NCBI GenBank assembly: GCA_038496445.1
Contig: JALMLS010000289.1
Location: 110,598 to 174,597, forward strand
DNA from: Trichosphaerium sp. ATCC 40318
Taxonomy: Eukaryota > Protista > Tubulinea
Direction of reading: 5' to 3'
DNA length: 64,000 bases
In this document: piece after piece, positions 1 through 64,000 of the stretch
How positions within the stretch are numbered: the first letter of the stretch is position 1
Layout of the letters: the number at the start of each line of letters is the position of its first letter
Made by a program: the position numbers and the translations under genes
The notes under the pieces: model-generated
What the model saw: the letters and a program-made list of their open reading frames with translations, nothing else
Told to the model about the DNA's origin: nothing
Database searches by the model: none

Positions 1-3000
1 CTGAAGGTTGATAACCTGGCGTATAACTCGTTGCAGGTATGGTAGAAACAGCAGGACCTGGGCTACCATATCCAGCATATCCACCACGGTTAGGTGTGTT
101 TGGCTGTGTGAATCCTGTAGCACCTCCGCGCTTTGGTCTGGACCTTGTATTGCTACGTTGTGATACTCCAGAAGCAGTTGGTACTGTGGAATTTTCTGTT
201 GTGAATGGGAAAGCTGGTGGACTCTGTTTGAGACCAAGAGCGTTGTAAACACGATCAAGAAGTACACCACCTTCTGTTTTTGTGAATTTTGGGTCTCTCA
301 TATGCTCCAAGTACGGCATAGCTGCTTGAAGCCTTCCTTGAGATGCCAAGATCTTGGCATATCTTTAAGAGAGTAAGTATACGTCATTTTAAACGAATTG
401 GAACGCACTCTGTGTATTTTGAAGCAAGAAGAGAAGAAACTTCTGTAGGTGCATTAGCATGAGTTAATATCTCCACACGCTCAATTAAATCTTGTAGATC
501 ATCCAACGGGTTAACTGATCGTTTCTTTTCCTTTTTTTTAAAAGTTAGATAAGGACGCATTGCGTAGTTAAGTCAATAAACGACAAAACGAAAAAAACAG
601 AACACTTTGAAGCATGCGTACTTTTTGAAGCCAAAACTCAATAGCTTTGTCATTTTTACGTGCACATATATAACACGTCAAGGCATTGTAAAAATTACCA
701 GTTTTATCTTGTGATAGGCGATCTCCTAGAGTCTCACATAGCTCAGCAGCTTCTTCTGGTGTTGCATAGCAAATAAATGTAGCAAGTGCTTGCCGCCAAT
801 ATTTTAGCTCTACATCTGCAGCAATACGCTTAAAGTCATTGTTTACAATAGCAGAAACTAATGTCATAAAAGGTCTCTTTTTACGTTGTGCTTTGAGGTA
901 GCTCGCCTGAGAAAACGTCAGATTTGATCCTATACTCTTTTTTTTCACAATGTACCTGCGCTAGGTTCCATAATGAAGCGTCTGGCGATGCCTTAGCAAT
1001 AACCAATGCATCCGCATAACGTCCTACGCGAAAGCAAGCCTCTACAGCACCACGTAGGTTACCAACCATCAAAGATCTTCAAAACAAGTTAGAAAAGTAA
1101 TTAAACTATTAATGAATACCTTGCTATAGCTGTTTCAATCTTATCAGCACTTTCAAACCTCATAGGCGTTGATTTTCTCTTTTTAATTTTTGTTGGTGTC
1201 TGTAGTTGTTCCATAGTATCAAAAGCAGATGTTTCGCCTTCTTCACCAATACCAAAACCATCTGACGCTGTTTTTAAACAGAATAAGCAACAAAAAAAAA
1301 CATGAAGAATGAACAAAAAAATCGACTTTTTGTTTACCTGACACTGCTTCTTTAACTGGCTCTTCGTACTCTTCTTCATCTTCAGGATTCTCCAAAAGAC
1401 CTTCTCCAGGGTACTTAGATAGAAATTTTGTAACTTCCTCAGCGACTTTATCAGGTGCAAACCCAAGGTATTTCATTAAATGATCTCTATTTTCTTCTGC
1501 ATCAAATGTTGCTCCAAGGAATCCCCATATTTGTTTTTCTCCTTTGTCCTTACAGTTCTCGGCTTTCTGTACGCAATACTCTCTGTAGTTTGCATTTTTG
1601 AGTACATTCTGAAGAGCATCAGCGCGCTTAGCGACTTGATTTTCTGTAACAACTGTCGACACCTAAAAAGGGGAAAAAAATCAATACAACAGACCAACAT
1701 AGAAGTCTTTCGAAAACGTACTTTAACGCTTGTTTTAGCTGCTGTGATAAGTTTACCACCAAATCCGAATGTGGCGCTGCAAGGTCGCTAGTATAAAATC
1801 AGAAGAGGTTGAGAGCAAATTGAGACATACAGCTAACCATCTTGGTGGTTTTTGAAGTACCATGCCTTCAGTACCAATATCTACAAGCGATAGAACTTTA
1901 ATCTACAAAAAACCAAAAATTAGCATTACAGAAAGAATAATCATTTTGACTTGCCTTGTTCTCTAGAGAAGCTGCTGAAGCAACGGCATTTATACAAGGA
2001 GACCATTGTACATCAACATTCCATTTAGCAGATGTTTCGACCTTAAGACATAAATAAGCTAAAGAATCTTTGTTGTTTTTGAATAGGGAATTAAAAAAAA
2101 AAGAGTTGTTTACCTCGCAAAGCACTTCTCCTGTTGATACATCCCAACATAATGTTTTATTATCCTTACCACTCGATAATAGTAAATTTGTGTCAACATC
2201 ACACCAAGACAGAGATAGTACACCCTTAGTATGTCCACGGAAAGTCTACAATTAAAAAAAAATTAAATACAACTTCAAACAAAACATGTCTTGAATCTAT
2301 CATCAACACGGCGTAAAAAGTACCTTGATAGGTCCAGCATATGTATTCTTTAAATCCCACAATTGAATAACTGGATTATTATCGTCTTCAGATGCAGTTA
2401 GAAGTTGTACATCCTAACAAACAGCATAAGAAAAAAGACAAACAAAATGTCAAACAAAAAAAAAAAAAAATACGCACAGCTGTAGGGCTCCAAGCCATAG
2501 CTTTACATTTACCGATAGAATCAGCAAAACTAATGATATGACGTCCTTTTCTCAAGTCCCAAATAGCAGTAAAACCATCATGAGAGCATGATCCGAGGAT
2601 ATGTGGTACTTTCTTATTCCATGACACGCAACTAATCTTTCCTGAGTGAGGAGACTGTGGTGTTTTCTGAACTGGTTGTGCTGGATTCTTTACGTCCCAA
2701 ATTATAATCTAAGCGTAATATAAGGTATATTTAGTGAAATGTAGTGTGTACTTTGCCGCTAGTATCACCAGAAGCGAGAAATGATTTATTGAAAGCATTA
2801 AACTCTAAAGCGCCTACTGGTCCTTGGTGTTGTATTGGTGCCGATAATTGAGACTTGGAAATGTCTCCTCTGCAAAAAACGTTGGCAAAACTTTCTAGTT
2901 TTTTTGGAGTTGTTTACGTACCCATTTATAAACGGAGAAGGGTTATATAGTTGAACAGCGCCATTAGAAAAACCACCAGCAATAATACCGTATGGTGTCG

Positions 3001-3238
3001 CTGGAGTGACGTGTCCCCACACTAGCCTGTGCGCACGCTCTGTAGTAGAAATTTTACCAAGGGAACGCATTTCTGACGATCGAGCCTTTAAATTCAAGTC
3101 AAATAACTCTACAGTGCCAGAGGCATCGAAATCGAGCGACATTGTTCCATGAAGTGTAGCTGTCGCCAAGTAACCCGGATGCTGTGTGCAAGGGCTCCAG
3201 GCCACTGCGCTTGTGAGATTTACCTCCTTTAGCTTCAT
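1..3238 (-). CDS. SEC31: COPII outer coat protein Sec31 (WD40 N-terminus, ACE1 region, start of Pro-rich region); multi-exon, runs off the left edge
   Basis: Exons translate to [103 protein letters not shown] and [12 protein letters not shown]. All are Sec31 hallmarks. Confidence 0.96.
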
Positions 3239-3359
3239 GGCTGTGTATAAGAACGGTAAACGTAGTTTTTTGTTGCCAACGTGGTTTTGCGAATTTGCTA
3301 GGCAAACAATTTACTAGCCAAATCCGTCTGTAATAACTTTTTGAATAATTCCCGCCGCA
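3239..3359. promoter_or_regulatory. 121-bp bidirectional SEC31/MCM5 promoter with an E2F-like ATTCCCGC site and an adjacent TTTGAA (CHR-like) element
   Basis: The head-to-head ATGs are at 3238 and 3360. The sequence tttgaataattcccgccgca lies immediately before the MCM5 ATG. Confidence 0.5.
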
Positions 3360-6701
<3,342 letters not shown>

Positions 6702-7083
6702 GAGTTTATTCTCCTCTCACCAAAAGGGCTCTGTTATCATTGTGTTGTAATATAAGAAAAATTGAGTAAAAAAGGGTTACGCCCATGCATTGAACGTTTC
6801 AATAATAATATCTTTCTGTATATGGTGTGCATCACAGAGCGCTCGTGTGAGTAATAGTATCAAGGATTAACAGAACAATTAACGTTTAAGGTTTTTAGAA
6901 TTTCAGCGAGCATGTAGGCGTTTTCAATTGTACTGTTTAAATCATTGTTTGCTGAGGGTTTACGGTAGTTCTTATAGCTCAGTCAAGTGAATTCTAGTCG
7001 AAAAAGGTTGTATTGATCAAAAAAGGCATCTTCAGTTCACAAATAGAAACCCATTCTTTCATCGACAACTACTCCTTGCACAA

Positions 7084-9407
7084 ATGGCTTTTTCTACTCA
7101 TAGTGCAGTTGCACTTTGTGTTTTAGCTATGCTAGCACTAAATGGTACGCAAAACTTGTTGAATACGCACTATACGTAATTACGACTGCATTAAAACCTT
7201 AATACTTAAAGCCTCTTGCTTTTGTTTCCATGCTGATTGTACAGCTTTCTTTGTAGTTTAAACTAACGATTACGCACCTTTACGCTATCGGAAACGTAAA
7301 ACGAATCAAATGCAAGAGTTTGCAACCAAATCCTCGTATTTTTTTTTGTTCTCTTTTCTTTGTACACTATTCCAATCTTTATCGTTGCTTTGTACTGTTA
7401 TTTGTATTTTCTCCGCTAATACGATTATTAGTTACTGCGGACTTGTTCAGCGACGATTTCTTTGGCGATAAAATTGGTACCTTACGCCGCGAAACAGAAC
7501 AAAATCATCCGTGGTTTAAAACAAACACAAGAGGCGACCTCACAACAAGACTCGCTAGACCAAGACCAAAGAGTCAAGAAGAGCTTCTAATGAAGTTAGA
7601 CCCAACCCTTTTACGTCAAGCAGAACAAAACAGACAAATGAAGATCGAGTTGATCAGAGTAAACCAAGAGCGCTTGAAAAACGGCGAACCTCCTCTGTCT
7701 TTGCAAGAGTATACTGCTCAACAAGGGGGACGAGTGGGCGGTGGTAACCCTGAGGATCCATATGGCAACTACCCTGAGGACCCAAACGGCAACTATCCTG
7801 AGGACCCTAATGCTGGCGGAGATGGCGATATTTGCGCTGATCCTACTTTCGATCCTTGCAGTTATGATGGTTATCCTGCAGAGGATCCATGTCAGTTTTA
7901 CGCAGACAATCCTGATAGACAACCCGGTGATTGTCCAGCTGGGGGCGACAGTCTGGGTGCTGATCCAAGAGGCGGTGATCCTGGTGCTGATGATGGCGAT
8001 ATTTGCGCTGATCCTACTTTCGATCCTTGTAGTTTTGATGGTTATCCTGCAGAGGATCCATGTCAGTTTTACGCAGACAATCCTGACAGACAACCAGGCG
8101 ACTGTTCAGCTGAAGGTGCCGGTAGGGGTGCAGGTCCGGCCAATCCAGATGACATGGGCAACTATCCAGAAGAGGGTGATGACATGAGTAACTATCCAGA
8201 TGACATGGGCAACTATCCAGATGAAGGTGACGACATGAGCAACTACCCGGATGACATGAGCAACTATCCACAAGAGGGTGACGACATGAGCAACTATCCA
8301 GATGATATGGGCAACTATCCAGAAGGCGGCGACAGCGGTAGAGACGATGGTTTTACTGATCTAAATACTGATGCCGCTCAAAGACGCTATCAACAAGAAT
8401 ACGAAGACACCTTTGGTTCTGATGACGATATGAGTAACTACCCAGAAGAGGGTGATGACATGAGAAACTATCCAGATGATATGAGCAACTATCCTGAAGA
8501 AGGCGATATGGGCAACTATCCAGAAGAAGGTGATGACATGAGTAACTATCCAGATGACATGCGCAACTATCCAGAAGGCGACGACAGCGGTAGAGACGAT
8601 GGTTTTACTGATCTAAATACTGATGCCGCTCAAAGACGCTATCAACAAGAATACGAAGACACCTTTAGTACTGATGACGATTACAGAGATGATAGTGTTG
8701 GCCCTGACAACTGGGGAGAATCCGAGTTAGTTCCGGACAGACGGAGCACTCAAGATGATGTTTCCGATATGGAAGGAGAAGGACGACACCGCGAGTCCCA
8801 CTCAAGCACAGTCAAAACAACAAGCCGCAATAACATAATGTCCGAATTGCGAAAATTTGGCCAACAGGTCAGAGAAAAGGCAAAGGAAAAACTACCTGAA
8901 GTTGTTAGTACAGTGATAGATCATGTCACCGGTAACAACCAAGATGATGATGAAGAAGATATTGAACATCCACAAAACCGAGTTGAAGTTGGTAGAGGTA
9001 GTGTTGAACATCATCAGGATGATTTTATGGAGCATACAGTAAGGGAACCACGACAACATCTTAGCGAAAGGTTGAGAAGATTCAGTGGACGCCTATCAGC
9101 TGCCAAGGATACCAACAAGGTAGCTGTAGGTCCACGCCCATCCTCTTTGACACCTGTGCTACTCTACGGTATTATTGCTACTGGTACGTTTAAGTTCCTT
9201 TGACGTCATTGAAAACTGATCCTTTTTGGGATAGTTTTGCTTTTTTTCTTTGTGTTTTTACAGCTCTCTTATACTCTTTTTTTAGTTCTCTTCGTTATTA
9301 TTGTTGCTGCTGTTGTTGGTTTCCTTGTTATTCGTAAAAGACAGCATATTGTTCAACGTCAAAAGAACTTTGATGGTGATATGGCTTATCAACAAATGAT
9401 CGCTTAA
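7084..9407 (+). CDS. Acidic repeat-rich type I membrane protein of unknown family (signal peptide, 2 Cys modules, NYP repeats, C-terminal TM, short tail); 3 exons
   Basis: Exon 1 encodes MAFSTHSAVALCVLAMLALN and splices to the long exon starting at about 7432. The last exon encodes VLFVIIVAAVVGFLVIRKRQ..AYQQMIA*. Confidence 0.85.
7821..8105 (+). repeat. Two near-identical 114-bp coding modules (7821-7934 and 7992-8105) encoding DGDICADPTFDPCS[Y/F]DGYPAEDPCQFYADNPDRQPGDC
   Basis: Direct sequence comparison. Confidence 0.95.
8148..8666 (+). repeat. Coding tandem array of DDM[S/G/R]NYP(EEG) units, with two identical 85-bp spacers (8330-8414 and 8582-8666)
   Basis: Recurrent gatgacatg-ag/gg-caactatcca units; the two spacers match base for base. 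Confidence 0.95.
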
Positions 9408-9612
9408 ACCGATAGAGATATTATCACTAAACTGACTTATGTGTCATTTTTCATTACTATATTATTGTTTTTTGTTTTAATCACTCGTGTATTACCCATT
9501 CTTTGCTTGTAATAATTAATTACATTCTTTGCATTGAGTTCATTTTTTACGTCGTTGTTTGAGAATGTCTACAATGGCTTGTACTATACGTGTACGAGTG
9601 CTTGCGTATACT

Positions 9613-9636
9613 TATCACAACAACGTTGTTGTGATA
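9613..9636. repeat. Perfect 24-bp palindrome tatcacaacaac/gttgttgtgata
   Basis: Direct reverse-complement match. Confidence 0.9.
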
Positions 9637-9922
9637 CTGTTGTAGAGCGAAACTTCATTGCAGATGACAACATTGCAGTTTTTACTTGATTTTGTACTGA
9701 GCCTCCTCTTGCTTTCTTGGTTACTTCGTCTTTTATTTTTCTTGTTTTTTTCTCTTACTTGTCGCCATACACTTGAAGTAGGTTTCTAGGACATGCAAAT
9801 AAAATAATTTGAATATATTGTTTGTTGCGACGCTGTAGGCGGTAAAGTCACAAGTGTAGCGACTTGACGACATTATTAATTTTGTACTAATAATTTACGC
9901 GCATCATTACAAGGGAGAGTTT

Positions 9923-10028
9923 CACCAGTGACTTCTTTACCTTCTCTTGGTAATCACATAAACAAAGTCAGTTGGTGTAGGTCCAGCGCCTTCTGAGTTT
10001 GCCACAAACATAGCATAGACGAGGTAAG
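9923..10028 (-). pseudogene. Inverted, diverged fragment copy of exon 2 of the SnoaL-like gene (47861-47965)
   Basis: The reverse complement encodes YLVYAMFVANSEGAGPTPTDFVYVITKRR*, against YLIYAKFMANSEGAGPTPTDFVYAITTKKG in the gene. The DNA shares a long identical core. Confidence 0.85.
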
Positions 10029-10295
10029 CCCAACCTTCAAGACGGAAGAGGAGTAAAAAGGCCAAAGAAAACCTCGCAACTGCTTCTTTTGATTCTTCCT
10101 ATAAACCATTACAACAACCTTAAAATTGCTAGGAGTGTGCTTTCAATGTGTATGAGTGCTGTATAGAACGTATGGCGTTAAACAAGGATGTTGTTCGGAG
10201 ATACAAGTTCAAACTTTATTTTGTTTTTTTGGAACTTCATTGCACTTGATAACTCTCTTTATGTCACGTTTTTTCTTTTGTTTTGTTTGGTGGTT

Positions 10296-12616
10296 TCAAG
10301 ACGCCACTTTATTTATTGTATAGTCAAAGTTCCTGCACTGGATTTCTGTTTTTGTTTTACGACATTCCAAGTACTTCTTTAAAATGGCTTTTGTGGTCTT
10401 ACAAGCTTCTGCTGTACTCATCCCTGAACTTAATCCTGGATCGCTTTTTTCAGCACCAGTAAGGTATCTTGAACTATGTACTATATGCTCAATCGTAATA
10501 TCCTATAGGATATGTAAAAATGAGTTGAAGAACAACAATATAAGGTTACGAGAAAACACAGGTTTTCAAAAAAAAAACTTATTTAGCCTGATACTGGTTT
10601 GCGTATTTTTATGTCTTGGTGCCAAGTCTCTTGTGTACCTTGTCACAAATATTGGCAAACCAGTCTCAGCAGCAAAGGAACATTTACAGAATTTTGAAGC
10701 AAAAAAGAAGGATTGGAATATATAGTCACGTGTACCTTTAGTTTTTTAATATTATTAGGTTTGTAGTTTTGTGTAATCCAATCATCTCCATACCTTCATT
10801 GAAATGAGTTGATGGGCAAGAAGAAAGAAGAAAAAAACAAAGACTACCAAAGGACGAAAAAGTATGGGAATAAGTTGTAGCTCAACCAGCAAGTGATTGG
10901 GTTTTTTCCCGTTCTACCCATTCACCATGAAACAAGGGTGATAGTATAAACACAGGTTTTTCATGAATTGGAAGATAAGAGTACACGAGGTATGAGTTGA
11001 ATAGTACCTCGTGATGGGTAGGTTGTAGAAAAAAAATGAATAAAAAATAAATTATTTTAGGATTAAGGTGTACCAGTTGGGAAAGGCTCTTGGCCAATGA
11101 TATCCGTAAATATGAATATGTGTACGATGTGTAAAATCATATGTAAGGATTTGAGTATTACCCCTACTAAAAGAAGGTCCAACAACGCCAATTTTATTAA
11201 GCTTGTTAAGTTCTTCAATAAACCTTGCAAAAATGATGTAAGCGCACTTAAACAAGGAATATCCGAAAAAACTGTAAGAACTAACTCTAAGTAAAGGGAA
11301 ACAAGCTATATAATGCTTCGTATAATTTAAGCGGTTACTCAATACAGCAAACAAGACAAACGAACAAAGATAATTCAAAAAAAGAAGAATTCTCAAGCAA
11401 ATTATCTTACCTTCCTGTCCAATTCTTTGACGTATATCTAGTATCATCATTGACACGGAAAAACCATTCCACTCCATCTCTATGTGCTGTCATGACAGCA
11501 TCATTGTGAGCCCAGCTATTAAAGAGTCAGAAAAAACACCTCATGCTCATATTGTTCTTTTTTTTTTTGTGTACGCTGAGTGTTTCTTGAAAGGCACCAA
11601 AGACCATGAGATGTAAGAAAGTTGTACCTTATTTTCTTTAGCCCAATTTCTTACCCAATCTACAACAGCTTGCTGGCCTTCTACTTTACCGAAGAAAGGA
11701 TCTACAGTATCAACACCAAAATACAAACAATACCAGTAACCAGGTGTTAAAGAAGGGTGCAATGTTGGAAAGAAATCCTGCACTCAAGTAATTAGATAGA
11801 AAAAAAAAGACGTCAAATGCGAGGGCATTAATAAAAAAAAGCCCACGTGATGACTATGCAAACGTATTTTCACGTGAAAGAAGCAAAAGTTCATCGAAAA
11901 AAAAAAGAGCGACGCTTTTTTGTACTGAGCTAAGGACAACATATATCGACAGGTATATGATACAATCGAAAAATATCAGTGCTTGGAAGTAGTATGGTTT
12001 ATGGATGGTGAGTCAGCACGTCAAAAATAGAAACGATATTAAAAAAGGATTCAATTTGCAATCCGAAGTACCTTTATCAAGTGTATTTTCCCGAGATTCT
12101 CTTTAGTCAAATTATCACCAGCAGAAGATAATGCAGTCGTAAGAGCCACGTCACATTTTTTATCAGTATCAACAATGGGATAGGTATAAATCTTCATTGT
12201 GTTGTCCTTGAATATACGGGGAGGTACCAGACTGTACGGATACGCCTTTGTAGGCTGAAGAGATGGTGCTTCGGTGACTTCTATTTCTTTAGGTTTCTCA
12301 GTGACTTCATATTCTTGGTATGTCTTTGTTGGACGTTCTCGCGTATAACCTGGTGCAGCTGTGACAAGTTGGCCAGCGGGGAAGCTCTGTACGCGTAAAT
12401 ATTGTTATTAAAGGCAACAGAAGCGCGTTGGAGGAAATGGGAAGAGAAATTATAGTTTTTAGCTTATCACGTGATCAAAAGGGCAAAAATTGCCTTCATA
12501 GGTAATATTACGTGTTAAAACGTGCGTACGCTTGAACCATGTGTAACATACAGAATAAAAAGAGTTCCTACTGTAATAGCAGCAATAATGTAGGCAGTGT
12601 TCTTTTGCGAAGGCAT
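10296..12616 (-). CDS. Type II membrane GT-A-fold glycosyltransferase-like protein, multi-exon
   Basis: N-terminal anchor MPSQKNTAYIIAAITVGTLFILYV, a Pro/Thr/Glu stem, then YFGVDTVDPFF, WAHNDAVMTAHRDGVEWFFRVNDDT (DxD-like), IGVVGP..GNTQILTYDFTHRTH and FPNW.YGDDWITQNY. Confidence 0.7.
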
Positions 12617-13359
12617 TTCTGTAAAGGTCTTTTCTACCCAAGCAAAATAGGACAATATGAAACCCTTCGGAGAGTTAAATGATGCCGTAGTTTTTGTAAT
12701 TGCTACGAGTAGGATTTTTTATTCAAAATTATCCTGTAAATCACTTAAATATCTATAGGAGCACGTACAGTTTTCCTGGTTCTTTTCACGTGTTGCTACG
12801 TTGCCTACAATTAAGACACTCTATTTAAGTTTGTTTGGCAAACAAAAAAGAGCGTTTCTAGCGGATTCGTGTTGAATGCTGTCGGGAAATGGAAGTGCGC
12901 TGCATGCTTTTCACATTTACTGATGTAAAACATAGATTGGTGACTTATCCAATGTGGTAACTAATTCTATTTTATTGTACTTTCTTTCGACACATTTCCT
13001 TATCGTAAGCATATGTTGCTGGGAATCTCATTCATTAGTGAACAAAGGAACTGTGCCATAATGAGGATCAAGAATAGTAGAGAGTTTTCCAAACTAGTCC
13101 TGGCATTTCTATCAATATTCTTAAGCTTTGATGGGCTGCGATGTAACGTAGGTGTGATGGGTAGAAATTAAGAAAAAAGTGGTTTCAAGACGTGTTCGCA
13201 TACGGCTTATTTCTGACTAGCTGCGATGGCTGTTAGTAACCTAAGAAGATAAGGAGTACATCTACGGTTACCCTACAACACATTGCGTTGCGTCTAAGGC
13301 AGAGCATTCGAAGCAAATTATAAAGTACAATTACAGGTTTATTTGTTTTTACATTGGCT

Positions 13360-14630
13360 TTAGCGAAAAGCAGTTGATGAAGACAAGACAGAAATCATCT
13401 CAGCGAATTCTCGGGATAGAATATTATGCTTCACCATTTGACCTGTATTTAAAGATGGCCATGTTACATTAGGTTGAAGTGAAATGATTGTCTTGATCTC
13501 TTCAAAAATTTGCATCCAGATATCTTTTTTCCTTTCTTGAGGTTTAAACCGCCAACAATTTCCCTTTCTCCGTTTATCAATTACTGTAGCCCACCTTTTG
13601 AAAAAAATAAGCACCAAAGATACATAGCAGCAGTTGTGTTCACACAACGAAAACAAAGCAACAAAGAATAAAAAGATTTTATTTTCGGGCGAGATTTAAC
13701 TTGGCATGGTCACGTGTACAACGTGTACGAGAGTAGGAGCGATTGTTAATGTTATTTAAATAAACTATTTTTACAATTGCTACTTTTTAGTCTTTTTCGG
13801 CGTTCACACGTGACCAACGTATTACGAAACGGTGCGTACCTTTTTATAGATTTATAAGCGCCATACGTGTCTCTAGGTCTCTTTTGCTTATATTGGCTCA
13901 ACACGCTGACGGCAGTCATGAATACTCTATCATTTCTATACAAACAAGTCAGGAGATTGTCCATGCTGTTGCGATCAACAAAAAAAATACTAGCGCAGAT
14001 CGTACATAACTACAAAGGTATCACCTTCTCTGTGAACGCCAGCTTTTAGTATCGCAGCCAAACAAACAGCATAGAGGTAAGGCTTCTTACTTCTACCCAA
14101 TACACGTTGAAGAAGTGGATCTGCTTTTAAAGCAAAATTCTGTTCACAATTTCGTTTATCCCAAGCACCCTGTTGATGAGATTTTAGCCAAAGAGGTTAA
14201 GAAGAAAAACGCAAAAAGAAAAATAAAAAGTTCGAAACTTTTTTTTTGAAGTTTAAGAAAACGAAGACTTCGACGCCATGTTCTTTGTTGATGGTACACG
14301 TACCTCTTGTTTAATACATGGTTGAAATAACTTTTTATCGTCATGTTCTACCTTCACGGGCACTACACGTGGCTCTTCTATGATACGAAAAGAGCCATGC
14401 TGATGAGTTTTCTGGATAGGTTCTTGTTTTATATAGCCAAGAGTTGACTGAGTGTGCTCAAAATTGTTACGAGATATTTGACCACCCAAGTTGTTTTGTA
14501 TAACGGGTTGATGGTTATGCAATGATTGGCATTGATAAGATGCTGGCAGTGTATCTGTCTCGAAAACAGGTAAGAAGTGTGAGATATCATGACATTGTAG
14601 TATATAGTCGGTCGGTTGGTAGTAGAGCAT
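13360..14630 (-). CDS. Hypothetical protein, possible transcription factor (Q/H-rich N-terminus with psi-KxE motifs, basic C-terminal domain); about 4 exons
   Basis: GTACG..AG introns join ORFs 14253-14630, 13752-13964 and 13360-13656 in frame. IKQE, VKVE and IKQE motifs are present. Confidence 0.6.
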
Positions 14631-16316
14631 GGTGATTATGTTAGTGTGTTAATCTCCACGTGCTGCGTCTTGTATTGGATGTTAAGAATAAGAAAAAAGC
14701 CTTGATACACCACACAGAAATTGTTCACATAGTCTTTTTCTTGAAGCTCTTATTGTAATGATTCGCGAGCCTGAGTTGTAAGAAGCAATATTGCTACTAC
14801 CGGAGTTATAGAATAGATGAACAAGGCGAGAACTTTAGAGAAGTCCGTACGTACATGTGTGGTTTTGAAAAATAACTGTTATGGTAATAAACGTAAAAGG
14901 TGGAAGGTATGACCCTAATCTTGTAATGGATGATAAGTCTTTTGGGTGAAAGTGAAGATGTTTTAAAGTTTTCCAAACAGAGTTACATAACGCACGTCGA
15001 TGGGCGGTTTTGTGTGAACACTTCTTTTCGTGCCTTAGATACGCTCAATGACGCTACTACTAATGCTACAAAGGTGAAGTAGACATTATTTCTTGTAATA
15101 TCAGAAATTGCTGCGCACCTCTTGCTCTACATAACAAACAAGCTTCTATTGTAGTCGTCATAAAATTTGTACACACTTTTTTCACTTTCTTAACTGAGAA
15201 CCCAGATAGCCAGTTTTAATTTGTTTTGTTAGCAGGGTACCTCCTACGCGTGGGGGTCACGACAAGACTACTTCCGGATACTTCTAGATAAAAATATTAG
15301 AAAAACTTTACATTGCCAAATGGCAACTCTAAGTACCAGTGTCGTCAAGTTGTTAGCCCATGCACCATATATGACTCGTTTCTTTACTATGTAAATCACT
15401 TTTAGCGCTAGTTGTTTTTGGAATGAACATCTCACAGTGGCTGATAGCTACCATTACGAGTATAGCTGCATTTTTAGTTTTTTACCCACGTGATTGAAGA
15501 GACATTTAATTTTCGAGTAGTACTACTCACCTATTTAGAATGTTAGCTACTATGTTTCCGTAAATGGGTACTTGAACGAATTGTTAGTACAATTATTGTA
15601 CTGACAAGTTTACTAAGATGCGCCATTGCTCTAAAAAGGAATATCAGAAACTTCTTTTTATCGATTCATTCGAGCTTGTGATCAACTTTACGTCACTCAT
15701 TTGTTAACTACAGAAGGAAGGCTTCATTGCCTTCGTACCCATTTAGGGCTTGTAGGCCCAATACACACCTTTTTGTTAGCAGAAATATGCTTTTAAATAC
15801 GCGTGGTTTGTAAATGATGAAGGCATTTCTGCGTAGAGCTAATAACCCTTAACACGTGCTGTAGAATCGTATTTTATTTCGCACCCTTACCAAGTCCTTA
15901 TAAAAGAGCAGGAACCTTAAAGAAATAGATATTCAGTGCGTATCTCATCGAGAATCTGGTGCGTTCATGCTACATACAGTGAAAAAACAACAGGGATTGG
16001 TGATTACTGACATGTGTACTACGAACGCAGTCAATGGAAAGATGTTATGGATATGTTATGGTTATTTAACGTATACTTTGTTGTTTACATCTTAAATACC
16101 CACAAAGCAACTTAAAGGCTTAGGCGTTAGCTGGACCAATGAATAAAAACTCACAAAATTATCATCATCTTAGTTGATAGCATCTTTGTGCTCTCTCAAC
16201 GCTGCGATAAGTTTAATAATGTGTGCCAACACGTGACATAAAAACAGAACACAACAATGGTATTGGTATGTTCCTCTTGCGTGTTGCTTGGAAAGGATAA
16301 ACTTTTATTTGATGAT

Positions 16317-18585
16317 TTATACTCTAAAGGCAGCATTGATGTTACAGTCATCTTCTGACGAAACAACTTTTTCCTTTGTGAATACAGTGCGATTGTTTGG
16401 GTCACTTCTGATTTGATCTGTAGTAAACACAACAGTAGCACGCCATGTAGCCACAGCAACATTTCTAGGAGCCGTCCACTATTCAAAAAACAACAATTAG
16501 AACAATCCAGAACAAAAAAAAGAAAAACAAGGAAAAAACAAGGACCGCCTTTCAAAATTGTCTTACTCTTTTTGGATGAAAAGACGTACGCTAAACATTC
16601 CATCGAAAGCTGGGTATGGTTGACTATTACGCGTCCACGTGATCGTAAGTTCTTCATTATGATTGTTTTTCACCTTACGGAATTGAGCTACTTCCACCAC
16701 CTTAGCTGTTACAGTAATATCAGCTGTGCCGCAATCTGCTTCGATATCATCGATCAAGTTCACAGTAGCAAAGAAACGAAGCCACCTACAGCCATAATTA
16801 GTACATTTAAACACGCGTGATACACTTTGAACGTACATATTCTCAACGTCTATTGGACAGAAATGTGGAGAACTCATGTTGCGCATGAGACAATACTCGT
16901 TCATAGGTCTGTAACCCGCCAAAGTATTTCCTAGACGATATGTCTTGTATGCGCCAATGTACTCTTCCCAGTGAAATTGAGGGGCGTCCATGTATTCGTG
17001 AAGAGTTAGAGAGCACAGTTGACGTTCAATTGCGCTGGTTCCAGGATAAGCTTCCTTGAATTCCAGGGTATGTTCACCGGCAGAGAATCCTTCTGGTACA
17101 TCATAATTATAAAACGTTCTATCAACTTCACCACGTGACGTCCATTCTAGTGGTTGACCATCAAGGAGAACAATAAGAGAATCTAAGGAATAGAAATGTT
17201 ACAAGCAATCAGAGTTTAAAGGTTCTTACCTTCTTCAGGACATCCTGAAATCGTAAAACGCATGAACCATCTTTTGTATTGTCCATTAGATTGGAACTTG
17301 TAACTGATTGGTCCTCCTTTGAGCAAATACCAAGGGTAAGCCTGAACATAATAAGAAAACTTTACAGTACGCTTGAAGGTTTTACCTGAAGCCTCAGTTC
17401 AGCATCTTGAGCAACAGCTGGAGGTCTGTCGGTGAGCCAATGTCCCCATTTTGTTGCTACTTGAGAAAGAGATGAAGCAGAATTGGCTCCACTGTACGCA
17501 GATCCGCCATCGTACTCCTCGCCTGTAGTTCTAAATATCAGCACCAAACAACTCGCACTATTTTTTTAATAACATACCAACTCTACCAAAGTTATGACCG
17601 AGTTCGTGACGAAGAACAACAGTGCCAGAAGTAGGAGATTCAGTTGATATTGCGAATTCACCGCCAAGACCACCGTAGTAAGGTGAGTTACCAATCAAAG
17701 TAGGAAAGTCACATGCATTTGGACCAGTCTGCCTACAAGCATCTCTAGCAGCCTTTGGTTGATGAAATGTTAGTGACTCTATAGATTGATAAACACGTAC
17801 ACTAGCTTTGGATGTGTACACGCCTCTAAGCTCTGTTCCGGATCTATACAAACCAAAAGCTGTATTCAAAGGCGTTCCTCCTGTTGAGGTTCATTAGTAT
17901 GTTCTCAAGAACTGTTTCGGGTACCAACTCCAATGCCTGATTCAACACTTGGTCTAAAAACGACCCAAACGTTGAAAAGTGGTAGATAATCGGCGAATGT
18001 TACACCATTAAACATGTCGTCTACCTACAAATTGTCACGTGACCGACAAATTGATTTCTGAAAAAGATGTACAAGACGTTTCATGTCATCCAGCATTTGG
18101 TCACGTTGGTTTTGAGTATACCCATCACCCATAAATACCAAATCAATTCTATTTGCTGGATCTCCAGTCTCTACAATTGGAATGACTTCATCTGCATTTG
18201 GCTCGAGCGAAATCTACTCAAAAATCACGTGATTAACTAAAAGTACAAGGCTAGCTGTTTTGTTTACCTTTGCTGGTCTCTTGACGATTTTACACTCTCT
18301 ATGGAGTACTCTTGTAGCAGCGGATTTTGTAGTAGCATACAATTCGTATACGTGACCTCCTTTAACGCCAGAATCATGAGAAATTATTTGAGGTGAAGTT
18401 TCCAAATGAAAGTTCTCGTCATTTATGAACCCACGATACTTTGGTACATACTCCTCAACTACGACATTGCATTTCTTTGAGTGTGGTGTATTTGTAACAA
18501 ATCTAATGTAGTAGCTATCGCTCTGGTGCTCTCCTAATGCTAGAATAGCCAGGGACACCAACAAGATGGCAACAAAACACTTCAT
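16317..18585 (-). CDS. Secreted M64-family (IgA peptidase-like) zinc metallopeptidase, multi-exon
   Basis: Signal peptide MKCFVAILLVSLAILALG, NRIDLVFMGDGYT, LIGNSPYYGGLGGEFAI, zinc motif LRHELGHNFG..GEEYDGG and YRP..YCLMRNMSSPHFCPID. Confidence 0.9.
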
Positions 18586-18793
18586 TTCCAAGTTACCGTA
18601 AAAACAAACAACTCATCTGCCAGGGCTCTGCCAGGGCAAGCTAACTTGCTCTGACATAAACAAAATGAACAACGAACAAAGACCTTCTTGTGTAGTTGTA
18701 ATACAACGCACTGCATCAAGTGTTAGATAACCGTTAATTCAGATTTTGGGTATCAAAGCCAATTATTGATTATACAACCCCACGTGCACAACG

Positions 18794-19735
18794 ATGAGCT
18801 TTGATCTTACTAAACTCGTAATAACGCGTCATTTACCATTATTAAGCCGTTTTTAGGGACAATTAGGCAAAAAGGAGCCAAAAAAGCCGGTATCTGCTGT
18901 ACAGCCAACAAATTTCCCTCAAGCACCAGATTATCTCATTTCTCAAGCGGAAAACCCTGCTAAGGTACGTTTTATGTACTTTCTAATTCTGACTCTCCAA
19001 AACAGGCTCTACTTGATGACAACACCAACTGGGAGGAAATGGATGGCGCTAAAACCACTTTATACAGTAAACCAATGTATTCTGCTACAGGAGGTTCCAT
19101 TTCACATTGTAATACGTCTAAAGCTAAGTAACAATAGGTGTGGTACTACGTTGTGCTAAAGCAGAGTGTGAAATAAAAGCTAGCGCTGAAAAAGTACTCA
19201 AGACGGTTTGGGACAACGAAATGGGTTGGAACCAGTCACTAGGTTCTAGCCAGATCATGCAACAAAGCGCTTTTAACGCTAGAACATTTTACCAGCAATT
19301 CCGCGTCCAATCAGCGTCAACAGCACGCAGAGACTTGGTACGTTATAAATACAAACATGTATGGCATTGACATGCATTGTGAAGGTCGTTGAAAAACAGT
19401 ACAGAAAGACTTCAGACGGTTACTTTATTTTTGCAACTTCTGTTGTATCTTCTCAAGCACCACCTAACCCACCAGCTGTAATGGTTAGAGCTAACCTCAT
19501 ACTATACGGTATGAGAATTAAAGAGTATAAAGATGTATGTGAAGTGACTGTTGTTTCTTGCATGAACTTCGAAGGGTACGTCACGTGACCGTTTTCTTTA
19601 CTTTTTTGGACAAGACAATTTACTTGGATATTTTTTTTGATATTTATTTTTAGTGTTTTGCACGTGAAGTTTATCGAAAAAGAGTGTATGGATGTAGCTA
19701 AGCGTTTAGCAAAAATCAAAACATTGACAGAGTAG
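18794..19735 (+). CDS. START/SRPBCC lipid-binding domain protein, multi-exon
   Basis: NWEEM, KAECEIKASAEKVLKTVWD, STARRDLVV, YFIFATSV, VMVRANLILYGMRI and CEVTVVSCMNFEG match the START pattern. Confidence 0.8.
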
Positions 19736-20068
19736 ATCTATAGATCACAAATAAATCAGCACAATTAGTGTTCATATATTACACTAATAAAGACACAACA
19801 CTTGCGCAAGCAAATGTCTAAACCAAACTCCTTTGATTATGTCAGTCATTAACATTAGTAGACATTATTTCATTATCAAGATTGTAGTGGTCCTCTCACT
19901 GCCCGACTTCAGCAATTATGACAAATCCAACCTTGCCTTGATAAAAGGCTGCATTGTTTTGTACATATCGAATTCGACAAAATTGTTTTAGTCGGTCCAA
20001 TGGTCCTTGGGTTTCAATGGACATTGCCTTAATGCATTAAGCTTCTGTAATTTGGTACCTTATTAACC

Positions 20069-20797
20069 ATGTCAGATACAAATGCACCTCGAGAAATCAA
20101 GCACGTAACCTTTGAACATTTATTTTCGAAGCATAGAGATTGGATAGTTGATCACAACGGCATGTATAGTTCTAAAATAGGTGGATTATTTATTGTAAAC
20201 GCAAAGACAGGGCAAGTAGCATTGAATCCTTGCTTTTCATCTGATTGGACACCAAATCAAATAGCTAACGCCCCAATAATGGCTGCAAAGGTAGTAGAAG
20301 CAATGGTGGCTTCGCTACCACCATCAGAGAAGCCACATCGCGTTATGAGCTCAAGTCCAGCAGTAGCTAAGGCTTTGGCAAAGACTAATCTAGCTGGGGT
20401 TGAAATAGCTATTTCTGATTTCACTGTGCCGTATGGCGTTCTACTGCGCTATCCATTCGTACAGAGATATATAAAAAAAGCTACACCATCTTCCTGCGTT
20501 GTATTTAATGCCTATGGCGCTTGGTTGGACCAAATCTCAAGATACACAGCATTTTGCAGGCTACAGCTAATACTGAAGGGAATGAAGATAGATTATGCAA
20601 GAACTCTTGATATCTTGGGTACAGATACAAATAGTGATAAACTGTGGCCAACACTCAAAGATAATAAGTGGATACCAGCTGAGTACGCACTCAAACAGTT
20701 GATTGTAGAAGACTATTGTAAAGAACGGAAAGGTGTAGATAGCAACAATTTAACACGTGCCCAAATACGATCGATAGTACTCGGTAGGATCAAATAG
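20069..20797 (+). CDS. Intronless 242-aa hypothetical protein
   Basis: A single uninterrupted ATG-to-TAG ORF with globular composition. No family recognised. Confidence 0.75.
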   Translation: MSDTNAPREIKHVTFEHLFSKHRDWIVDHNGMYSSKIGGLFIVNAKTGQVALNPCFSSDWTPNQIANAPIMAAKVVEAMVASLPPSEKPHRVMSSSPAVAKALAKTNLAGVEIAISDFTVPYGVLLRYPFVQRYIKKATPSSCVVFNAYGAWLDQISRYTAFCRLQLILKGMKIDYARTLDILGTDTNSDKLWPTLKDNKWIPAEYALKQLIVEDYCKERKGVDSNNLTRAQIRSIVLGRIK

Positions 20798-21124
20798 AAA
20801 TAATGACTTGTATGCAAACCTTTCTTAATGTCTTTTCCAAGGCTGTGTTTTTTGAATGAAAAGCACGTGACATCATGTACATATTTCTGGAATCCGTTAT
20901 GAAACTGAAAATGTAGCCACTCAAGGAGGTTTTTGTAAAGTTCTTGGTTCGTGGCAACAATGCTGTGTCTGAAAAAAAAAAACCAAAAAAAATACTGTAC
21001 AATGCTTTTTCTTTATTCAGAATAAAAAGCACCTAAGCAGGCTATATTTTTTTTACAGGGTAGCTAGCAAGCACAAGTAGGAATGGAAAACTTTCAAAGC
21101 TTAGTTTTCTAATATCCCAGTAAC

Positions 21125-24049
21125 TCACATGTAGAAAGGGTAAAAACTGAGTTTGCCAGTATCCCAACACTAAACAAAGTGAGTAAAAAAAAATCTTATC
21201 AAACATGAAAAAAGAAAAATATCGTACAACAGCCAGCATTGATCCATGAGAAAATGAAGGTCGGAATTCCATAAATAACACCCTTTTTGCCCTTGGAGGG
21301 CCTCTAATAAACCCACTAATAAATAAGTAAGCAAAACAACTAGAAATAAAGGAAGAAAAAAAAAAGTAACAATAATGGTGATATGTTCTTAGTCATCACT
21401 TGTCTTTTTACGTACAGAGGTAATAAAGATAAGGTACCACGAGTATCAGTTATATATATGGCAATTAACTCGGAATTATTGAATGATACAGCCAACCTAG
21501 CGTTCCTATAATCCCAAACAATATCTCTAATGTCACCAACAGTAACATTAGTCCTTGAAAAATACAAACATCAGCACTCATCGAAGAAAGGGTTGTTGTA
21601 TTAATATACTATAGAATTGGATGATGTGGCTATATACGTACCCTGTGTGGGTCTCATAAGGTTCAATGGTCTCAACAGAAATAAGATTTGCCTTCTTTTT
21701 GCGACCAGCAATAGCCAAACAGAAAAAAAAAATAAAAGGTTGGCCAACCAACGCTACAGCCAACCAAGTTCCATCAGCACTCCATGTAGCACTCTATAAA
21801 TTTGTATTAGTCACTGTGAATATACTCTTCTGAACTTAGGTGCACAAACGAGCAAGTGGGTAACATCAAAATGCAATGCAAGCGGCTGTTCTAATTTTTG
21901 TGCAATTGTATGAATTATTTAAAACGTACTCGACAAGGTGCATTCATATTATGTATTGTATCATATTGCCATGTGATTGTATCAAATACACGTAACACAG
22001 TAGTTCTAAACAGCAAAGAAAGTTAATAAAACACTGCGTCGAAAAAACTCAATTGAAAATCATCAAACAGTACAAAAACACTCAACGCGCAAACAGGGAT
22101 GTACAAATAATACATGGAAGCGTCGGTAAAAGAAAGGATAGATGGGTAACAACAAAAAAAGCAAAATGAATACAGCACCCTACGTTCCCTGGTCCTCACG
22201 GACCCAAGTACTGGCAGGGCCATACCATGCTTATCTTCGCGGTTCGGAAAGAGACACGGAGTTTTCATGGTATGGCCGTATCCATTAGTGAAGAAGATAT
22301 TTTTGAAAGTGGTTTGGTCGAACTAACAAAATTCTTGAAAAATAAAAGACAGTTCCACGCTATTAACGAAGACTCGGAAAAAATGAATACCTCTTTTCTG
22401 CAACGAAGAGCATATCGCCATGTGGACTGTAACGCGCTACAGATACTCCACTACATGCTACTTGTAATGACGTTGATTGTTCTGTAGAGAAATCCCAGAT
22501 AATAGGTTTACCAGAAGCAGAAGATCCTGAAACAAGTGCACTAAAAAAAAATATGAGAAGATAGAAAAACAAGAAATAAAATAAAACTGCGACAATACTT
22601 GCCCTCCACTTGGAGACCACGACAAAGAATCAACAGGAGAGTGCTCTAAACACAGTTAGAAATTTATTATCATGCGATAGTAATGCCGTACTTGGATAAG
22701 TTAGGTAGTTAACCCAAGCAGATTGATCCTGAAATACTTTTCCTTTAGTACCAGTTAGATATGAAAATATTTATGCTCTATTACGTACTCTCATTTATCA
22801 TTGTTGGTTTACTTACAATACTCCATATGCAAATACCAAACCGACACGCTTAGAAACGTAAGTCTTTTCTCAAAAAAATCAAAAAGAAAAAAGTATTCGA
22901 AGTAAAATACAGCGACTTGAACTCTTGAGCATACCAACAGCTAGTACATTGCCAGAACATGGCTTCCATTCAATCCATCGAATACCTTAAGTAACGTAAG
23001 CCAATATGAATAGGGAAAGCAATCAAAATAAACGACTGAATGACATTTCGAAACATCTGCAAAAAAAACTGTACCTCGTTGAAACTCATGATTCAAGATG
23101 ATTGGACTCCATGCTAATTTGATTTTAACGTTAATAACCACAAATTATTAATAAATAACTTACAATTGGTCTTAAGATTGTATATGCGCACTTGCTCATC
23201 ATTTACTGCAATAGCAAACCTAGTTCATAAAATTTCTTTAAAAAAAATGATTCGAATTGTAAGCGCACTTATTAGTATACTTGTGCCAGGCAAATGCTGA
23301 TATTTTTTTCTCAGGTGGTTTAAGACCATCATACGGTAACTAAAATACTTCTATTAGATGTTATGGGAATGACATCAAATGAAAACCTTCAAATTGAAAA
23401 ATATCTTTTTTTTTTTGATTGAATTCAAAAAAGAAGTTATTAGAAATGGCGTACACTAGCGCCTGTCACATTGTAGAACATAGAAGACATCCTACTAGGG
23501 ATACTAGCAACTGCTGCCATTGTTTGCCATAATGAGGTAGCAAAAGTTGGTCCTTGTTTCTGTTTGCGCGTCAGTACTTCAGCGCCATAGTGCTCTTCTG
23601 AATCAGAACGACCAACAGAAGGAACAACGATGTTTGGATTTGCGAAGTTCGCTCCAGTCTTTTATGAGGTTGTTAGTGTCGAATAGAAGAATAAATGATC
23701 GATTTTGATCATTTAAATACAAAATATTTTGGCGCACTTTTCTAGCTTCTAATGCTAAATATTCCTGTATTTGGTTGTCTTGCATGCTTGAAGCAGTATC
23801 TGAGAAAAAATAATAAGTTTTTCGTTATTATTATGTAAATCATTGCTACTCGACGCTCAAATGATGTCTTACATAGTATGCCATTGATTTCGCCTATAGT
23901 GACTTGTCCAGATGGGCATTGTTCATCTGGAGCTCGTGGAGGTTCTACTGATCGCGCTAAAAGGCCAATTGGTAACTCAAATTAAGAATGTTGTACGCAC
24001 ATGCAAAGCTGTTTACGCTTTCTCGTTGTGCACCCGCAAAATGCTGCAT
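21125..24049 (-). CDS. AAAS: Aladin, WD40 nucleoporin, multi-exon
   Basis: GQVTIGEINGIL, FAWHKY..FAIA, ILNHEFQR, IEWKPCSGNVLAVG, SLSWSPSG, IVWDYRNARLAVSF, GFIRGP, FRPSFSHGSMLAV and WDTGKLSFYPFY. Confidence 0.9.
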
Positions 24050-24205
24050 GTCATGCTCTTATTGGACGTCACTTATTTAACGACAAATAGTTCTTTGTAG
24101 TTATTTTGTCGGAAGATCGCCTTAAAAAGGGCTAAGTTTGACCAACTAATTTTAATTTTTTGTAGTTTAGTTTTCAGTCTTTCAGTTTGTAACAGATACA
24201 GCATC

Positions 24206-26415
24206 ATGTACAAGGGTGGGTACGTACAATTTTAGCGCTTACATCGCTACGAGAGACTGTTTGTTCAGATCTCTACCTTTTGCCAAGCCGTACTAACTTT
24301 AGTAGTCGCAAAGCAGCAAAAATTACATCCCACGAGGGTCACTCAGGTGGTGTACACTCCTATTCTGAGGAAGAAAGAGCAGCTTTCGTTGATTGGATCA
24401 ACGATCAGCTTGCACACGACCCAGACCTTGGTACGTAATTGAAAACACAGTAAACGCGCTCGTAGCGTTGTTCTACACAACTCTCTAGCGAGCATTTTCC
24501 TTCTGTGCCTATGTTTATAACTTTTTAGCAAAACACCTTCCAATGCAAGAGAGCGATCTCTTTGAAAACGTTGGTGACGGTCTTGTCATTTGGTACGTCT
24601 AAGATTAGAATTCCCAATATCTTTTGTCAAAAACACTAAAATTCTTCTGTTAGCAAACTTATCAACGACGCTGTACCAGACACTATCGATGAGCGTGTAT
24701 TGAACAAAAAGAACAACCCTAACGTATTCCAAAAGACAGAGAACCAAAATGTCTGTATCAACTCTGCTTCTTCCATTGGTTGTAACGTAGTAAACATTGG
24801 GTCCCAAGATTTGATTTCAGGAACACCTCATTTAGTTCTTGGTTTGATCTGGCAAATTATCAGAGTACGTCACTACTGAAGCGCTGTGGAACGCACTGGC
24901 ATGCGTTAAAATGCTTTTACGATAACTTTTGGTCAAATCGCTTACTTATTTGTTTAGATCGGTCTTTTGTCTTCTGTCAATCTTGTCAACCACCCAGAGT
25001 TGTACCGTTTGCTCGAAGACGGCGAGACAATCGAAGATTTGATGAAATTGCCACCTGAGCAAATCCTTATCCGTTGGGTAAACTACCAACTCAAGCAAGC
25101 TGGTTCCCCAAAGAGAATCCATAACTTTTCTGGAGATATCAAGGTACGTTCGAAAATAGATTTGGGTTTGTTTTTGTATACACTTGTTTGCTCATTCCGC
25201 GTTTAGGACTCTGAGGCATACACTATCCTCTTAAATCAAATTGCTCCTAAAGATAAGGGTGTCAACACCAACGCATTGAACGAATCTGATCGTAACACTC
25301 GTGCTGGTATGGTTTTGGAGAACGCCGACAAAATTGGATGTAAGAAATTTCTTAAACCCCGTGATATCGTAAACGGTAACCCAAAATTGAACTTGGCTTT
25401 CGTTGCCAATCTATTCAACAACTTCCCTGCTTTGGACCCTGTTGAGGAAGTCATTGAAATCATTGAAGAAACCAGAGAAGAAAAGACTTTCAGGTGCGGC
25501 CCTATTTATATTTTCCGTTTGTATTTGCAGTTGATTGACGTATTGTTTAGAAACTGGATGAACTCTTTGGGTGTGTCTCCATTCGTTAACCACTTTTACA
25601 ACGATTTGTGTGATGGTAACGTCCTCCTCCAATTGTTTGACAAAATCCAACCTGGTATTGTTGACTGGAAACGTGCTAACAAACCACCATTCTCACGCAT
25701 GGGCGGTAACATGAAGAAGCTCGAGAACTGCAACTACTGTACAGAGCTCGGTAAACAACTTAACTTTTCTTTGGTCGGTATCCAAGGTAACGATATCCGC
25801 TCCCAAAACAAGAAGCTCACACTTGGTACGTTTCATTTGTTCTCTTTTCTCAAGTTTTTTGTGCTTATTTGTGCTTGTAGCTGTTGTATGGCAAATGATG
25901 AGAGCATACGTTCTCGCTATCCTCAAGAAACTCGGTGGTGGTAAAAAGATTGAAGAATCCGGAATTATACAATGGGCCAATGACAGATTGTCCGGCGCTG
26001 GCAAATCCTCCTCTTTCCGTAGCTTCAAAGACAAGTGCGTATTTTTTTCTTATCCTCTTTGTTAAATTTAAATGCTAATATTTGCCCGTAGAGCTTTGTG
26101 CGATGCTACTCCTATTGTAGACTTGGTAGACGCCATTAGACCAGGCTCTATTGATTACAGCATTATTGCTTCAAGCGGTTCTGAAGCTGATAAGATGAAC
26201 AATGCTAAATACGTTATTTCTGCTGCACGTAAAATCGGTGCAGTCGTTTTCGCTCTTCCAGAAGATATTGTCGTACGTTTTTTGACAAACATAATTTTTC
26301 CGCTTGTGGAGTTTTATGTTAATGAGTATTTTAGGAAGCCAACCCAAAGATGATGTTGACAATCTTCGCTGCCCTTATGGCCGCCGATTTCCTTGACGAC
26401 GGTAAAATTCAGTAA
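24206..26415 (+). CDS. Fimbrin/plastin actin-bundling protein (4 CH domains; no EF-hand headpiece seen), multi-exon
   Basis: [75 protein letters not shown] and [14 protein letters not shown]. Confidence 0.96.
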
Positions 26416-26650
26416 ACTGAGTTTGTATTTCACAACTACAAAATATAATTATACGAGACGTAGTCTCGTTTAAAATAATACAAATTACATAAAAACCATA
26501 TCGTGTCGTTGATTCTGAGGGTATTTTTTATGAAGTAATGATAATATTTTTAGTTTGTTTGTCATGATTTTCGTTTATTTCCTATTTAAACCATTGGTTT
26601 TCCGTTTTCGTCTAGTGTTTGTACTTCGGTATCGCTTTTCTACTCGGGTG

Positions 26651-28627
26651 TCAAAATCTGGGAGTGGATTCGCTTTGTACTATTGCTTTATACTCAACAT
26701 CTGAGCTTGATCCCATGTTCTTTGATACGCCGTCATACTTTGCTGCTCTAAAAAAAAAGTCAAAAAAAGAAACGTGCCATTTGGCTTTTTGCACCTGTAC
26801 TTCTCCCTCTTTTTCGATATATACAATAGCAACATATCAGAAATAATTGTGGCAATACCTAATAGAGCAATACCAGCACCTATCAAGACAAGTAAGCTGG
26901 TTTTTGTTCAAAAAAAAAAAGTTTGAAGAAGATACCGAAAGCAACAGTCAGTTCAACAATATCAAAGCGGTGACCTTCACCTTCAAGAACGACAATAACA
27001 CGTGTTCCAAATACCTTATATAAGTCCCTACAAAGATAAGAAAACAAACAAAAATATAAATAAAACACGTGCCTGTACTGTACAAGGTTGCCAGCGCCGT
27101 CATCAACTTTGTATTTATTGACATACCTAAAATTAAAACCAACTGAACTCCTAGATGTCTATCTTCAATACAAAAACAAGAAAGCTTGAAATAACAAAGT
27201 AGTACTCACCCAGCGTTTGGATCATCAAGTCTGACAAAAGAAAACTCAGGAAGGCAATTATCCTTCCCTTTATCAAAATCACATGCCCAATCCAAGAAAA
27301 CGCCTATAACACATCCTTCTCCTTTAATACTGTCATATGTGAATCCCGCTTGTTCTAACATATCTTCTAATGAGAATATATTATATCCCACTTCTACTTT
27401 ATCTGCGTTATTCCTAAATAAGTTAATTACTTACAGACGTTCGCGTCGAAGAGCAGCCAAGTCCTGTAAAACTCTATTTTTTTTTTCAATCTAAATTCCA
27501 GGACGGCTCTCCTCGCCAAATTTTTTAAATGACATTTGTTGCTAGAAATTGTTGGACCATTCTTTTGTTCTGACAAACTCAGGAAAATAAAACTAGTTGA
27601 GTTTTGAACCAATTCTCAACGAAAAAAAAAGATGAAGAAATGGATCTATCGAACTTTCTTTTTACCTTTCTATGTCATAACTTGTATACTTCACAGTGCT
27701 CCGGAAAAACGTGGTGAAATGTTCAACTCCAACCAAGTAGTTCTCTACTTTAGCCGGCTTCTCTGGTTCAGCTTCTAGAGGGCACCATGCCATTAACTAC
27801 AAAAGGTTGTCAGAGTCTTTGAAACAAGAAAAAAAAGAGAGCGCACATTGCAGTATCCTGTTCCGTTTACAATGTTCAAGCACTGTCCAGGACTTGCTAC
27901 AATACCATTTGTTGTCTCTGCAAAAGGTTTACAGTCGGTATCACTAGCACAAATCTCATCCTTGTCATCTCCAGCGCACTCTCCACGTGTTTGACCTTGC
28001 CTGAGCCAAAAATTTGTAGCAATAAACACAGTATTAGCTTCCTTAGCCGGGTATACTGCAATGCGTAAGTAATTATGATTTACTACATATCGATAGACTC
28101 ACCAATATCCTGAGCGTCCCATACGGACATTCCTATGCAGTGTGAGTTGGTGACAAGGGGAAAAAAAGATCGTTACCGAAAGGTTCAATACTAGGATCCG
28201 TAATATTGATCCAAGCGTTTCCTTTGACTTTTAGCTGAGTGTGACCAATAATGGGACTAGATCCCTGGTATCCTTAAGAATATACTTTAGCTAATTCTAT
28301 CGCTGTATACAACAATATCACGTGATTTTACAATATTCTATTGAAAAGGAAAGTGCTTATTCTGAAAAGTGTTTTTGTTGCGCTACCTTTCTCCCAAATG
28401 ATAGTGAAACCGATTACATATCCAATGATCAATAACTGATAATAAATAAGCAAAATAAAATAAAAAGTCACGTGACGCTGGTGTACCTGTATAAGCCTAT
28501 GAATAAGGCCGCATTTTACATCCTCTATTGTTTTGTTTGTTTAATAGGAGAAGAGTGAAGCTGTGCGCGTACCGACTTCTATAACTTTAAAAGTCTGGTA
28601 GTAAAATAAAGGCTTTATGTACTGCAT
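26651..28627 (-). CDS. P2X ATP-gated cation channel, multi-exon
   Basis: YQTFK N-terminal motif, TM1 LLIIGYVIGFTIIWEKGYQ, LKVKG, Cys-rich head with AWCPLE, GFNFRY, RDLYKVFGTR, TM2 GAGIALLGIATIISD and YxxxK (YRAAK). Confidence 0.95.
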
Positions 28628-28856
28628 TTCGTTTAGACCGTTTATTTCTTTCAAGCTCTTACTTAAAGCACTTAAGTATTGCTATATGTGTAGCACAATC
28701 AACAGTATGAGTCAGGGTGAAAATGTACAAATAGCTGGGTACAACAGAGGTTACTGTGATGAAAGGTTATCGCAGTGATGAGCAAGAAAGATGTTTTTTG
28801 TTTGTTTGATTTTATTGTTAATACTACAACGTCTTATTTCTTGTCTGATATAAATA

Positions 28857-30241
28857 CTAGTTCACTACTTTATACACACTCTTTTGGGACGTCTTCAATT
28901 TTAAATAATACCAACGAGGGACGAAGAAAAGCGTAAAGACAAGCCTACATAACAAGTCAATTTAATTTCTCCGAATAAGTAGTACCATGTGATGTTTGAA
29001 GCTGTTATTGCTGTGACATATGATCTATGCCATGAATTAAATATCTCACTAGGGTCTCCCCAGTACATTATAGGTGCATCAGTAACGCCTGTGATGTTAA
29101 ATTTGTCCACAACATTGTCGATTGCTAAATGTGCCGGGTTTAATTTATCTTTGTCAACGCGAACTCCTCATGGAATGTCAGTATCAGGACTTTCAAGTAT
29201 CAATAATAATTCTACTATACCCGATCTTATAGGTTGGTACCATCCTTTAAGACACTTGTTACCATGTTCTAGCTGATGCTGACAAGGTTTTGAGCCTGTA
29301 CGATGGTTATTGATGAAGATAGTAAATACTTTTTTTTGCAACAACGCTTACCAACTCTACAGAAAGCCCAAGCGCGAACGTTTGTTGAATTTGTGCCTTC
29401 GTTTATAATAGGCGATACACAGTAATACATATCTGATGTACCACTCACACCAGCGCTATAAACAACCTGAAAAAAAGTTACAAAACATTTGGTCTAAACT
29501 TCTTACTTTTTTTTCACCCATAACGGATGTGTTCACAAACGTTGTATTGTCAAAGTAAAATACGTTGAAGTGTTGTTCTCCAGGTATCTAATAGTTATAG
29601 TTATTACAGAAATGCTCATTGATAATATCACGTGCGTTATCAAGTGTAATATTGAAGCCTACAGGTTCTTTCGAATTTTGCAATAAATAATAGTAATGAG
29701 ACGATACACCGACACCAATACCAATAACACCTGCTCCAACCATGAAACCGATACCAGTAGACCATAGTGAATCCTTTGAAGCAAACCATCTACAAAATCG
29801 TCAGCCAAAAAAACCTGGAACACGTGTTTAAAGAGACACAATTCGAAAAATATGGTAAAGTTTCTTAAAAAACAAGAAATCTCTGCGCAAGTTTACAGGG
29901 TTAAAAAAGACGGACACTGCAAAGCTTAAGCCCATAACAAAAAGTACAGCTGCAAGAATCGTCAATGTAAGCCAAACTATGCCATGGCATCAGTACTACA
30001 AAGAAACAGCGATTTCCGTACTGAGTCCTCCCGATCCAACAAAAAAAAGCAAATTTATACCAAACGTGAGGCATAGCAGCTAATAGCATTAATTGGGCGG
30101 TTTGTGACTTTAATGTCAAAAAAGAAACGTCATATTACGTACGGCACCCTGAGCTGATAGATTGGAGTTCTGGTTACCTATCCACGCGTCACTAAACTCA
30201 TTGTATGTACATCGGGCTATGACACCGAATCTATCGCACAT
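28857..30241 (-). CDS. Hypothetical multi-pass membrane protein (about 3 N-terminal TMs, luminal Cys-containing domain, C-terminal TM), multi-exon
   Basis: Spliced translation includes LLCLTFGINLLFFVGSGGLIWLTLTILAAVLFVMGL, GIGFMVGAGVIGIGVG, YYCVSPII..VRAWAFC..C..C..W and APIMYWGDP. Some junctions are uncertain. Confidence 0.65.
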
Positions 30242-30589
30242 TAACAGAAGCAGGGAAGTTGGTAGATATTTTCGAAAAATGTCAATAAAAAAAGTCTTGT
30301 AATTGTCAAGGCAAACAATGTGATAGAACTAAATCAATAGGTAAAAATATAAATATTGCAACAAGACTATCTCATTCTTGTATCGTTAAAGTGAACCTGA
30401 ACCTCACTATCACTATTTTTTGTGATATCTTCGAAAAAGATTATTCACTTCGAGTTTTTTTTTAATAATCTTGTTGTGTTTTAACATGCACGTTTACAAA
30501 TCCTTGCAATATAATACTGTAGTTTTAGCAATGATATCAAATATCCTTACTCATTGTTATTCCACAAGTCCTAGTCTTATGTGAGTACT

Positions 30590-31300
30590 TAATGTTTCAA
30601 TAGCTAACAGTAAATGAGATAGTATTGTACCAGTCAAATACATGTTCACGCTTCTTTTGTAACCATGCTTTACGCCATCCTGCTAGAATTAAAGGAGAGA
30701 ATTTTAATTCTTCTAATTCAACAGGCATTATACTCTCTCCTTTGATCTCAACACCTTCCTCAAATTCCATATAAGTCTTTGTCGTTATTTTTAGTTTGCC
30801 TTCTAGTATTCAACGTACTCGTACATTTAGTGGTTTTTTTAACAATACAATATTGAGCTGTACTTATTTGATTGCTTTCCAAAAAAATGTGTGAGTAGGT
30901 GCAGTCTTTACATCTGTGATTCTAGGATACATGATATCTAATGCTGTTGAAGGAGCATATGTTTGACAATATCAATATCAATGCCTCAAAATTATTGGTG
31001 GATTCTATGAACAACTAACATGTTGATCAAAATACTATTACTCTATGTATGAATAACTACAGGGATGCGTTTTCCACTTTCAATTTGCTCCAATTGAGCC
31101 GTTAGCACTGTGCTGCATGAGACAAAGTCCGTGGTACATCTACGATAAAGCCACTAGTACCTACTGGCTCGTAGCATGCTGTTTCGGTGAAGTCCAAAAA
31201 AAGTAAAATACTACCTTGTGGCAAAAAGCGTCTGGTGTTAAACGAACTTGCAATGGCACAACAAGAATTTGATTTAGCTTTGACTATTTGAGGGCTTAGT
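30590..31300 (-). pseudogene. Coding-like but stop-interrupted stretch (decayed gene or element)
   Basis: One frame reads YAPSTALDIMYPRITD..WKAIK*VQLNIVLLKKPLNVRVR*ILEGKLKITTKTYMEFEEGVEIKGESIMPVELEELKFSPLILAGWRKAWLQKKREHVFDWY. Confidence 0.35.
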
Positions 31301-31348
31301 GTGTAAGTATGCTCAGTTTAATGTGATCACTTTATACCGTTTAGAGTC

Positions 31349-31422
31349 ATGTGATTGCAGCAGTTGTTTTTGTTTAACTCTTGTGATGTGATTGCAGCAG
31401 TTGTTTTTGTTTAACTCTTGTG
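31349..31422. repeat. Perfect tandem duplication of a 37-bp unit
   Basis: atgtgattgcagcagttgtttttgtttaactcttgtg occurs at 31349-31385 and again at 31386-31422. Confidence 0.95.
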
Positions 31423-31478
31423 TTTCCATGGTGGTTTTATGTACAGGCTACAAACAAAGCAAGTGACCCCAGCTACTT

Positions 31479-32428
31479 CTACTGTTTTCGAAGTTTGTAC
31501 AAAAATATATCAGGATCGTTTTCTTGTGGCTGTTCCAGAACGCTACAAGCTACTTTCCATTTTCTACTATGTTCGTAAATGTCCAGACGGGAATCTAATA
31601 GAGTGAGATGGGCCTACAGAACTCAAAGTACCTGGATCCTCTGAAGACAACGAAAGAAGTGAACCGCTTGTTTTAAGCACTCTATAACTCTCTTTTAAAG
31701 CCTTATCTATCATGTCTTTAGGGAGATGCCTATCGACTATAACGTCAAAGAAAAGTACTTGTCTTGCAATTAGAAACAAGAAATCGAAAAAAAGATACAA
31801 ATAAGTGCATCTAATGTGCCCTTGTCAAGCACTACATCAAACATCTCATCACTGTATTCCAGTTTTGTAATATCCATTACCTCAAACTGTAGTTCGGGCA
31901 TCATTACGTGCTGTTTTCTCATTGCTAAACAAGTGTTATTTACTTTGTGATTGTTTGCACTCACTTTCTATTGCTTTATTACTAAAATCTATACTGGTCA
32001 CGTGTTTGTAACCTTTGTCATATAATTTTGATGCAAGGGTTGATGTACCACATCCAAGGTTTAGTATCTTGGATTCTGGCCTGATATGTCGAGATAAGAC
32101 ATCCAGGAGATCAGCGTTTACGTCTCTTAACCACTCATAGCTACAATGCAAGTTAAGACGCATGTCATCAGTTTAAACTGCTTTTTAAGCGTCGAAAGTC
32201 CAAATAATGACATTTTGGTATGAATTGCCATGCAACACTATTTTATCGCTGGTTTACGCATTACTATGGGTATAGTACGTACTTTGAGGTATTAATATCT
32301 TTGTAAAACTTGTCCCACTCGGATTTCTCTCCCCATCGTCTATTTTCAGCGCTTACCTCTCGACGACAATTGCGAGTACTTGTTCTTGGTGTGACATGAA
32401 TTGTACATCTAACCAATGTGCTCAGCAT
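31479..32428 (-). CDS. Class I SAM-dependent lysine methyltransferase, METTL12(CSKMT)/EEF1AKMT4-like, with a putative mitochondrial presequence
   Basis: WGEKSEWDKFY, YEWL, ILNLGCGTSTLA..LY..GY, VTSIDFS, MDITKL, FDVVLDKGTLDAL and ESYRVLK. The N-terminus is Arg/Thr/Ser-rich and poor in acidic residues. Confidence 0.85.
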
Positions 32429-32634
32429 GATTTTTTGCCAAAAGTCACTTAACCTCATAAAAAAAGTTATCTCGGACGCGAAAGGTACAAGCACATTATT
32501 TAGTTTGTATTGGTTACTATTATGTTGATAAACACGCTAATTTGTTTGTGTAACCTTTGAATCCCTCATAGTTATTTTTTACTCTATCCAAACGCTATTG
32601 TACATCTACTAACGAATATTCGTAGTAATTAAGG

Positions 32635-34435
32635 ATGTCTGAGACTCAAAAAGTAAATGTTGTCATAATCATTGGAGGACCCACAAGAGGCCGTCGTTTT
32701 CGCCCAATTTCACTAGATCTGCCTAAACCTCTATTTCCGTTGGCTGGTAAACCGATGGTACTACACCATATCGAAGCGTGCAAAAAGGAGCTAGGCGAGC
32801 GCCTTGGTAAAATATTTTTGCTTGGCAGCTATGAACCGGCCACTTTTGAAGTTTTCATCGCTGAATGCAAGAAACAGAGTCTCACCGTTGAGTACGTCGC
32901 TAACTAACACCTAAAATCGCGCTATTCAATCATCTCAATTTTTGCTGACTGTTGTAAGGTACTTACACGAAACTGAGCCAATGGGCACAGCAGGTGGTTT
33001 GTTTTACTTCAAAAGTCATCTCCTCCACGTACGCTCCTCCGTGTTTTTCCGTAAATTATTTATGTTAACTAGGGCTCCAAACTATTGTTCGTAATGCACA
33101 GTGACGTATGCTGCGGGTTTCCTTTGAAAGATATGTTGGAATTTCATGAAAAGCATAATAAAAAATGTACTATGGCAGGCACAGAGGTACAACGTCTGTT
33201 TTCGCTATTGAGAGCATAATCACAAGTTTTTGAGACATCGAGATTTTTTTTTTTTGATGTTTACTCGGTGTTGTTTAGGTGAGCAAGGATGAAGCACAGT
33301 ACTATGGACAACTCGTAAGAGGTAAGTATGCAACGGGAGCAATGGAACAGACCATTTTGTTGTTTCAAAGATTCCCAAGACACTAAATTTCTCGCGTAGA
33401 CCCTGAGACAAATTTGATGGAACATTACAAAGAAAAACCAGAAACATACATTTCTAACACCATCAACGCTGGAATTTACTGCTTTGATGAATCTGTACTC
33501 ATTAAGCCTATCAAGAGAACTCCTTCAAAGTCACAATTGTTCGATCCTAATGATTACTACCAGTGCGTAGTTTTTTTCGATACAAATGGTTACAGTTGAT
33601 GTTAACGTTGTGTAGAGAGCACGATAAAGGTGACAACTCGTATGATTTAAGCTTAGACTTTGATGTTATCCCACCTCTTGTTGCTCAAGACCAAGTTTAC
33701 GTCTTTATGTACAAAGATTTCTGGTGTGCTATTAAAAACGCTGGGTATGTTTTTTTTTATTGTAGACTACATAAGTGCTTACCGTTTTATGTCATTTAGA
33801 GTTGCTCTACAGAGTTCAAAATTGTATCTACAAAACTACGCTAAAACGAACCCAACCTTGCTTGCACGCGGTCCATGCACTATTCAAGGAAACGTAGTTA
33901 TACACGCAAGCGCTAAAATTCATCCTTCTGCCATGGTACGTACTAAGGATCACCAGAAACAAAGTGTGAGTAGCTATGTCCTTTTAACTTTTTTGTAGCT
34001 TGGTCCTAATGTTTCTATTGGTCCAAATGTTACTATTGGTCAAGGTGTACGCATTGTCGACGCTATTATTCTTGATGATGTGGTTATCAAGGTAAGAAAT
34101 GATTGTAATTATTAACTTTATTAAAAATGATTGTTTAGGATCGTGCTTGTGTCATGCATACTGTCGTTTGTGAAGAGTGTGTAGTAGGCCAATGGTGTCG
34201 TCTTGAGGGATTACCAACAACATCTTTCCATCCTTCATCTCTTAGTGAGTCTGGTGCTGATCGTCGTGAAGGCACAACAATTTTGGGTAAAGGTATGTTA
34301 ATAAATTCTTTTGTTTCAGTTTGTAACGATGAAATTCTAGGTGTAAGCGCTAAACCTGAGACGCTTGTGCGCAACTGTATTGTGATGCCTCATAAGTCTC
34401 TAAAGCATAATTATTTTAACGAGATTCTGCTTTAA
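32635..34435 (+). CDS. GMPPA: Mannose-1-phosphate guanylyltransferase alpha subunit, multi-exon
   Basis: VIIIGGPTRGRRFRPISLDLPKPLFPLAG, MGTAGGL, DVCCGFPL, HYKEKPETYISNTINAGIY, hexapeptide repeats and a C-terminal NEILL. Confidence 0.93.
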
Positions 34436-34658
34436 AATGAGTAATAAAAACAAAATTTACGGTTTTTCGCTGCCAAAGTTTCTTCGTAGTGACTACGTAC
34501 TAATCTAGAAAATTACTACTTTTGACTTTAGTTGTTAGCAATATTTACAATTGGTTATTGCAACGAAGACTAAAGTAATGATTAGCATTAGAAGCAGTTT
34601 TGTTTAAAAAGCAGTTGTTGAAAAAAGGAAACAAGCGTTTATATAGATCGTAGTGCGA

Positions 34659-36335
34659 ATGTATACTACTGGGTTTGATACGGAAGGTTCTCGTGGGCGT
34701 AAAAAGCAAATTACCCCAGAGAACTCTACTGGAAAGGTATGTGGTGCTTATGGTTATTTATGGCTATTTGCGAGGTAGTGGAGCTTTTTTAATTCACTTT
34801 CCTAACAAATAAAAGAGTTTGTGTTAGTTAACTTTCGGCGTATTACTGTTACTGATGACTGTCTCTAGTTGTTAACGCGGCGCATACGAAAAGCAACACT
34901 GAGGAATACTGGAAAACCACTTGGTGACCAATTAAAAACACAGATAAAGGGTCTTTCGCCACCCTCCAGTACGTATTGCTTTTCTTATGTAAAACTGAAA
35001 AAGATATTGTTAACCTTGTTTTAGCGGAAACAAGGTGCGTACTATCTAACTACGCGTATATTAGAGCATGCACGCAAGCTACACATGAAGAGTCTTAAAC
35101 TGTAGTTTTTTTTTCTCTGACAATACCATCTAGCGTTGTAAGTCCAAGTGGCTCGGAGTTTCTCACTACAGCTGATACTATAGAAACTATTGGATCAGGT
35201 TGGACCTCACCAATGTCAAACTCAACAACACATTCAAATACTGAGTCTATGCCACTACATATTACTTTTTGCCATGATGATGACTTACGTGTAAGCTCTC
35301 AGACCGTATTTGGAACCAATAACTTTTGGGATGTTTTAATTTAGTAACCCTGCTTCTTTCAGGATGAAAACGCTGCATTAAAGGAGACTATAAAGGAGTA
35401 CAAACGGAAATTGAAGGAAATGGACCGATATACAAGGTTGCTAGGGTCAGCATTAAATGACCGTGACAGCCGTCGTAAAAATGTCCAAAATGCTGTTATG
35501 CGTTTACAAATAACAAAGTTTCATTCGTTGGATGACACTAATTTATATGATACGCCAAACAGGTACCACATTCTAAGATTACTTAAGTTTGATACTGACG
35601 TGTCAGATGTTCATTTGAAGAGAGGCGTGCAGCTCTGTTCGATGAGAAATTAGCCAAACGAGAACAAATGGGAAGTAGGACTTTATCAAAGATAGATACT
35701 GCAAACAGGCAGCTTAGGTGTACGGCGAGTGTTTGGTAATGAGTTTGACATTTTTTCAGCGCATCAGCGACATAGTGGTGCTCTTAGTGATCGTAGTGCT
35801 AGTAGTAGCAATGAGCGGTTGCGTTCCGTAACATTAGATAATATTATACACAGCCCAAATGTACCACGTAAAGGACGTAAAGGACGAAAGGTACTTAATA
35901 AAATCCAGTTAAGTATGTCTTTACTTACACGTAACAAGGCACGCGGTTTATCAGATTTTGCAAGAACGAAGTCTGTATCACCACGTCGTCCTGGTAGAAA
36001 TAGTGCTCCTGATAGAGCTTTTAAACGTATGAGGAGTGGTTCAAAGACTCTTAGGAGTTTTAAAACATCTAGCAGTTTTAATTCAGATAGTTCTTCGTCA
36101 AGTGCTCAATCTCCTCGAAGCAAATATCAGCTTTCAACGGAAGACGTGCCTATTCTGAAGTCAGAAAATATAAAGTTTTTGAAAGGTGATAAAGTTCATC
36201 AGCACTTACATGGTGCAGATGTATACTGTCTTTTTTGTGATTATCGGCCGCGGCTGTAACGTAGTTACAAAAAACCCAATAAAAAAATACTGTACATTTC
36301 TTAACTTGTAGTTAAGATGGAAGCGAACAACTTAA
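34659..36335 (+). CDS. Hypothetical coiled-coil / Ser-Arg-rich protein, multi-exon
   Basis: Spliceable exons: MYTTGFDTEGSRGRKK.., DENAALKETIKEYKRKLKEMDRYTRLL (coiled coil) and an S/R-rich region at 35760-36220. The likely last exon is LRWKRTT*. Confidence 0.55.
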
Positions 36336-36365
36336 GCACATTAGAATCTGAGATCTCCGCATCCA

Positions 36366-39300
36366 ATGGCTTTTCAAGTATCTAGTTCTCAAATTCCGTT
36401 AGATTTTGACGATATTGCTTCGCAGCCATCTGTCTCACAGCAGGTTGCCGCATCGCAATCATCTCAAGTTCTTGCTCCTCAGAGCGTAGATGGTGCAATA
36501 GAGTCAACGATTGTACAGGAGCCTTCCTCAGCAGACGTGCATACTACTGCGTTTGCGGAAATAGAATCGCTAGATGATGACTTTGTGTATGAACCAATGG
36601 ATCACAGCACAACGATAGGTACCGTGTTCAGTTAGACTGCAACTTATGTTCGCAGTTAGTAGCGTTTCTCCAGCTCCTGATCAAACTTCAGTAACAGCGA
36701 GTAGTCGTGTGTACACAAACTCACCGATAGGTACTCTCTACTCAAAGCCAAACCGCTCTTATTGTAATAGGTGTCGTGTTACAAGATGGAAGGGGGAACG
36801 GAATCAAGCGCCCTAGGTTAGATACTGGCAATATTTCTCTTGCTGGAGATGCATCAGTTGCACCTCAAGAACGCGTACGATGTTCTTTAAAGTGTAGTTG
36901 ACATATTCGTTTTAAGGTTTTCATGTCTGTTACAAAGCATCAAAACAAACTAGGCGTGGCTGTGTTTGACGAGCGTAGCTGCTGTCTACGCGTAGGTACT
37001 TTATTATTTTAACTTCAAACCGCGTTCTTATTCACCGAAGGATACACATGGGAGATTGATGTCCACGATTTTCCTACGCTCCAACAAAGTGCGCTAGTAA
37101 TTTGCATTGTAATGGCTTAAGTAGTGTATAGTTAAGTTTCAGTTACAACCTGACGTTATTATATCTCATGCTTCGGGAGGAGAAGAATACAAAAGAGCTT
37201 TGGAGGATACTGGTACGTCTGGAGCGTTACGGAACTTGTATTACTAATACTTGGCAATAGCTGAAAGCATAAAACAAATGCGTGTTGTTCGGTTAAAAAA
37301 CTCACTGTACAAGTACAATGCAGCACTACAGCAGCTTGCATCTATAAGGTTACCAGGAAACATGGCTCAAAATCAAAGCTTTAAGGAACAGTTGATATAC
37401 CTCGGAAGTGTAATAAACCTTGATGACCAAGAGCTGGTACTGTTTGCCTAGAAGAGGACAGCATATTTGTTTTTTTCTCTTTTTTTTTCTTTGTTCATCT
37501 TCTTGTTAGGTTCGTGCTACTGGTGCTTTAGTTGGTTTTCTTCTTCAAAATCGAATAGTAAATCAGCTTGAAGATCCGTCAATGCCATTTAGTGTAAACG
37601 ATCTAACGTGCCTATCTTTGTATGTTGTTTTGTAACAATCTTTCAAAATTGTTTATAAAATAACCTCTTAAGTGATGGCATGGCCGGAATGGATGCGAAC
37701 ACTTTTCGTGCTCTTAGAATATTCAAGACTGAGGACCATCCAAGTGTTCACGGAATAGGCACATCTAAGGAAGGTTTATCGTTATACGGTCTTCTAAACA
37801 AGGCCAAATCACCTGTTGGACGTAAAGCACTGCGGTACGCTATACCACTATTTCGTTGATAACAAACTTTAATAGAACATTGATGCTTCGGCCATTAACT
37901 GATCTACGAGAAATAAACAATCGTCTTGATGTACAGGTAGGGTAAATTTTTGTTATTGTTTTTTTCTTACTCTCACAAGGCGTTTTTACTTCGTACTGAA
38001 AATCTTGACTATGTCAATCACGTGTCAAATCAATTAAAACAATTTCGTGATCTTGGTAAAATCCTAGGCCGGTTTCGGTCTAGAGCAGCTACTGTAGCTG
38101 ATTGGCTCAATCTATACCAAGCACGTGATTCGCAATTTTTTTTTAATCTTACCTTTCATAAAGACTCTTCAAGCCGCTTTGAATATAAAAGATATGAGCC
38201 TTCGTCTAAACGTTGATCTGCCTTTATTCCACAAGGTGCTCAAAGTTAAGTTATTTATTTTTCTTAATTGCTTGTTAGGTTTTACAATGCTTCTCCGATG
38301 ACTTGCTATGCATTGTGGACTTACTTGCTAGAAATATTGATTTTAGAAACAGTAAAGAGCAGAAAACAGTTATCATTCTTCCAGGTGTTGATGATAGTTT
38401 GGATGAACTCAAGCGTTTATATTTAGGATTAGATGACTTTCTGGTATGTGGTCTTTACTAATATATCGTTACATACTGTTCAGTAGGGTACTATTGGAAG
38501 AGAGGAACTCAGTCGCGTATCCTTGAACGCTCTTAAAATAGTAAGAAGCGTTGTGTCTTTTATGTTTACTTTTCTACAGGTCTACTACCCTCAGTTGGGT
38601 TTCTTATGTGCTGTACCAGTACAAGGAGATCCAGAACTTCAGAAAAATCTACCAAACTTCGAATACCAAGCACGTTAAACAACTAGTTATTGTAAAGTGC
38701 TTACACTACGTTAAAGTTCCATACAGAATCCTTCTTGTATTTTAGGTCATCAACTACAACTCAACTTGATGACCAGTTTGGAGGTTCATATAATATGTTC
38801 GTTCTATTGAGGTTAACTAAACTGCAGATATTCACCATAGAATATTGGATATAGAAGCAAAGATAGAAGCAAGCATTATTTCACAAGTTCTTGAACAGGC
38901 TCCAAATATCCTTAAAGTAACACAAGTTGGTGGAGAACTAGAGTGGTAATTGCTACTAATTTAGACAATGTATTTAACTTGTTTAATCTGTAGCATGATA
39001 TCGCTGTCTTTGGCTGCAAAGGAGTATGAGTATAATCGGCCAACACTTACAGAAGATAACATTATTTACATTTCAAGCGGAAGACATCCGTGAGTGTTTC
39101 AGTAGTCTTTTATAGTGTACTAATACACTTAAATAAGGCTTCAAGAGCTTTGTGTTTCTAATGTTTTCATACCAAACGATACAGCTGTGGCACGAGACAG
39201 GTGATCAACTTTTTGTTTTTTCAAAATCTTAAGAGTTAACTTTTCATGTAGAGAGGGCTGTATGCAACTTGTAACTGGTGCAAACTTTTCAGGTACTGTA

Positions 39301-40398
39301 TTCTTCCTTTATAATTAGTTTGTATTAATAGAGTTACTTCTATAAGGGAAGAGCGTATATTTAAAGCAAGTAAGTTTGCAGCAGAAAGTAAATAGTCTTC
39401 TTATTTTTTTCTTACTTTTTTTTTCCCGCAGGTTGCACTTATTACGTACATGGCTCATATTGGATGTTTTGTTCCAGCTGAAGCAGCAATAATAGGTCTT
39501 ACAGATAGGATATTTACTCGGTACTTGAAGAATAATACTGACGCTTTCTTATCTGTTCTTTAGTGTACATAGCTGCGAAAGTGTCTCAGTGAATAAAAGC
39601 TCGTTCATGATAGATACACAACAAATAGCTACAATGCTGAGATTTGCCACACCTAAATCCTTGCTTGTTATTGATGAGTTCGGTAAAGGAACAAATCCAG
39701 TTGGTAAGTCAATACTTGGCTGTATTTTGTTAGTGTTATTCTTACTTTGAATACAGATGGAGTTGCACTTCTGACTGCAACCATTAGACACCTTTTGGCT
39801 AAAGGAAATGACTGCCCAAAGACTTTTATATCAACTCATTTCTATGAGCTTTTTGAAGGTGATTTGCTGCCTAATAATAGTAACCTACAAAGAATGGCTA
39901 TGGATATTGTTTTGAAAGATAGTTTCCCTCTACCCGAGGTAGTATACCTATACAAGTAAGTACCATATTGCTCTTGTTAATATGATAATAAATATCCAAT
40001 AAAAGGGTGAGGAAAGGCGTGTCAAACAACAGTTTTGGACACTATTGCGCTAAAGTTGCAGGTGAGCAATTTTCTTTAATTTGTTTTGTTCAACCAATTG
40101 TTTGTTCACAGTTGCTTTTTCATACTGTCTGTTATTGTAAATGCGTTCTATGTAACGTTGTTGATTGATTCTTGCTGCCCTGCTTGTTGACCATGTGATA
40201 GTAATTGTTATAGGTGTTCCTGTAGAGATTCTTGATAGAGCAAATGATGTTGCTATATTATTACAGCGTAATGAAACCATTGAGCCATTAGATGCTGGTC
40301 GTAAACATCAATCAAAATTACGTATCGTGAAGGCTTTCTTGGAGTTTGATATAGAAAAAGGAGATGTAAAATCATTTGTTAAATCAATTTTTGAATAA
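36366..40398 (+). CDS. MSH5: MutS homologue MSH5 (meiotic), many short exons
   Basis: [104 protein letters not shown] and [11 protein letters not shown]. Confidence 0.95.
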
Positions 40399-40638
40399 AC
40401 CAACAGTAATTCTAAACAAACATTTATCATGGCCCATCATGACTTTGAAATTACTCAACAAGTATCAAAGACTTCAGAATAAGCATCAAATCGTGATTTT
40501 AGTAAAAATACATAACAGAAATGTAAGAATAAGAACACTAAGAAATCGGAATCAAAAAAGTCAAGAAAAATCAAGTCCGTTTAAAAAGAACCTCAAAGTT
40601 TAAAAGAGCAACTCAAATAACGACTAATCTGGTTAACA

Positions 40639-42502
40639 ATGAACACTGAAGTCACCGGACAAAAGAGAGAACGAAGCACAGAGGAGCAAGCGGCCGTTAA
40701 AAAACAAAAAACTGTGCTAGGCACGTGTCTGCTCTTAACGCACTAAACTTTGATTATGAGCTGTTTTTTATCAATATTTGATGTTTCTGTATCTTACTAA
40801 CTTCCTTTTAAACAGATCAGTTCAAAAACCCTCCTTCCATGGAGCGCTTACTATCGTGGGCAACTGCCGGAAAGCTCACTGCTGAAGAGAAGAAACCGTT
40901 GGTATAATTTTGTGGTTTTTTTTCCATTGTTTTTTAGGCCTTTCTTACTTTTCTCAAAGGTAACGATTAACGCCACATCAAGTATCGCTGATGCAATAAA
41001 AGTAAGGTTCATTTTTATACAAGCCCAAAAAATACAGAAAATCAAAGTTTTTTCACGTGCACGCAAACAACATTAAATCAATCAATTTTCATATGGATTG
41101 TTAAAGTAGTTCTAGGTTCTTGCTGACAATAAGATATTATCGGCTCCTGTCGTTGAGGATGTACGATAAAAGACTCTAAAATTAAAGTCGTATTAACGGA
41201 TTTATGATAGGGTCTTGGTTTTCCAAGCTACAGAGGGTTCATTGATATGTTTGATATTTTGAGAGTAATCCTAAAGATTTACTCGAAAGATAAATACGTA
41301 CGACGCTTTTTCTCTTCTCTTCATGGCATATCAAGAAAGGAGCCTATCAATTATACTTACACGTACTTAGACTACAGTTGAAGAATGGTGGAGAGATTAC
41401 ACTACAAATGTTACAGAGTTACAAGTGAAATCAAGCATTTTAAAGACAACTACAGTTTTGACAGCTTTAGGTACTCTGGTTTCTTTTCGGCTACCTTCGA
41501 TATGCTGACGTATTTTATCTAGGTGACACCAGTTCTGTCTACAATGCATACGAATTTGACACGCCACTCTCTCAGATTCTTAGTACGTCAATACGTGTGA
41601 AAACAGATTATGTTCTAATGTTGTCAACAAATAGACGACTTTCAAAAAGGGATTCATCGTGTTGCTGTTGGGAAAGATGGTAAGCTAACAAGCATACTCA
41701 GTCAATCCACTGTTCTCAGGTACGTAAATACACTACTAAAATTAAAATAAACGCGTCTGTTACCAGGCAACAAAACATTTTTCTCGTACCACTTCTTCAT
41801 TTTTTTCAATTACTAATGCTGTTAGATATCTTGCCAAAAACGTTTCTCATCTTTCAAAGTACGCTAAGAGAGAGACTGTAATGAACATTGGTATAGGAAC
41901 AATCGGAACAGGATCATTACTTAAGGTACAACCAAACATCATAATCAACACTACTTGCTATCCAAAGAAAATAACATATTTTAGATCAACTACACTACCC
42001 CAACGATAGAAGCATTCTATATGCTATACCTGAACAATAAGTCAGCTCTTCCAATTGTAGACAATGAAGGGACTCTGTTAGCAAACTTGTCTATATCTGA
42101 CCTAAGGGTACACGCCAAAATTAAAACCCACAGAAGTAACCTCATTTTTTTATTAGGGAATTTCAACAAGAAACTTTGCATCTCTATTGTTGCCTGTTTT
42201 GGAGTTTATCTCATGTCAAGTTTCTGAGTTCAGGCCTCCTATAACAGTTGATATTTCTGATCCTTTCGAGACAGTACTATTAAAGCTTGCTGCAACAAAA
42301 GTACATCGTGTATGGGTACGGCAATAACCATCAACTAAACTTCTTTTTTTCTTGCTTTTTTATTTCAAAAGTTTCTGAACTTCTCTCTTTATAGGTGAAG
42401 AATAATGCTGAGTTGGCTGGTGTTATATCATTAACAGATGTTATGAAAATAATACCAGCTGCTTATAACCCAAAAGTAGATGTTGCACAGTGGTTTTCTT
42501 AA
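40639..42502 (+). CDS. Four-CBS-domain protein (SNF4/AMPK-gamma/Sds23-like), multi-exon
   Basis: VLADNKILSAPVV, GFIDMFDIL, GIHRVAV, ILSQSTVLRYL, SALPIVDNEGTLLANLSISDLRG, KVHRVWV and GVISLTDVM. Confidence 0.88.
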
Positions 42503-42582
42503 AGAGAGTATAAAACACCATCTGAAAAATACAAAATAAACAAAACTTTTTTCAGACAGCCTGGTTATTCGCAAGACGCAAT

Positions 42583-43464
42583 TTAAGTCATGTGCGTCGG
42601 GACACTCTGTTGTACAGAGGGCGTTGAAACAACTGAAACAAATATTGCAATCAGTTTTTCTAACAATGGAACGCAGTGTACTAGGCGAATAGCTACAGTA
42701 TCGTTCGTTTCATGTAGGAGTGCTACAACACGTGCAACACAGCGTTTAATGTATTGTCTTGCCTTATCTCGTACATCCAAATGTGTTGAACATAACGCTC
42801 AAAGCACACTCTCTAACCAGTAGTTGATCTCTTAATACCAATCATTCAAGATAGCCTCCAGGACCTAGTTTTTGATTAGAAGTAAGCTTAGAAACCAAAA
42901 AAAGAAAGAAAACAGAATGAGATTCCATACCACATCCTACAGCTTCATAACAAACTCTTGTTAACAACACTCAAATATAAGAACGTCGAATAGATATGCT
43001 GCACCTTGTGCATAGGTGATGGTTTGAGTTCTTTATGTTGCGAGTGATATAAGGCACAACTTTGGGCCTACAGAATCTGCGTCTCCAATCGGTTTCTCAG
43101 GATCTTGAACTTCCAAATAAGAGCCAACAACGGTAAACTCCTTTTTCGACATTCAGACTGTTTGTGGTGTACATGGTCTTCTGGGAATCAAAAACGCACC
43201 GTTAACGAATGGGTGAGGTGCCAATACCAGTTCTAAATACCACAGATAGCTCACGGTAGCGTACAAAGCCTGCTACATCTATTATGTGGAATACTAGATT
43301 TATTACATCTGCTGGTAGCGACTGAAGCGTCAACGCTTCCGTACATCCTTATTCAGGCACAAAAAGCTAACCAGCCCAAACACGCGATTTTAAAGTTCTT
43401 TTTACAGGTTGAGCCTTTACAGCTATGAGAAAAATTGGCGGTTTAATTCGTTTGACGCTCCCAT
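42583..43464 (-). CDS. Possible small multi-exon F-box protein; structure unresolved
   Basis: The minus strand at about 43345-43230 reads LTLQSLPADVINLVFHIIDVAGFVRYRELSVVFR (F-box-like). The downstream exons could not be joined unambiguously. Confidence 0.35.
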
Positions 43465-43482
43465 GGCCTAGAAGTGTCCAAA

Positions 43483-46400
43483 ATGCAATTCTTAAACCAT
43501 GCGTGGATCGCCGCGCAAACGCTTGATGGTGTAAAACCACTGTGCAGCCCAAATGCTCAAATAGTAAAGGTACACGCTCTAACCTCAACCGTTATAACGA
43601 TATAAGTACCAATCATACCCAAATGAACAAGTTCCCTATGCTCGGCTTATTATCTCCGATGGGTATCACCAAGTACATGCTATACTCACTGCAGAAGCGG
43701 TGAAGCACTTTACAACGTAAGTAAACAGACATTTCTGTTTGACAGTTCTAACAATTCCCAGAGAACACCCTAATATACCATTAAACACCACATACGGAGC
43801 CTTGATAACCCTTCAAGACCATGACGTTAAAATCGCACCAGACTACAAAAACTACTTGGTTGAGATACGTAAGTTGTCATTCCACGGGTGTGAGGGTCAA
43901 GATGTGGTCGGGAAACCTAAAATGCTCGAGAGCCTTGCTCGTGTTCGCGCCCAACTTCAAAAAGACAAGTACGCCATAAAAACGCGCCATACGTTGTTTA
44001 TTTATTCAAATATTTTTGTAGAGACAGTACGTGAGAACAACTTTTTTTTTGTAGAGTACAGCTAGAGTGCTTCTACACGAAAGCAAACCAATAAAAAGCT
44101 CGCGAGACGTTAAATTCGTTTTAGAGGAAGACGTGCCGTCTCAAGGTATGGGTTTAATCGCCGATATGCTCTCTCAGGCTATAAATAATGATGCTGTCGC
44201 TCCACCAAACTATGTACGTGTTCTCAAGGCATCTTGGTGCTAAAACTAATTTTGTGACGCTAGGTTCTAAGTCAATCTGATTGCTATCCGCCTCCAGACC
44301 AAACCACAGCATTAGACGAGCTAGATGGTACGCAACGAACGTTGTGACTGACTTATTTACTTTTCTCAGGTTGGAAACCTGCGGATGTTGTTACGCCTGA
44401 AAAGGCACCGAAGCCTCCTGCATCACAGCCAGATGCGCCAACAGATACTCAAGTAAGCGTTTTGATAAAACCAACCACATCTGTTTCGTGATTCTTAAGG
44501 CTTTTTTGCAGGGTACACAGCCAGCCTTCATGAAGAACCATCCAACGTGGGTTTTCGATGGAAGCGTACGTAAACTTTAAACCGTTTACGCGCTCTAAAA
44601 TCTTATTTTTTTAAAAGCTCGACCTTGATGGGGACTTCGAAGATATGGAAAACCCCGAAAAGTACTTGAATGCTGCTGTAGACCTAAGCCAAAATACTCC
44701 TGGAACACCTAGTGGTGCCTCTCAAGATTCAAATAAATCCGTCGCAACAGGAAAAACGAGCAATGCGGCTAAATCTACGCCCAACTACGATGCCGTGGCA
44801 TCAGGTAAAGTCCATAATGTTTCTGCTCGTACTAAAAAAAATCCAAGGTGAAGAAAGTCAACTCTCGGAGAAATCAGAGGTAGATGATGTAGATGACGAC
44901 GATGTTGAATATGAAAAGCTTGTAGATTATGAAGATAACGAAGATAATGAACCAACTACTCAAGTTGGTGGTTTTCAGTTGACTCAGTACAGCGAAGAAC
45001 AAGATAATAATTCTATAGACGAATCTGAATCTGATCAAGTCATTCCCGAGACACCACAATCTCAGAAAACTCAATCAACGCCCGAAAGTACAGGACCTCA
45101 AGTAATTCCAGAGACACCACAGAACAAAACAGACGAAGCAACACAACCAGCCACATGTGGGAAAAATTCTTCTCCAGATGAAGTGCAAGAAGTAGAGATA
45201 AATGAAGACGTGCCTAAAATTATTGCACCAAGTGTTGATGACTCCTCTGTGAGTATGATGGCTCATCAACCAAGTTATAATGTTTTTAATGATGGACCTC
45301 ATGCTATACAGAGCATGTCACCTCTCCTTGGCGAGGAGGAATATGTTGGAATCGCAAACAAAGAAAATGAAGAAAAAGAAGAAAAAAACAAGAAAGTTGA
45401 CAAAACGAAAAGAGGTTCAAGCAAAGACATCAACCCTGACCCTGATAATGTAGATGTTTTTAGTCTAAGTAATTCAGATGAAGGTTTTGCTATAGAGGAA
45501 AGAGAACCAGAGTTAGAGGATATTGATGAAGATAATTTAAGCTCACAACTAAGAGCTTACTTTCACGGCGAAAACAAGTTTGATGAAGATGACTTACGTG
45601 AGAAACTTTTTGCTTATTTTTGCGGTGATAATGATGAACAAGTACGTTACAATTTCGACGAAACCAATAACTCAAAGAGACAGTACCAAAAACAACAGTT
45701 CCACAAAAAGAACTTGACCCTTCTTCCGATTTTTTTTGTTTAATTTTTTTTTTCTTTAGGAACAAAGTAGTGATACAGAAAATAAACCTACACGTGATAG
45801 TGTATCTAAAAAAGTATCTAATATTGTAAAAATACTTGCTCGAGAACAGTATGGTATTATTCTTGGCAAAGAAGGAAAAAAACAAAGAAAAGACAAAAAT
45901 GACAACGATGAAATGGCAATAATCATAGAAGATAGCCAAGACTCATCTTTAGAAAATACGCCCTCATCAAGTGGAAATCAACAAAGAAGCGAGTACCAAC
46001 CATTAACTCAAAATAATTCTGCTAAAATGGAGGATGTCATAAGTAAGTTTATGGCAGAACATGTTGATTGTTCTACACAAGATGATCGTTTTGATCCAAC
46101 CAAAGATGTTCAACAAAGTGATGATGGTAAAGAAGATTTTATAGATGAAGTAAGATCTTTAGAATCAAAAATAACATCAAAAGAACAAGAAGAAGAAGAA
46201 GAAGAAGAAAGAGAAGGAGGAAAAGAAGCGGAAAAAAGCAGACGGCAAGCCAAGAAAGTGGTTCCTAAAAAAAAACCGTATACTATCACTAAAGGAAGAC
46301 TAAACGATATATCTCCTTCACCCTCTTCGAAGAAAAAGACGAGGAAAACAAAAACAAAGGCTACAACAAAAACAAAGAAAAAGAAAGTGGCTAAAAAACT

Positions 46401-46833
46401 GTTTAATGATAGAAGCAGTGATAACAGTAGAAAAAGAAAGGATAAACCATCAGATGATAGTACATCTTCTATGACTAGTTTAAAGAAAAAACAAAAGAAA
46501 AGTACAACTACAAAGAAAGGTACTTCGGCTACTTCTGTCATAGTTCAAGATCATGTTGTTATCTCTACGCCTGATTCATTGTCATACAAGATACCTATAC
46601 AGCAGAAGGCAAGTGTATCCAGAAGTCGAAAAAGAAAAAGAGAAGGGAAGGATGAAGATGAAAGAGAAGATAGCCAATTACAACAAAATTTGATAAACAG
46701 AGAAAGAAGTAAACCTGTTCGTCCACGAAAGAAGATGAGGTTTTCTATGGCTGAATTAAGGCAACTATGTCTTCCTAAGGTTCAGGAGACTCAGAAAAAG
46801 TACTGGAGCTGGTTAAGGAAAAGAAGGGTGTAA
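43483..46833 (+). CDS. TPP1/Tpz1/Est3-like telomere OB-fold protein with long acidic, S/TQ-rich and Lys-rich disordered regions, multi-exon
   Basis: The spliced N-terminus reads MQFLNHAWIAAQTL..NAQIVK..YARLIISDGYHQVHAILTAEAVKHF..YGALITLQDHDV..YLVEIRKLSFHGCEG..VGKP. This matches my recollection of the TPP1/Est3 OB-fold pattern. Confidence 0.75.
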
Positions 46834-47571
46834 AAAAATAGCATAGGAGTCTTTTCAAAATGTACAAAAAAATAAAAGAATTCCTTATCTTCTTTCTTGT
46901 GTTTTCAACTAATTCTGAGTGTACTTGATTTATAGTGTTTAAATAAGCGTTAGGCAGATGGTGTGCAAGCGGTTCGGTCAAGTAATTTACTTTATCTCCA
47001 GACATTACTGTAGTTGATTTGTTTAGAAATGAAAGCTAGAGTTTATGAAATATAAAACCTCTTTAGAATTTAATCTCTTGTATGTCTTTATCCGGAGCCT
47101 TCTTGACGATCTTCTGCCTTCACCAAGACCTGTTTCTATAACATCTTAAAGCTAAGCATTAGATTTTACGCTGGGTAAGCATTAACCGCTCAAGCAACGA
47201 CAAAAACAAAATGAAGTACTGCAATTGCAGCGATATTTTTACCACGCGATTACAACTTAAACGAATTCGTATTGTATTGTTGTCATTCCGAAAATACGCG
47301 AAATTTTATTCTCCTTTGTGTCACAACATGTACTTTTTTTGATAGGAGTGTTGTTCAACCGTGATACCCAATTATCAATACCAAAAACTGAAAAACCAAT
47401 ATTGGCGTGCTCCCTCGTTTTGTCGGCAGAGTATTGTGATATATATAAATCCGCATTTTTGCCCGCAATAAAAGATAAATTTAATAAAATACCTTGATCC
47501 AACTTAAACAAAATCATTCAAACTCAAACACCAACACCAACAACATCAAAAAACAAAATAAACTAAATAAA

Positions 47572-48018
47572 ATGGAAGGTATTCTCAAGTTTTTTAATGC
47601 CGTAGAAACAGGCAAAGGATCTTCATCTATTCAACAGTTTATTGTCCCTGGTGCAACTTTTACTTGTCAAGCAGACCATTATAAAGCGAATAAGACAATT
47701 GAAGCTTATGCAGATGTTCTAAAGGGTACGTTGGTTTCATCTTTTAGACGCAACTTTTCATCTTTTTTGGACATAGCACTAACTTGTGACAAAATAGAGG
47801 AGGTAAAGGAACTACCTACAGCTGGTCCAAAAATAATAAGCGCATCAGAAGCTAATGGCACTTACCTCATCTATGCTAAGTTTATGGCAAACTCAGAAGG
47901 CGCTGGACCTACACCAACTGACTTTGTTTACGCGATTACCACAAAAAAAGGTAAAGTCACTGGTGTAACCAAGATATGGAATGATGTCCCTGCATTCAAA
48001 AACCTTGGATGGGCATAA
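47572..48018 (+). CDS. SnoaL-like/NTF2-fold ester-cyclase-family protein of bacterial type; one 72-nt intron (47726-47797)
   Basis: KFFNAVETGKG..ATFTCQAD..TIEAYAD..DFVYAIT..GKVTGVTKIWND..KNLGWA*. The intron has a GTACGT donor, an ACTAAC branch site and a TAG acceptor. Confidence 0.8.
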   Translation: MEGILKFFNAVETGKGSSSIQQFIVPGATFTCQADHYKANKTIEAYADVLKGTLVSSFRRNFSSFLDIALTCDKIEEVKELPTAGPKIISASEANGTYLIYAKFMANSEGAGPTPTDFVYAITTKKGKVTGVTKIWNDVPAFKNLGWA

Positions 48019-48541
48019 ACTTTCTTTGTAACTGTACATGCAAATAATTAGTATAAAATACAATCAATTATTTTATCCCATTGCTGTTTCCTCTACATTA
48101 AAGTCTACATTTTTACCCAACTCACGCACGTATGTCAAATTAATATACGAGTTCCAGTTAATTTGATGGTTTTATCCCTATCAAAGGCGTAAATTACAGA
48201 TACCCTGCAAGCGCTTAGATGCCTTCCTCTGTTACTAAAATCACTAAGGTAGTATGAGCTCCAGTAAAATAACATTGTCACCAACTTGTCGGTGTTCAAG
48301 TAAATTTGTAACAGTTTTACCTACAAGTATAAGATATGTTTTCAGTCTGAGTTGCGCCAAACAGCTAATGCAACACAACTGAAATCATGTGATTGTTGAC
48401 CTACAGCGACCAAATGCAAATAAACTGATTGGTACTAATTTTTCCACAGTGTTGCCCAATTAGTTTATTTGTTTAGTTCCCATACAAGGACACAAAAGGT
48501 TTACATTGCAATAATCTGTTGTTTTTGTCAATGTCGACTTG

Positions 48542-49532
48542 TTACCATGTTAACAACATGTACACCACAGGAATGATAGCATAAAACAAAGAATGAGAGG
48601 AAATCGTGGTTGTGCTGCTTCTCTTTGTTTTTGAAGAAGGTGTTGAAGAACAGGGATTTGAAGGAGTAGTTGAGCCTGTAGGAGGGGGATTGTAGTTGGA
48701 GCTCTCAGAACACACAACTCGCCCTGATACTCCCAGTTCGTTTGATACCTCACAGTGTGTGTACAGGTTAGCCTCAATGCGTTCAGGATCACCTGAACAT
48801 TCAATATTACTACTACTGTACAGAGCCTTTTTTAATTGACCCTGAGCTTATAGTTTAGCAAAAAGGAATATGCAACTCATACAATAAATACATACAAAAC
48901 GGCACGTCACAACAAAAGGGTCTCCATCATTGGTGACGCATTCTCCACTCGTATAGTTTGTTATTATCGAAGGTTCACCGCTACAATCTTGGTTCAAGTA
49001 TCCGACCGAAAATATAGAGAGTGGCGGAGCAGGAGACTAAAGTAGATGTCGGCGGGTGGTTTTTTTTGGATATTTGATAACATTTTACGCACGGGATTTG
49101 GCGTGCATTTGATAATGTATGAAAATGGTGCTGCTACAAGACACCGTGTTGGATCTGCACGAACGTCTATTTCCTCAAAGAGCTGTTCGCAGTTTTCTGT
49201 GTCATTATATATGCGGTAGACGAGCTAAACATTAAGTAAACATGGTTACTAGCTCTAAAGAATTGCGTACTTCAGAACTGCGCGGACAGTCTATGTACTT
49301 TATAGCATTGACAGTCATGAATGTTGGAAGAGAATTAGTTTCTCCATAGCACGTGTTGAAACTACGTTCGACTGTTTTGAAAGGTTGACCGGAACAGTCA
49401 GTGTTCGAATAAACCTAAGGTGATTTGGGTTATCACAAGAAATAGAAAAAAGATCATATGACATGCCTCGAAACTGATTTGAGATACTGTGCTGCTTACT
49501 AATAGAACGATAAGAATAGTTATAAAACGCAT
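48542..49532 (-). CDS. Secreted Cys-rich surface protein, probably GPI-anchored, multi-exon
   Basis: Signal MRFITILIVLLVSSTVS; repeated YxxxxC(S)G.P...C motifs (YNDTENCE, YLNQDCSGEP, IECSGDP); a Ser/Thr/Pro stalk; hydrophobic end SLFYAIIPVVYMLLTW*. Confidence 0.7.
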
Positions 49533-49937
49533 TTTGCAAGACTTGCTATCCGTGTAAGGTATAGTTTTTAATACTGCGTACACGTGCCGACCCGAACACC
49601 ACAGTGACACATAGTGCTGTTATAATATCCACGAATTCATAGGAAATGGGAGGTGTGTTAAATGGTGCTCTAGAAAAGACAATGAGGCTAGTATCAACCA
49701 CGTGCTGATAGATTTCTGTCATCGATACTTCGGGTGAACCCGAAATCCTGAATCTGTCGAGGGATTTTTGTCCGCCCATTAGTTTATGTGATAACGTGGT
49801 TGATAACATAGTCCATTCGATTGTTAACAAAATGTATGAAAGCCAGCAACGCACGTGAACGTAGAAGGCAACTTGAGAGTATATAAGTGAAGAATAACTT
49901 GGTTCCTGCTTTCTTTATTGTTTCAATATTTGAATAG

Positions 49938-51768
49938 TTACAAGATAAAATTTTGGCACTTTTGGTGTACTATTCCTTTACCATACTCATCGTAGACACT
50001 TTTCTCGATCCATTTAGAATCAAAACCAACTTGAGATGTAACAATACATGCTCCAATCCATGATGAACGTTTTCGTTCTGGACTAGCTTTAACATTAATT
50101 TTTGCCTTTGGAGATAGTTTTTTTAGATCAAAAGTAATCCTATCGGCTATTCCAGGTAGCATTGTATTACCACCAGCAAGTACAATATTTCTAAATAGCT
50201 CCTACAAGCTAGTGAATAACAAAAGCAGAAATCGCTTTTTTTACAACTAAAATCTTTTTGCAATGGCATGGAAAAGCCAAGAATAAGGCTTCTTGTAAAA
50301 CCCAACTACGATATTGATTGTAAAACATCGTTGAGCAAACAAAAGGGCCTAGCCCAACAAGCGAAAAACGTCGAACAAAATCTGACAAGAAAAAAAAAAG
50401 GGAAAGAAATTGTTCTTTGTGTACCTTACGCATCTTCTTTTTGCATTTCATTACAGTGTTGAATATTCCCTGAGAAATACCTTGTTCATTAACACCAGCT
50501 ATACTAGGATCCATTAAAATCTCAGCACACTTCATACGCTCTTCTTTAACTGTTACACAACTGCCATCGTCTAGCTCGTATGTCTTCTGATTATTATCTT
50601 TAAACACTTCAAGTTCGCTTTCATATCCCTTGGCAGCGACATATCCATGTTTTTCTTTTATATCACGTACAATATCAATACCTTGTGATGTATTGAACTC
50701 ATAGCCGGCTTCACAAAGAAGCCCAGTCAAGTATTTTGTTACATCTTTACCTCCAAATGCAGCTTTTCCAATTGAGTCTGTTACAATCTTTCCATCGTAC
50801 ACAGGAACATAGCTCGTAACACCACCTCCGGATGAGACTATCAAACCTCTATTTGTTTGACTACAAGCCGCTATAAAAGGAGCTTCCAAAGATATATAAA
50901 AGTATGGCACTTCAAATGTTTCAAACAGCATCTCAATATACTTTTCTCTAGCAGACGTAAACAACAAGATTCGCATGAAAGAAAAAAAACAAAAGAACCT
51001 TCCCCAAACAAGAAATATCATTCTCTATTTGGTGTAACCAAAACAGTACTGATAGTCAAAAAAAAAACCAACAAAAATCACACATTGACGATATGATGAG
51101 AAAAAGAAAATTTCAGGAATGCACAAAACTTCAAAGTCAAAAAAGGCATACCTATCAGTATTTGACGACATTGGTGTATCCATTATTAAAACAGGGTGTT
51201 CATTAGCTTCTATACGCATTTCGGTTTTAAGCGTGTAATCCAAGATACGCTCTATACTTTCCCAGTTTGTAACTTGTCCGTTTTGTATTGGGTATGACAA
51301 GTTCAATGAGCCGCTCTTTGATAAAGCGTTATCACCAATATAAGTACCTAACTTCTTTGTAAGCAGATATAGATACATAATACAAACTACAATCTCATAG
51401 AAGGTTGACAAAAAACAACACTCGCCCAACTCTTTATAATCCTTTTGTGTCTTTATCCACAGCTCACAATTGCACACAATCATATGTTTTGCGTGTAACG
51501 AGGAATGCAACAAAAAGGATTATAAATAGAGGTCCTTTTCCGTTGAGCCAATGTGCAAAAAATCAAATACGAGATTATCTGAATTTGTTTAATGGGAATC
51601 ATAAATCAGAGTAGTATCAGTTGTGTTTTTTGCGCTATCTTGTGCGTGTTGGGCGCTATTAGTACCAATCACGGTTGGAAATATAGTATGGGGAGCGCTA
51701 GAACTACTAAAACCGGCTAGGATATTACTAGAGCCCATAGATATGATTATCGGAGTCGTTTCTTCCAT
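49938..51768 (-). CDS. Divergent actin / actin-related protein, multi-exon
   Basis: LAGF..AP..IFPTVIG, YIGDNAL, LSYPIQNGQVTNWE, EHPVL, EMLFETFEVP, IVRDIKEKHGYVA, NIVLAGGNTMLPGIADR and PERKRSSWIGA. Confidence 0.93.
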
Positions 51769-52249
51769 AAGTTAGTTCTAAACAATAAACAAGGTCTATT
51801 TATACGTAAAACGCACCCATGTTCGATTCACCATCATTTTTCGCGTTTGTAGGCGCTTTCATTGTGTTTGTTGCTAAATTTAACTCTGCCTTAACCTTTT
51901 TTGATATCTTACTTAATATGTTTGCAATCACGTGATACAAAGGCGTTTTCAATACATAACAAAGAAACAAGACAGGAGAAAGGTTAGGTACGTAGTTAGC
52001 CTGTACCGAACGATAGAAGACGACAGGTTTAACAACAATGTAACAAAAGTTGACAGCTAACATTTAACCCGTTCACTCTATCAAGACCAGTGTATGTACG
52101 TCTATTCAAAACAGTACAAAGAATCTATAAGTTAACCGGTAATGCATTACAAAATCTAATAAGAGGTATGTGCTGCTGCAAACTTGTTTATAAAAAAAAT
52201 CTCAGGCCATGTTTACAATATGGTTTTTTTTTTCGTTACTGCCAACTTG

Positions 52250-54222
52250 CTAATCTAGTAAAGCTTTTGCAGTTTGTATAGATGTGGTATCATCCGATGG
52301 CGATATAGCCTCAGTACGAAGTGCTCTTTGTTTATACTCAGGTATTAAAAACAATGTAGTAACAACACCCATTGCAGCAACTTCTGCACATAAATAGAAC
52401 ATGAAAGCATAACCATACTTCTTTGACAAAGTCTCAAAAATAGCAACACCCTAAGACGTTATAAACAACAAATTACTTCTAAGAGATATAAGAGAGTCGT
52501 ACCAATACTGCACCAGCTTTACCAGCAGCTGCTGAAATACCATGGCAAGTTGTTCTTATCTCTGTTGGAAAAACTTCTCCCGGTACAATAAAAGTTGTTG
52601 TATTTGGTCCAAGGTTTGAAAAGAAGAATGTAAGTCCATAACATACAACAAATAATGTATGACGTTTCTTAATTTGTTCATAGAATATAGCCATCATAAG
52701 AAAAGTTAAAGCCATAAAGAAAAATCCAAATAACTGAAGGTATTTACGTCCAATATATTCAACTGCAGGAATAGCAATCCAGTATCCTATCGGTCTTTCG
52801 TTAGGACATTCTCCACTTGGTAAAAAAAATTCATCGTTTCTTTATCACGGGAGACACGTGTAGGTTTTATATACAAGGTGTTCTGTATCCACAAGGTACC
52901 TGGAAGTGCGATAGCTGCTATAATGAGTGAAGCTTCTGCTGTTTGAATTGACTTATCACGAGGTCCAGTTTTAGAGTCACCCAATAAATATTGCACAACA
53001 GTTTCCTAAAAAAAAGAAGTTGTTAACAACTTCATTTCATGGCAGGTCATGGTTGTGGGAACTTGCTTTGAATAATCCGTTTCCATAAAAAGTGATATCA
53101 AATAAGAACCAGCTTCCAGCGGTTCCAAGAAGTGTCCATTTATAACGCCAAAGAAGTTTTGGAATGTTTGTTTTTATCTTCGATGATGCAGCGACAGTTT
53201 TCGAGTGCTGAAAATGAGAAGACTCATGTAACTGGAACCTAAACATCTCATAGAGTTAGGTGAATGCATAACATTGCCTATGGCTACAAACGTACCGATG
53301 GTACGCAGTTAGAATACAAGGAATAGCTCCAAAACCAAGAGCGATTCGCCATACATATGATAAAGGAATAGGTTTGATGACGAGAATGATTACAACCACT
53401 AAAGGCGCTAAGAAATTACCGACGCCTTGCATGGAGAATACACCGGCCATGGCCATACCCCTAATATTTAATTAAACGCGAGAACAATGGTCAAACACTA
53501 AATTTGCTACCTCGACTTTGCTGAAGAAGATTCCGCAGAAATTGTCGCTGATAGAGGGTACTCACCACCAATACCCATTCCAAGGAAGAAACGCCATGTT
53601 GCGAGTATGTAATAGAAATGCCCTGATATTTTAAAGGCAAAGGCACTGAAAAAACACGTGTTACAATACTTTTATTTTAGGTTTTAGTTCGAACTTTCGT
53701 AGCGAAACTGAGAAACTAAAAAAAGTTGTTTTTCGTTTTTTCAAGTCACGTGACTACGCACAATGTATTTGTATTGTTTACGAAGTTTACGTACTAAAAT
53801 ATGCAATGGGAAATGGAAAAAAAAATACTTAAAGACTTGGATACGAGTGTATGTACCTCAAAATAGCGAAAGCGATGATCATTATCAAAGTACATAAGAA
53901 CATAACTTTTCTTCCAAATAAATCTCCAGTGAAACCAAAGAAAAGCTGTCCAGACATTGCTCCAGCTAATACAGCAGCAGCAATAGCAGTCTCTATAGCA
54001 ATAAAATAAGCGAATACGCTTATACAATCTAAATAATACAAACAACTTACTAGCGACTGTAGAATCATCTTCAGGACTTACTTGTCCAATAATAACGAGC
54101 ACCTAAGAAATGTCACATAAAGAAAAGTTTCTGTTTTCTAATACCATGCCAATAACGAATAAATCGTATGCGTCGGTCATAAAACCGACACTAACAACAA
54201 GGAAGCGAATGATAGGATTCAT
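52250..54222 (-). CDS. MFS inorganic phosphate:H+ symporter (PHO84/PHT1 family), multi-exon
   Basis: VGFMTDAYDLFVI, GQLFFGFTGDLFGRK, RFFLGMGIGGEYPLSATISAE, VFSMQGVG, LLGTAGSWFLFDITFYG and NLGPNTTTFIVPGEVFPTEIRTTCHGISAAAGKAGA. Confidence 0.96.
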
Positions 54223-54600
54223 TTTTAACCTTGTACACGTGCGGTGTTAAACACAAAGCAACAAAAGTAAAGAAGAAAAAAAAAAGTCAAAATTTAACAA
54301 CTGTTTGTCTTTGTTCGAGCTTCTATAAACGCAATGTCATCAGTGTCGCCACATACTTACGTATACGTTCAATATTGATATAAATGGATACAATACGAAA
54401 ACCAATTCTTGAAATAAATTTATTTTTTGTACTTTCTTGTGACATACCATCTCCACCTTCTTTTTACAATTTTTAATGGGTGTTTTTTTTGGATTTTATG
54501 GATATTTTCAAGGTTTCTTTTTCACATTGAAATAAATAGTTGTGATGGGCTCAGTACGTCTTTTTCTTGTTTTGTTTTTGTTTTTTTTTTTGAAACTCCA

Positions 54601-57447
54601 TCATGACCACTTAAAAAGGATTCAAGTCTCCAAATAAATCATTCTTTGTTGCAGCTGGAGCACTACCTACAGTAGGAACAGCAGGAGAAGATGACCAGTT
54701 ATTCTACAAAAAAAGAGTAAGCGAAAGAAAACTGATGACTTTTTTTTGACTTACCGAGGCTTTTGCGAGCATTGGTGGTCTTGGGCGTTGTTGAGGTTGT
54801 TGACTGTACATTTGACCATTACCGAATTGAGATTGTGGTACAGCAACAGGTTGAGAACCGAACTGAGGTTGGAAAGGTTGTGACGTCATAAAAGGTTGTT
54901 GACCACCAAACTGTTGTTGTTGGAACTGTTGGTGTTGTTGAAATTGCTGTTGTTGCTGGAACTGTTGTCTCTGGGCTGGTGTAGGATTCGTATTAAATAC
55001 GTTACCATGAGTAATAGAAAAGTTGAAATTCTTTGGAGGTCTTTGTTGCTGTTGGTTATGACCAGCAACATTAGGAACATTTGTATGGTGCAATTGTGTA
55101 TTAATAGGTGGTTGATTTCCATTAGGTTGAGTAGGTAAGAATGGCGTAGCATTAAGACTAGGTTGCTAAAAAAAAGAATAAATCAGCTGAACGGCAAAAA
55201 AATAAAAGCATCGAGTCAACTTCATTTAACAACCACGCGTACTTGAGGGTTGGCAACAGGTACTCTGTTTGTAATAGGTCTTGGTTGAAGTGGATTCATA
55301 TCCATTAATAGGCTAGATCCAGTAGTGGTACTTGGTGTAGGTGCAGTATTGAACATATCAAATGGATTCATTGCTGCAGGACCAGCAGCGGATTTCTTAG
55401 GTTTACGTTTTCTTTGGCCCTTTGATGCTTGTTGATTAGATAACGGATTGTTTTGTTGTCTTCTCTTAGCACGAGAGTTGTGTAAAGCATCAAACTCGCC
55501 TTCACGAACCTAAACAACCAAATAAGAACGCAAACAAACAAACGAAATAAACAGAAGAAAAAAAAATTGCAAAAATACATACACTCTCTTCATCAACATC
55601 TGACACTTCACTAGTATCACTAGCGTCATCTTCTACACTCTCACCTCTCTTCTTTTTATAAAATGCCAAGGCCTATAACGCGTAAGCGCTCCAAAAAACA
55701 ACAAACTCCAAAAAAACTCCAAAAAAAAGTTTTGTTGTTATATCGTACACCAGAGATCTCGCCATTAACGTTTAACAACAAATCCAAAGCGACTTCATTA
55801 CCCATAAATTCATTAACAAGAGTGGTCATTGTTTCCTGCTTCTTTACAAGCCTAGCAGCAATATTGTTTGCCTACAAACATAAGTAAACCACCACGCGCA
55901 CGAGGAAATTATAAACAACAAAAAGCTTTTGGTTTTTTCTCGTTAATACGCACAATATCGCTGTTTCTTGCTTGTTGTGTAGATGTGACACCTTTAAAGA
56001 CCTCTCTGAGTCGTTTAATAGCTTCACGGGATTCTGATACTTCAGTTTTCACACGCAATGGCACTTTACCTTGATTAACGTAAGAAAATGCGAAAAAAAA
56101 AACCCTTGTTAAAGATACGTACCCTTCTTTTTGCCTGTCTTCTTTTTAGACTCTACTTTATCGTAATTGCCACCGTCAGGTTTCTCTGGTACACTGTCAT
56201 CCTCTCCATAAGGAAATTGAATATTCTAATAACATAAGAGTTACAAAACAGAAATTCTGGGATTGCGAAAAAAAAATACAAAAAAAAAGCCAAGAAAGGG
56301 TTTACAGCGGATATAATAATGTCAAGGTAACAAAAACAAGTGTAGTTTTCGATGACGTACCTTTCTGAGTAATTGCATGTACGTTGTGTAGAATGTTCTG
56401 TATTTTAATTTTTTCTCGTGGTAACCAACACCCCATTGACGTATCTACCGTATAAATAAGCAACGAAGTACTTTAAAAGCAAACAACATATCACGCTATG
56501 AGTAAAAAATAAAAAAAATAAAAAAACGCACCAATCGAGCTGCTTTCTGTCCAATTAGATTTTTAAAGTTCGCTTTACCATTCAAAGCGCTCTTACGCTT
56601 TGTATAACGCTTTTTAACAAGGCTCTTCATTTCTTTCATGAATATCGGGTGAGCAACAAACTCGTGAAATGGTGAGCCACAGTACTTCATACATGCTTCT
56701 AAAACCTAACAGAATTCGTGTTAGTGACTTTTGTAGATAACGAAGTTCAACAAAAAAAACTTGGTTCACCCAAAACACAAAATGTTTTTTTGGGGTTTTT
56801 AGGGGTACTTCAGGACTGAGTTGTTTAAATGCGTTTCGTAATAAAAAATTAAAGCTGAGAAACGTACACATAGAGTTAAGAAAACGCATACGGGATCCTT
56901 GTCTTTTAGTTGCTTTTGTATATGTGGTACAAGTAAAGCAGCTCTTAGATGATAATTAGCCATGACAATTGTGCGTTAGACGAAAAGTTATTTTATAGAA
57001 GCAACAAAGTGCTCTATAACGCGGTTTTAAAGAAATGTAAACCGTCGGCCAAACGAAGATAAAAATACAGCCAAATGATTCCTAAAGCTATAACGTACCC
57101 TCGCCTTGTATCTGCTATCACTAGGTCGACAAGTTTGAAGATCAAAGGCCATTGAGGTTTCATGGTTTGGTGAGTGCTCTGGCGAAAAAGCGGTAGCACG
57201 TCTGTTGTGCTCACGCTCATTGTAATTTATTAAGGTGATTACCGCGGATGTTGAGGCTGTGTGGAGTGCGTAAAAATGGCTTTTTAGAAATTTCGTCATT
57301 TTTGATTTCACCGTGAACTGAGAAGCACGTCTCTAGTTTATTAAACAAAAAACAACCTACACGCGCCCTTTTGATTGCTAGGGAATCGATTTGGAAAATA
57401 ACAGACCGAATGTTTGGTGTACTCCCTTCTGATACTAATGTTGCCAT
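54601..57447 (-). CDS. VHS-GAT domain endosomal adaptor (TOM1-like) with a Q/P/N-rich tail and NPF motifs, multi-exon
   Basis: VHS: PQWPLIFKLVDLV..VLEACMKYCGSPFHEFVA..IRQWG. GAT-like: EVALDLLLNVNGEI. The tail carries MNPFDMF and DLFGDLNPF. Confidence 0.8.
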
Positions 57448-57606
57448 ATGTCGGTAGATTCACGCACAGAGTACACAGATAAAAGGTCGATTGCGTCTAA
57501 AAAAAACTTCGAGCCAAAAAAAACCCTTCAACAATTCTACTTTACACAGTGAAGAAAATTCTGCAGTTTTAGTATCTGGTACTTCCTAAATATCTCCTCC
57601 ATATTA

Positions 57607-58833
57607 TCACGTCACTACCGATTCAAAATATCCAGTGTCATTAAGCCTTAGTACATACAAACCATCTCCTTTTGTTCCCTGATGCCTGTTATTTCTTTCC
57701 CAAGTAGAATCTACGATGTACCTGCTATAGTTAGCTTTTTCTGATTGTAATTTTTTTTTATTTTCTGAAAAAACATCAAAAGTTGCGTACAACATGCCAC
57801 GGTGGTAAACTACTTTTATAACACTACGCGGAGTTTGCGGTATGATAGCATTCCAATCGTCCTTTACCTTACGTATACCCTTAAAAAGCTCACAAGTATA
57901 AAAATAGCCATCGCCATCCACTACAAAAAAACTATTTTAAGAAAAACTGATATCAAATACAGTCTACAAGACGGACCTGCTATTGAATTTGTCACTGTCC
58001 CTACAAGCTTTGTATGATCTATAGGTCCTTTAGGAGTCAAAAGCTCAACGACTTGTCGTCTTGCATTCAAGAGAAAGACTCGTGACTCAGAGTCAATTGT
58101 AAAAGGTACAACTTGTTCACGATGAAGTGAATGAATAAACTCTGGATGACCTGTGCCACGTTTTATACATTTCAATCTGTTCAACTTTGTGTAATAGATG
58201 TTACCCTCATCATCATTTGTCATTTGTGCACTATCACTCCATTGACCACCTTCTCCAATGAGAACTCTTTGTTTTGTATGTGGATGACTTAAAGTAGCAG
58301 ATTTTGGTTTTGACAGTTTCCAGAATCCTGTATCATCTATCAACCAAATATCGTCATTATGATCAACAGCGATTGCTGAAGGTCTGACAAACGTGTTGTA
58401 TCGACTGTCGAGCTTTATCTTTGTGAGACGTTGGAATCGTACACTGTAGAAATGGACATGCTGTGTTTCGTAAAATAAGACTAATATCTACAACACACAA
58501 GTAAGTACACTACATCCATGGGCGCTGCAACGGTTTTTTTTTTTTGGCCAGTTGTAACGGCGTGTATTATTCGGTTTACCTCTTTCCTGCTAGTAATCGC
58601 TATATCTCGTACGTGGAAGCCCGGAGGCACTGCATGAATACGCGCTGGGAACTGTTTAATTGTAAGTTAACAATTTTAACTAAACGTATTCGTACACGCC
58701 ACTCAGGAGTTGTGGCAATGAAATAATGCATAAACTTGGATACTAGGAGACATCTCTGTATAGCACGTTTTGGTACATCAAGCAATATATGATAAAGCAC
58801 CTCAGGAGGTAACTCTTGAATAGGTGCTTCCAT
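57607..58833 (-). CDS. F-box protein with a probable beta-propeller C-terminus
   Basis: IQELPPEVLYHILLDV..RCLLVSKFMH (F-box), followed by beta-rich repeats RPSAIAVDHNDDIWLID, MTNDDEGNIYY, FTIDSESRVF and VDGDGYFY. Confidence 0.75.
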
Positions 58834-58993
58834 TGTAGCTGCGTATTACAAAGACCCTTCCAAAATGCTTAACTTAACTACAGTGTTCACGAATTCGTAG
58901 CTAGTGCTATATTCAGCCAACTGCATTGCGAGCTCTTCTTGTACCTTCCTCTTTAGGTGGACTGTTAGCTTAACTTTGTTAAATTGTATTACA

Positions 58994-59922
58994 ATGAGTA
59001 AAGAAACAGCTGCGCATTGTACCACAGGTGTTTGCTCTGTTATAGGGCTATTATTATTCGCCTTATCGCTTTGCTTTTGGCAATCGGGTATTATTCTTTA
59101 AATAGTGCTTACTAACGCCTTTAAGGATGGTTAGGCGTAGGCACAGATGTTGGCAGCGCCCAAGGTTAGTTTTTTGTAAACCATTATTATTTATTGATAG
59201 TTTTGCTTAGTTGGATGGTTACGGTTCGAAATAGACGTAAGAAAGCAATTTAAGTTTGTGTTCTAACAAAACGAGAAGGTCACTCAAGGGAATACCACGA
59301 GTGGATCTCTAACCACTAAGGAAAGGACTCTACTGGATTTCAGCCTCATAGGTACAAAACTTCCATTTTAACGCAATTAAACTCATTTTATCTTTAAATA
59401 CTAACAACCAACCATTTAGCTGGTATTGGTGGTATTGTAGCGTTTGTATTCAACGCGGTAAGATAAAACACAAAAATACTTTGGCTTAACTTTTGTCAAA
59501 GCTTGCTTTTTTGCTTCTATGTGTTACCACTGTTCTTTCTTTTATACGCGCAAGCGAAAAAGGTAGTTTTCGCTTATCCAGAGCGATAAAATATTGCTCC
59601 CTTTGTGCTGGGTAAGCAAGTTTGAAGCGGTTTGTTTGATGAGTTTTTTCTCTCTCATTTTATTTCTAGGCTACTCGGATTTCTTGGCTTTGTAGTATAC
59701 TTTGCCACAGGATTTACGAGTATTCAAGATGAGACTCTTCCAGGTGGGGCATTAGTGACATCTTGTTGTTGGCCTGTACGCACTAATGTTTTCTTTAACA
59801 CGTTTTCCTGGTTTATTCTTATTAATTCTTGATAGCTATGGGCTACTGGTAGTGCTCTACTTGGCTCTTTTGTAGCTATACTTATAACATTAGTAATGGT
59901 ACAGTATGTACACAAATATTAG
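58994..59922 (+). CDS. Small four-TM membrane protein (claudin/PMP22/amastin-like topology), many tiny exons
   Basis: Spliced exons give 4 hydrophobic segments: GVCSVIGLLLFALSLC, AGIGGIVAFVFNALAFLLLC, LCAGLLGFLGFVVYF and WATGSALLGSFVAILITLV. Confidence 0.65.
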
Positions 59923-60396
59923 TACATCAAAACAATGTACATGTGTCGCATAGCGACTATATTTATTTCTAAAAACAAAAACAATGAAGAGTTTTGTTTT
60001 ATATGATTTCAGTTTCTTTGTATTCTGTACAAGTTATTAGAGCTTCTTTTCGCTGTAGTCCTATCTCAGGTAGAAATGTAGACTTACCAGAATACATCGT
60101 TGCAAAATGCGAGACGGGCATTGCGCTACTGTATAGCCACTCGCACGAATACTGTTGGATTTACTATTTAGTTAAGAACTATTCGTCGTTGGTACTATTC
60201 GTTCTCATCCATCACGTGGGCAGGACTGAATTTCTGTGAAAGAAGACTTAAGCCATCTAATGTAATGTTCCCAATGAATACAACAGTTTTCGTTGCAAAT
60301 TTGTCTTGATTTACGCCTTGTATGGCATCACTTCAGAACGTACACACTGAACAATACGTTTTTAGTGCCTCTACTGATACAAACTAGTGTATTAAC

Positions 60397-61017
60397 ATGA
60401 AATCACGACAATCAGATACCGAAAGTTACATATTACGCCTTCCTGTTGAGATACAACTTGATATTATTGATTTAGACTTTGAAATGTATCTAAAGTGGCC
60501 ACTACTATCAAAAAGGGCTGCAATGAATACTAGGTATGATGTAGACCTTAAAAGGCACGGAAAATGGCTTCAGATAAAGAACTACAATAGCCAAACAACT
60601 GAACAAGTCGAACAGCAAGATTCTTCTGCAGAAAAAAAAACTTGTTCAAAAGTCATTGTTGTTAGTCAGTATTCCTGGGTTCATGGCAAGCGTAATGGAG
60701 AATGTAAACGTTGGCATGATAATGGAAAGTTATTTATGCAGTGTTATCAAGTCGATGATAAAATAGAAGGAGAGTATAGGTGTTGGTATAACACTGGCCA
60801 ACTTTACGAAAAAAGTCAATATGTCAATGGTAAACTAGAAGGTGAGCACATGTCTTGGTTTGAAAGTGGACAGTTGAATTTACAGTGTAACTATGTAAGT
60901 GATAAACTGGAAGGAGAGTATAGTTCGTGGTATGATGACGGTCAATTGGCAACACGTTGTAATTATAAAAATAACAAACAAGTCCAAGCACCACTAGATC
61001 AATTTTCAGCTGACTGA
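60397..61017 (+). CDS. Intronless F-box-like + MORN-variant (YwqK-type) repeat protein
   Basis: ILRLPVEIQLDII..WPLLSKR, then about 4 repeats of G(E)Y..WY..GQL.....Y..GK.E with a 24-aa period. Confidence 0.85.
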   Translation: MKSRQSDTESYILRLPVEIQLDIIDLDFEMYLKWPLLSKRAAMNTRYDVDLKRHGKWLQIKNYNSQTTEQVEQQDSSAEKKTCSKVIVVSQYSWVHGKRNGECKRWHDNGKLFMQCYQVDDKIEGEYRCWYNTGQLYEKSQYVNGKLEGEHMSWFESGQLNLQCNYVSDKLEGEYSSWYDDGQLATRCNYKNNKQVQAPLDQFSAD

Positions 61018-61406
61018 AATAAACAACTTTTTTAATTGACATACGTTAGAATAACCGTTGCGCCAGCTAGACAACTAATACGTGATTGTTTGGGAGGAAA
61101 GACAACATTTTAATGGCTATCAATAGCACATTGATGTCGTGTATATTGTACATAAAACAATACACGGAACTTGTGCGAATTACATTACATTCTGTAAAGA
61201 TATGAATTTTTCAAGAATAGAACAGATTCATCCATTTTTAGACAATTAGCTTCTAGATGACAATGTGCTTAAGACTAAGCATAAACTAATAGCTCTTCTT
61301 ATTATTTATATCAGACTATTCTCTTTAAGCCTAATTACTTACTAGTTATAAAAGATATTCGAACTTGCATAATTTCTGGTTTTTTTTATTGACATTTGTT
61401 TTCACA

Positions 61407-63388
61407 CTAAAAGTACACTTGCTGAGCATCACTAGGATGCCCGATATTAGGACAATATGGACATTTGAACCTAACGAATAAAATTAATAATCCATACAGT
61501 AATAGAGAGGAAATGAAATGGAGCTGGTACCTGTTATCTCTATCAGTAATTCGTTTTAGACTCTCTTTTGAAATAACATGACCACAAGGTATACGCATAG
61601 GTGGATTAGATGGCGTTGTTTGCTCCCTTGCAACAGGGCAAGCAAATATAGAGTGATATTTCCCATACTCACCCAGACCTTGAACGGGAACCTAAAAAAA
61701 GAGTTAAAAGCAAAGCGTTACTATGTTTACTCAACTGGAAGTCTATCAGATTTGATCCACGTGTGTGCGCCCAATGATCCTGACTTTTCTGCTGCCTTTA
61801 GTAGTTGAGGTAGGGCAATTGTGCCAGAAGTAATACTACTCAGAATTAGAGACAAACACCAAAAAAAACGCGATAAACAAACATGCAACAAGCCATACCA
61901 AGTGTAAAGTGGAGAATGTTCGGCTAATCCAAGCATCTTACAATATACTCTACTAAATTTTGTACATGTTTCTGACCACACCTAAGCACGTCAGTAATAA
62001 TTTAAGATAACAAAAAACTTACTGAGGGTCCGAGTAACTTAACGTAAGGTGAGTCTTCAAAATTAAATTGGAAAACCATAGCACCCATCAGTTGCCTTTT
62101 TTTAAGTGAGTCCCACGTGAACCATGTTTAATATTTCCTACCTTATTTCATTCATGTGATTTTCTTTGAATACATGAAAGTGGTTTCTTGCATAAACCAA
62201 CGCTTCACCACCTTGACCGCTCAAAAGCTTCAAAAATTGAAGTTTGTGAAAATCGAACTCAATACCACTTTCCTCAAGGTTTTCACGATTTTGTGCAGCC
62301 CACCTTGATTGACATTATTATAGAGAACATATAAAAATACAGTTTGATGCTTTTGAGTTACAAACAAACCTCAAAAACTGAAATCTTTTCAGAAAACTTC
62401 AAGAAAAAAAAAGTTCAAAAATTGAATTCGTACTCGATTGCAGGTTGTAAGTTTCTTTGTTTCAGTCCAGCCATTATTCTATGTAAATCAATAAAGGGTT
62501 TCTTCATATCATCTGGGATCTCTGTGTTGGACTCCTAGAGAATAAAAGTGAGTTCAAGCGCCTTGACCGAAAGAGCCGTTTTAGTTTTAATCAAAATGGC
62601 GAAATCTCCTAACGGTGATCACAGTAGCGCTTCTAGGCGCATACCTTTAAGAACTGAGTGCCCAGGTCTACCATACCCTCCCTACAGAGGTGATGCGCTA
62701 TTGCTTTGTTCAATAACGGCTTTGGAAACTTAACGCCCCTAGAAGCTCTAAAGATGTCTGTTTCAAACCCCTTTTAAAGTAACAATGTGAGACATAGGCA
62801 CATATCAACTTTTTTAACGTAGAATTACGTTCGTGGTTTACCTCATCGATTGATTTACCAAGCTTGTTGATGGCTACATGTAATTCTTTATGGCCTACAG
62901 GAGTTTAGTATTGTTAATCCACGCTAGACTGAGAAAAACATGTTTTTTGTAATTCGGTTACAAAAAAAACGTTTCTAGGTGGAAAGAAAAGGTCTGATTA
63001 TGGTTTTTTACGCCTCAATAAATAAAGTAAACAGTAACTAATCTATTTTGAAGAGCGTTGCGCAAATTCTACTTAATTTATATTTAAAAAAAGGCTAGCG
63101 TTACTTCTACGCCTCTTTAGATTGTATACCCTTTGAAAACTGTTTCCTTGTTTCGCTCGTAACGCTTTTACTCATACCGTTTATAGAGTTGATTACTAAC
63201 TGTCTAGGATCTTTTACGTTCTCTAGTACCTCGTCACGTACAGCTATGGTACAAATAACAGTACCTGTGCCTAATAACGTTCTGTACTTTTTGCAATCCT
63301 CAAGCCACATCGCCACAGACTCTTTTGTGGTATGCATAAGCTTCTGTTTTTTGAACACTGTTTGTAACGAGGCCTCAACGGCCTCCAT
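61407..63388 (-). CDS. RMND5: CTLH/GID complex E3 subunit RMND5/Gid2 (LisH, CTLH, CRA, degenerate RING), multi-exon
   Basis: LNKAIAHHLCREG (LisH), LQPAIEWA..EFDFHKLQF, SPLY..ITSGTIALP, LPVE and YHSIFACPVAREQTTPSNPPMRIPCGHVIS..FKCPYCP. Confidence 0.94.
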
Positions 63389-63724
63389 GGTGCGCTTTCG
63401 AGGCGACTTGTCAAATACACTTGTAATTGTGAATAGAAACGCCTTGCCTAGCGTGTTGGGTATGAAGGTCAATATCAGTCTCAAGCCTTTTTTGACAAGT
63501 CGAGTAAAAAGATCAATTTCTCTTCTAAACCATTTTTTTGAAACAAGGCTAAAACCCTTGTATTACGGAAGGATTTGCCGCATTAAAGTTGATAGACCAT
63601 GTGTAGGTAACTACCACGTGATGATAGAAACTCAGTTTTATTGTTTTTCTCTAAGTTATTTTTTTCTGCTTACTGAAATACCTACCCTACTTACTAATGT
63701 ACCACCATTTCAATGATGTAGTAT

Positions 63725-64000
63725 TTAATATGAGTGTTCAGTCTTTACCAATTTTATTGAAGAAGCCCCAGTAGCAAAGTGTGCGTGGAGATGCCAAGTT
63801 TTTCCTGAAGTTAATTTGATGACAGGTGGTTCCATGCGAATATGACGTGAGTTGTGTAGAGTAAGTGTTGATTTGTAGCAATCAAGAACAATTCTCACTG
63901 TATCAGTAACAAGTTATCAAATTTATCGATCTTGACGTTGACCTCTAATGTACTGGCTTCTAGATGTCCAAGCATAATTTGTCTGGAATCCATGAGAGTT
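63725..64000 (-). CDS. 3' end of a gene with a SPRY/B30.2-like beta-sandwich C-terminus; runs off the right edge
   Basis: NYAWTSRSQYIR(V)RIVLDCYKSTLTLHNSR..IKLTSGKTWHLHAHF..SIKLV, after removing a putative 45-nt intron. Confidence 0.45.

Follow-up and report, generated by a model that had tools for sequence, protein, structure and literature searches.

Calcifying organisms make unusually acidic matrix proteins, of which the coral CARPs/SAARPs and the mollusc Asp-rich proteins are examples, and spicule growth in the sea urchin is regulated by P16, a type I membrane protein, small and acidic, of the skeletogenic cells. P16 is named in PMC2909932, and acidic proteins are general in calcifiers, including the protist Amphistegina, as described for foraminiferal test proteins (PMC11648905). 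The diatom silica deposition vesicle has in its membrane silicanin-1 (Sin1), a protein whose luminal domain is cut off and becomes part of the mineral (PMC5525289). The amoebozoan genus Trichosphaerium has a fibrous multiporous organic test and a schizont form coated with spicules (PMC10521059; PMC11575492), which are calcite by SEM-XRD (PMC11575492). The literature found on its spicules, calcite and test covers ecology, taxonomy and a genome paper, and in it no proteins of amoebozoan spicule or test formation are described. Here, we describe a locus in a 64-kb stretch of Trichosphaerium DNA (the window) that is compatible, between positions 7084 and 9407 of the forward strand, with a three-exon gene for a 644-amino acid (aa) type I membrane protein containing an acidic repeat array.

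The best architectural precedent for this repeat protein would be Sin1. By prediction, the two have in common a lineage-restricted type 1 membrane protein design with a signal peptide, a large Cys-containing luminal domain and one transmembrane (TM) helix, and the cytosolic tail of Sin1 is likewise short, at ~20 aa without known motifs (PMC5525289). They differ in that Sin1 contains an RXL domain and NQ-rich domains in which 18 Cys are conserved, serves silica and not calcite, and is diatom-wide (PMC5525289). A HMMER search of 1.84 billion cluster representatives gave no silicanin homology, its two matches being repeat artefacts. With P16, the repeat protein would share a single-pass topology, an acidic ectodomain and an origin in a calcite-spicule-forming cell, but P16 is an animal protein of much smaller size, and no similarity was detected. 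Likeness to the acidic matrix proteins of calcifiers extends to a secretory route, low pI, Asp/Glu-rich composition, repetitiveness, predicted disorder, taxonomic restriction and a CaCO3-forming host. Those proteins, however, are mostly soluble and not membrane-anchored, the classic ones contain far more Asp, and none is homologous to the repeat protein.

Gene model and protein architecture

The exons, introns and protein features of the model are as follows.

7084..7144, + strand: exon 1, with the ATG at 7084, most of the signal peptide (MAFSTHSAVALCVLAMLALN) and base 1 of codon 21
7145..7431, + strand: intron 1, 287 nt, GT..AG, phase 1, donor G/GTACG
7432..9183, + strand: exon 2, 1752 nt, coding for the entire ectodomain and the initial third of the TM helix
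7440..7745, + strand: N-terminal region past the predicted signal cleavage, aa 24-125, basic (pI 9.2), helical
7747..7807, + strand: about two to two and a half PEDPxGNYP units with the first two NYP; period 24, 89% matches
7818..7949, + strand: four-Cys D/P-rich module 1, aa 150-193, with C155, C163, C174 and C188
7989..8120, + strand: four-Cys D/P-rich module 2, aa 207-250, with C212, C220, C231 and C245
8148..8336, + strand: repeat block A, seven DDM[G/S]NYP heptads, 10-aa and 7-aa units alternating
8337..8414, + strand: 26-aa unit A (GRDDGFTDLNTDAAQRRYQQEYEDTF), 78/78 nt identical to unit B
8415..8588, + strand: repeat block B, six DDM[S/R/G]NYP heptads
8589..8666, + strand: 26-aa unit B (GRDDGF...YEDTF), 78/78 nt identical to unit A
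8667..9155, + strand: juxtamembrane C-terminal ectodomain, ~160 aa, mixed charge, His-containing, two long predicted helices
9156..9183, + strand: first part of the TM helix, VLLYGIIAT and base 1 of the junction codon
9184..9285, + strand: intron 2, 102 nt, GT..AG, phase 1, donor G/GTACG, splitting the TM helix
9286..9407, + strand: exon 3, with the rest of the TM helix and the tail; TAA at 9405-9407
9286..9332, + strand: remainder of the TM helix, aa 605-620 (whole helix aa 596-620)
9333..9407, + strand: cytosolic tail and stop, a 24-aa basic tail RKRQH...MAYQQMIA (RKRQHIVQRQKNFDGDMAYQQMIA)

The start codon in exon 1 has an A(-3)/G(+4) context. Intron 1 ends in a pyrimidine-rich stretch with a CTAAT branch-like site, and its phase is the sole one that restores the frame to the long open reading frame (ORF) downstream, although alternative in-frame acceptors farther upstream in the intron are possible. 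That ORF, within which exon 2 lies, is the longest in the window, with 627 codons against 343 in the runner-up. Intron 2 has a strong polypyrimidine tract. Use of an alternative acceptor at 9263 would shift the frame into a Cys-rich nonsense tail and read-through of the intron would truncate the TM helix, and for these reasons the three-exon model is the coherent one. The window contains 35 copies of the donor hexamer GGTACG, whereas dinucleotide shuffles, none of which reached 35, give an expectation of 11.2 +/- 3.2; this is an approximately three-fold enrichment, and G/GTACG is evidently a preferred splice donor in the source genome.

The window as a whole is eukaryotic nuclear DNA of ~38% GC with many short exons. 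An MCM helicase gene ends ~380 bp upstream of the locus, and a Sec16/Sec31-like gene lies nearby on the opposite strand. The neighbouring genes are ordinary and include no linked partner genes for the repeat protein.

Counts and pI were taken from the joined three-exon sequence, which specifies a product of 644 aa, 71.9 kDa and pI 4.18, with 14.1% D and 7.5% E (21.6% D+E). Cleavage of the signal peptide is likely at V-T-A/D, after residue 23, and KD19 exceeds 1.6 solely at the signal peptide and at aa 596-620, giving one TM helix. The predicted topology is that of a secretory type I, single-pass protein with a cleavable signal peptide, an ectodomain, a TM helix and a short basic tail. The ectodomain, aa 24-595, of ~570 aa and pI about 4, is polyanionic, is predicted to be mostly disordered apart from its two small Cys modules, and has no N-glycosylation site: the sole N-x-S/T sequon, N20-V-T, lies in the signal peptide, leaving the mature protein with none.

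Eight conserved Cys in the ectodomain are divided between the two small 44-aa modules, both of which have the spacing C-x7-C-x10-C-x13-C and are presumably disulfide-bonded. NYP occurs 15 times in total, twice in the PEDPxGNYP units upstream of the Cys modules and 13 times in DDM[G/S/R]NYP heptads, one of which reads GDMGNYP. The heptads are alternately spaced by EEG-type tripeptides, each repeat block with its closing 26-aa unit comes to ~84 aa, and TRF resolves the array into 3.6 copies of a 51-nt period with 88% matches. Within five positions on either side of each repeat Tyr lie 4-5 acidic residues and 0-1 basic ones. In the tail, YQQM, the Tyr of which is Y639, is encoded at 9387-9398 and forms a YxxPhi motif six residues from the C-terminus.

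The first-pass annotation of this DNA had listed a signal peptide, Cys modules, 15 NYP, a duplicated 26-aa unit and a single TM, and each of these was recovered where it had been placed. Its view of a membrane-anchored secretory protein is borne out by the type I topology that follows from the signal peptide and single TM, and its basic, helical N-terminal region by the pI given above and by an AlphaFold2 (AF2) helix at exon-2 residues 57-82 with pLDDT up to 94. The term hyper-acidic holds for aa 126-470, across which D+E is 26-32%, but not for the N-terminal and juxtamembrane parts, which are basic to neutral. The tail does contain YQQM, as annotated, but it ends in YQQMIA and not in YQQM.

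Internal duplication and constraint

Neither the repeats nor the open frame can be put down to chance, and the ectodomain was assembled via recent internal duplication. Cys modules 1 and 2 are 90% identical in nucleotide sequence, with core differences that amount to five synonymous codons and one conservative replacement (Y to F), and blocks A and B agree at 93% of aligned nucleotides. None of the 13 heptads departs from M, N, Y or P, synonymous variation is seen in the codons for Asp, Tyr and Pro, and all amino acid changes fall at position 4 (G/S/R) except for a single D-to-G at position 1. Because the differences between duplicates are mostly synonymous, the peptide, and not only the DNA, is under constraint.

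Relatives and predicted fold

Exon 2 or its parts served as queries in all searches and fold predictions, to the exclusion of exon 1 (20 aa), exon 3 (40 aa) and the joined product. Against Pfam and NCBIfam, neither exon 2 nor any of its sub-regions scored above a curated cut-off; the best profiles below it were SpoIIIAH (E 0.28) and HIPIP (E 0.0087; 16 residues, 16.8 bits where 22 are required). EF-hand, TSP3 and LDL-A gave no match in the Pfam search even at E up to 10. A sequence search of the PDB with whole exon 2 and three parts returned nothing below E 0.78, a word-indexed search of 5.8 billion proteins returned zero matches, and the ESM Atlas was blank whether queried with whole exon 2 or with the 154 C-terminal aa. 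Scans of metagenome and viral contigs produced pattern matches, yet no relative by tblastn. A look-up for exact matches to the product of the longest ORF with an ATG start found no record, a result that is uninformative on transcription, as entries from the organism's own genome may be absent from the collection.

The full HMMER pass of 1.84 billion cluster representatives returned two matches, P0001 and P0002. P0001, an FN3-repeat protein, was dismissed as chance, with ~28 bits per stretch, 18/49 identity and a score inflated by 11 repeats; these share a DP-SFDGYP-like string, and 0/4 Cys are aligned to Cys. P0002, the best match that did not look spurious (E 6e-5), is a secreted CAP/SCP-like protein of 455 aa that carries GGDLSNLPDDWSTWLNN repeats; it was rejected as a homologue, the similarity being confined to its own acidic low-complexity repeat. 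It resembles the repeat protein in being secreted and in the composition of its acidic 17-aa-type repeat (GGDLSNLPDDW, versus GDDMSNYPDDM here), but has no Cys module, TM or flanking domain in common with it. We read both similarities as repeat-amplified chance or convergence.

Several described classes were also compared directly. Short Asp/Pro/Asn-rich stretches between disulfide Cys (compare ...FYADNPDRQPGDC...) recall thrombospondin type 3 repeats (PF02412), but this profile gave no match at E up to 10, and the DxDxDGxxDxxD motif is absent from the sequence as read. For the LAMP luminal domain there was no Pfam match, and dense N-glycosylation was not found, the sole sequon being the one in the signal peptide. 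The granin or prohormone-type polyprotein class was set aside on the presence of a TM anchor and on dibasic pairs that are not enriched and are absent between heptads. The attributes of the acidic biomineral matrix class (secretory, low pI, Asp/Glu-rich, repetitive) are all present.

Within the source genome, protein searches of the 70.28-Mb assembly with exon 2 and three parts found this locus alone, as did degenerate DNA patterns for NYP arrays and for DPC...DPC. The gene is an intact, single-copy, lineage-restricted nuclear orphan, "orphan" being relative to current public sampling, with the other Trichosida and Corycida outside the searches. The first-pass annotation had recognised no family, in agreement with the blank results of sequence, profile and structure-based searches. 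Its proposal of a novel structural system fares less well: the paralogue search that it suggested found none in the genome for any part of the protein, no partner genes are linked, and a single-copy gene without a paralogue does not make a system.

AlphaFold2 gave no fold for exon 2, and the ectodomain is treated here as mostly disordered. Mean pLDDT was 46, with 466/583 residues (~80%) below 50, in a run that was single-sequence because an orphan offers no alignment and that is a weak predictor of disorder. The Cys-module pair on its own also gave a mean pLDDT of 46. The two juxtamembrane helices were placed at exon-2 residues 465-499 and 524-558, with block-mean pLDDT of about 50-70 and 37-47, respectively.

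Candidate roles in an amoeba of a calcifying genus

The reading that we prefer, and hold tentatively, is that of a membrane-anchored Ca2+-binding coat or spicule protein. The protein would present a membrane-tethered polyanion either to the cell exterior or to the interior of a vesicle that is secretory or forms mineral. There, divalent cations, above all Ca2+, would be bound and enriched by the Asp/Glu-rich DDMxNYP array, and the membrane would thereby be coupled to the organic test or to calcite as it forms. Release of the ectodomain into the matrix is possible, as with the luminal domain of Sin1. Such a Ca2+-binding matrix role in coat or spicule is biologically reasonable because the genus has both an organic test and calcite spicules. 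At 21.6% D+E, the acidity is moderate beside that of the classic Asp-rich matrix proteins, and no cation-binding motif of known type was found in the repeat protein. Many acidic disordered ectodomains are unrelated to mineral. More specifically, the DDMxNYP array might nucleate or shape calcite as part of a stage-specific protein anchored in the vesicle that forms the hollow spicule, with the ectodomain shed into the spicule matrix. This version, which would amount to convergence with the diatom silicanins and sea urchin P16, we consider unlikely. In kind, a lineage-specific, acidic, repetitive, disordered protein of the secretory pathway, as this one is predicted to be, is familiar, and the context of a calcifying genus is suggestive.

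Other roles can be imagined for the same architecture. The type I topology and the short RKRQH tail with YxxPhi near its C-terminus could describe an endo-lysosomal or phagosomal membrane protein, a functional analogue of LAMP that would line the lumen with an acidic, protease-resistant, disordered layer and be sorted by YQQM. LAMP-type coats, however, are glycan-based, and here the LAMP domain is missing and the mature protein is devoid of N-glycosylation sequons. YxxPhi moreover arises in 22% of shuffled tails, so that YQQM, taken in the first-pass annotation for a Yxx-phi sorting motif, is at chance level; and although Trichosphaerium is phagotrophic (PMC10521059), we regard this role as doubtful. 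The dibasic sites from which the same annotation derived a membrane-tethered polyprotein are similarly unremarkable, with 5 RR against 2.8 expected (P=0.13 for the 8 dibasic pairs against 5.1 expected; P=0.14 for RR). An RR does lie inside each 26-aa unit, and the genome has at least three proprotein-convertase P-domain loci, so a kexin/furin-type convertase releasing secreted repeat peptides can be envisaged. With no dibasic pair between the heptads, however, cleavage would yield a few heterogeneous fragments in place of repeated peptides, and a polyprotein is very improbable. Being at chance level, neither the RR sites nor YxxPhi can carry the weight that they were given.

The acidic surroundings of Tyr in the repeats are typical of known sulfation sites, and the strongly acidic context is common to all repeat Tyr. 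The 13 Tyr of DDMxNYPEEG might then be sulfated or oxidised (DOPA, di-Tyr) in an adhesive or cross-linked coat protein that glues or hardens the test. A tyrosinase-domain locus is present in the genome, but nothing connects it to the repeat protein, and a six-frame search of the genome found no PF13469 (TPST-type) match, a weak negative given short exons and an incomplete assembly; we judge such a coat distinctly unlikely. It is also conceivable, if quite improbable, that the locus is a young, fast-evolving ORF with hardly any function or none, in which a coding minisatellite has expanded within a lineage-specific gene that is possibly unexpressed. The lack of relatives, the very recent duplications (100% and 90-93% nucleotide identity) and the failure to match any public protein or transcript-derived protein would fit this account. 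The missing self-match is uninformative, however, as collections may omit the source genome's own records, and a 644-codon frame that is intact over two introns, a coherent signal peptide, TM and stop-transfer, and an excess of synonymous over replacement differences between duplicates all argue for a functional product.

Should the membrane-anchored coat or spicule protein prove to be part of an amoebozoan calcification machinery, it would be a first molecular handle on calcification in Amoebozoa, and would represent an independent invention of the acidic, disordered vesicle-membrane protein solution seen in diatoms, echinoderms and corals. It would also provide a marker for the disputed switch between gamont and schizont in the life cycle. 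Otherwise, its interest would be purely local, as that of another lineage-specific surface protein of low complexity. A point against the spicule reading is that the isolate sequenced is a smooth gamont without spicules, and that >6 years in culture yielded none (PMC10521059). The published Trichosphaerium sp. draft comprises 70.87 Mb in 710 scaffolds at 37.69% GC and has 22 SSU copies on different scaffolds, which is unusual (PMC10521059). The source assembly used here (642 contigs, 70.28 Mb, ~38% GC) carries at least 10 full-length SSU rRNA genes, on 10 different contigs.

Neighboring genes and a favored splice donor

The gene for the orphan 644-aa acidic repeat membrane protein (window 7084-9407) lies about 380 bp downstream of the end of an MCM helicase gene, and three genes of the window are considered alongside it.

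Genes and domains in the window
384-3238, minus: WD40-like and Sec16/Sec31-like exons, with a TPR_Sec16 match
3469-6700, plus: MCM helicase gene, multi-exon
5179-5300, plus: MCM P-loop domain of that gene
6016-6339, plus: AAA-lid of that gene
49938-51513, minus: actin-related protein (Arp-like) gene, several exons (ORF translations read by eye only)

The MCM helicase gene has a donor at 4083 that reads G|GTACG, as in the repeat protein gene. GGTACG occurs 35 times in the whole window against 11.2 +/- 3.2 expected and is found at the exon ends of several of its genes, so that G|GTACG appears to be a splice donor favored by the Trichosphaerium sp. genome. The minus-strand exons at 384-3238 probably belong to a COPII coat gene; their TPR_Sec16 match (E 0.0021) falls under the Pfam cut-off. 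The locus at 49938-51513 is judged from its translations to be Arp-like.

The acidic repeat of P0002

The 455-aa P0002, a database match to the repeat protein, is a secreted CAP/SCP-domain protein with seven GGDLSNLPDDWSTWLNN repeats. These resemble the DDMSNYP array of the ectodomain in composition and period, and the two may possibly be convergent acidic repeats.

Loci elsewhere in the assembly

The six-frame search of the whole genome returned one tyrosinase-domain match, which contains two TGA and one TAG stops and thus is either broken or crosses introns.

Loci outside the window
C100:198248-198517, minus: tyrosinase-domain match
C481, C177, C410, C581, C75, C6, C176, C46, C34, C592: SSU rRNA genes

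In the assembly at least 10 SSU rRNA genes are full-length, at about 2.65 kb each, with one per contig; the rDNA is dispersed rather than gathered in one tandem array. Several of these genes are only a few kb away from the end of their contig, and the dispersed copies are perhaps subtelomeric or extrachromosomal.
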